Assembly: GCA_965371625.1 (NCBI GenBank)
Contig: CBDUZE010000060.1
Span: forward strand, 1-22,781
DNA: 22,781 nucleotides
Reading direction: 5' to 3'
Source of the DNA: an uncultured Alphaproteobacteria bacterium
GTDB taxonomy: Bacteria; Pseudomonadota; Alphaproteobacteria; CBDUZE01
In this document: positions 1 through 22,781 of the stretch, one piece after another
How the letters are laid out: each line of letters begins with the position of its first letter
Numbering within the stretch: the stretch's first letter is position 1
The notes under the pieces: generated by a model
Seen by the model: the letters and a program-made list of their open reading frames with translations, nothing else
Database searches by the model: none
What the model was told of the DNA's origin: nothing
Program-made: the position numbers and the translations under genes

Positions 1-59
1 GCCTCTATGGCCTCGGCGCGACCAACTCGCGGGCGCTGTGCGAGGAGGTGGCGGGAGGG

Positions 60-145
60 GTCAGGTCTTGACTCTTATCGCATTGAGGCCACGGCGGCGC
101 GAACGCCCTGCGACTGGGAAAATGCGATAAGAGTCAAGACCTGAC
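60..145. repeat. Perfect 25-bp inverted repeat (arms 60..84 and 121..145) around a 36-nt GC-rich spacer; large hairpin overlapping the 3' end and stop codon of the minus-strand gene 134..784
   Basis: gtcaggtcttgactcttatcgcatt at 60..84 is the exact reverse complement of aatgcgataagagtcaagacctgac at 121..145. The spacer itself contains a short ggcg/cgcc stem. No U-tract follows on either strand. Confidence 0.7.
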
Positions 146-784
146 CCCTCCTGTACCCAGGGTCTTCGAGAGGAGCTCGGCGCACTTGGCGAGCGCGCTC
201 TCGATGGCCTGCTGGAAGGCCTCGTCCTCGCCCGCGCCACCGCCACCGCCACCGCCATTGCCGAGGGGGGCGCCATTGGTCTCGATGCTGAAGGCGAGGC
301 CGTCGGCCGAGCCCTCGAGCGCGCCGTCGGCCGAGCCCGCGGACGCCACCCGGGCGCGCCCGTACTGGGTCTTCGAGAGGTTGCGGTCGGCGAGGCTGAG
401 CTTGCAGCGGGCGACGACCTCGTCGCCCTCGCGGCGGCGCTCGGTGACCTCGAAGCTCCAGCCGTTGCCGAGACGCTCGTCGAGGAAGCGTTCGGTCTCG
501 GGCGAGAGCTCGCCGGAGGCCCGCGGCCGTGGCGCCGCCGCTCTCGGTCGGGCAGGGGCGGACGCGGCGGAGGCGGCGGGCGCGCGCGGCAACGGCGCCG
601 GCGGATTGGGCGGGGGTATGGGCGCGGTGAGGCCGGCCGGCTCGCGCTCGCGCGACGCTTCGGGCGGACGCTCGCGCGAGCGCCGCGGCCCGGTGCCACC
701 GGCGAGCTTCTCGAACTCCTTTCGGGTCTGCTCCAGCATCTCGTCGAAGGGCGAGGCGAAGCCGGAGCGCCGATCGCGGCCCAT
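134..784 (-). CDS. Hypothetical protein (216 aa) with a Rad52/Rad22-like motif (GNGWSFEV ... VVARCKLSL ... ALAKCAELL) and a Pro/Ala-rich linker; paralogous to the N-terminal extension of the HyuB ORF at 11695
   Basis: ATG at 784..782 is preceded by GGGGA (RBS) at 6-nt spacing, 11 bp after the stop of the upstream isochorismatase-family gene. The ORF runs to the stop at 134. The N-terminal helix FDEMLEQTRKEFEKLA and the core GWSxEV ... C.L motif align with residues about 10-130 of ORF 11695..13992. Confidence 0.55.
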   Translation of the reverse strand: MGRDRRSGFASPFDEMLEQTRKEFEKLAGGTGPRRSRERPPEASREREPAGLTAPIPPPNPPAPLPRAPAASAASAPARPRAAAPRPRASGELSPETERFLDERLGNGWSFEVTERRREGDEVVARCKLSLADRNLSKTQYGRARVASAGSADGALEGSADGLAFSIETNGAPLGNGGGGGGGAGEDEAFQQAIESALAKCAELLSKTLGTGGVRS

Positions 785-795
785 GGACGATCCCC

Positions 796-1503
796 TCAGG
801 TGCCGGTGTCGCGCTGCCACCAGCGCTGGAAGTCGTCCCGCGCCTTGGCCGCGGGATCGCCCGCGGCGGTGAGCGAGCGCAGGTAGTTGGTGGCCTCCTG
901 GCTCGACACCACGTCGCCGTACTTGGCCTCGATGTCGAAGAGGTTGGCCTGGTGCGGGCCCTCGGCGCGGTCGCCGACCGCGTCCTCGACGACGATGGTA
1001 TGGAAGCCGCACGAGATCGAGTCGATCGCCGAGGAGCGGATGCAGCCGCTGGTGGTGCACCCGGTCATGATGATGGTGTCGACGCCGCGCCCGCGCAGGT
1101 AGGCCTCGAGGTCGGTGCCGAAGAAGGCGCTGGCGTACTTCTTCTCGACCACGTACTCGCCCCTGCGGGGGCGGATGCGCTCATCGACCTCGGCCATGCG
1201 CGAGCCCTTGCGCAGGATCGCGAGCGAGGGGATCTTCTTGACCCACATGCCGGCGTCCTTCAGGTCCTCGTCGTAGGCGATGGTGGTATAGACCACGGGC
1301 AGCCCGCGCTGCCGGAACTCGAACAGGAGCTGGCCGGTGACCACCAGCTGGGTGGAGAAATCGCCCCCCAGCGGCGTCGTCGGATCGGTGAAGCCGTAGA
1401 TGAAGTCGACCACCAGGAGCACCGGCCGGGCGCCATAGCCGGCGCGCACCCCGAGGCCCTTGCGCTCATAATCGTCGCGGGTCGCTTGCTGCCAATCGTC
1501 CAT
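796..1503 (-). CDS. Isochorismatase-family (cysteine) hydrolase, 235 aa; the family includes N-carbamoylsarcosine amidase, RutB and nicotinamidase
   Basis: Translation has VLLVVDFIYGFTDP ... VVYTTIAYDEDL ... DTIIMTGCTTSGCIRSSAIDSISCGFHTIVVEDAV, including the catalytic Cys in the TGCTTSGC context typical of the isochorismatase fold. Start ATG is at 1503..1501 (MDDWQQ...). Confidence 0.75.
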   Translation of the reverse strand: MDDWQQATRDDYERKGLGVRAGYGARPVLLVVDFIYGFTDPTTPLGGDFSTQLVVTGQLLFEFRQRGLPVVYTTIAYDEDLKDAGMWVKKIPSLAILRKGSRMAEVDERIRPRRGEYVVEKKYASAFFGTDLEAYLRGRGVDTIIMTGCTTSGCIRSSAIDSISCGFHTIVVEDAVGDRAEGPHQANLFDIEAKYGDVVSSQEATNYLRSLTAAGDPAAKARDDFQRWWQRDTGT

Positions 1504-1763
1504 TGCCCGCCTCCGGGACGGGGCCTTGCGCGGCCCCGGAAAGGGCCCCCGCGGGGGCTGCCGGAAAGCTTCGATAACACTTGCCCGCGCCGGATTCAAC
1601 GGCCATGCCGGGGCGCGGCGCAGCGCGCCATCCCGCTTGATCGCCACCCGAGGGGAGGCTATGAAAATACCAACGAATAAGGGCGGGCCACTGTCCATCG
1701 TTGACGGTCCCGCGTCGGGCCGGGGGTGTCCCGCCTGTGCCGCCGATTGCAAGAGGAGGTCCC

Positions 1764-2846
1764 GTGAGCGATGACTCGAACGCCTATCCACCGCCAACGC
1801 CGCGCCGATCGGGCCCTGGTGCCGGGGACGGCGGGTCGATGACCGGCCCCGCCTACCGGCCCCGGCCGCTGCTCCCCACGTCGTCCGTCGGCCTCTCGCC
1901 GGGATTGCGGCGCGGCCCCAGGGCCGGTGTCGGGGGGCGCAAGGACATCCTCTGCGCCTTCGGCATCGACATCGACGCGGTGGCCGGCTGGCTCGGCTCC
2001 TACGGCGGCGAGGACTCGCCCTGCGACATCTCGCGCGGCATGTTCTCGGGCGAGGTCGGCACCCCGCGCCTGGTCAAGCTGTTCGACCGCTTCGGCATCA
2101 AGACCACCTGGTTCATCCCCGGCCACTCCATCGAGACCTTTCCCGAGCAGTGCAAGCTGGTGGTCGACGCCGGCCACGAGATCGGCATGCACGGCTACTC
2201 CCACGAGAACCCCATCGCCATGACGCCGGAGCAGGAAGAGGCGGTGATGGACAAGTGCATCGACCTCATCGAACGGCTCTGCGGTCGCCGCCCCGCCGGC
2301 TACGTCGCCCCGTGGTGGGAGTTCAGCCCGATCACCAACGAGCTGCTGCTGAGGAAGGGCATCAAGTACGACCACAGCCTGATGAACGACGACTTCCACC
2401 CCTTCTACGTGCGCGTCGGCGACAGCTGGACGCCGATCGACTACTCCAAGTCCGCGGACGAGTGGATGAAACCCCTGATACGCGGCCGGGAGACCGACCT
2501 TATCGACATCCCGGGGAGCTGGTACCTCGACGACCTGCCGCCGATGATGTTCATCAAGAGCGCCCCCAACAGCTTCGGCTTCATCAATCCCCACGACATC
2601 GAGGAGCTGTGGCGCGACCAGTTCGACTGGGTCTACCGCGAGTACGACTACGCGGTCTTCACCATGACCATCCACCCCGACGTCTCGGGCCGGCCCCAGG
2701 TCTTGCTGATGCTGGAGCGCATCTTCGAGCACATCAGCGGACACGCCGGCGTGCGCTTCCTAACCTTCGACGAGATCGCCGACGACTTCCGCGAACGTTT
2801 CCCGCGCGACAAGGTCAAGGCGGGAGAGACCAGCGCCGCCGGCTGA
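1764..2846 (+). CDS. Polysaccharide deacetylase / PuuE-allantoinase-like family hydrolase
   Basis: [17 protein letters not shown] ... [15 protein letters not shown] ... [13 protein letters not shown] matches the NodB/PuuE deacetylase fold (HGYxHE). Start is assigned to GTG 1764, preceded by AGGAGG at 1754..1759. The in-frame ATG 1839 is an alternative start. The N-terminal region is low complexity. Confidence 0.7.
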
Positions 2847-2875
2847 GGGCGGTGCGAAGGGGCGAAGGGCCGGAG

Positions 2876-3205
2876 ATGTGCAGCCTGTGCGGGGTGCTCG
2901 GCGGACGCGCCCACTGGAGCGACCGCGCCGGCGCCGCGGATGGCGGCGAGCGCAGCCGCGAGGTCACCCGGCAGCGCGAGCGCCAGTGGCGCACCCGCCT
3001 CGCCAACCAGATCCTCGCGCACTACGGCCTCGCGCTTGCGGACTGGGCCGCGACCTCCTACGTGCTGCGCGGCCGCACCGGGCGCACCGCGCTGGTGGAG
3101 AACCTGAGCGAGCTGTGGCCCGCCGCCGAGGCCCTGGGAAAAAGGCCCTGCGACCCCCTCGACGAGGCCCTGCTCGCCGCCCTCGCGGGGCGCGGTGCCA
3201 AGTGA
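2876..3205 (+). CDS. Small hypothetical protein (109 aa, begins MCSLCGVLGG), immediately upstream of the COG0523 GTPase
   Basis: ATG 2876 follows GGAG at 4-nt spacing, 30 bp after the deacetylase stop. The stop at 3205 lies 13 bp before the COG0523 ATG. I recognise no domain, and high GC makes spurious ORFs common here. Confidence 0.35.
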   Translation: MCSLCGVLGGRAHWSDRAGAADGGERSREVTRQRERQWRTRLANQILAHYGLALADWAATSYVLRGRTGRTALVENLSELWPAAEALGKRPCDPLDEALLAALAGRGAK

Positions 3206-3218
3206 TCCGCCCGCCGCC

Positions 3219-4268
<1,050 letters not shown>

Positions 4269-4484
4269 AACGCGCACTCAGGAAACTCTGATGTTGACTT
4301 GTGCAACCAATGTCCGTCATCAGACGCAAAGCGGATTCTTTGGCCGAGATTGGTTTATATCTGCAATCGAGCCAACTCGGGCCGTGATGATCCATAATCG
4401 CCTTGTGAGGGTGGTACAAAAACCCTAATGATGTTAATGCCACCACTGACCTGAAATTTGATAATATATCACTCGTAGATCGGC

Positions 4485-6050
4485 ATGGGAGAGTTCGCTA
4501 AAATGGGTTTTTCGTCTGAAATTAGAGAGAATGCCCTCGTTAAAGCTGCACGGTGCTGCTGTGTATGTAGACGATTTAGGGGCGTTGGGGTAGAGGTACA
4601 TCACATTGTTCCGGCCTTGGATGGTGGCTCAAGCGATCTTGATAACGCGATTGTCTTGTGTTTCGACTGCCATTGTGCCGCAGGACATTATAATCCCAAA
4701 CACCCAAGAGGGACTAAATATAGCCCCAGAGAACTCCGTAGGCATAGAGATAACTGGTACAGATCCGTTGAAGAAGCAGGCGCTCAGCTGCGCGAGGACG
4801 ATGAATTTTCCGGTTATTACGGGCGGCATTTGATTTGTCTGGACAATGAAGCTGCACGCGATCTTATAGCGGCTAACAAGGACCAAATACCGTTTCGGTA
4901 CGATTACCTCTTAAAGAACGACGTCTTTCGGTTCATGGCCGAGGTTTTAGACGACAATTTGCCTTTTTCTTGGACAGGTTCCGATAATCAACTCGGCCAT
5001 TATAGGGGCAGAGGAGACTACAGTTCCCTGGAAGATTTCCACGATCAACACCCCGAGTTTGAGAAGCAATTCAGCCGTCCACTTACCGCAACAGACATTG
5101 TGGAAGGTGGGCTGGTTCCTTCCAAGATGATGCGTAAGATAGTAGATAACGGATTCCCTCCTTCTGAATTGGGGAAAGTATGCGCGGAAGTGGATGATTG
5201 TGGTGGAGGTGTATCGTATTTTGTTGCGATGCGGCGGCCGCTGTTTGTATTTGCAGAAATAAGGAACACCTCCTCGGAACAGTTTAGATTATCGGGATTA
5301 GTTACTCGAAAGGATAAAGACAGACCCTTTGTTTGTAAATTTGATGACTGGGATGAAGGCAAACTCGCTGCAATCCCATACGGGAATTTGGTATTAAATC
5401 CCGGAGAAGTCCTTCTCATTCCAGAATGTGTTCTGTTGAGCTCTCAAAACCACGACCCGTTAAATACCGAATTCGTGGAAATGGAGGACATGAGTCATGA
5501 ACAAATGCAAGCCGTCGGCTTCCGTACAACCGCCATGAAAGACGACTTCTATCGGTTTGGACCAGCGCTTAAGCTGGAAGGCTTCGATCTCGAAGTTGGC
5601 AACGAGATAAGGAACGTACCCATCCACAGGTTCGATCCTTCGAAATGCTATGTATACTACCGAGCATGGATGTGCGGAAGCTGTCCCCACTTGTACGTTT
5701 TCGACAAACATACCGGATGGAAATATCTGGGCGAGATCCTAGCGAAATCCACTAACAATGGATCGAGAACTGAGAGAGTGTCGATTCCTGAGGGCGTAAC
5801 AAGAATACGTATTGTTGAGACGGACTTCGAAATAACCCATATCGAAAGTATTGACTATAGGGATCAGCAACTAGTCGAGAGGCCCATCCGTTTGCGGCAA
5901 GGTGATTCCCTTGAACTGGAAGTTAATGGTCCAGGCATCCTTTCCGTGATTGGAAGATACCATGCACGAATCATGAGCCCTCGTTGTTACCTTCAATTAC
6001 GCCAGAAACTAAGTTTGCGGAGCGCTTATGAGCACACCGTTCTAGGATAA
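4485..6050 (+). CDS. HNH-nuclease-motif protein (521 aa) with a large C-terminal region I cannot assign
   Basis: N-terminal CCCVCRRF-x8-VHHIVP-x10-DNAIVLCFDCHCAAGH fits the C-x2-C ... HH ... N ... C-x2-C-H HNH signature. A second in-frame ATG at 4503, with GGAGAG upstream, is an alternative start. A -10-like gataat/taatat lies at 4460..4467. Confidence 0.75.
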   Translation: MGEFAKMGFSSEIRENALVKAARCCCVCRRFRGVGVEVHHIVPALDGGSSDLDNAIVLCFDCHCAAGHYNPKHPRGTKYSPRELRRHRDNWYRSVEEAGAQLREDDEFSGYYGRHLICLDNEAARDLIAANKDQIPFRYDYLLKNDVFRFMAEVLDDNLPFSWTGSDNQLGHYRGRGDYSSLEDFHDQHPEFEKQFSRPLTATDIVEGGLVPSKMMRKIVDNGFPPSELGKVCAEVDDCGGGVSYFVAMRRPLFVFAEIRNTSSEQFRLSGLVTRKDKDRPFVCKFDDWDEGKLAAIPYGNLVLNPGEVLLIPECVLLSSQNHDPLNTEFVEMEDMSHEQMQAVGFRTTAMKDDFYRFGPALKLEGFDLEVGNEIRNVPIHRFDPSKCYVYYRAWMCGSCPHLYVFDKHTGWKYLGEILAKSTNNGSRTERVSIPEGVTRIRIVETDFEITHIESIDYRDQQLVERPIRLRQGDSLELEVNGPGILSVIGRYHARIMSPRCYLQLRQKLSLRSAYEHTVLG

Positions 6051-6098
6051 TCCAACCAGGAGAAAGATGAAATAGCAAAGCAGTATTGGGTGATCTGA

Positions 6099-7148
6099 AT
6101 GAGTAACTTCGCGCTCTGCTCCAATTGCTTCCAGGATCAAGGGCTCAAACTTGATGCTCAACAGTTCGGTCTCGTTGAGAGCTCGACTTGTCCAAACTGT
6201 GGTTCGGAAACCGGGCAAAAGTTGAGCTCGGACTTGATCGGGCATCTTGCTCATAGGTATTTCGTTCGAGGAAGCCTTCATCGTTGTGACTACGGCGCTG
6301 CACCAATAATCCAATTTAATGACCGTCAACAGACGAGTATAGATACTTCCCCGTGGTTCGAGTCGGATGTGCGCCTTATCGAAAAGACACTTGGCGTTGG
6401 CTTCTTCTATTATGCACCAAGAATGTGGATGGTTGGCGAAATTGAACCACTAAAAGCATTGATAGAGCCGGAAACCAGGGCCTCAATGATACGCCGTACC
6501 TTAGCAGAATACCCGATCATAACACTGAAAACTGAGCAGGTATTTTACCGCATTCGGAAATCTCCAGCGGATCCGACTGATTTTAGCGAATATGATAGTC
6601 TACCGATTGTTAGGGCAGGCGCCGGTCGACTTGATTCTAAGGGATTTTCTGTAATGTATTGTTCTCAGGATCTGCAAGTTTGTATCCATGAGTGCCGCCT
6701 CACCGCAGAAGACGAACTTTTTCTAGCGACGCTCGCAGCAACGAGAGACCTGCGGCTGCTTGACTTAACTGAGGTGCTTGAGGAAGAGGGTGTAACTGAG
6801 TTCGAGAGCCTTGATATTGCCATTCACATGCTGTTTCTCGCTGGCGATTACTCTTACAACATCACGCGAGAAATTGCCATGGCTGCGCATACAGCAGGAT
6901 ATGATGGACTTGTCTATCCGTCGTACTTCAGTCTTCTACGTACTGGGGGAATACCATTTGAGACGTCGTATCGAATTTCACACCGAATAGTCCCCCGACT
7001 GGCGGAGAGAGAAGGATCAAAGATCATTCCAAATCTCGCTCTATTTGGACGACCGATAGAACAAAATATTGTCAAAGTACGATGCATCAACAAGGTAATC
7101 ATCAATAAAGTTGAATATGGCATCCATTTCGGACCAGTGGGGTACTAG
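6099..7148 (+). CDS. Zinc-ribbon plus RES-domain protein (349 aa); putative NAD+-targeting toxin-type effector
   Basis: N-terminal CSNC-x20-CPNC (Cys4 ribbon). The central region YRIRK ... GRLDSKGFSVMYCSQDLQVCIHE ... YDGLVYPS matches the order and spacing of the Arg/Glu/Ser RES signature. RBS GGTGA sits 5 nt before ATG 6099, 48 bp after the HNH gene stop. Confidence 0.7.
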   Translation: MSNFALCSNCFQDQGLKLDAQQFGLVESSTCPNCGSETGQKLSSDLIGHLAHRYFVRGSLHRCDYGAAPIIQFNDRQQTSIDTSPWFESDVRLIEKTLGVGFFYYAPRMWMVGEIEPLKALIEPETRASMIRRTLAEYPIITLKTEQVFYRIRKSPADPTDFSEYDSLPIVRAGAGRLDSKGFSVMYCSQDLQVCIHECRLTAEDELFLATLAATRDLRLLDLTEVLEEEGVTEFESLDIAIHMLFLAGDYSYNITREIAMAAHTAGYDGLVYPSYFSLLRTGGIPFETSYRISHRIVPRLAEREGSKIIPNLALFGRPIEQNIVKVRCINKVIINKVEYGIHFGPVGY

Positions 7149-7361
7149 CCAACAACTGTACTCTTCGTTTCAGTGAGCAACATTCCGATGCGGCTAGACT
7201 CAACCGTTTCACAAAAGCGCGAAAGTCCCTTCCTTGTTAGGAGCCGTGAATCGAAGGACTACTCGTGTAGGCCCCTTACCGCATGGAAGCGGACATCGGT
7301 GAGGCGTTTTCCAGAGCCGTCGACAAGGCGGTTAGCGGGTGCACGCCCTAGCCCCCGCCCC

Positions 7362-7454
7362 CTACGCCGAGGCCCTGGGCGGCGGCCGCCTGGGCTGCCA
7401 GCCCACCCGGAAGGCCCGCACCACGTGGTGCAGCACGTAAAAGAGGATGGCGAG
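7362..7454 (-). pseudogene. Truncated 3' fragment (last ~30 codons plus TAG) of a paralog of membrane-protein gene 8769..9293; left copy of an imperfect direct repeat
   Basis: The minus-strand translation of 7362..7454 reads LAILFYVLHHVVRAFRVGWQPRRPPPRASA* against ILAILFYLLHHVVRSFRVGWQPRRPPPRSSAGSSD* at the genuine gene end. A 33-nt identical core ggcggcggccgcctgggctgccagcccacccgg is present at both sites. Confidence 0.55.
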
Positions 7455-7582
7455 ATTCCGTGTTCACGATCGAATTCACGGCGTTCAGGTTTTGTACTTG
7501 AAGAGCGAATTGGCACGATTGGGTTCATCGAGTTTACTAAGGGCTACGTTGTTTCATGAGCTTGGGCGAAGGAGGTGCGGCA

Positions 7583-8701
7583 ATGGGCGATGTGAGACCG
7601 ATTCCCGAAGCCATGGCGGCCATGCTCCTGATGGGGCACGGTGGAATCGACAAGTTGGTCTATCGCGACGATGTGCCGGTGCCGAGTCCGGCGGCTGGAG
7701 AGGTCCTGATCGAGGTCACGGCGTGCGGCGTCAACAACACAGACATCTGGGTGCGCGAGGGCGCCTACGGAACCGAAGACGATCCCGACGCCGTATCTTC
7801 CTTTCAGCGAGGCGACACGACCTTGAACTTCCCCCGTATTCAGGGTGCGGACATCGTGGGGCGGATCGCCGTGGTGGGTGCCGGCGTTGCCGAAGGCCGC
7901 ATCGGTGAACGGGTCATGGTCGACTTCAGCATCTACAACCGCGGCGGCGATGGCCTGACCGATATGGACTGCGCCGATATGGATTACATCGGCCACGGGC
8001 GCAACGGCGGCTTTGCCGAGTTCACGACCGTGCCGGCCGACCAGGCCCACGTCGTCGATACCGACATGACGGATATCGAACTGGCCACCTTCTGTTGCGC
8101 CTACATGACCGGCGAACATTTGCTTGAACGCGCCAATGTTCAGGCAGGAGAGCGGGTTCTCGTGACAGGCGCGTCGGGCGGCGTGGGCTCGGGCGCGATC
8201 CAGCTCTGCCGGGCGCGCGGCGCCATTCCCATCGCCCTGACGAGCCGAGACAAGGCGGAGGCGGTCAATTCGATTGGCGCTGAGGCTGTCATCGTGCGTG
8301 GCGAGGGCGATCTGGTCGAAGCGGTGGAGGTCGCCACGGGCGGTGAACCCATGGATGTCGTCATCGATGTCGTGGCAGGCCCTCTGTTCAACGACCTGCT
8401 GCGCGTTCTGCGGCCGGAGGGCCGCTATGCAACGTGCGGAGCGATTGCCGATCCGGTCGTGCAGCTCGACCTCAGGACCGTGTATCTCAAACATTTGCAA
8501 ATCCATGGCTCCTCCCAGGGCACTCGTGCGGCTTTTCAGCGCCTGGTCCGATATATCGAGCAGGGAAAATTGAAGGCTTTGGTGGGCGGCATCTACAAGC
8601 TCTCGGACCTCCACCGAGCGCAGAGCGACTTTAAGGCCAAGCACTTCGTCGGCAAGCTGGTGGTGGTTCCGGACTCGAAATGGGACGAGGCGACAGGCTA
8701 G
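7583..8701 (+). CDS. Zn-dependent alcohol dehydrogenase / quinone oxidoreductase (MDR superfamily)
   Basis: GEVLIEVTACGVNNTDIW ... GADIVGRIAVVGAGV ... VLVTGASGGVGSGAIQL (Rossmann GxGxxG). GGAGG RBS at 7571..7575, 7 nt before ATG 7583. Confidence 0.85.
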   Translation: MGDVRPIPEAMAAMLLMGHGGIDKLVYRDDVPVPSPAAGEVLIEVTACGVNNTDIWVREGAYGTEDDPDAVSSFQRGDTTLNFPRIQGADIVGRIAVVGAGVAEGRIGERVMVDFSIYNRGGDGLTDMDCADMDYIGHGRNGGFAEFTTVPADQAHVVDTDMTDIELATFCCAYMTGEHLLERANVQAGERVLVTGASGGVGSGAIQLCRARGAIPIALTSRDKAEAVNSIGAEAVIVRGEGDLVEAVEVATGGEPMDVVIDVVAGPLFNDLLRVLRPEGRYATCGAIADPVVQLDLRTVYLKHLQIHGSSQGTRAAFQRLVRYIEQGKLKALVGGIYKLSDLHRAQSDFKAKHFVGKLVVVPDSKWDEATG

Positions 8702-8768
8702 GATCACGAACGAAAATGGTCGGGCCAAACCCTGGATGCGACGTCAACGCTCGTGACGGGTGCAGGCC

Positions 8769-9293
8769 CTAATCCGAGCTGCCCGCCGACGACCTGGGCG
8801 GCGGCCGCCTGGGCTGCCAGCCCACCCGGAACGAGCGCACCACGTGGTGCAGCAGGTAGAACAGGATGGCCAGGATCACCAGCACGATGATGGCGAGCAG
8901 CTTGGCGCCGAACACCGGGCCGATGATGGCGCCGCGGTTGATGAGGTGCTCGCCCAGCATCGCCACCGCCTGCAGGGTGGCGCCGGCGGCGAAGATCACG
9001 GCGATCAGGATCGCCACCTGAAGGGTATCGAAGACCAGGCCCTCGGCGTCGAGCTCGCCCGAGCCGCGGAAGATGTTGCGGCGGAAGGACTGCCAATGGG
9101 CGATGGCGTAGCCGATCACGCCGACCAGCGAGGCGAACCAGAAGATCACGTTCGAGAAATGGACCCGGGGGATGCTCGCGCTGACGAAGCTCTCGAAGGG
9201 CTGGTAGAAGTAGAGAAAGATCAGCAGGATGACGACGCCCACCAGGACGATCCAGAATCGCGGTCGCTGCCAGCTTGCCGTGTCTTGCGCCAT
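8769..9293 (-). CDS. Small integral membrane protein (~174 aa, about 4 predicted TM helices); function unknown
   Basis: Hydrophobic stretches FWIVLVGVVILLIFLYF, VIFWFASLVGVIGYAIA, VAILIAVIFAAGATL and LLAIIVLVILAILFYLL. Start assigned to ATG 9293 (MAQDTASW...). The longer upstream ORF extension is Pro/Arg-rich and implausible. Confidence 0.55.
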   Translation of the reverse strand: MAQDTASWQRPRFWIVLVGVVILLIFLYFYQPFESFVSASIPRVHFSNVIFWFASLVGVIGYAIAHWQSFRRNIFRGSGELDAEGLVFDTLQVAILIAVIFAAGATLQAVAMLGEHLINRGAIIGPVFGAKLLAIIVLVILAILFYLLHHVVRSFRVGWQPRRPPPRSSAGSSD

Positions 9294-9442
9294 TGCCTGC
9301 CCGGCCCCTGCGTAATCCGAGGCCCCGGATCGTATACCAAGCCCCGGCAAAAGCAAAAGCGGACGGCGCGCCTGGTCCCCGGCGCCGCGCTCGGGCGCGC
9401 CTGGACCGGGCGTTCGGCGCTTGGCGCCGCGCCCGGAGCGAG

Positions 9443-9471
9443 TTGACCGGACCTTAGGTCTCGGGGATGAT
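9443..9471 (+). promoter_or_regulatory. Candidate sigma70-type promoter for hyuA (-35 TTGACC 9443..9448, 17-nt spacer, -10 GATGAT 9466..9471)
   Basis: Hexamer spacing read directly from the sequence. The -10 is weak. Confidence 0.25.
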
Positions 9472-9624
9472 GGGGCGGCCGGTGTGTGCGCCCGGGTCAC
9501 GGCATGACCCAGGCAGGCTGGCGATCGCATGATTTCTTACCCCGCGTCCGCCGTTGGCGGCGGCGCACCGGTGCCGCGCCCGAGCGCGGCCGGGCGCGGA
9601 AATGGGAGGCTTGAGCAAGGCACC

Positions 9625-11691
9625 ATGGGCGGCCGCCTGGGGATCGATGTCGGTGGCACCTTCACCGACCTGCTGCTGTTCGACGACGCCACCCGTCGTC
9701 TCCACCTGCTGAAGACGCCGTCGACGCCCGAGGACCAGTCGGTCGGCATCCTCGTCGGCATCGAGAAGCTCTTGGCCGAGAGCGGCATCGCGGCCTCGGA
9801 GATCGAGGCCATCCTCCATGGCACCACGGTCTCGACCAACATCGTGCTCGAGGAGAAGGGCGCCAAGGTCGGCCTCCTGGTGACCGAGAACTTCGAGCAG
9901 GTTCTCCACCTCGCGCGCTCGCAGACGCCGGGGCCGCTGGCGGGCTGGATCACCATGATCAAGCCCGACCCGCTGGCCGACCTCGAGCTGACGCGGGGCT
10001 TAGCCGAACGCGTCAACGCCCGCGGCGAGATCGTCACGCCGCTCGACGAGGGCCGCGCCCGGGCCGCGATCCAGGAGCTGGTGGCGGCGGGCGTCGAGTC
10101 GATCACCGTCTCGCTCCTCCACGCCTACGCCAACCCCGCCCACGAGCAGCGCGTCAAGGCCATCATCGAGGACTTGGGCGTCGAGCTGCCGGTCTCGCTG
10201 TCATCCGAGATCCTGCCCGAGTTCCGCGAGTACGAGCGCACGCTGGTTGCGGTGATGAACGCCTACATAGGCCCCAGCATGCGCCGTTACCTGAGCAACT
10301 TCGAGGACAAGCTGCGCGCCATCCAGTTCTCGCCCCACGTCAGCATCGTCCGCTCCGACGGCGGTCTGATGAGCGTCGAGCGGGCTTCCGCGTCGCCGGT
10401 CCACACTATGGTCTCGGGCCCCGCCGGCGGGGTCTCGGGCGCCGCCTTCGTGGCCGCGCTGGCCGGCCACACCGAGGCGCTGGGCTTCGACATGGGCGGC
10501 ACCTCGACCGACGTCTCGATGATCCGCGAGGGCAAGCCGACGATCTCGCGCCAGACCACGCTCGGCTACTACCCGGTCAAGGTGCCTTCCGTTGAGCTCC
10601 ACAGCGTCGGCGCCGGCGGCGGCTCGATCGCCCACGTGCCGATGACCGGGGCGCTGCGCGTCGGGCCCGAGAGCGCCGGCGCGGTGCCCGGGCCGGCGTG
10701 TTACGACCGCGGCGGCGACCGCCCCACGGTGACCGACGCCAACGTCGTCCTGGGCCGCCTGCCGCCCAGCCTGCTCGGCGGCGAGATGGCCTTGAACGTC
10801 AAGGCGGCGGAGGAGGCGGTGGCCAAGATCGGACGCGCCCTCGGCCTCGACACCTACCAGGCCGCGCAGGGCATCCTCGATATCGTGAATGAGAACATGT
10901 TCGGGGCCTTGCGCCTGGTGACGGTGCAGAAGGGCTTCGATCCCCGCGACTTCGCCCTCGTCGCCTTCGGCGGCGCCGGGCCCATGCACGCCAACGCCAT
11001 CGCCATGCTGGCGGGCTGCTATCCGGTGATCGTGCCGCCGACGCCGGGCGTGCTCTCGGCCCTCGGCTTTCTCCATTCCGACGTCAAGAACGAGTTCGCG
11101 CGCACCTTCATCCGCAACCTCGACAGCGTCCAGCCCGGCGAGGTGATCGAGATCCTGACGCGGCTGGGCAGCGAGGCCAAATCCTGGCTTGGCGAAGAGG
11201 GCATCGAGAGCGGGCGCCAGCAGCTCCACTACGAGGCCGACGTGCGTTACTTCCGCCAGGGCTACGAGTTCGCCCTCGAGGTCACGCCCGAGGCCTTGAG
11301 CAACGGCGGGATGGGCGACCTCGAGGACCGCTTCGGCGTCATCCACGAGCGCCTCTACGGCTTCAGGCTGGAGGCCCCGGTGGAGCTGGTGAACCTGCGC
11401 GCCGTCGGCATCGGTCAGGTGGTGAAGGTCGAGTTCCCCAAGTTCGAGCTCGACGGCGCGGATGCCTCGGGCGCGGTGGTCGAGCAGCACCGGGTCTACT
11501 TCGACGGCAACTTCGCTCCCGTCAACATTTACGACCGCGAGCGCCTCGCCGCGGGCAACCGGATCTTAGGTCCGGCGGTGATCACGCAGAAGGACTCGAC
11601 GACCGTGATCCATCCCGGCCACGTCGGCGACGTCGACCCCTACCTCAACATCCTGATCCACCCGGAGGGCACGCCCCCCGGGGCACGGTGA
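9625..11691 (+). CDS. hyuA: Hydantoinase/oxoprolinase A subunit (N-methylhydantoinase A / 5-oxoprolinase family)
   Basis: Begins MGGRLGIDVGGTFTDLLLFD (the Hydantoinase_A N-terminal signature), with homology across the whole ORF. ATG at 9625. Confidence 0.9.
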   Translation: MGGRLGIDVGGTFTDLLLFDDATRRLHLLKTPSTPEDQSVGILVGIEKLLAESGIAASEIEAILHGTTVSTNIVLEEKGAKVGLLVTENFEQVLHLARSQTPGPLAGWITMIKPDPLADLELTRGLAERVNARGEIVTPLDEGRARAAIQELVAAGVESITVSLLHAYANPAHEQRVKAIIEDLGVELPVSLSSEILPEFREYERTLVAVMNAYIGPSMRRYLSNFEDKLRAIQFSPHVSIVRSDGGLMSVERASASPVHTMVSGPAGGVSGAAFVAALAGHTEALGFDMGGTSTDVSMIREGKPTISRQTTLGYYPVKVPSVELHSVGAGGGSIAHVPMTGALRVGPESAGAVPGPACYDRGGDRPTVTDANVVLGRLPPSLLGGEMALNVKAAEEAVAKIGRALGLDTYQAAQGILDIVNENMFGALRLVTVQKGFDPRDFALVAFGGAGPMHANAIAMLAGCYPVIVPPTPGVLSALGFLHSDVKNEFARTFIRNLDSVQPGEVIEILTRLGSEAKSWLGEEGIESGRQQLHYEADVRYFRQGYEFALEVTPEALSNGGMGDLEDRFGVIHERLYGFRLEAPVELVNLRAVGIGQVVKVEFPKFELDGADASGAVVEQHRVYFDGNFAPVNIYDRERLAAGNRILGPAVITQKDSTTVIHPGHVGDVDPYLNILIHPEGTPPGAR

Positions 11692-11694
11692 ACC

Positions 11695-13992
11695 ATGTCC
11701 GAGCTCAACCCGCGCCGCAAATCGGCCTCCCTCGACGACCTCTTGAAGGCCAACAAGGCCCAGTTCGACAAGATCCTCAGGCGCCAGATGACCGAGATCG
11801 GCCTGCGCCGCGCCGATCGCCTGCCGGCCACGGCGGAAGACCTGGCCTCGGCCAGCCAGCGGGCCGAGGCCGAGGCGGGCGACCTCACGGCGCTGCTGAA
11901 CCAGCGCTTCGGCGGCGGCTGGTCGACCGAAGTGGTCGAGCACAAGGTCGAGCGCGGCCGCGTCACCGTGCTCTGCAGGCTCACGGCGAACGGCGCGTCG
12001 AACATGCAGTTCGGCTCGGCGCGCATCAACGGCGACGAGGGCGGGGCGCTGCAGCGCGCCACCGACGAGGCGCTGATGAAGTGCGCGGCGCTCTTCGGGC
12101 GCGGCGACGAGGCGCCCTCCGAAGCCTCCGAAACCGAAGCGCCACGGCCGCGGGCGGCGGCCGAGCCGGCCCCGGCCCCGGCGCCCCGCTCCCAGCCCGC
12201 GCCGGAGACCGCCCGGGGCCTCGACACCATCACCTTCGACCTGATCGAGAACGCGCTGCGCAACGCCCGCCACGAGATGGACGCGGTGCTGTTCCGCTCG
12301 GCGATGTCGCCGGTGATCCGCGAGCAGCACGACGAGTTCCCCATGATCACCGACGCCAAGGGCCGCATGATCGTCGGGCAGTTCGGCTCCTACGTGGCCG
12401 AGATGCTGCGCCACGAGAACTTCACCCTCCACCCCGGCGACGTCATCCTGCAGAGCGATCCCTACAAGTGCGGCGGGGCGATCAGCCACATCAACGACTG
12501 GATGGTGCTGGTGCCGATCTTCTTCGAGGACGAGGTGATCGGCTTCAGCTCGATGTTCGGCCACATGATGGACGTCGGCGGGCCGGTGCCGGGCAGCATG
12601 CCCACCGCCGCCACCTCGGTGTTCGGCGAGGGCCTCAAGATCCCGCCGATCAAGATCTACGAGCAGGGCGAGATCAACAAGTCGGCGGTCGACCTGATCA
12701 TGAACAACACCCGCACGCCGGAGATGAACTACTCGGACCTGATGGCCATCATCGCCGGCAGCCGGGCCGGCGAGAAGCGGGTGATCGAGATCTGCCAACG
12801 CTTCGGCAAGGAGGTCTACAAGCGGGCCTGCGAGGCGCTGCTGGAGCGCACCAACCGCGCCATGCGCCAGCTCATCGTGCAGAACCTGCCCGAGGAGCCG
12901 CAGTCGTTCGAGGACTACGTCGACGACGACGGCCTCGGCAACGGCCCCTTCAAGATGAAGCTCACGGTCTGGCGCGAGGGCGAGCACGCCTTCTTCGACT
13001 GGACCGGGACCGCGGCCCAGGCCCCGGGGCCGATCAACTTCTATCTCCACGAGGGCATGTTCAAGATGTTCATCGGGGTCTACATGATCATGGTCTTCGA
13101 CCCCCAGATCCTCTTCAACGACGGCTTCTACGACCTCATCCACGTCACCCTGCCCAAGGGCTCGCTGGTGCACCCGAACTTTCCGGCGCCGCTGGGCTGC
13201 CGCACCCACGCGTTGAGCCGCCAGTTCGACGTGCTCGGGGGGGCGCTGAGCAAGAACGCGCCCGAGATGGCCACCGCCGCGGGCTACGGGTCGAGCCCCC
13301 ACTTCCTTTACTCAGGGGTCGATCGCGAGGGGCGCTCGTTCCAGTTGATGGAGATCCTCTACGGCGGCATTCCCGGCCGCCCGGTCGGCGACGGCATGGA
13401 CGGTCACTCGTGGTGGCCGCTGTTCGAGAACATCCCCTGCGAGTACCTGGAAAGCTATTACCCGATGATGATCGAGAGCTACGCCACCATCGCCGACAGC
13501 GGCGGCGCCGGCCTGCACCGCGGCGGCAACGGCGTCGAGAAGATCTATCTGCTGCTCGAGGACGGCGAGATCTCGATCCACGACGACCGCCATCTCACCC
13601 AGCCCTGGGGCATCCTCGGCGGCAAGCCGGGGGCCTGCTCGGAGAAGTGGCTGGTGAAGAAGGAGGGCGCCCGCGAGGCGCTGCCCTCGAAGGTCGACAA
13701 CGTCAAGGTGCGGAACGGCGACCGCATCGTCTTCCGCACCGCCGGTGGCGGCGGCTGGGGCGACCCGATGGAGCGCGAGCCCATGAAGGTGCGCGACGAC
13801 GTGGCGCGCAAGCTGCTCTCGGCCGGGGCCGCCCGCGACGGCTACGGGGTCGTGCTCACGGGCGAGGGCGGCGAGGTCGACGCCCGCGCCACCCAGGACC
13901 TGCGCGAGAGCGTGACGCGCGGCCGCAAGCCCCTTCCGGTGTTCGATTTCGGCGCCCTGCCGGGGGTGGGCGCGGCGCAACCGGAGGGTTGA
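11695..13992 (+). CDS. hyuB: Hydantoinase/oxoprolinase B subunit carrying an in-frame ~175-aa N-terminal extension with a Rad52-like motif, a paralog of the 134..784 protein
   Basis: From about 12225 onward: ITFDLIENALRNARHEMDAVLFRSAMSPVIREQHDEFPMITDAKG ... DPYKCGGAISHINDW ... SMFGHMMDVGG (Hydantoinase_B). The N-terminal 175 aa (LNQRFGGGWSTEVVEH ... VLCRLTANG ... ALMKCAALFG) is unrelated to HyuB. ATG 11695 lies 4 nt after the hyuA stop. Confidence 0.85.
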   Translation: MSELNPRRKSASLDDLLKANKAQFDKILRRQMTEIGLRRADRLPATAEDLASASQRAEAEAGDLTALLNQRFGGGWSTEVVEHKVERGRVTVLCRLTANGASNMQFGSARINGDEGGALQRATDEALMKCAALFGRGDEAPSEASETEAPRPRAAAEPAPAPAPRSQPAPETARGLDTITFDLIENALRNARHEMDAVLFRSAMSPVIREQHDEFPMITDAKGRMIVGQFGSYVAEMLRHENFTLHPGDVILQSDPYKCGGAISHINDWMVLVPIFFEDEVIGFSSMFGHMMDVGGPVPGSMPTAATSVFGEGLKIPPIKIYEQGEINKSAVDLIMNNTRTPEMNYSDLMAIIAGSRAGEKRVIEICQRFGKEVYKRACEALLERTNRAMRQLIVQNLPEEPQSFEDYVDDDGLGNGPFKMKLTVWREGEHAFFDWTGTAAQAPGPINFYLHEGMFKMFIGVYMIMVFDPQILFNDGFYDLIHVTLPKGSLVHPNFPAPLGCRTHALSRQFDVLGGALSKNAPEMATAAGYGSSPHFLYSGVDREGRSFQLMEILYGGIPGRPVGDGMDGHSWWPLFENIPCEYLESYYPMMIESYATIADSGGAGLHRGGNGVEKIYLLLEDGEISIHDDRHLTQPWGILGGKPGACSEKWLVKKEGAREALPSKVDNVKVRNGDRIVFRTAGGGGWGDPMEREPMKVRDDVARKLLSAGAARDGYGVVLTGEGGEVDARATQDLRESVTRGRKPLPVFDFGALPGVGAAQPEG

Positions 13993-14077
13993 TCTCACCG
14001 GCGGACAAGCAAAGGGCCCGGCCGATCGAACTCGGACCGCGGCACCCAACGACCGCGAAGCAACGGGGACTCGGACA

Positions 14078-16633
14078 ATGTTGGAATTTGGCATAACGCT
14101 GCTGATCTCGGCGATCGTCGTCATCGCCATCGTCTACATCATCTCGATCTGGATCTACAAAAGGGCGCCCGCCAACATGGGCTTCATCCGCACCGGCTTC
14201 GGCGGCACCAAGGTGTGTCTGGGGCGGGGCGCCATCGTGCTGCCGGTCTTTCACGAGGTCTCCTGGATCTCGCTCGAGACCATCAAGCTGATCGTCAGCC
14301 GCTCGCGCGAGCAGGCCATCCTGACCTCGGACAACATCCGTGTCGACGTGGTGGCCGAGCTCTACGCCCACGTCGGCCACACCGAGGACGACCTGCTGAC
14401 CGCGAGCCGCAGCCTGGGCGAGAAGACCTTCGACGCCGACAAGGTGCGCAACTTGCTAGAGGCCAAGGTGGTGAGCACGCTGCGCTCCTACGCCGCGACC
14501 AAGACCTTGAATGAGCTCCACGAGAACCGGGACACCTTCGCCAAGGACATCAAGGCCAGCGTCGTCGAGAGCTTCCAAGCCAACGGCCTGGCCCTCGAGG
14601 AGGTCACGATCGTCACCCTCGAGCAGACCTCGAAGGAGCACTTCAACCGCGACAACGTGTTCGACGCCGAGGGCCTCAGGATCATCACCGAGATCACCTC
14701 GAAGGCGCGCCGCGAGGTCCACGACACCGAGAAGCGGACCATCGTGTCGTTGCGCCAGAAGGACCTGGATACCCAGCTCGAGCTGCTCGAGATCGAGCGC
14801 CAGGAAGCTTTCGCGCGGGCCGGCCAGGACAAGGACATCTCCAACGAGGAGGCGCTGCAGGTGGGGCGCAAGCAGATCTTCGTGCTCGATCAGCAGAAGG
14901 CGGTGGAGGAGAAGGAGATCGAGAACGAGCTCGAGTTGGAGCGCAGGCGCACCGAGCGCGAGATCTCGATCACCGAGGAGGGACAGCACCGCGAGGCCTC
15001 GGAGATCCGCAAGGCGCTCGCCTTGGAGCAGGAACGCCGCGACAAGGAGATCGCCATCATCGCCAAGGCCAAGGAGGAGGAGCTGGCCGAGATCGCCCGC
15101 GGCCTGGCCCGCGAGGGCGCCGAGAAGGAGCGCGACGTCGAGCTCGCGCACAAGGAGCGGGAACGCCAGCAAGCCGACATCGATCGCGTCACCGCGGTCG
15201 CGGGCCACGAGGAGACGGCCAAGGACAAGCGCCATCAGGCCGAGATCGAGAGCGACCTTTCGATGCGCAGGCGCAACCTCGAGAACCGGCTCGCGGTGCT
15301 CGATATCGAAAAGGAGGAAGCGCTGGCCACGGCCCGCCAAGAGCACGACGTCTCCAACGAAAAAGCCCGCGTGCTCAGCGAGAAGCAACGCTACATCCTG
15401 CAGCAGCGCTGGGAGGTCGAGCAGGAGGAGATCGACAAGGACCAGGCCTTCGAGAAGGCGCAGATCAACAAGGAGGCCTCGGTGATCGACGAGGGCAAGA
15501 CCCGCGAGGCGGCCGAGATTCGCCGCGCCCTCGCCCGCGAGCTCGAGGAGCGGGAGCGCGAGATCGCCCTCATCGCCAAGGAACAGGAGCGCGAGAAGGC
15601 CGATATCCGCCGCTTCCTGGCGCGCGAGACCGAGGAGCGCGACCGCGAGATCGCGCTCGCCGACAAGACCCGTCAGCTCGAGGAGGCGGAGGTCAAGCGC
15701 CTCAAGTCGAGCGCCGAGCGGGAGCAGGTCGAGCACGAGGTCGAATCCGTGCGCATCGTCGCCGACGCCCGGCGCGACAAGGACATCGACCGCATCGAGG
15801 CCGAGAAGCTCGCCGAGAGCCGGCGCATCGAAGAGGAGAACAAGGCCCAGATCAACCGCATGCACATGGTCACCCAGTCCGAGGCCCGCAAGCTCTCGGC
15901 CGAGCGCGAGGCCGATGCCACCCTGATCAGGGCCAAGGCCACCAGCGAGGCCCAGGAGATCACGGCCGTAGGCATCGAGCGCGAGGCCGGCGCCAAGGGC
16001 CGGGCCGAGATGGAGATCGAGGGCCTGCGCGTCGAGAACACCCAGCGCATGCTCGAGGCCGAGGCCACAGGCATCGAGGCCAAGGCGACGGCGCTCAAGA
16101 ATTACGACGAGGTCGCCACCTTCCTCGAGCTCGCCAAGCTCCACATCGAGGCCGAGCGCGACATCCACATCGACCAGGCCAAGGCCATGGGCAACGCGCT
16201 GCAGCACGCCCAGATCCGCATGTACGGCGGCGAGGGCGGCACCGTCGACACCATCCGCGGCATGTTCACCACCGGCTTCGGCCTCGGTGAGGTGCTCGAG
16301 GGCGTGGCCCACTCGCTGCCCGACGGCTTGCGCGAGCGCTTCGCCGAGAACGGCCTCAGGGGCATCTTCGGCCGCCCCTACCGCTCCAGCGCCTTCCACG
16401 ACTCGGTCGAGCTGCTGGACGGGCTGGTGCGCGAGGCGATGGGCAGCGCCAAGGAGCGCGACGTGCCCTTCGCCCAGGCGGTCGCCCTCATGGAGGAGAA
16501 GGCCGGCGACGACGAGGCCCGGGTCAAGGCGGTCGAGCTCTTGAAGGAGATCAACGAGCACGGCGTCTTCGACGACGTCGCCTTCGAGAAGGTGTGGGCG
16601 CTCCTGCAGGCCACCGCCAAGTCCTCCGGGTAA
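14078..16633 (+). CDS. yqiK: Flotillin/YqiK-family SPFH (band-7) membrane protein, 851 aa, with an internally duplicated coiled-coil region
   Basis: N-terminal TM helix, then GFIRTGFGGTKVCLGRGAIVLPVFHE ... TIKLIVSRS ... IRVDVV and TSKEHFNRDNVFDAEGL, nearly identical to motifs of E. coli YqiK. Two divergent tandem ~100-aa coiled-coil units (LEIERQEAFARAGQDKDISNEEAL ... and LDIEKEEALATARQEHDVSNEKAR ...). Confidence 0.9.
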   Translation: MLEFGITLLISAIVVIAIVYIISIWIYKRAPANMGFIRTGFGGTKVCLGRGAIVLPVFHEVSWISLETIKLIVSRSREQAILTSDNIRVDVVAELYAHVGHTEDDLLTASRSLGEKTFDADKVRNLLEAKVVSTLRSYAATKTLNELHENRDTFAKDIKASVVESFQANGLALEEVTIVTLEQTSKEHFNRDNVFDAEGLRIITEITSKARREVHDTEKRTIVSLRQKDLDTQLELLEIERQEAFARAGQDKDISNEEALQVGRKQIFVLDQQKAVEEKEIENELELERRRTEREISITEEGQHREASEIRKALALEQERRDKEIAIIAKAKEEELAEIARGLAREGAEKERDVELAHKERERQQADIDRVTAVAGHEETAKDKRHQAEIESDLSMRRRNLENRLAVLDIEKEEALATARQEHDVSNEKARVLSEKQRYILQQRWEVEQEEIDKDQAFEKAQINKEASVIDEGKTREAAEIRRALARELEEREREIALIAKEQEREKADIRRFLARETEERDREIALADKTRQLEEAEVKRLKSSAEREQVEHEVESVRIVADARRDKDIDRIEAEKLAESRRIEEENKAQINRMHMVTQSEARKLSAEREADATLIRAKATSEAQEITAVGIEREAGAKGRAEMEIEGLRVENTQRMLEAEATGIEAKATALKNYDEVATFLELAKLHIEAERDIHIDQAKAMGNALQHAQIRMYGGEGGTVDTIRGMFTTGFGLGEVLEGVAHSLPDGLRERFAENGLRGIFGRPYRSSAFHDSVELLDGLVREAMGSAKERDVPFAQAVALMEEKAGDDEARVKAVELLKEINEHGVFDDVAFEKVWALLQATAKSSG

Positions 16634-16650
16634 GCGCGGCGGGAGGCGCC

Positions 16651-17733
<1,083 letters not shown>

Positions 17734-17748
17734 GGGCGCGCACCCGCC

Positions 17749-18576
17749 CTATCGCGAGCGCCGGGCGGCGAAGGTGTAGATCGCCAGGAAGAGCCCGATC
17801 ATGGTGATCGAAAAGAGCGTCGAGGCGGTGCCCAATGCAAACAGCGTCGGGCGGATGCGCTGGGTCATCGAGGCGTTGATGTCGAGCGGCAGCGTGTTGT
17901 ACTCGCCGGAGAGCAGGGTGGTGCGCGCGAACTCGTCGTACGAGAGGGTGAAGCCGAACAGGCCGGCGGCCACGATCCCCGGCGTGATCAGGGGAAACGT
18001 CACCTCCTTGAACACGGTCCACTCGTCGGCCCCCATGTCGCGCGCCGCCTCCTCGAGGCTCGAATCGAAGCGGTTGAAGACCGCCAGCATGATCAGAAAG
18101 CCGAAGGGCAGCGTCCACACCACGTGCACGCCGAGGGCGGAGGAATACCAGGCCGGCGGAATCCCGACCTGCTTCAGAAGCGTCGCCAGCCCCAGGCTGA
18201 GCAGGATGCCGGGCACCATGAGGCCGGCCATGATGGTGTAGAAGAGCGCGCCCGAGCCCACGAAGCGCTTGCGAAAGGCCATCGCCAGCATGGTCGAGAA
18301 CAGCGCCGTGATCACCATCACCACCAGCGCCAGGATCAACGAGCGCAGGAGCGCGCCCTGCAGGTCGCCCACCGTCGAGGGCTCGATCAGCTTGCCCCAC
18401 CAGTGCAGGCTGACGCCGCGCATGGGAAAGCTCGTGCCCCCCCTGCGGCCCTGAAAGGAGAGGATGAACATGGCGATCATGGGCCCGTAGATGAACACCA
18501 GGAAGAGTGCGTAGTAGACGCTGAAGCCGCCCTTGACCCAGGCCTTCTTGCGCCGTTCCGGGGTCCAGCGCGCCAT
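17749..18576 (-). CDS. ABC transporter permease (PotC-like)
   Basis: Six hydrophobic segments and the EAA loop LEEAARDMGADEWTVF. The start ATG sits 1 nt after the stop of the upstream permease. Confidence 0.85.
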   Translation of the reverse strand: MARWTPERRKKAWVKGGFSVYYALFLVFIYGPMIAMFILSFQGRRGGTSFPMRGVSLHWWGKLIEPSTVGDLQGALLRSLILALVVMVITALFSTMLAMAFRKRFVGSGALFYTIMAGLMVPGILLSLGLATLLKQVGIPPAWYSSALGVHVVWTLPFGFLIMLAVFNRFDSSLEEAARDMGADEWTVFKEVTFPLITPGIVAAGLFGFTLSYDEFARTTLLSGEYNTLPLDINASMTQRIRPTLFALGTASTLFSITMIGLFLAIYTFAARRSR

Positions 18577-18577
18577 C

Positions 18578-19558
18578 TCAGAGCTCCTTGCGGATGTTGA
18601 CCAGCCTTAAGATGATGATCACCCCGATCATCATGGCGAGCATCAGCATCAGCGCGTTGACGGCGGCAAAGGGGTAGTTGGCGATGGCGTAGTAGTTGAG
18701 GATCACGGTGCCGGTGGTCGAGGTCTTGCCGCCGTAGACCACCACGGCGGTGGCGAACTCGCCCATGATGATGACGAAGATGAAGATCATGCCGATCGCC
18801 ACCCCGGGCAGCGACAACGGCGCGATGATCTCGCGGAAGATCTGGAACGGCGTCGCCCCCATGTCGCGCGCCGCCTCGAGGATCTCGCCGTCGATCTTGG
18901 CCAGGGAGAAGAAGATCGGCCCGACGCACAGCACCACGTAGAGCTGGACCAGGGCCATGGTGTAGCCGAACTCCGAATAGAGCAGGAAACCCAACGGCTT
19001 CTCGATCAGGCCCAGGTCGATCAACAGTGTGTTGAGCAGGCCGCGCCGCCCCAGCATCGGCAGCCAGGCCACGGCGCGGATCAGATAGCTGGTCCAGAAG
19101 GGCACCATGCACAACAGAAAGAGGGACATCTGCCACTTGAACGACTTCACCTGCATGGCCAGGAAGTAGGCGATCGGATAGCCGAGCGCGAGGCAGAACA
19201 TCATCACCACGGCGGTGTAGTAGAAGGTCGACCCGAGGGTCCTGATGAAGACGCTGGGGGTGAGAAAGCGGTCGGAGGCGGAATCGAAGAAACCCTCGGT
19301 GCTGAAGTATTCCCCGTAGTAGCCGAGGGTCAGGTCGGGTTCCATGCCGTGACCGGTCGCCTTCCAGAAGCTGAAGGCGACGATGCTCAGGAGCGGCACA
19401 ACCAGGAACACCAGCAGCCACAGCGCCGCCGGGGTGATCAGCCAGGCGACCGGGAAGCCGGGCTCGCGGCGAATCCTCGCGGGCTCGGCCTGGCCTTCCG
19501 GGGCCGCCGGCTGGGCCCCGATCAGGCCCGAATGGTAGGCGGGCTCGAGCCGGGACAT
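18578..19558 (-). CDS. ABC transporter permease (PotB-like)
   Basis: Hydrophobic TM segments and the EAA loop LEAARDMGATPFQIF. Confidence 0.85.
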   Translation of the reverse strand: MSRLEPAYHSGLIGAQPAAPEGQAEPARIRREPGFPVAWLITPAALWLLVFLVVPLLSIVAFSFWKATGHGMEPDLTLGYYGEYFSTEGFFDSASDRFLTPSVFIRTLGSTFYYTAVVMMFCLALGYPIAYFLAMQVKSFKWQMSLFLLCMVPFWTSYLIRAVAWLPMLGRRGLLNTLLIDLGLIEKPLGFLLYSEFGYTMALVQLYVVLCVGPIFFSLAKIDGEILEAARDMGATPFQIFREIIAPLSLPGVAIGMIFIFVIIMGEFATAVVVYGGKTSTTGTVILNYYAIANYPFAAVNALMLMLAMMIGVIIILRLVNIRKEL

Positions 19559-19568
19559 GTGGGCGGAG

Positions 19569-19609
19569 GCCTACGCGGGCGTAGGGGCGGGTTTGAAACC
19601 CGCCCCTAC
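19569..19609 (-). promoter_or_regulatory. Intercistronic GC-rich stem-loop(s) between the binding-protein gene and the first permease gene of the ABC operon
   Basis: cctacgc-gg-gcgtagg (19569..19584) overlaps gtaggggcgggtttgaaacccgcccctac (19581..19609), an 11-14 bp perfect stem. No U-tract follows, so a REP-like mRNA stabiliser or attenuator is more likely than a terminator. Confidence 0.5.
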
Positions 19610-19728
19610 GGCGGGGGTGAGAAGGCTAGGAGCACAACCAAGGACCGGGCAAGGTGGTCGCATTGCCCGGTCCGGATCGTTACGCCGCGCCGCGGCGAGC
19701 CGCCGCATCACCCGGCGCGCCGGCGCGC

Positions 19729-21018
19729 TCAGGCGCTCAGGAACTCGGTCCAGCGCTTGACCAGATAGTCGTTCTCGTCCATCAGCGAGTTCCACACCGC
19801 GATGTTCTTGAAGCGGTCCCAGTACGAGCCGCCGTCGCGGATCTCGCCCTTGGGCACGATGATGGTGCCGAAGGGGTCGGGCAGCTCCTTGGCGGCGGGC
19901 TTGCCCATGTACCAGTAATCCCACTCCTCGGGCTCGAGGTGCGTCTTCACCGTATCAGGCACCGACATGTAGTAGCCCTGGCGGGCGACGAAGGCGCCGG
20001 GCCAGCCGCTCAGCCACCAGTCGATGTACTCGTAGGCGGCGTCGAGCTTGGCGCCGCTGACCTGGGCCGAGATCGCGAGGCCGCCGTGCCAGCCCCGCAT
20101 GCCCTCCTTGGGGAAGGCGTAGACGCATTTCACGCCCTCGGCCTTGATCGCGGTGACCGCGGGGGACCACATGCTCTCGAGCGCCACCTCGCCGCTCACC
20201 ATCAGGTTGACCGACTGGCCGAAGGTCTCCCAGAAGGCGCGGAAGTGGCCTTCCTTCTTCTTCTCGATGAGGAAATCGATCAGGAAGTCGATCTCCGGCC
20301 TGGTCATGTTGCCCTTGTCCTTGAACTTGAACAGGCCCAGCGCCTCGATGCCGAGCGCCGCGTCCATGGTGCCGATCTGGGGCACGTTCAAGAGCGCCAC
20401 CCGGCCCTTGAAGTCGGGGCTGAAGAGCTCGGCCCAGCTCTCGATCTTGCGCCCCGTCTCGTCGGGGTTGTAGCCGATCGAATCGGCGTTGTGCCAGGCG
20501 GGAACCATCGAGATGTAGCGCGACGGTCCCTCGACCCGGTTGCCGTCCTTGTCCAGCCACAGGTGGCGGAACGGGGCGTCGCCCTGTCCCTCGATCGAGT
20601 CCGGCGTCAGCCGCCCCGTCTTGGAGAGATCCGTGACCTTGTCCCAATCCTTGACCCGCGTGGTGTCGATGGGCTGCCACACCTTGGCCGGGATCATCAC
20701 GTCCAGGTCGTTGTAGTAGCCCTCGGCGATCTCGTACTGGTCGTTCTGATTGAGCATCTTGCCGAACATGGCGCCGTAGCCCAGCGCCTGGCCGCGGATG
20801 CCGAGGCCCAGGTCCTTCGACGCCTGGCCCTGGATCTCGTTGATGATGCTGACGCCGAGGCCGATGGTGCGCAGCGATTCGGCGGCCCGGGCGACGTAGG
20901 GGAAGCCGCCCATGAAGGCTCCCGCCGCTACCGTCGTGGCGGTGGCGCCCACGAAGCGCCGGCGGGTCATTCCCTTGACGCGGCGCCCGACCGACTTCTG
21001 ATCACGCTTGACCGACAT
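19729..21018 (-). CDS. Periplasmic substrate-binding protein of the ABC transporter (SBP family 1, PotD/PotF-like) with a twin-arginine signal
   Basis: Tat motif TRRRFVGATATTVAAGAFMG and family-1 SBP homology through the body. Start chosen at ATG 21018..21016, 4 nt after a perfect GGAGGAAGG RBS on the minus strand. The ATG at 20970 (MTRRRF) is an alternative start. Confidence 0.8.
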   Translation of the reverse strand: MSVKRDQKSVGRRVKGMTRRRFVGATATTVAAGAFMGGFPYVARAAESLRTIGLGVSIINEIQGQASKDLGLGIRGQALGYGAMFGKMLNQNDQYEIAEGYYNDLDVMIPAKVWQPIDTTRVKDWDKVTDLSKTGRLTPDSIEGQGDAPFRHLWLDKDGNRVEGPSRYISMVPAWHNADSIGYNPDETGRKIESWAELFSPDFKGRVALLNVPQIGTMDAALGIEALGLFKFKDKGNMTRPEIDFLIDFLIEKKKEGHFRAFWETFGQSVNLMVSGEVALESMWSPAVTAIKAEGVKCVYAFPKEGMRGWHGGLAISAQVSGAKLDAAYEYIDWWLSGWPGAFVARQGYYMSVPDTVKTHLEPEEWDYWYMGKPAAKELPDPFGTIIVPKGEIRDGGSYWDRFKNIAVWNSLMDENDYLVKRWTEFLSA

Positions 21019-21084
21019 AAACCTTCCTCCCTTCGATCCTGGACTGCTCGCGCTGATGGCGTGGCGAGGCCGACGATGGCACTT

Positions 21085-21155
21085 CGGAAAAACCGGCCAA
21101 CGAACGAACATCATTAGAGATTTTTCATGCGCGGGTTTTTCGGATATTAGATTAG
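21085..21155. promoter_or_regulatory. Divergent promoter/operator region between the SBP gene and the D-hydantoinase gene, with imperfect inverted repeat cggaaaaaccgg (21085..21096) / cgggtttttcgg (21132..21143) and an AT-rich tract
   Basis: The two arms are reverse complements with 2 mismatches in 12. The AT-rich tattagattagaagaatag follows. Confidence 0.3.
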
Positions 21156-21194
21156 AAGAATAGGCGCGGGAACTCAAGAACGCGGGAGGGCAAG

Positions 21195-22664
21195 ATGAGC
21201 GTCCTGATCAAGAACGGCCGCGTGGTGACGGCCTCGGACGACTATCACGCCGACATCTACATCAACGATTCGACCGTCACCGTGATCGGCAAGAACCTGG
21301 TGATCGACGCCGAGCGCGTGATCGACGCCGCCGGCAAGCTGGTGATCCCGGGCGGGGTCGACCCCCACACCCACCTCGAGCTTCCCTTCGGCGGCACCAC
21401 GACCTCGGACACCTTCGAGACCGGGACCCGCGCCGCCGCCTTCGGCGGCACCACCTGCATCGTCGACTTCGCGGTCCAGACCAAGGGCACCTCGACGCTG
21501 GAGGCGCTCGACGCCTGGCACCAGAAGGCCGGGGGCAAGACCGCCATCGACTACGGCTTCCACATGATCATCACCGACATGCCGGACCACCGCTTGCCTG
21601 AGATGCGCCGTCTCGCCGACGAGGGCATCACCTCCTACAAGCTCTTCATGTCCTACCCGGGGGCCATGCTGTCCGACGACGGCACCATCTTCCGCACCAT
21701 GCGCAAGGCGGGCGAGGACGGCACCGTGGTGTGCATGCACGCCGAGAACGGCATCGTCATCGACGAGCTCATCAAGATCGCCCTGGCGCAAGGCCTCATC
21801 GAGCCCAAGCAGCATGCCCTGACCCGGCCCACCCGTCTCGAGGCCGAGGGCACCCACCGGGCGCTGGCCATCGCCGAGGTGGCGCGCTCGCCGGTCTACA
21901 TCGTTCACCTGAGCGCCTACGACGCACTCAAGGAGCTGCGCGACGCCCAGGCGCGCGGGGTGATGGCCCACGGCGAGACCTGCCCCCAATACCTGCTGCT
22001 CGACGTCGGCGCCTACGACGCGCCCGGCTTCGAGGGCGCCAAGTACGTGCTCACCCCGCCCTTGCGCGAGAAGTGGAACCAGGACGAGCTGTGGCGCGCC
22101 TTGCGGGGCGGCGTGCTCAACGTCATCTCCACCGACCACTGTCCGTTCTGCCTCAAGGAGCAGAAGGAGCTCGGCAAGGACGACTTCTCCAAGATCCCCA
22201 ACGGCGGGCCCGGGATCGAGAACCGCATGAGCCTCATTTACCACCATGGCGTGGGCGGCGGACACCTCACGCTCAATCGCTTCGTCGAGCTCACCTCGAC
22301 CGCGCCGGCCAAGATCTTCGGGCTCTTTCCGAGGAAGGGGACGATCGCGGTGGGCAGCGACGCCGACATCGTGATCTTCGATCCCGACCGCGAGGAGACC
22401 ATCAGCGTCCGCAACCCCAAGACCCACCACATGAACATCGACTACTCGGCCTACGAGGGCTTCCGCGTGCGGGGCTACACCGAGACCGTGCTGAGCCGGG
22501 GCAAGGTGGTGATCGACAAGGGCGAGTACGTGGGCCGCGCGGGCGACGGGATGTTCATCAAGCGCAGCCCCTATGGCGGCATCCACGCCACCGGCGGCGC
22601 GAGGGCCGCGCCCGCCGCCACGCCGGCGCCGGCCCAGTCCACGATCTCGGCGGCGGCGGAGTGA
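21195..22664 (+). CDS. D-hydantoinase / dihydropyrimidinase (cyclic amidohydrolase family)
   Basis: LVIPGGVDPHTHLELPFGGT (metal-binding HxH), KLFMSYPG with the carboxylated-Lys context, CMHAENG, and HGETCPQYLLLD ... STDHCPF. GGGAGGG RBS before ATG 21195. Confidence 0.9.
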   Translation: MSVLIKNGRVVTASDDYHADIYINDSTVTVIGKNLVIDAERVIDAAGKLVIPGGVDPHTHLELPFGGTTTSDTFETGTRAAAFGGTTCIVDFAVQTKGTSTLEALDAWHQKAGGKTAIDYGFHMIITDMPDHRLPEMRRLADEGITSYKLFMSYPGAMLSDDGTIFRTMRKAGEDGTVVCMHAENGIVIDELIKIALAQGLIEPKQHALTRPTRLEAEGTHRALAIAEVARSPVYIVHLSAYDALKELRDAQARGVMAHGETCPQYLLLDVGAYDAPGFEGAKYVLTPPLREKWNQDELWRALRGGVLNVISTDHCPFCLKEQKELGKDDFSKIPNGGPGIENRMSLIYHHGVGGGHLTLNRFVELTSTAPAKIFGLFPRKGTIAVGSDADIVIFDPDREETISVRNPKTHHMNIDYSAYEGFRVRGYTETVLSRGKVVIDKGEYVGRAGDGMFIKRSPYGGIHATGGARAAPAATPAPAQSTISAAAE

Positions 22665-22781
22665 GGCGCGGTGCGCGGCGGCGAGAGTGGGGCTAGAGCA
22701 ATTCCAGGTCTCCTGAAATCGCTCTCAGGCCGCGACTGCGGCCCGCCGGCCCTCCGGCGCGCCTGCGCAGGCGCGGACCTT

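Follow-up and report, generated by a model that had tools for sequence, protein, structure and literature searches.

The window, i.e. the whole stretch of DNA that was analysed, is an entire contig of 22,781 bp with a GC content of ~68-73%. It encodes two Rad52-like segments, one as a standalone protein next to an amidase gene and one as the N-terminal part of a hydantoinase B subunit (HyuB). The genes and gene parts relevant to the analysis are the following:

134..784, minus strand: standalone Rad52-like protein ("long type"), 216 aa, with the ATG at 784 and the stop codon at 134-136
796..1503, minus strand: isochorismatase-family amidase, 235 aa, assigned via Pfam and PDB 26st (E 1.1e-72)
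799..864, minus strand: C-terminal tail of the amidase, AAGDPAAKARDDFQRWWQRDTGT, extending beyond where the solved homologue ends; putative docking peptide
1701..2846, plus strand: polysaccharide-deacetylase/PuuE-like metallo-amidohydrolase (PDB 3qbu, E 5.8e-152), divergent from the amidase operon; its real start probably lies downstream of 1701
3195..4268, plus strand: CobW-family metallochaperone GTPase
8769..9293, minus strand: hydrophobic protein of ~174 aa without a known family, divergent from hyuA and probably a membrane protein
9529..11691, plus strand: HyuA, the hydantoinase/oxoprolinase A subunit
11695..13992, plus strand: fusion protein of 765 aa, composed of N-terminal motif, Rad52-like core, Pro/Ala linker and HyuB
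12223..13992, plus strand: catalytic HyuB part of the fusion (Pfam, 496.8 bits; PDB 7hk5, E 7.2e-72)
14078..16633, plus strand: flotillin-like SPFH/Band-7 protein, 851 aa
16651..17733, plus strand: soluble ABC-transporter ATPase, closing the hyuA operon (listed ORF start, 16594)
21195-22664: dihydropyrimidinase, scoring above its NCBIfam cut-off

The standalone gene starts 11 nt past the stop codon of the amidase gene and the fused gene 3 nt past that of HyuA, and these spacings suggest translational coupling within either pair. A length of 765 aa is also found in public gene calls for the fused gene. The N-terminus of the SPFH protein is hydrophobic and probably serves as membrane anchor, and a long region of the protein is rich in E/R/K/A. 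An open reading frame at 8760-9446 on the plus strand was rejected as a gene, being a shadow of the gene for the hydrophobic protein, which is read from the minus strand. A foreign low-GC island at ~4290-7250, which contains an HNH nuclease gene, and an alcohol dehydrogenase gene interrupt the gene cluster in the window.

The two Rad52-like copies have the following parts, of which the first four belong to the standalone protein and the last three to the fusion:

701..760, minus strand: N-terminal amphipathic helix motif, aa 9-28, SPFDEMLEQTRKEFEKL, from the alignment; predicted helix at 12-28
509..700, minus strand: Pro/Ala/Arg-rich linker, aa 29-92, predicted to be disordered (pLDDT <50), gapped and variable in the alignment
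170..508, minus strand: Rad52-like core, aa 93-205, made up of a helix, three strands and a second, long helix that contains the invariant ALxxC motif
230..346, minus strand: insertion found in the standalone type only, aa 147-185, with a GSADGxAF beta-hairpin (strands 156-160 and 163-167) and a poly-Gly loop
11725..11796, plus strand: N-terminal helix motif, aa 11-34, SLDDLLKANKAQFDKIL...; predicted helix at 13-34
11875..12105, plus strand: Rad52-like core of the "short type", aa 61-137, lacking the insertion
12106..12222, plus strand: flexible Pro/Ala/Glu-rich linker, aa 138-176, between the core and the Pfam HyuB match

The Hydantoinase_B model (PF02538) was matched over its full length (model positions 1-519) by aa 177-691 of the fusion and above the gathering score, leaving the N-terminal 176 residues without Pfam assignment. 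In the fused type, the N-terminal ~55 aa are highly conserved, and the pLDDT of the linker was <50 at aa 138-154, with a mean of 57-58 at aa 161-175. Among homologues of the standalone type, the linker differs in length; the poly-Gly run within the insertion is peculiar to this genome.

The view of the two segments as paralogues, as put forward in the initial annotation, was confirmed at both sites, and both segments belong to a single, unnamed domain family. BLASTP with composition adjustment aligned the standalone with the fused copy at E 2e-9 (41 identities over 139 columns including 46 gaps, i.e. ~44% of the aligned residues), and a profile built from other standalone-type sequences scored E 4e-10. 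The cores share 36% identity in a MAFFT alignment. The match falls outside the Pro/Ala linkers, so that low-complexity composition does not account for it. Both copies consist of an N-terminal helix motif (S-x-F/L-D-x-L/M-L-x-x-x-K/R-x-x-F), a linker and an alpha-beta-beta-beta-alpha core, into which ~38 aa are inserted in the standalone but none in the fused protein. The proposed common N-terminal helix was borne out by an HMM of standalone-type N-termini, which matched 63 of 64 fused N-termini with a median of 19.3 bits, compared to a maximum of 13.6 for shuffled sequences. A Pro/Ala-rich linker had been described as following the core in either copy; this holds for the fused copy (aa 138-176), while in the standalone protein the linker lies between helix and core.

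A word-indexed search retrieved only 14 and 2 relatives for the two copies. Searching 1.84 billion representatives exhaustively with a profile yielded 445 proteins at E <= 1e-3, 139 of them at E <= 1e-10; these are mostly standalone proteins of 140-200 aa, plus a set of HyuB fusions. Two apparent variants were discarded as assembly artefacts from low-coverage or error-prone contigs with split genes, namely a supposed short-type standalone protein (P0016), which enters the HyuB N-terminus before a frameshift, and a supposed isochorismatase-domain fusion (P0100).

Neither copy in the window had a match in Pfam, NCBIfam or PADLOC, with PF04098 (Rad52_Rad22) missing even at E <= 1. Searches of PDB sequences with both copies and with the family profile did not reach Rad52, and neither copy matched any solved-structure sequence; the link to Rad52 therefore had to be drawn via phage-type intermediates. 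When 49 family cores were scanned singly, Rad52_Rad22 was the sole recurrent Pfam match (12/49 at E <= 1; best E 1.6e-5), and a fused relative (P0092) scored 19.5 bits, slightly below the gathering score of 20.3 bits. The family profile further retrieved two proteins, P0162 and P0164 (E 5.5e-9 and 9.0e-9), which exceed this cut-off with 26.8 and 32.1 bits, respectively, and resemble typical phage-type annealing proteins. Alignment of the family, freed of Rad52-positive sequences, with four phage-type proteins by hhalign gave a probability of 99.1% and E 7e-19 over 83 columns. The phage-type profile in turn matched yeast Rad52 (E 3.9e-5) and human RAD52 (E 1.7e-4), which makes the link to these proteins a transitive one.

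AlphaFold2 models calculated without templates revealed for both copies a helix, three consecutive strands and a long helix, with a core pLDDT of 90-95 (>90 for the standalone protein), so that the beta-beta-beta-alpha core fold of the Rad52 superfamily is present. The top fold matches of both models were Rad52 and Mgm101, with all of the top 14 Foldseek matches being RAD52. The family thus descends from phage/bacterial Rad52-type single-strand annealing proteins, and the likeness to the Rad52 signature pointed out initially reflects real homology; the alternative that the domain merely resembles Rad52 was not upheld.

The core elements in common with phage Rad52_Rad22 proteins (PF04098; P0164, P0160 and relatives in Polaribacter and Bacillus phages), which have the same predicted fold, are the LNxxFG helix, the WxFE(V/I) strand, the REGD hairpin, the VLxKLT strand, the QFGxA strand and the AxxxALKKCA helix. 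In contrast to these proteins, the family is devoid of the RGGxxFxYVEVGYV beta-hairpin and of the C-terminal GIAxDxY segment, does not keep the Lys-Lys pair, has acquired a new N-terminal helix and linker, and is encoded in a catabolic operon or fused to HyuB rather than in a recombination module. Homology does not include the N-terminal beta-hairpin but sets in with the helix behind it (residue 65 of P0164). The hairpin itself, which forms the ssDNA groove and which we take to be the R55/Y65 region of human RAD52, is replaced by the disordered linker or by a different helix. The two positions before the invariant Cys, Lys-Lys in phage-type proteins and presumably equivalent to human K152/R153, which together with R156 are the basic residues conserved on the long helix of RAD52, are likewise not conserved as a pair. 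In the standalone type, the first is Ala in 68/114 sequences and the second is Lys or Arg in only 65/114; in the fused type, the first is Arg in 22/30 and the second is variable. The net charge of the core averages ~-1 in the family versus 0 to +5 in phage-type proteins (3/4 at +2 to +5), which is a modest difference, and amounts to -5 in the standalone core of the window. A catalytic or carrier role of the invariant Cys was considered and dismissed, since phage-type Rad52 has the same ALKKCAS motif and the residue is hence inherited rather than new.

Compared to the ring domains of eukaryotic Rad52 and Mgm101 (PDB 5jrb, 8g3g and 9yi6), there was no direct profile-to-sequence match, and the elements of the ssDNA groove are absent. 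The family belongs to the Rad52 superfamily by core homology and fails the defining features of a working annealing protein. Since the ssDNA-binding features are missing or not conserved, the suggestion that the domain is a functional recombination protein found no support.

To place the domain in its genomic context, metagenomes were scanned with the fused-type core, which yielded 66 loci, and the proteins of the window were then located by tblastn. Counts are given as loci with the feature over loci long enough to tell. The fusion was in frame and uninterrupted in 60/61 loci, with HyuA directly upstream in 46/46, the divergent small hydrophobic (4-TM) protein in 37/37, the SPFH gene downstream in 39/39 and the ABC ATPase following it in 29/29. 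Within 8 kb upstream, the deacetylase-like gene was present in 24/25 loci, CobW in 22/25, the isochorismatase gene in 21/25 and a second Rad52-like copy in 20/25. Conversely, every placeable standalone homologue was located directly 3' of an isochorismatase-family gene encoding ~237 aa, usually beside a divergent polysaccharide-deacetylase-like gene and CobW. Loci found via the standalone copy (L003, L011, L012 and L015) contained the same supercluster where they extended far enough. Its order is the amidase-standalone operon, the divergent deacetylase-like gene and CobW, the small hydrophobic protein, and then HyuA, Rad52-like-HyuB, SPFH and ABC ATPase.

Because the same supercluster was reached from both search directions, the two paralogues belong to one system, a conserved catabolic supercluster of which either copy is a fixed member. 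The association with hyuAB and isochorismatase genes, for which coincidence had been a concern, was almost invariant across ~80 loci, and homologues elsewhere are regularly found near hydantoinase genes. Carriers are soil and marine, with dozens of loci conserving fusion and gene order; named relatives are genomes of uncultured Alphaproteobacteria, Rhodospirillaceae and SAR324. Genes for recombination, phage replication or nucleic-acid functions were not conserved near the family loci, the contexts being all catabolic or transport-related. This behaviour within a conserved enzyme cluster agrees with the second possibility raised in the initial annotation, namely that of an accessory domain or subunit of hydantoinase-type enzymes.

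As for the partner enzymes, the closest solved relative of the amidase is N-carbamoylsarcosine amidohydrolase (26st, E value as listed above; 1nba, E 1.1e-41) and that of the HyuB part is N-methylhydantoinase (7hk5). In the breakdown of creatinine via N-methylhydantoin, these two enzymes act one directly after the other, and in four loci (L003-L006) the standalone copy is followed by a creatinase gene. Judged from these relatives, the substrate may be of the creatinine/N-methylhydantoin type; we keep this assignment at the level of inference, since NCBIfam places HyuAB nearest to caprolactamase, below the cut-off, with no NCBIfam equivalog passing its cut-off.

The C-terminal tail of the amidase, with the consensus AAKAQDDFxRWW, extends ~20 residues past the end of the solved homologue. 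It is conserved in 26/27 distinct loci carrying the downstream Rad52-like gene and absent in one lineage (the close relatives L075 and L076), which is without this gene. The co-occurrence is suggestive of the tail being a docking peptide for the standalone copy, and no more than suggestive because it reflects a single independent loss.

The solved enzymes differ from their relatives in the cluster. The N-methylhydantoinase 7hk5 is a direct HyuA-HyuB fusion in which HyuB starts at residue 705, leaving no space for an extra domain, and the N-carbamoylsarcosine amidases 26st and 1nba stop before the DDFxRWW tail. A Rad52-like partner of either enzyme was not described in the literature searched, nor was a paper found there that ties a Rad52-like domain to hydantoinase/oxoprolinase, isochorismatase or related enzymes. 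The domain has been invisible to annotation because there is no Pfam or NCBIfam model for it and the fusion is labelled simply as hydantoinase B; in the named gene records found, the standalone protein is a "hypothetical protein" and the fusion is given as hydantoinase B only.

The finding of general interest is that a truncated Rad52 fold is present in two copies as a fixed part of a catabolic cluster widespread in soil and the sea, with one copy covalently joined to HyuB and the other encoded directly 3' of the gene for the next enzyme in the likely pathway. To our knowledge, proteins of the Rad52 superfamily are otherwise only DNA-annealing or DNA-protecting, and there is a real chance that the function is new for this fold. 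We favour, at a little short of an even chance, the interpretation that the domain is a DNA-independent module for protein-protein assembly or tethering which links consecutive enzymes of the pathway. According to this proposal, the domain would no longer act on DNA. Its cores may self-associate, by analogy with ring-forming Rad52, possibly into mixed oligomers of both paralogues; HyuB would hang from this hub via the Pro/Ala linker, and the standalone copy would recruit the amidase, perhaps by way of the latter's conserved C-terminus (DDFxRWW). One complex could in this way hold the ATP-dependent ring-opening enzyme together with the subsequent amidase, possibly on a flotillin platform at the membrane.

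The models of both copies, with a small folded domain and flexible Pro/Ala linkers, are typical of tethered modules. The family has also acquired, at its N-terminus, an amphipathic helix that is conserved and joined by a flexible linker. A similar use of small domains or amphipathic helices on Pro/Ala linkers is known from the lipoyl and peripheral-subunit-binding domains of 2-oxoacid dehydrogenase E2 and from the encapsulation peptides of microcompartments; these offer an analogy for tethering, without sequence or fold kinship to the Rad52-like family. Targeting to a microcompartment or encapsulin was itself rejected, as the conserved genes recovered from the cluster include no shell protein; E2-core genes were likewise not among them.

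A more specific version, drawn by analogy, has the paralogues co-assemble as a ring-like hub which, together with the SPFH and the hydrophobic protein, would form a membrane-anchored metabolon beside the ABC importer and pass the product of the ATP-dependent (N-methyl)hydantoinase directly to the amidase, with a ring fold of DNA repair turned into a scaffold for metabolic enzymes. This version appears rather unlikely. Against oligomerisation in either version, the part of Rad52 that is missing from the family also provides ring contacts in solved structures, and ring formation may for this reason have been lost as well. If the preferred assembly role is correct and independent of DNA, the cluster would clearly exemplify the reuse of a recombination fold for enzyme assembly and would offer a handle on the organisation of ATP-dependent hydantoinase pathways, possibly on flotillin platforms.

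The membrane genes of the cluster can also be read in another way, to which we give only a minor share of the probability. The N-terminal helix and/or the core would dock on the SPFH or the small hydrophobic protein and so bring the soluble enzymes to the membrane beside the ABC importer, making core-core binding unnecessary. Invariant co-conservation of these three genes with the fusion (39/39, 37/37 and 29/29), the probable anchor and E/R/K/A-rich region of the SPFH protein, and the strong conservation of the fused N-terminus are all in line with such an adaptor. It accounts less well for the standalone copy, which sits in a separate operon beside the amidase, and the known SPFH partners, NfeD and FtsH, are unrelated to the Rad52-like domain.

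Retention of ssDNA or RNA binding, e.g. for autoregulation of the cluster mRNA or for tethering the enzymes to nucleic acid, is in our estimation improbable. It could be expected from the homology to ssDNA-annealing proteins, from a topology in common with dsRBD and HPF folds, and from a conserved basic hairpin, RRREGDE, located where we would place the Rad52 outer-site loop around K102. Yet the family is without the N-terminal hairpin and has not conserved the basic pair equivalent to K152/R153. The cores range from about neutral to acidic, down to the above value for the standalone core of the window, and the neighbourhoods hold no conserved recombination or nucleic-acid genes. If nucleic acid were still bound, this would constitute an unexpected tie between nitrogen-compound catabolism and nucleic acids.

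Even more doubtful is a regulatory or activating subunit, i.e. a small ligand-sensing or chaperone-like domain that tunes HyuAB and the amidase. A ligand-binding motif was not identified in it, the relevant fold matches score below Rad52, and the invariant Cys comes from phage-type Rad52. Finally, a working recombination protein or prophage remnant lying beside metabolic genes by chance, which the Rad52 homology and the foreign low-GC island with its HNH nuclease gene might bring to mind, is effectively excluded by the conservation data: the island adjoins neither copy and is missing from related loci, and dozens of soil and marine loci retain both the gene order and the fusion in frame.

The isochorismatase-family amidase of the cluster carries, unlike the solved N-carbamoylsarcosine amidase, a DDFxRWW tail at its C-terminus. 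Among the related metagenome loci L002-L077, the amidase lacks this tail only in L075 and L076, where the downstream Rad52-like gene is likewise missing. This tail and other features noted are located in the window as follows:

799-864, minus strand: DDFxRWW C-terminal tail of the amidase, conserved
1701-2846: deacetylase-like protein, strikingly close to Helicobacter pylori HP0310
4290-7250: low-GC island with sharp boundaries (43-51% GC versus ~70%)
4485-6050: HNH-nuclease protein of 521 aa, inside the island
6099-7148: RES-domain protein of 349 aa, inside the island
8769-9293, minus strand: conserved hydrophobic protein of ~174 aa, assigned to no Pfam family
14078-16633: flotillin-like SPFH/Band-7 protein of 851 aa; its N-terminus is hydrophobic, and a very long region is rich in E/R/K/A

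Comparison of the deacetylase-like protein with the HP0310 structures (PDB 3qbu/4ly4) revealed a match of 509.6 bits (E 5.8e-152). In nearly all loci its gene and that of a CobW GTPase occur as a pair, a hint that the enzyme is not one for polysaccharides but an amidohydrolase that depends on metal and acts on small molecules.

The gene of the hydrophobic protein, which is probably a membrane protein, was found to be divergent from hyuA in 37/37 loci long enough to tell; a listed plus-strand ORF (8760-9446) was rejected as its opposite-strand shadow. Downstream of fused hyuB, the SPFH gene is present in 39/39 such loci, and the E/R/K/A-rich region of its product probably gives rise to the 0.46 AT skew seen at 15-16 kb. 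A literature search revealed no publication connecting flotillins with hydantoinases.

The low-GC island, flanked by the CobW and alcohol dehydrogenase genes, was absent from the syntenic loci, which makes its recent arrival by horizontal transfer probable. The region contains no tRNA, and PADLOC returned marginal hits only.

In L001, L015 and L079, the fused gene and others are broken by frameshifts on low-coverage or error-prone contigs. Such splitting gives rise, in public protein sets, to a false "standalone" protein, P0016, and a false "isochorismatase-fusion" protein, P0100.

At the upstream ends of many other loci (L033, L035, L042-L047, L051-L054, L059-L063, L070, L073), the standalone Rad52-like gene is followed, in the same orientation, by a second, unfused HyuA, accompanied by HyuB2 where the locus reaches far enough (e.g., L043, L053), giving the order isochorismatase, Rad52-like, HyuA2, HyuB2. 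Marine-looking loci are without the second HyuA; the window ends short of the position where this pair would lie. In one second-HyuA locus, L045, the stretch 14801-16838, after the ABC ATPase, holds genes for a 2OG-Fe(II) oxygenase and a carbon-nitrogen hydrolase. Their presence suggests that some cluster versions process nitrogen compounds through additional steps.

Follow-up and report, generated by a model that had tools for sequence, protein, structure and literature searches.

Stand-alone antiphage proteins built on a RES domain were described in January 2026 under the name aRES. They deplete NAD+ to ADPR-1P, share no operon with other genes and were shown experimentally to act alone, with an N-terminal domain of their own; they are defined by a RES domain plus PF18870, the authors' N-terminal criterion being HEPN/RES-NTD1 (PF18870) at an HHsearch probability above 80% (Osterman et al., bioRxiv 10.64898/2026.01.28.702374). 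Streamlined defence systems have also been found on integron cassettes, where those with His-Me nucleases are Sirona and Nemetona; the two protein families discussed below are unnamed in that paper (Darracq et al., bioRxiv 10.1101/2024.07.02.601686).

Here we analyse a 22,781-nucleotide stretch of an uncultured Alphaproteobacteria bacterium (contig CBDUZE010000060.1; hereafter the window), in which an AT-richer island holds an HNH-protein gene (A) and a zinc-ribbon/RES-protein gene (B). Our preferred reading, to which we give a probability of roughly 55%, is that this foreign ~3-kb insert in a GC-rich metabolic region arrived horizontally as a unit of two defence-type genes, each self-contained, drawn from the integron-cassette and defence-island pool.

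Composition and contents of the island

In a composition scan of the window, GC falls from ~0.70 to 0.46–0.48 over positions ~4269 to 7300, and third-position GC (GC3) is 0.47 in gene A and 0.45 in gene B versus 0.95 in the COG0523 gene and 0.94 in the hydantoinase gene. A drop of this kind across 3 kb is far beyond chance. At fine scale the fall lies at 4240–4270, immediately past the stop codon (4268) of the gene to the left of the island, cobW/CobW_C (COG0523). The original prediction had described this abrupt shift in composition and codon usage together with a content of two genes only, and both observations stand: the long ORFs are limited to 4485..6050 (521 aa) and 6099..7148 (349 aa), on a common strand with a gap of 48 bp. 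The right edge of the predicted ~3.1 kb is less sharp than proposed, with GC of 0.52 at 7149–7300, a GC-rich patch at 7310–7400 and AT-richer sequence from there to the dehydrogenase start at 7556. The features are as follows.

4269..4484, + strand: AT-rich island leader, GC 0.46 versus 0.70 upstream, beginning just past the COG0523 stop codon
4485..6050, + strand: gene A (ORF listing), a 521-aa HNH-domain protein with a large beta-rich C-terminal region
4503..4784, + strand: N-terminal HNH nuclease module of A, residues ~7–100
5172..5969, + strand: C-terminal beta-sandwich region of A, residues ~230–495, with a terminal helix (502–520) after it
6051..6098, + strand: A-B spacer of 48 bp, fold z-score 1.26, no attC and no terminator found
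6099..7148, + strand: gene B (ORF listing), a 349-aa zinc-ribbon and RES protein, by sequence a compact aRES relative
6099..6383, + strand: N-terminal Cys4 zinc-ribbon and helix domain of B, residues 1–95, counterpart of the aRES N-terminus
6543..7097, + strand: RES (ART-fold) catalytic domain of B, residues ~149–333, a predicted NAD+ phosphorylase
7146..7242, + strand: candidate decayed attC remnant just past the B stop codon, tentatively assigned

As predicted, no integrase or transposase was found in the island or elsewhere among the window ORFs scanned. At the island boundaries, a tRNA scan, searches for flanking direct and inverted repeats and an Rfam search at a permissive E-value gave nothing meaningful. 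Promoter and terminator counts within the island were not above shuffled expectation, and this applies to the class of site represented by a sigma-70-like match in the leader (4437–4465, 20 bp 5' of the gene A start); the leader itself has no homology to other loci and no attC match. DNA homology between the island and related loci is restricted to the two coding regions and so marks no limits of a mobile unit. The rest of the window consists purely of metabolic genes and so lends no support to the predicted insertion at a hotspot. GC at the first, second and third codon positions is identical in the two genes to within the small GC3 difference (0.47 versus 0.45), and this, combined with the occurrence of the A-B unit in four unrelated contexts, supports joint acquisition of A and B.

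An isolated insert in a metabolic region, with intact attC, integrase and other mobility genes all absent, would also fit inert cargo, that is, decaying or selfish genes with no current host function (A, for instance, as a homing-type HNH endonuclease), and decayed copies of B do occur elsewhere, one interrupted by an rve transposase (L012) and one split into two ORFs (L011). We nevertheless regard inert cargo as improbable: neither ORF of the window is truncated or has lost any invariant catalytic or zinc residue, purifying selection is strong in both families across phyla, and full-length A, unlike homing HNH genes, was found in none of 2.9 million viral contigs and in no phage structure library. 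B occurred in just 4 of the same 2.9 million viral contigs and in none of the deposited phage genomes searched, and a phage origin of the pair was rejected on the basis of these viral-contig results. One Polaromonas plasmid carries B; for A, plasmid searches found nothing beyond matches to the HNH module.

Gene B as a compact relative of aRES

Gene B carries a Pfam RES match at residues 149–276 (E 1.5e-14) and four cysteines in a CxxC...CxxC arrangement (C7, C10, C31, C34) that are conserved family-wide, supporting the Cys4 zinc ribbon and RES fold originally proposed. Conserved residues of the RES domain are R151, R153, R177, Y187, E198, S275, S278 and N312, and the fold is that of MbcT, ParT, Res and NatT, though solved structures searched with the B profile returned no RES toxin even at E 10. 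The family is large and tightly conserved: 1646 database matches (the best 120 at 59–73% identity), at least 833 representatives of 50%-identity clusters, and 50–73% identity across Alphaproteobacteria to Bacteroidota and Deinococcota.

On sequence evidence, B is related to aRES, shorter but co-linear with it. Full-length B aligned with a 108-sequence aRES profile at 99.6% hhalign probability (E 5.6e-24; B residues 2–276 with aRES 3–335), and the RES domain alone at 99.4%. The N-terminal domain alone aligned with aRES N-termini at 79.8% (E 1.5e-5, 88 columns, CxxC pairs aligned), a value from our own hhalign comparison with those N-termini, whereas the published >80% threshold refers to HHsearch against Pfam and is a different comparison. 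Cross-domain controls stayed below 1%. Like aRES, B has a RES domain (Pfam PF08808), falls within the aRES length range of 300–600 aa and belongs to a family with no conserved operon partner, its upstream genes being variable or absent (L001–L012, L093–L096, L117, L119); strictly speaking, the window copy does not share this last feature, A being joined upstream here and in three relatives. With E allowed up to 10, hmmscan detected PF18870 in neither B nor 43 relatives, while the tested aRES proteins do match it, and B is not among the 117 aRES matches nor aRES among the B matches listed. PADLOC returned no match at all for B and no system for the A-B pair. The suggestion that the pairing resembles no named anti-phage system holds with respect to PADLOC; a related named system, aRES, now exists.

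By analogy with the tested aRES proteins, which are ~100 aa longer, B may act autonomously, and it would protect against phage by infection-triggered cleavage of NAD+ to nicotinamide and ADPR-1P. Its N-terminal domain is putatively regulatory or sensing.

The shared fold with MbcT, ParT, Res and NatT raises the question of whether B is instead the NAD+-degrading toxin of an Xre-RES-type toxin-antitoxin module, with A as its neutraliser and the module stabilising the island or promoting persistence. RES toxins do have their antitoxin gene directly upstream on the same strand, and A and B are tightly spaced. This arrangement is very improbable here, however, for A, at 521 aa and with an intact HNH active site, contains neither an HTH/Xre nor an MbcA/ParS-type domain, many genomes encode B with no conserved upstream partner or with none, and B has a 148-aa N-terminal domain of its own that is co-linear with that of stand-alone aRES. 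The want of an HTH or antitoxin domain in A and of a conserved partner for B led us to reject A as an antitoxin.

Gene A as an HNH family of defence neighbourhoods

The only significant Pfam match in gene A is HNH (residues 25–65, E 1.2e-7), in agreement with the N-terminal HNH motif and unassignable remainder of the original prediction. Its zinc-binding CxxC...CxxC pair comprises C25, C28, C59 and C62, the predicted catalytic residues are H39, N54 and H63, and the module carries a conserved extension (AGHYNPxHPRGTK). The AlphaFold model has a mean pLDDT of 89.5 and a pTM of 0.86. No informative structural match was found for the C-terminal half, which contains the invariant residues C239, C400, P401, H402, E445 and E449; our guess is that this beta-sandwich half is a sensor, or a module that binds a target or trigger.

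The A family comprises 158 database matches and at least 491 confirmed metagenome stretches. PADLOC assigned A to no system, giving just weak matches to the HNH region, and the sole NCBIfam match was to the HNH region of IscB. Genes neighbouring A relatives include Mrr-like nucleases, Type I, II, IIG and ISP restriction-modification, GmrSD, Dcm-Vsr, PDC-S02, PDC-S23 and SoFic. A represents a sizeable uncharacterised HNH family that recurs in cassettes and near restriction and other defence genes, and it can reasonably be put forward as a candidate new single-gene defence. The predicted defence or toxin role is plausible for A and for B individually; what the data do not support is the coupling of the two.

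Integron cassettes among relatives

Relatives of both genes are found in integron cassette arrays. Sites resembling attC lie immediately downstream of A in six loci (L038, L044, L049, L072, L073, L089) and immediately upstream in three (L062, L068, L087); such sites adjoin B in L005 and L117, and an attC also lies 3' of B in L119. A strict attC scan gave 15 matches versus 0 in shuffled sequence, the L117 hairpin folds with a z-score of -7.6, and nine of ten new matches to an attC covariance model (a small model, built from 8 sites) were on the gene strand.

The same model found no match inside the island. Its best match in the window (18986–19040, minus strand, E ~0.02) falls within a permease gene and was taken as chance. 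Neither attC nor integrase was detectable in the window or in other A-B loci: the attC at the gene 3' end that typifies a cassette is present in relatives and lacking here, as are IntI and attI nearby, with no integrase-family gene among the scanned window ORFs. The cassette origin of the window unit is therefore drawn from its relatives. A possible trace persists just past the B stop codon, where 7146..7242 aligns with the attC 5' arm found 3' of B in L117 and L119 (ACTCTTCGTTTCAG); it has CTCAACCGTT in common with L119, similarity stopping at the R' core GTT, and GTTAGGA occurs at 7232–7238. Since this segment showed neither a hairpin fold (z 0.13) nor a covariance-model match, its identification as an attC remnant is tentative.

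Linkage of the two genes

The original prediction treated A and B as one system, a sensor-nuclease combined with an NADase effector. The distribution of the two families argues against this. A lies upstream of B in one of 12 B genome loci, in none of four viral loci and in neither of two close B relatives (L117, L119); conversely, B is present in 4 of the 49 A loci with enough flanking sequence and absent from the other 45, and none of the next-closest A relatives (52–55% identity) has B. Two loci with DNA 88–91% identical (L029 and L023) differ solely by a 1066-bp segment consisting of just the B gene. Tight same-strand packing, moreover, can arise without an operon, given that both genes are attC-bounded in the cassette arrays of relatives.

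A looser version of the prediction is an optional two-gene defence module in which A and B cooperate while each can still work, or occur, alone; sensing by the A C-terminus might activate or potentiate B, for example, or nuclease activity and NAD+ depletion might synergise. The window, L002, L013 and L016 all share the gene order and tight spacing (0–48 bp) at 61–66% protein identity, with the ORFs abutting in L002 and ~25–30 bp apart in L013, and the unit is intact in four unrelated flanking contexts. L029 shows a separate juxtaposition of B with a 31%-identical A and L091 a third, divergent arrangement, so that the adjacency arose independently about three times; in L011 another protein with an N-terminal HNH (HNH-PdaC-DUF3298) lies directly upstream of B. 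Adjacency at ~8% of A loci, with about three separate origins in the same or a neighbouring position, is much commoner than expected if rare cassette families assorted at random, and this frequency, along with persistence of the pair through ~35–40% protein divergence, suggests that linkage brings some selective benefit. The identical codon-position GC of A and B points the same way. Against a cooperating module stand the majority of both families, which are unpaired, the clean presence or absence of B beside an unchanged A (L029/L023), the autonomy of tested aRES relatives, and the ability of cassette arrays and defence islands to yield adjacency without interaction. Nor are A-linked B proteins closer to each other (63–66% identity) than to unlinked B (69–72%). 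On balance, A and B travel together in the window's lineage but usually occur apart, so that an obligate two-part system is improbable; cooperation is still an option given the movement of the unit into four unrelated contexts and its roughly three origins, but one we hold to be rather unlikely. As to whether homologues are adjacent in other genomes and enriched in defence islands, the pair recurs in four unrelated contexts, most homologues are unpaired, A relatives lie near restriction and defence genes, and relatives of both genes occur in cassettes.

Proposed mode of action and implications

Under our preferred reading of two self-contained genes, the zinc-ribbon domain of B would hold its RES domain inactive until infection; once freed, the RES domain would phosphorolyse NAD+ to nicotinamide and ADPR-1''-phosphate, and the loss of NAD+ would arrest the cell and starve the phage. 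For B, the analysis shows the architecture, the fold and the active-site residues; activity and trigger are extrapolated from aRES, MbcT and NatT. A would be a single-protein HNH nuclease, with its invariant His-Me active site as effector and its conserved beta-sandwich half binding a target or trigger, and each protein would work without the other. The attC between neighbouring cassettes was probably lost, joining A and B into one transferable unit that would then have landed beside the COG0523 gene, where intact attC and integrase are no longer present. A more speculative view, which we consider doubtful, is that in the window's lineage an A protein with a novel beta-sandwich sensor and a miniaturised aRES form a coupled two-gene system, for example with A gating B, the A family itself being a new, widespread, cassette-borne HNH defence that acts as a single protein.

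Should B prove active, defence of the aRES type (NAD+ phosphorolysis to ADPR-1P, a mode resistant to the phage NARP1 repair pathway) would reach beyond the tested proteins to a family of much smaller proteins, highly conserved across phyla, which numbers at least 833 clusters at 50% identity and spreads in part on integron cassettes. B would also offer a minimal model of zinc-ribbon N-terminal control over a RES enzyme. A lesson of method is that tight same-strand pairs in small foreign islands can stem from cassette arrays and not from two-component systems.

Comparison with known systems

Among HNH effectors, A is distinguished by an N-terminal HNH followed by ~420 aa of family-specific alpha/beta and beta-sandwich sequence with no informative match. 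Cap5 of CBASS combines a SAVED-HNH fusion with an adjacent CD-NTase; A has no SAVED and aligns over the HNH part alone (106 residues), and the island holds no cyclase gene. A shares with the McrA-like Type IV restriction enzymes (EcoKMcrA, TagI, ScoMcrA) an HNH with intact H-N-H residues and zinc site, but has no recognised modified-DNA reader (SRA, PUA-like or similar). The RuvC and guide-RNA apparatus of IscB and Cas9 is absent from A.

With Xre-RES, MbcA-MbcT, ParS-ParT and NatR-NatT, B has the RES fold in common, without a sequence-level match to RES toxins of known structure. The upstream Xre/HTH antitoxin gene (COG5642, DUF2384) is absent, A having HNH only and no small HTH ORF lying between A and B, and the fused N-terminal domain of B makes it roughly double their size. 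The cassette defences of Darracq et al. are similar in that A and B relatives are single-gene, attC-bounded cassettes in co-oriented arrays and in that B looks like a larger known system reduced in size; the window copy differs in having no detectable attC or integrase, and two genes with no intervening attC.

The closest likeness is to aRES. Both are single polypeptides in which an N-terminal CxxC...CxxC zinc-ribbon/helical domain precedes RES in co-linear order, the R/Y/E/S/N active-site positions are conserved in B, and both usually lack a conserved operon partner and occur in defence-type and mobile contexts. B differs in its length (349 aa versus ~440–490 aa, all close aRES homologues being longer), in lacking a region of ~100 aa after the RES domain, in an N-terminal alignment limited to the first ~95 residues and in forming a separate, very tightly conserved family, and the window copy is joined into a unit with an HNH gene.

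An AT-richer island holding two genes

Two long open reading frames make up the gene content of an AT-richer island (~4269–7300; GC 0.46–0.48) in a window of ~70% GC, and the fall in GC is confined to at most 30 bp from the stop codon (4268) of a COG0523 gene (cobW and CobW_C domains). Codon usage shifts with composition: GC3 is 0.47 in A and 0.45 in B, versus 0.95 in the COG0523 gene and 0.94 in a hydantoinase gene.

4485–6050, + strand: gene A, long ORF, 521-aa HNH-domain protein
6099–7148, + strand: gene B, long ORF, 349-aa zinc-ribbon and RES protein

The original prediction of a compositional island with two co-directional genes 48 bp apart was thus recovered, as were its domain calls: HNH (residues 25–65) is the sole Pfam match of A, while B opens with a CxxC...CxxC motif and matches Pfam RES at residues 149–276. 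As it had also noted, no integrase or transposase was found in the island or among the window ORFs scanned. Searches of the island for tRNAs, bounding repeats and Rfam families found none, and the remaining window genes are metabolic and transport genes.

The right edge of the island (7301–7555) is composite, with a 90-bp patch of 73–83% GC (7310–7400) between AT-richer stretches. Since the dehydrogenase gene that follows (7556–8701) has a GC3 of only 0.76 versus 0.94–0.95 in adjoining genes, it may likewise differ in origin. Elsewhere, an 851-aa ORF (14078–16633, +) codes for a protein with an SPFH/Band 7 domain at its N-terminus. The + strand of this region is very strongly AT-skewed (0.3–0.47 at 14.5–16.2 kb), which suggests an unusual repetitive or biased composition of its C-terminal part. 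Within the COG0523 gene, a short tandem CGACCA repeat (3900–3927) codes for an HDHDHDHDH stretch; such His/Asp-rich stretches are typical for metal-binding COG0523 proteins.

Association of A and B

The original prediction treated A and B as one paired system, a view that our survey of relatives does not bear out: pairing is not obligate. An A-type gene lies upstream of B in only one (L002) of 12 genome loci found with B; the other 11 have HNH-PdaC-DUF3298, DUF4145 or 8xMP proteins, a B-interrupting IS transposase, or nothing recognisable in that position. Four viral-contig loci with B contained neither an A gene nor a recognisable B partner, and two of the closest B relatives (69–71% identity) lack A. 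Of 80 metagenome loci with A, three (L013, L016 and L029) have B next to it, and a fourth, L091, has B close by on the other strand. When only the 49 non-redundant A loci whose downstream flank spans 1.1 kb or more are counted, B occurs in 4; the next-closest A relatives (52–55% identity) lack it. Adjacency of homologues elsewhere holds for a handful of loci, and most loci of either family are unpaired.

Loci L029 and L023 share 88–91% DNA identity on both sides of one differing segment, comprising the B gene and a ~20-bp leader in L029 (1066 bp, L029:6565–7630) and 78 bp instead in L023 (L023:6245–6322). Since they differ by the B segment only, B may be gained or lost beside an unchanged A; no attC (integron cassette recombination site) was found at this junction. 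The 78 bases of L023 are unrelated to this segment but possibly include remnants of the ends of the B gene.

A single clade (61–64% identity) unites the A proteins of L002, L013 and the window, and B lies directly downstream of A at all three loci; L016 (partial A, 63%) has the same A-then-B arrangement. Their flanks are mutually unrelated:

Window: COG0523; Zn-dependent dehydrogenase
L002: Type I restriction enzyme; YgjP-like peptidase
L013: Toprim-AAA_25 primase-like protein
L016: O-antigen ligase; HAD hydrolase

The same arrangement amid unrelated flanks indicates that A-B moved as a unit in this lineage. With L029 and L091 counted, adjacency arose about three times, more than expected from random mixing of rare families. 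B proteins of A-linked loci are 63–66% identical to one another versus 69–72% to unlinked B. Weighed between this recurrent adjacency and the many solitary copies, optional cooperation of A and B seems to us rather doubtful. We favour (probability roughly 0.55) a reading in which A and B are two self-contained defence-type genes from a cassette and defence-island pool, which in this lineage would have become linked as a single transferable unit and then inserted beside COG0523. The analysis shows the folds, catalytic residues, architecture and distribution of the two proteins and the cassette setting of their families; their activities, triggers and autonomy are extrapolated.

Cassette and defence-island context

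Relatives of B are flanked in several loci by GTTAGGC or GTTAGGT cores and RYYYAAC...GTTRRRY palindromes. A strict scan for palindrome pairs with both cores base-paired gave 15 matches in 950 kb versus 0 in shuffled sequence, and a relaxed attC-like scan 14 versus 2–5. Eight of the sites served to build a small covariance model, which yielded ten further attC-like sites, 9 of 10 on the gene strand; among these ten are sites in L049 and L089 and in arrays of L005 and L072. All told, the sites lie directly before or after A (L038, L044, L062, L068, L072, L073, L087), ~85–90 nt after A (L049, L089) or directly after B (L005, and L117 with a fold z of -7.6). In L005, where three sites form an array, B is one of the cassettes; the L072 array has three sites around A.

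Positions of attC-like sites
L117: 1711–1769
L005: 3578–3655, 4674–4742, 5217–5270
L072: 745–825, 2866–2937, 3655–3737
L038: 4449–4520
L044: 2134–2212
L049: 6542–6613
L062: 18–107
L068: 1292–1428
L073: 6542–6606
L087: 4314–4382
L089: 2513–2598

Several A or B loci are co-oriented cassette arrays; in such arrays, co-orientation and tight gene packing arise for structural reasons. Judged from the attC-like sequences directly flanking relatives of both, the A and B families are part of the pool of integron cassettes, in which size-reduced defence systems abound (10.1101/2024.07.02.601686).

With the eight-site model the island gave no attC match, and the stretch that follows B in the window has no fold (z 0.13). 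This stretch resembles the 5' arm seen in the attC sites of L117 and L119, and as far as the GTT core it has CTCAACCGTT in common with L119, a faint hint of a possible decayed attC. At 16.6 bits and a rough E of 0.02, the best window match to the model (18986–19040, –) falls within a gene for an ABC-transporter permease and probably arose by chance.

Neighbourhoods of A elsewhere are typical of defence and mobile regions. They include Mrr-like nucleases (7 loci), Type I, II, IIG and ISP restriction-modification, GmrSD, Dcm-Vsr, SoFic and the PADLOC candidates PDC-S02 and PDC-S23, together with integrases, transposases and ParA. That the island is inert or selfish cargo we consider unlikely. 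In L023, L029, L078 and L081 the region upstream of A shows a recurrent combination of Mrr_cat-like nuclease, HNH-DUF3298 protein and A-family gene; in L023 and L029, a trypsin-like peptidase-TPR protein follows downstream.

Gene A

The predicted model of A is confident (pLDDT 89.5) and places an alpha/beta region, beta-sandwich domains and a terminal helix beyond the HNH domain. Structural matches of the C-terminal region were generic only, with none in BFVD. A second invariant cluster (C239, C400-P401-H402, E445, E449) suggests a putative metal or ligand site. The family is common in metagenomes (at least 491 confirmed stretches); no full-length A was found in viral contigs.

The HNH module of A, including an AGHYN..HP.GTK extension, recurs with greatly differing C-terminal parts, which suggests a modular family of HNH plus variable domain. 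Two viral contigs (L097:5989–6642, L098:5989–6642) encode it with another C-terminal part (the L097 protein has 217 aa, 56% identical over A residues 12–97). HNH-PdaC-DUF3298 proteins occur at L011:1178–2131, adjoining B upstream, and at L023:3491–4549. A would probably act as a trigger-gated HNH nuclease.

Gene B and known RES proteins

The B family has 1646 database matches (59–73% identity among the best 120) and at least 833 representatives of 50%-identity clusters, from Alpha-, Beta- and Gammaproteobacteria, Poribacteria, Bacteroidota, Deinococcota and Ignavibacteria. Conserved residues include C7, C10, C31 and C34 and R151, R153, R177, Y187, E198, S275, S278 and N312. Decayed copies occur in Flavobacterium akiainvivens (L012:6736–8633; the match begins at residue 136, directly after an rve-family transposase gene) and at L011:2216–3293, where the gene is broken into two ORFs. 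Two family members, P0244 (660 aa) and P0246 (468 aa), have ~300 and ~120 additional N-terminal residues without a Pfam match, which could be fusions or mis-called starts.

A RES domain encoded close behind a co-directional gene recalls Xre-RES toxin-antitoxin pairs; with an HNH protein as the first gene and B mostly found without it, we regard such a pair as very improbable here. The closer comparison is with the stand-alone antiphage proteins that a January 2026 preprint terms aRES; these protect E. coli from phages, cleave NAD+ to nicotinamide and ADPR-1''-phosphate, and are defined by a length of 300–600 aa and RES plus PF18870 (HEPN/RES-NTD1) domains (10.64898/2026.01.28.702374). By hmmscan, PF18870 had no match in B or 43 relatives, and on this N-terminal criterion formal membership of B would be borderline. 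Profile comparison with hhalign (62 B sequences, 108 aRES sequences) gave 99.6% over the full length (E 5.6e-24), co-linear from B 2–276 to aRES 3–335, with 79.8% (E 1.5e-5) for the N-terminal domains alone, 99.4% for the RES domains alone and <1% for cross-domain controls.

In the three experimentally tested aRES (Table S4 of 10.64898/2026.01.28.702374), the CxxC...CxxC start stands at nearly the same positions as in B, and invariant aRES residues align with the conserved R/Y/E/S/N of B, which also match the NatT active site in type (PMC11535050). Among the tests run, co-linearity and aligned conserved residues identify B, at the level of sequence, as a relative of aRES that shares its architecture but is shorter and divergent. 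By analogy, its zinc ribbon would probably control NAD+ phosphorolysis. The island brings together two families, one compact and aRES-like, the other an HNH family that is uncharacterised.

Follow-up and report, generated by a model that had tools for sequence, protein, structure and literature searches.

The question raised by this locus is whether a RES-domain protein encoded behind a large HNH gene is a toxin held by a neighbouring partner or an effector that acts alone. The window, the whole 22,781-nt stretch of alphaproteobacterial DNA that was analysed, encodes a protein read in an initial annotation as a RES-like NADase fused to an N-terminal zinc ribbon. MbcT (Rv1989c), from the RES-Xre system MbcTA, is a single-domain NAD+ phosphorylase of about 186 aa; MbcA, the Xre-type antitoxin encoded upstream, neutralizes it by plugging the active site. 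Stand-alone two-domain RES proteins located in defence islands, termed aRES, are anti-phage (Osterman, Sorek et al., bioRxiv 10.64898/2026.01.28.702374).

Two genes in a low-GC island

The RES and HNH genes form an imported low-GC block of foreign composition. GC content was 0.471 for the RES gene, 0.473 for the HNH gene, and 0.677 for the remainder of the window. The features of the island and its Pfam-assigned flanks are as follows.

3,195 to 4,268, island flank: gene for a cobW-family GTPase
4,270 to 7,250, no strand: low-GC island, ~47% GC against ~68% in the flanks, carrying the HNH and RES genes only
4,437 to 4,465, + strand: promoter-like site upstream of the HNH gene, a consensus match only
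4,485 to 6,050, + strand: gene for the HNH protein, 521 aa, of which the C-terminal part of ~450 aa is uncharacterized
4,557 to 4,679, + strand: HNH nuclease motif (CCVCRR...HHIVP...CFDCHC), aa 25 to 65; PF01844, 32.2 bits, E=1.2e-7
6,051 to 6,098, + strand: spacer of 48 nt from the HNH stop to the RES start
6,099 to 7,148, + strand: RES gene, ATG start, encoding a 349-aa, two-module, short-form aRES-like protein (from Pfam, homologues, and fold)
7,556 to 8,701, island flank: gene for a Zn-dependent dehydrogenase

The score for PF01844 exceeded its cut-off of 21.4 bits. Neither a tRNA gene, nor an integrase, nor convincing direct or flanking repeats were found at the island edges, and no RNA family in Rfam matched the window. 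Scans of the window for terminators and promoters did not rise above chance, the latter giving 5 sites against 3.8 +/- 2.1 expected from shuffles. An antitoxin gene is excluded from the spacer between the two genes because 48 nt leaves no room for one.

The RES fold and its active site

All motifs quoted in the initial annotation could be placed on the protein: CSNC at aa 7 to 10, CPNC at aa 31 to 34, YRIRK at aa 150 to 154, GRLDSKGFSVMYCSQDLQVCIHE at aa 176 to 198, and YDGLVYPS at aa 268 to 275. The Pfam RES model PF08808 matched with 54.7 bits (E=1.5e-14), above its gathering score of 23.2 bits, and also matched 30 of 30 aligned homologues; the RES assignment thereby withstood the Pfam check proposed in the initial annotation. 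The elements of the protein are listed below.

6,099 to 6,533, + strand: N-terminal domain, aa 1 to 145, predicted alpha+beta
6,117 to 6,200, + strand: Cys4 zinc ribbon (CSNCFxDxGL ... CPNC), C7, C10, C31, and C34, family-invariant
6,543 to 6,926, + strand: Pfam RES match, aa 149 to 276; the RES fold runs on to the C-terminus (NLALFGRP ... HFGPVG)
6,549 to 6,557, + strand: R151 and R153 (YRIRK), putative equivalent of the NAD+-binding Arg27 region of MbcT
6,627 to 6,692, + strand: R177, Y187, and E198 (GRLDS...VMYCS...IHECR), the 'R' and 'E' of the RES motif and the NAD+-binding Tyr
6,921 to 6,923, + strand: S275 (YDGLVYPS), the 'S' of the RES motif

R151 and R153 were mapped from their spacing and from an alignment with the LFRAR motif of aRES, and their probable equivalence to MbcT comes from residue spacing. 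Across 30 homologues from different phyla, C7, C10, C31, C34, R151, R153, R177, Y187, S189, H197, E198, and S275 were invariant, a pattern that, judged from the alignment, is far beyond chance. The predicted N-terminal Cys4 ribbon is thereby upheld, all four cysteines being conserved.

An AlphaFold2 model of the protein had a mean pLDDT of 77.9, with most of the RES core at 84 to 98. The top solved structures recovered by Foldseek were MbcT (6fkg, E=3e-5) and then NatT (8qnq, E=3e-3), at a low identity of 12 to 17% to these RES enzymes in the Foldseek alignments. Only the fold search was informative; phmmer and profile searches against PDB sequences gave nothing useful, and PADLOC 2023, NCBIfam, and PHROGs gave no match for the protein. 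The Pfam score and the fold match to MbcT and NatT bear out the reading as a RES-fold putative NAD+-consuming enzyme, in which both the fold and the catalytic residues are intact.

Comparison with RES toxins

The likeness to MbcT extends to its active site, as the equivalents of R27, R47, Y58, E69, and S126, mapped by spacing, are invariant in the 30 homologues. The same chemistry is expected, with NAD+ converted to nicotinamide and ADPR-1''-P. Unlike MbcT, the window protein lacks an antitoxin and carries a further N-domain of 145 aa. The second-best structural match, NatT of the NatR-NatT pair in Pseudomonas aeruginosa, acts as a RES toxin by depleting NAD and NADP and is likewise a RES-fold NAD(P)+ consumer. 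However, NatT belongs to a core-genome toxin-antitoxin pair implicated in persister formation, whereas the window gene is solo and of foreign composition. More generally, type II Xre-RES systems (MbcTA, NatRT, ParST) encode single-domain toxins of about 150 to 250 aa, in contrast to the 349 aa found here, where no cognate Xre/COG5642 antitoxin is present and the upstream gene encodes the HNH protein.

Anantharaman et al. 2013 (PMC3710099) listed an architecture in which a Zn ribbon, HEPN/RES-NTD1, and RES follow one another, an order shared by the window protein. NTD1 was described there as mostly alpha-helical and ~100 aa long, whereas aa 56 to 145 of the window protein are predicted to be alpha+beta and have no demonstrable similarity to NTD1. 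The architecture had been called unusual; this stands relative to toxin-antitoxin RES proteins only, but not overall, given a large conserved family and a build listed in 2013.

Family distribution and genomic context

Homologues numbered more than 1,600, and those listed were ~350 aa long and 59 to 73% identical across many phyla. A search of 185,579 species genomes gave only 132 hits, making the family rare; it forms a compact, very strongly conserved clade of ~350-aa proteins scattered sparsely over more than 10 phyla. A cross-phylum identity of 50 to 73% is unusually high for an immune sensor and counts against an aRES-type reading. The family is already labelled 'RES family NAD+ phosphorylase' by NCBI. 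The family occurred in only five viral contigs and was nearly absent from plasmids, with 1 record vs 781 for aRES.

Across 80 RES genome loci, scrutinized by ORF calling and all-against-all clustering, neither Xre nor any conserved antitoxin or neighbour was found, and no family of flanking proteins exceeded 3 of 150. Because none of the 80 loci has a conserved neighbour, the protein is not a classical Xre-neutralized toxin of ~150 to 190 aa, as the initial annotation had recognized. Neighbours of RES genes included GajA (Gabija), TIR/TIR_2, DUF4365, ResIII, Mrr_cat, DUF4145, a type I S subunit (Methylase_S), a D12 methylase, integrases, and transposases, together with housekeeping genes, this being a list of immediate neighbours with no enrichment statistic behind it. 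The sole defence-type neighbour of the RES gene in the window is the HNH gene.

In 42 of 69 loci, the GC content of the RES gene was more than 5 points below that of its flanks. In the syntenic loci L123 and L117, which are 88 to 91% identical, the difference is an extra 1,066 nt in L123 that corresponds exactly to the RES gene, inserted by itself with ~15 nt of flank on either side. The RES gene is a solo, single-gene mobile cassette, and these loci provide a natural with/without comparison that shows its movement.

Relationship to aRES and the N-terminal domain

Tested aRES proteins came from E. coli UC5, K. pneumoniae S_34AVR, and E. chengduensis. [quoted passage not shown] In the Methods of that work, aRES are RES proteins of 300 to 600 aa with an HHsearch probability above 80% for PF18870.

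At 349 aa, the window protein falls within this size range. Like aRES, it is a stand-alone, two-module protein without an antitoxin, with a CxxC...CxxC ribbon at the extreme N-terminus, a C-terminal RES domain, and active-site residues (R, R, Y, E, and S) that align. Genes of defence or mobile-element type, along with housekeeping genes, lie next to members of its family. At family level the gene stands alone, as aRES genes do, and an HNH gene is adjacent in the window and five other loci. Profile-profile comparison between the window family and 8 aRES gave probabilities of 97.8 to 98.6% and E values down to 1e-14, with the zinc-ribbon cysteines in register with both CxxC knuckles of the tested proteins. 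The aRES genome list (Table S2) includes, matched at genome level, those of Aquincola tertiaricarbonis MIMtkpLc11 (L077), Nitrosospira sp. Nsp1 (L027), and Achromobacter insolitus DSM 23807 (L082).

Several features set the window protein apart from the tested aRES. Their full-length plasmid relatives are ~450 to 500 aa long, compared with 349 aa here, and other aRES-type plasmid proteins are 340 to 368 aa. Absent from the window protein are their C-terminal extension and the acidic, helical part of NTD1 with its W...RYFN motif, and the RES gene follows an HNH gene by 48 nt. The sequence comparisons weighed against an aRES-type reading: compared by BLASTP with the E. coli aRES that had been tested, the protein aligned over 56 aa of the RES core only, at 29% identity, and tblastn of the window protein recovered 0 of 781 plasmid aRES genes. 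As a protein-search query the N-domain of the K. pneumoniae aRES returned one match, and the aRES plasmid proteins were gathered by tblastn. With hmmscan, PF18870 was found neither in the window protein nor in 30 members of its family or 10 distant representatives; the same search also missed L101, which is of aRES type.

No Pfam model matched aa 1 to 145, and no solved structure was similar. The best-conserved motifs of this domain were YGAAPxVQFN (aa 65 to 74) and GVGFFYYGPRLWMVGEVEPL (aa 99 to 118). Once the RES domain was taken out, the N-domains aligned to those of aRES by hhalign with only E=0.002 to 0.006 and 6 to 12% probability over 52 columns, and the likeness did not extend past the Zn ribbon and first helix. 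The N-termini of the family scored 9 bits above shuffles in which the Cys positions were held fixed. A profile search with the N-domain only, against 1.84 billion representatives, returned 339 matches. Of the 150 listed, two were longer, at 660 and 468 aa, and the rest were fragments or fell between 270 and 390 aa; among the matches listed all 10 that were checked by Pfam carried a RES domain. This domain may be a sensor or an autoinhibitory module. Since it lies outside the Pfam model that defines aRES, HMMER-based annotation and aRES censuses will miss or mislabel the clade.

Adjacency of the HNH and RES genes

The upstream HNH gene had been put forward as the partner of the RES gene, which did not hold for the family: a single one of the 80 RES genome loci had an HNH gene. 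When the HNH protein was considered as a general RES partner, tblastn against 83 RES loci matched L009 only. Conversely, the RES gene was missing beside 4 of 6 close HNH homologues and in ~75 of 80 metagenomic HNH loci, just 52 of which reach at least 1,100 nt downstream, enough for a RES gene. The HNH protein does not serve as the antitoxin of the RES protein and, on the preferred reading given below, would not be required for its control. Its family is mostly solitary, in defence or mobile-element settings, and is a candidate stand-alone defence gene; in viral contigs it had no true homologue, the only matches being three marginal ones of 33 aa (E about 5e-4).

Nevertheless, the adjacency of the two genes is recurrent and nonrandom. 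They lie on the same strand, 10 to 48 nt apart, in the window, L009, and L084, the last of these an integrase/primase island that carries the pair as cargo. The pair aligns as a single 2.6-kb DNA piece at ~65% identity, nothing else being common to these loci, and the three RES-linked HNH proteins group as one clade. When metagenomes were scanned with the HNH family, RES genes lay adjacent in L107 (identical to L084), L110, L123, and L173, with RES the sole recurrent neighbour of the family. In L123 the HNH protein is 31% identical while the RES protein is 68% identical, and in L173 the pair is in divergent orientation. Because the RES family is so rare, yet six independent loci including the window have the pair, the adjacency is far above random placement. 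The contribution of this locus is limited but specific: the compact clade, the with/without comparison of L123 and L117, and this repeated link of a RES cassette to an uncharacterized 520-aa HNH family. The NADase finding itself is correct yet largely explained by existing work, because the build was noted in 2013 and stand-alone aRES defence was shown in 2026.

Proposed function and alternatives

Our preferred reading, which is probable, is that the gene product works by itself as an abortive-infection effector of aRES type, an NAD+ phosphorylase that may be controlled by its N-domain; the chemistry, defence role, and abortive outcome are carried over from published aRES and MbcT work. The C-terminal RES domain (aa ~146 to 349) would convert NAD+ and phosphate to nicotinamide and ADP-ribose-1''-phosphate. 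The N-domain may keep the enzyme off in uninfected cells and might free it on some infection cue, whereupon NAD+ collapse would stop growth and abort phage replication, with no antitoxin needed or present. Horizontal transfer would have brought the gene into a high-GC genome as a 2.6-kb low-GC block with the HNH gene, presumably a separate and normally autonomous gene of the defence-island type beside which RES cassettes repeatedly land.

The same strand, short gaps, shared 2.6-kb block, RES-linked HNH clade, RES as sole recurrent HNH neighbour, metagenomic adjacencies, and six independent pairings despite RES rarity are also what would be seen if the two genes were a functional two-gene defence module, with the HNH protein sensing for or activating the RES enzyme, or with nuclease and NAD+ depleter co-selected. 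We consider this unlikely, given that HNH is absent from 79 of 80 RES genome loci and RES from most HNH loci, and that defence genes cluster in islands for reasons besides direct interaction. Moreover, L117 has HNH alone at the site where L123 has both, and therefore each gene must work alone. The solitary RES insertion in L123, with its ~15-nt flanks, argues against an addiction toxin with an unrecognized neutralizer (HNH, a small peptide or RNA, or a host factor) serving island stabilization or persistence rather than defence. Classical RES proteins are toxin-antitoxin toxins, the gene is carried on mobile DNA of foreign composition, and the hypothesis of the initial annotation was of this kind; however, the 80 loci without Xre or another conserved neighbour, the 48-nt upstream spacer too small for an antitoxin gene, the lack of any Rfam match in the window, and the harmlessness of tested stand-alone homologues without phage make it highly improbable.

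RES-fold enzymes are not chemically uniform. ParT, for example, ADP-ribosylates Prs. The fold is related to ADP-ribosyltransferases, as noted in the MbcT paper, and with 12 to 17% identity to characterized RES enzymes the window protein could instead be a ParT-like protein ADP-ribosyltransferase or a plain NAD+ glycohydrolase. This is very unlikely: the best structural matches are the NAD+ degraders MbcT, an NAD+ phosphorylase, and NatT, the closest tested two-domain relatives (aRES) make ADPR-1P, and the R/Y/E/S residues important in MbcT are all kept.

Beyond the preferred aRES-type effector, the short-form clade could constitute a distinct aRES class, a distinctly doubtful reading in which aa 56 to 145 would be a new sensor unrelated to HEPN/RES-NTD1 and the cassettes would preferentially settle at the 3' end of genes for a family of large HNH nucleases, with which they would cooperate. 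The result, if so, would be a facultative two-effector immune module, with NAD+ depletion triggered by, or backing up, HNH-mediated DNA cleavage, for example. Should the N-domain be a different sensor, the clade would be useful for understanding how aRES are switched on, a point outside the aRES preprint.

A RES Gene in a Low-GC Island

The window RES gene was found downstream of a gene encoding a large HNH protein, the two separated by 48 nt.

4485..6050, + strand: HNH gene, 521 aa; PF01844 motif at aa 25-65, 32.2 bits
6099..7148, + strand: RES gene, ATG start, 349 aa
aa 7-10 of the RES protein: CSNC, first zinc-ribbon knuckle
aa 31-34 of the RES protein: CPNC, second zinc-ribbon knuckle
6273-6320 and 6393-6452, + strand: aa 59-74 and 99-118 of the RES protein, segments with two conserved N-domain motifs
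aa 150-154 of the RES protein: YRIRK
aa 176-198 of the RES protein: GRLDSKGFSVMYCSQDLQVCIHE
aa 268-275 of the RES protein: YDGLVYPS

The initial annotation had called a RES domain from the sequence alone, and all of the motifs that it quoted were located in the order stated. Its own proposed Pfam search confirmed the call, with PF08808 (RES) matching aa 149-276 (E=1.5e-14, 54.7 bits; gathering score, 23.2). Beyond the HNH motif, domain searches of the HNH protein returned nothing recognizable. GC content was 47.3% in the HNH gene and 47.1% in the RES gene, compared with 67.7% in the remaining window, hence both genes form a low-GC island and the RES gene is foreign in composition. The island was flanked by genes encoding a cobW-type GTPase and, on the other side, a zinc-dependent dehydrogenase (Pfam), and searches for tRNA genes, integrases, Rfam elements, and convincing flanking repeats were all negative. 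Elsewhere in the window, AT skew reached 0.3-0.47 at 14500-16000, inside an 851-aa ORF (14078-16633) whose product has an SPFH/Band 7 domain at its N terminus, suggesting coding sequence that is repetitive or biased in composition.

The RES Family Is Rare Yet Very Widely Distributed

A protein search returned 1,646 homologs of the window RES protein at E<=1e-3. The best 120 of these were 59-73% identical and mostly 345-390 aa, almost all of them spanning the query over its full length (93-100%), with RES as the sole Pfam domain and, where a source name was given, 'RES family NAD+ phosphorylase' or 'RES domain-containing protein'. Among 185,579 species (one genome per species), 132 copies of the family were confirmed, 80 of which were studied as genome loci. 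Hosts of these 80 included Alpha-, Beta-, and Gammaproteobacteria, Desulfobacterota, Acidobacteriota, Nitrospirota, Verrucomicrobiota, Latescibacterota, Poribacteria, Deinococcota, Bacillota, and Bacteroidota, among others, and a Chlorobiota member was found separately from the species-genome scan. The family is thus rare yet very widely distributed. At 42 of 69 loci, moreover, GC content was lower in the RES gene than in the flanking DNA by over 5 points; this and the wide, sparse spread both bear the marks of horizontal transfer.

In a 30-member alignment, C7, C10, C31, C34, R151, R153, R177, Y187, S189, H197, E198, and S275 were invariant, as was a large share of the N-terminal 145 residues. 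The best solved-structure match to an AlphaFold2 model of the window protein was MbcT, an NAD+ phosphorylase toxin (6fkg, E=3e-5), followed by NatT, an NAD(P)+-depleting toxin (8qnq, E=3e-3). MbcT depends on R27, R47, and Y58, with R47-E69-S126 forming its RES motif (PMC6436930); the spacing of R153, R177, Y187, E198, and S275 in the window protein appears to fit this pattern, a residue mapping that we infer. The window protein combines a RES fold, whose catalytic residues are all intact, with a conserved 145-aa N-domain and a conserved Cys4 ribbon. The AlphaFold2 model had a mean pLDDT of 77.9 with a confident RES core. The most conserved N-domain motifs of the 30-member alignment, YGAAPxVQFN and GVGFFYYGPRLWMVGEVEPL, fell in its least confident segments (pLDDT below 50), and may represent an interface ordered only in an oligomer or complex.

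RES Is a Solo Gene and a Single-Gene Cassette

We scrutinized the genomic context by predicting ORFs at the genome loci and clustering the closest two genes to either side of RES. No recurrent neighbor family was detected, except at three loci that were copies of one place, and no family occurred more than three times when 150 immediate neighbors were scanned against Pfam and PADLOC. These neighbors included GajA (Gabija), TIR_2, DUF4365, ResIII, OLD-type TOPRIM, transposases, and integrases, as well as ordinary metabolic genes. Ten upstream genes on the same strand as RES and tightly spaced were looked at singly, and encoded a type I restriction S subunit, a D12 adenine methylase, an Mrr-type endonuclease, a DUF4145 (HEPN) protein, a DUF4268 protein, a transglutaminase-like protein, and four proteins without identity. 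No Xre-type antitoxin was encoded in any RES locus surveyed; RES is a solo gene. In three Stellaceae contigs (L002, L003, and L012), the RES gene adjoined a phage or gene-transfer-agent-like tail module (Phage-tail_3, Rcc01698_C, and Phage_Tail_Tip) and a lysozyme gene, and one of these contigs was also present in a viral collection (L088).

Single-gene mobility was evident from two syntenic metagenome loci, L123 and L117, which shared 88-91% DNA identity on both sides of an insertion site. At this site, L123 had 1,066 inserted nt (4565-5630) in place of the 78 nt of L117 (4565-4642). The insertion comprised exactly the RES gene plus ~15 nt of flank per side, lay immediately downstream of an HNH-family stop codon, and had no flanking repeats. 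This pair of loci, with and without RES, identifies the gene as a self-contained single-gene cassette, a line of evidence that is new.

Linkage to a Family of Large HNH Proteins Is Recurrent and Facultative

The HNH protein had been proposed as the upstream partner of RES, a role that did not hold for the family. An HNH gene was present in only 1 of the 80 RES genome loci (L009). Among six close HNH homologs examined, two adjoined RES (L009 and L084) and four occurred without it, including one among GmrSD and Dcm/Vsr defense genes (L105) and one adjoining transposases (L104). A contiguous 2.6-kb block with ~65% DNA identity, comprising both genes and nothing more, was common to the window, L009, and L084, whose RES-linked HNH proteins formed one clade. 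In L084 (ENA ERZ27250979 k141_9328, 1-9345), the pair was the terminal cargo of an integrase/AlpA/primase-type island encoding a tyrosine integrase, an AlpA-like HTH protein, a DnaG-type zinc ribbon, and a Toprim/AAA_25 primase-helicase, the layout of a P4-like satellite or integrative mobilizable island. Of 80 loci returned when metagenomes were scanned with the HNH family, four had RES next to the HNH gene: L107 (identical to L084), L110, L123 (HNH 31% and RES 68% identical to those of the window), and L173, where the genes were divergently oriented. RES was the sole recurrent neighbor of the HNH family, and the six independent adjacencies between two rare families are far above random placement.

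A classical antitoxin role for the HNH protein was rejected, given its rarity at RES loci and the occurrence of both genes apart. Cooperation between the two proteins, as a joint module, would account for the repeated adjacency and is a minority possibility; each clearly functions without the other, as at L117, where the HNH gene occupies the same site as in L123 without RES. We read the pair as two autonomous genes of defense-island type that are repeatedly co-located and sometimes co-transferred, a recurrent but facultative linkage that is new. Members of the HNH family (window 4485-6050; L085, L087, L104, L105, and L107-L186) were ~500-550 aa, recognizable only in the first ~70 aa (HNH motif). 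The C-terminal part of ~450 aa matched no known domain and had many invariant residues, including a WxxGSCPH motif. They mostly stood alone, sometimes near GmrSD, Dcm/Vsr, or transposases, and the family looks like a candidate single-gene defense.

Relationship to Antiphage RES Proteins

The initial annotation had considered the architecture unusual for a RES toxin, but the combination of zinc ribbon, N-domain, and RES is known, proteins of this kind having been named by NCBI. Fusion of HEPN/RES-NTD1 to RES was already listed by Anantharaman et al. 2013 (PMC3710099), and one form has been functionally characterized as aRES by Osterman, Sorek and colleagues (bioRxiv 10.64898/2026.01.28.702374). 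aRES are stand-alone RES-domain proteins, frequent in defense islands, with no antitoxin in the operon. Three of them, taken from E. coli UC5, K. pneumoniae, and E. chengduensis, give E. coli protection against diverse phages, with growth arrest. On infection NAD+ is depleted to nicotinamide and ADPR-1''-phosphate, active-site mutants lose defense, and phages evade aRES through aRad1 inhibitors or by supplementing NARP1 with a Macro-domain phosphatase. They were defined by a length of 300-600 aa, a RES domain, and PF18870 (HEPN/RES-NTD1) at >80% HHsearch probability, and are present in 3.3% of Pseudomonadota genomes (10.64898/2026.01.28.702374). The preprint's Methods print the RES accession as PF00808; the correct RES domain is PF08808.

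The tested aRES are more distant stand-alone two-domain relatives of the window protein. They (Table S4 of the preprint) begin Y-I-C-H-K-C-V-x-D ... C-S-Y-C, a CxxC-x19-20-CxxC layout shared with L-C-S-N-C-F-x-D ... C-P-N-C in the window protein. Compared profile to profile with eight aRES proteins, from the preprint and from plasmids, the family (A1) gave 97.8-98.6% probability with E down to 1e-14; the alignment started at the first cysteine, extended through the whole RES domain, and had both zinc knuckles in register. It is the RES domain that accounts for this full-length score: N-terminal profiles stripped of RES aligned over 52 columns only, covering just the zinc ribbon and first helix (E=0.002-0.006, 6-12% probability). 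Against an aRES N-domain HMM, 219 family N termini averaged 7.8 bits, versus -1.2 bits for Cys-fixed shuffles (95th percentile 3.4), so the N-terminal likeness exceeds the four cysteines, though it is modest. Using hmmscan, PF18870 was not detected in the window protein, 30 family members, or 10 distant representatives; it was detected in aRES proteins yet missed in the aRES-type protein of L101, so the sensitivity of this search is limited. BLASTP against E. coli aRES gave just 29% identity over 56 aa, and aa 56-145 of the window protein were predicted to be alpha+beta, whereas NTD1 is described as mostly helical (PMC3710099).

The aRES-bearing genome list includes Aquincola tertiaricarbonis MIMtkpLc11, Nitrosospira sp. 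Nsp1, and Achromobacter insolitus DSM 23807 (10.64898/2026.01.28.702374). Our loci L077, L027, and L082 derive from A. tertiaricarbonis MIMtkpLc11, Nitrosospira sp. Nsp1, and A. insolitus LMG 6003, respectively. The last is presumably the same type strain as DSM 23807, and most other loci come from assemblies that, judged by accession series, we take to be later than the preprint's 2017 database. Of the 18 strain or species names tried (12 from our own loci), three matched, more than coincidence predicts, and the window clade has likely already been swept into the aRES census. We file the window protein as a putative short-form member of the aRES kind rather than within the tested subfamily. 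What is new is a distinct, unusually conserved short-form clade with an N-domain outside the reach of the Pfam model.

By analogy with aRES and MbcT, the RES domain would phosphorolyse NAD+ to nicotinamide and ADPR-1''-phosphate on infection, and NAD+ loss would stop growth and cause phage failure; speculatively, the N-domain might hold the enzyme off and sense the trigger. Other NAD+ chemistry, e.g., ParT-like ADP-ribosylation, is a rival that would use the same fold, and here the match to the phosphorylase MbcT and the apparent fit of its catalytic residues favor phosphorolysis. An addiction or persistence toxin with an unseen neutralizer is another rival, against which stand the lack of a conserved neighbor at the surveyed loci and the insertion of RES alone in L123.

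Plasmids also carried related genes. L101 (1-1417, Rhizobium phaseoli plasmid pRphaR723b) encoded a 340-aa RES protein whose knuckle, CCHACFGDRGL, was close to CSNCFQDQGL of the window, with a gene annotated 'sce7725 family protein' directly upstream. On K. pneumoniae plasmid pJX5-1 (L099) and >20 similar plasmids, large Klebsiella IncFIB/IncHI1B replicons, the aRES homolog was annotated as three overlapping pieces, a hypothetical protein and two 'RES domain-containing' fragments, which suggests a frameshifted pseudogene fixed in that plasmid lineage.

Follow-up and report, generated by a model that had tools for sequence, protein, structure and literature searches.

A window of 22,781 nucleotides (the whole stretch of DNA that was analysed) from an uncultured Alphaproteobacteria bacterium contains the 3' end of a membrane-protein gene, memb, twice, with an alcohol-dehydrogenase gene (ADH) between the two copies. 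The first-pass annotation had read this repeat as the scar of a site-specific integration into the end of memb, and the question raised by the locus is whether such a gene-end repeat marks an integrase-borne element or another form of gene gain. The features discussed below are collected in Table 1.

The imperfect direct repeat of ~90 bp that had been described proved to be real. Positions 7365-7454 (copy A, or fragA) and 8784-8873 (copy B) were identical at 81 of 90 nucleotides, as found in a repeat-family search and confirmed by our own count, and the pair was detected by blastn-short with E = 3e-26. The identical core of the repeat, earlier given as 33 nt, measured 39 nt (7374-7412 = 8793-8831), and it is followed by another stretch of 19 identical nucleotides. 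At one end the similarity between the copies stopped at 7454-7456/8873-8875, and at the other it extended beyond the stop codon to ~7338/8757, with an indel of 2 nt; in comparisons with the memb 3' end and spacer of close relatives, the similarity on the side of copy A reached position 7318. Self-comparison of region 4000-9400, a check that had been suggested with the claim, returned this pair of 87-90 nt as the sole repeat. A simple tandem duplication of the whole unit was also considered and rejected, given that there is one ADH only and that the self-comparison yields this pair alone.

Table 1. Features of the memb/cobW locus in the window.
Feature	Position	Strand	Remarks
cobW/CobW_C-family GTPase gene (cobW)	3195..4268	+	Pfam cobW, CobW_C; left flank of the hotspot
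AT-rich island	4269..7317	+	GC 0.47; HNH gene 4485-6050, RES gene 6099-7148 (Pfam HNH, RES)
Second memb tail and spacer remnant, fused to the fragA core	7318..7373	-	absent from L070; taken as the right end of the island
fragA core, displaced ancestral memb 3' end	7374..7454	-	27 codons, LAILFYVLHHVVRAFRVGWQPRRPPPR, not translatable; common to L070
Non-coding DNA upstream of ADH	7455..7582	+	GC 0.49; imperfect palindrome 7460-7483
ADH, 372-aa zinc-type medium-chain dehydrogenase/reductase, cargo	7583..8701	+	Pfam ADH_N, ADH_zinc_N, ADH_zinc_N_2; convergent with memb
Spacer, memb stop to ADH stop	8702..8768	.	67 nt, GC 0.61; shared with sister-lineage contigs of other cargo
Copy B, live 3' end of memb	8757..8875	-	last 35 codons, stop 8769-8771, and ~12 nt beyond
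memb, intact gene, 174-aa multi-pass membrane protein	8769..9293	-	translation; neighbour of hydantoinase A/B genes, conserved

The minus-strand translation of copy A was LAILFYVLHHVVRAFRVGWQPRRPPPRASA followed by a stop; this reading frame lacks a start codon and is directly preceded by another stop. The C-terminus encoded by memb in copy B was LAILFYLLHHVVRSFRVGWQPRRPPPRSSAGSSD, also followed by a stop. As judged from these reading frames, copy A is a dead, untranslatable fragment and copy B the working end of the gene. The stop that had been assigned to copy A at 7362-7364 is indeed an in-frame TAG, but it lies four codons before the TAG that occupies the place of the true stop in the alignment (7348-7350), and it belongs to a tail other than that of the closest relative, the contig L070.

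The nine differences between the copies were found at codon position 3 (n = 6) and position 1 (n = 3), and none at position 2. The states specific to copy A were CTC, CGG and GCC, the last being an Ala codon that is also present in more distant relatives, at a place where all close relatives have Ser. Since the differences favour position 3, with none at position 2, and copy A keeps the ancestral Ala codon, the two copies appear to have diverged as coding sequence, and copy A would not be a recent duplicate made in place. A duplication in place of the last 35 memb codons by slippage or unequal exchange, followed by divergence and by the independent insertion of ADH, would agree with the finding that both copies were mutually closest among all those sampled (74/81 for the window, 76/81 for L070). 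However, a pseudogene decaying from the start would not be expected to accumulate differences that avoid position 2 and favour position 3, nor to hold an Ala codon where the entire close clade has Ser, and two independent events would be required at one spot.

With regard to its identity, memb matched no Pfam or NCBIfam family, and its homologues numbered 649 at E <= 1e-10, all of them of ~170-180 aa. The proteins of the window itself appear as members P0254 and P0255 of the homologue clusters. Exact look-ups gave no match for memb (174 aa) or for ADH (381-aa ORF).

The gene order ABC-band7-hydB-hydA-memb-cobW was kept in 62 related loci, so that a cobW gene convergent with memb is its conserved neighbour there. 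The comparison of synteny, proposed earlier as the way to find an empty site, did reveal it: in ~16 distant relatives memb and cobW are placed tail-to-tail, with their stops 1-49 nt apart or overlapping. This arrangement, with almost no spacer, is the ancestral state of the locus. A conserved arrangement lacking an empty site, which had been named as the pattern that would speak against an insertion, is not what the relatives have, because empty sites exist. The annotation of the locus as an insertion hotspot was also upheld, as 22 of the 62 related loci are occupied by >600 bp of diverse cargo 3' of memb; the memb/cobW site can be called a hotspot because these other relatives carry 1-4 kb of unrelated cargo there. 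Their cargo is made up of metabolic genes of native GC, and homologues of ADH, HNH or RES were detected in none of the 62 related loci.

The history of the two copies was clarified by L070, an independently assembled contig, filed under another ENA assembly record (ERZ26661859), that is 98.5% identical to the window along 10514-7374. Its arrangement is memb-ADH-fragA-cobW, without the HNH/RES island: the homology of L070 jumps from position 7374 of the window to 4267, and L070 3165-3830 aligns with cobW of the window at 4267-3605. The fragA of this contig is a complete end of 35 codons, LAILFYLLHHVVRAFRVGWQPWRPPPRSSSPGSSD followed by a stop, whose TAG overlaps the TAA of cobW (TTAG) as in the empty-site relatives, so that the displaced end is still in its ancestral context. 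Therefore, fragA is the ancestral end of memb, and its replacement consists of copy B and the 67-nt spacer. To this extent the claim of a scar was well founded, for DNA is found between the body of the gene and its old 3' end, the replacement end is live and the old end is a fragment, which in L070 adjoins cobW with overlapping stops. The present state is that of a cargo that arrived along with a 3' end of memb and a short downstream spacer, with fragA pushed outward and glued to cobW, and the presence of ADH between the copies is older than the divergence of the window from L070. Downstream of copy B comes the 67-nt spacer, whereas fragA of L070 overlaps cobW directly; the duplicate ends therefore have different downstream DNA, a further point against duplication in place, which we regard as very improbable.

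The part of the claim that did not hold was the site-specific nature of the integration. Searches with Pfam, PADLOC and NCBIfam detected no integrase, resolvase, transposase or other recombinase domain between cobW and memb, where only HNH, RES and ADH were recognised among the ORFs of 4269-8768, and scans for tRNAs and Rfam families gave no match. An integrase-mediated, site-specific integration into the memb 3' end, through an attP that mimics the gene end and with copies A and B as attR and attL, would require an integrase that may have acted in trans or may have since been lost. It would account for a topology that equals that of an integrated element restoring its target gene and for a 39-nt identical core with imperfect arms, as in att sites, and both the existence of empty sites and the repeated occupation of the site in relatives are in agreement with it. 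Nevertheless, the flanking spacers of 128 and 67 nt leave no room for a recombinase gene, and in the 22 occupied relatives neither an integrase-like ORF nor a memb 3' fragment was detected in the cargo, as searches by blastn-short with their own 3' end and by tblastn with all the C-termini gave chance-level matches only. The native-GC metabolic cargo of these relatives also argues against it. Moreover, the joins of cargo to the memb-side spacer fall at three different positions: at +67 for ADH, at ~+30 for the island remnant, which shares only ~30 nt of the spacer, and with no break in the sister lineage. An integrase is thus an unlikely agent in our assessment. The 3'-end repeat brackets DNA, but its integration is not supported as site-specific, and the pattern would fit an ordinary scar of gene gain.

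The dehydrogenase gene does lie between the two copies, as had been annotated, but it is not flush with them, since non-coding stretches of 128 nt and 67 nt separate it from the copies. The start of ADH at 7583 is preceded by a ribosome-binding site, GAAGGAGG, and the gene has a GC content of 0.63. Homologues at 96%, 88% and 80% occur in unrelated contexts. The closest of them, L064 (96%; 96.6% at the nucleotide level), is on a contig of 1262 bp whose flanks differ from those of the window, the nucleotide homology being limited to 7566-8702. Flanks carried along by ADH itself were not apparent in this comparison: upstream of the gene only the 17 nt proximal to the ribosome-binding site were significantly similar, and the 82 nt downstream in L064 showed no similarity to the window (the score was reached in 282/500 shuffles). 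The left edge of the DNA upstream of ADH, at 7454/7455, is an abrupt junction with the displaced gene end that is conserved in L070. The start of the 67-nt spacer was not significantly similar to the 3' end of cobW, of which it might have been a remnant (840/2000), and scans of 7100-9400 for consensus promoters and terminators revealed nothing relevant.

Recombination anchored in memb, either homology-facilitated illegitimate recombination (HFIR) or of Campbell type, and not an integrase, is the probable origin of this arrangement, in which ADH and a replacement end were put between two tail-to-tail genes. On one side the insert runs directly into a memb-homologous anchor (copy B plus the memb body), which is collinear with the relatives and orthologous to them at 94-98%. 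By the first route, memb would anchor the DNA of a related strain, and an illegitimate join at 7454/7455 would complete its entry; by the second, a circularised fragment with one copy of the memb 3' end would enter by a single crossover. Both routes would yield the order repeat-cargo-repeat. It can be predicted that, through their 39-nt identical core, the two copies could let the ADH unit of 1419 bp be lost in a RecA-dependent manner. The illegitimate step is no more than an inference, because no recognisable microhomology was seen at the 7454/7455 junction in the sequence of the window. Among the sequences sampled, neither a donor arrangement memb-spacer-ADH without fragA, the nearest ADH homologue being that of L064 on its short contig, nor an intact A-type memb adjoining cobW at high identity was found.

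Campbell-type insertion-duplication, as carried out with suicide plasmids, leaves the order homology-insert-homology, in which the repeat is the homology of the circle and the event is reversible between the repeats. The pattern of the window is the same, although 105-137 nt of ~90-95% homology would be a poor substrate, and neither a replicon nor a circular form of the DNA is known for this locus. HFIR, which has been reported for Acinetobacter, Pseudomonas stutzeri, Streptococcus pneumoniae and conjugation in E. coli, has for the most part been demonstrated in experiments with short inserts, and recipient DNA is usually deleted in the process; unlike this usual deletion, the outcome in the window is a 105-nt duplication of the anchor end. 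The likeness to HFIR is that one end is anchored by homology, here in memb, and the other is joined without it, here in the sense that similarity is lost abruptly at 7454/7455. In HFIR, as in the window, foreign DNA is trapped beside a conserved gene and a recombinase gene is unnecessary (PMC3240628, PMC5361080).

For T6SS and Rhs arrays, too, HFIR and "orphaned 3' regions" have been put forward (PMC5361080). As in the C-terminal displacement of Rhs/CdiA/T6SS arrays, a new 3' end is found together with downstream genes on a conserved gene body, and the old end is an untranslated orphan further downstream (PMC5361080); repeated events build those arrays, and in the window two memb-end remnants are found in a row, 7374-7454 and 7318-7373. 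Unlike the distinct toxin 3' ends and immunity cargo of such systems, the window has functionally equivalent membrane-protein tails that are ~90% identical, and its cargo (ADH or HNH/RES) shows no evident link to memb. The integrase islands and prophages at the 3' ends of tRNA or protein genes share with the window a 3'-end repeat that brackets the insert, an intact gene and an empty site; unlike them, the window has no integrase and no fixed crossover, and its insert of 1.4 kb holds a single metabolic gene. An integron gene cassette, which would have an attC site at its boundary and IntI/attI nearby, is also a poor match: there is no integrase, no inverted-repeat element flanks ADH in the window, and the Rfam scan gave no match.

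Copy B is orthologous at 94-96% to the memb 3' ends of the sister-lineage contigs L066, L069, L071 and L072, and three of these (L066, L071 and L072) match copy B and the spacer down to exactly 8701, where other cargo begins, with a Hcy-methyltransferase-like gene. As this is an ordinary divergence, copy B and the spacer may have been inherited vertically, and the duplication may predate ADH. ADH may be the cargo of the founding event or may have replaced an earlier one. Later swaps of cargo probably used memb, the spacer, fragA and cobW as homologous anchors. Between the window and L070, 6 differences were counted in 7583-9038 and 34 in 9039-10514 (Fisher p = 7e-6), so that the tract of ADH, spacer and memb 3' end is five-fold less diverged than its flanks, and this difference suggests ongoing homologous exchange. 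The two contigs differ by a background of ~2.1% substitutions for cobW and ~2% for hydA and memb, the BLAST identity of cobW (95.7%) being lowered by two indels.

A bolder reading, to which we give little credence, is that the unit of 1419 bp (ADH, the spacer and one memb 3' copy) is a mobile cassette that needs no integrase. It would be looped out by RecA recombination between the copies that share the 39-nt core, pass from strain to strain, e.g. by transformation or gene-transfer agents, and re-enter by a single crossover at the memb 3' end, which would serve as a portable attachment site. If this were true, the spread of the cassette would have left a footprint in the low divergence that the ADH-spacer-memb 3' tract shows between the window and L070.

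Copy A had also been described as abutting the AT-rich island. It does so, but the boundary of the island itself is inside copy A, as its right edge relative to L070 is at 7373/7374. The remnant that begins there contains both of the TAG codons mentioned above and is significantly similar to memb tail plus spacer in L066 and L071 (2/1000 and 0/1000 shuffles reached the score, respectively) and, in copy B, to the stop with its spacer (1/1000), but not to the fragA tail plus cobW of L070 (277/1000); in agreement, the blastn alignments of L066, L069 and L072 extend to 7318. Because L070 has ADH and fragA without the island, the latter is an event separate from ADH, and the option of two successive events, one of those offered in the first-pass annotation, was borne out. 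The nearest HNH homologue was 64% identical, and a scan of viral contigs with the RES protein gave one homologue at 62%, with no HNH adjoining. Several candidate traces of the entry of the island were discarded: a 6-bp target-site duplication (GYGCAC) at its ends was replaced by the boundaries based on L070, the similarity between 4269-4400 and 7251-7349 was not significant (279/500), and for a crossover inside cobW the substitutions (14/663) were at background, with no detectable tract.

The window is a single metagenome contig and the island junction is seen there only, the island being present in no other contig. An assembly chimera within the 39-nt core could have fused a strain with memb-ADH-fragA-cobW to one with memb (tail PRASA and stop)-spacer-island-cobW, and ADH and the island would then be adjacent in no real genome. 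The breakpoint between L070 and the window, 7373/7374, is the exact edge of the identical core common to all memb alleles, and 7373-7318 resembles a normal memb tail plus spacer, both as a chimera would predict. However, the two flanks are equally diverged from L070, at the values given above for cobW and for hydA and memb, and common assemblers finish with k-mers that exceed a repeat of 39 nt in length. We hold such a chimera to be unlikely, and it would leave the repeat that brackets ADH untouched, as L070 reproduces this repeat independently.

The memb/cobW locus indicates that genes can be gained between tail-to-tail genes whose stops touch or overlap with neither gene being broken. The old end stays because it is physically part of the terminus of the neighbour, and the incoming DNA supplies a spare end. 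The empty site, the state with ADH only, that with ADH plus the island and the sister lineage with other cargo are all captured in metagenome contigs. The mechanism is not new, and the locus would stand as a clean illustration of integrase-free gain at a hotspot in uncultured Alphaproteobacteria, from which the lesson is that a duplicated 3' gene end, taken alone, is no evidence that an integrase brought in an island.

A repeat search of the window found a 90-nt direct repeat, 7365-7454 against 8784-8873, at 90% identity (81/90 by position count), and a sensitive self-comparison of 4000-9400 returned it as a single pair (E = 3e-26). The direct repeat of the 3' end of memb, a small membrane-protein gene, was therefore present as claimed in the first-pass annotation, although its identical core was 39 nt (7374-7412 = 8793-8831), not 33; another run of 19 nt was also identical. 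Copy B corresponds to the final 35 codons of memb, whose 174-aa product ends in ...LAILFYLLHHVVRSFRVGWQPRRPPPRSSAGSSD followed by the stop. Copy A, or fragA, translates as LAILFYVLHHVVRAFRVGWQPRRPPPRASA and a stop; it is a dead fragment, because a stop codon lies directly upstream and there is no start codon. The likeness does not end at the stop codon but, interrupted by a 2-nt indel, extends to about 7338. No tRNA or Rfam family was found in scans of the window, nor any integrase or transposase domain in domain scans of its ORFs. At the very start of the contig (54-151) lies a perfect inverted repeat of 31 nt (GGAGGGGTCAGGTCTTGACTCTTATCGCATT) whose arms are 36 nt apart.

Features of the window, in gene order, and of contig L063 (carrying an 88% identical ADH homologue)
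Feature	Coordinates	Strand	Position	GC
Isochorismatase		minus	leftmost	
Polysaccharide deacetylase			between isochorismatase and cobW	
cobW-family GTPase	3195-4268			0.70
AT-rich island	4269-7317			0.47
HNH protein	4485-6050			
RES protein	6099-7148			
Copy A (fragA)	7365-7454		between RES protein and ADH	
128 nt upstream of ADH				0.49
Zinc-type medium-chain dehydrogenase (ADH)	7583-8701			0.63
memb	8769-9293	minus	right of ADH	0.66
Hydantoinase A and B (hydA, hydB), SPFH/band-7 protein, ABC transporter genes			right of memb	0.70 (hydA)
REP- or MITE-like elements	154-276, 1547-1710, 2955-3081		contig L063	

Of the nine differences between the copies in the window, six lay at codon position 3 and the other three at position 1, position 2 being unchanged throughout (chance values 0.042 for at least six at position 3 and 0.026 for none at position 2), as would be left by two copies that were both coding while diverging, not by a fresh duplicate with one decaying copy. 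FragA carries CTC, CGG and GCC (Ala), both here and in the related contig L070, where every close relative has CTG, CGC and TCG (Ser); the Ala codon occurs in more distant relatives. Over the 81-nt core, fragA (5-7 differences) and sister-lineage memb (4-6) are roughly equally distant from copy B. Because of the codon-position pattern, marker codons and core distances, the two ends look like alleles from lineages close to each other, or like an old duplicate, united by recombination. A duplication in place followed by divergence is very unlikely, in view of where in the codons the differences fall, of the ancestral Ala codon kept by fragA and of the different DNA downstream of the two ends.

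When genome and metagenome collections were scanned with memb, 62 loci of uncultured Alphaproteobacteria and Rhodospirillaceae-like MAGs came back. Their memb is 60-76% identical, and they keep the order ABC-band7-hydB-hydA-memb-cobW-deacetylase-isochorismatase. In 16 of them memb and cobW converge so closely that their stop codons overlapped or lay 1-49 nt apart, and this tail-to-tail state is the empty site implied by the proposed insertion. Another 22 carried >600 bp of other DNA downstream of memb, with cobW 1-4 kb on, beyond the insert, in 18. The inserts had native GC and unrelated genes, including a hydrolase, NACHT-like ATPase, acyl-CoA synthetase, SDR, MFS transporter and methyltransferase; no integrase-like ORF, no ADH, HNH or RES homologue and no memb 3' fragment was present in any of these 22 loci. 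As the 22 inserts are diverse and none has such a fragment, the memb/cobW junction is a recurrent site of gene gain, of which partial memb duplication is not a general feature; the claim of an insertion hotspot thus held. At the same hotspot, the relative L003 encodes (10876-14346) a NACHT-like P-loop protein of 1156 aa in which repeats of about 30 aa follow one another (AALEALAEKWPDEATRDLLTERAVQD).

Closer memb relatives (86-95% identity) were found in the protein database. The 90% cluster around the homologue P0121 contains the window's own memb protein, by which the window was recognised as a complete contig of 22,781 bp, and P0250, encoded on L070, a 3831-bp contig of ENA assembly ERZ26661859. 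Over window 10514-7374, L070 shows 98.5% identity; it then runs straight into cobW, matching window 4267-3605, in the order hydA-memb-67 nt-ADH-128 nt-fragA-cobW; the HNH/RES island is absent from it. Its fragA has an intact 35-codon end (LAILFYLLHHVVRAFRVGWQPWRPPPRSSSPGSSD, then stop) whose TAG overlaps the cobW TAA (TTAG), the tail-to-tail arrangement seen in empty-site relatives. Because this end is intact and overlaps the cobW stop, fragA is the ancestral memb end, still at its ancestral place, copy B plus the 67-nt spacer is the replacement end, and the state with ADH between two ends is older than the L070/window split. The earlier proposal that inserted DNA supplied a new gene end and left the old one as a fragment is borne out by this arrangement. 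An imperfect palindrome, CCGTGTTCACGATCGAATTCACGG (7460-7483), in the low-GC DNA between fragA and ADH and kept in L070, might act as an operator, or else have remained from an earlier cargo.

Compared with L070, 24 nt of the fragA tail are replaced in the window by 3105 bp (4269-7373), with the right break at the boundary of the 39-nt core (7373/7374) and the left break directly after the cobW stop. The first-pass annotation had left undecided whether the repeats delimit the ADH gene, the HNH/RES island or two successive events; as L070 has ADH and fragA without the island, the island was a separate event. The 56 nt read from 7373 to 7318 significantly resemble the sister-contig memb tail plus downstream spacer (score reached by 2/1000 and 0/1000 shuffles) and, in copy B, the stop codon with its spacer (1/1000), but not the L070 fragA tail plus cobW (277/1000), so that the island appears to have come with its own memb tail and spacer. 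FragA would have been its homologous anchor, and the join would have run through that part of the memb 3' end which is conserved best. The reverse polarity, in which recombination with an empty-site allele removed the island from L070, is possible and implies the same mechanism. A chimeric assembly join, favoured by a junction seen in one metagenome contig only and at a repeat edge, is unlikely, and would touch the island junction alone, because L070 independently reproduces the ADH-bracketing repeat.

The island is a module of two genes. One encodes a protein of 521 aa with an HNH motif at its N-terminus, the other a RES-domain protein of 349 aa; together they may form a so far uncharacterised pair with a toxin or defence role. 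Apart from weak matches to HNH, no PADLOC family was found. For the HNH protein, identity to the closest homologue reaches just 64%; the RES protein has a 62% homologue on viral contig L073 (IMG/VR), where no HNH gene adjoins it. The window cobW is 9 nt (3 codons) shorter than that of L070 at 4250-4254, 15-18 nt before the stop and adjoining the island junction (C-termini ...GAAGSLRSA and ...GAAGASSRVRSA); a second indel, of 6 nt, is at 3928-3933.

Three sister contigs (L066, L071 and L072, approximately 95% identical to the window) have memb, copy B and the 67-nt spacer in common with it, and the homology ends at exactly 8701, the ADH stop codon. From there on they have 318 nt of spacer and then, in convergent orientation, a homocysteine-methyltransferase-like gene. 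L064, which carries the nearest homologue of ADH (96.6% nt), matches the window over 7566-8702 only; its flanks have no significant likeness to the window, and more distant homologues lie in unrelated contexts. In L063, imperfect palindromic elements of about 120 nt occupy each intergenic region and flank the genes. Since ADH joins the memb tail and spacer at +67, the island remnant at about +30 and the sister lineage without break, these positions argue against a fixed crossover site. Site-specific integration, as first proposed, would now require an integrase lost or acting in trans, and is improbable, since no recombinase was found, att fragments did not recur and the junction was not fixed.

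The best-supported reading, and a reasonably probable one, is that homology in memb anchored a recombination whose second step was either illegitimate or of Campbell type. This route needs no recombinase, yields repeat-cargo-repeat and leaves the native end in place. It agrees with how homology-facilitated illegitimate recombination is defined (PMC3240628) and with the way in which orphaned 3' ends of T6SS and Rhs arrays have been proposed to arise (PMC5361080); the locus resembles such arrays in that the native memb end is kept as fragA. ADH would be either the founding cargo or a later replacement of another cargo between pre-existing anchors.

Side observations were made in the hydantoinase and SPFH/band-7 genes. 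The 851-aa SPFH/band-7 gene contains diverged 87-nt (29-codon) direct repeats (14972-15658), and L069, a 96% identical relative, has internal self-hits in the same region. Hydantoinase A of L069 (7160-9297, called 536 aa) matches as two pieces (residues 1-143 and 157-720), which suggests a frameshift or assembly error.

The window and L070 show just 6 differences across 7583-9038, a stretch that spans ADH, the spacer and the 3' half of memb, but 34 across 9039-10514 (Fisher p = 7e-6); the first stretch is about five-fold less diverged than hydA plus the 5' part of memb. Non-coding 7374-7582 has 9 differences in 209 nt, near the 3.8% of the other non-coding stretch, 9294-9528. The 6 against 34 differences indicate that a tract of approximately 1.5 kb containing ADH was recently shared, which is what movement of cargo by homologous recombination through the flanks would give. 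The locus reads as an ordinary yet well-resolved scar of integrase-free gene gain, of a kind already known.
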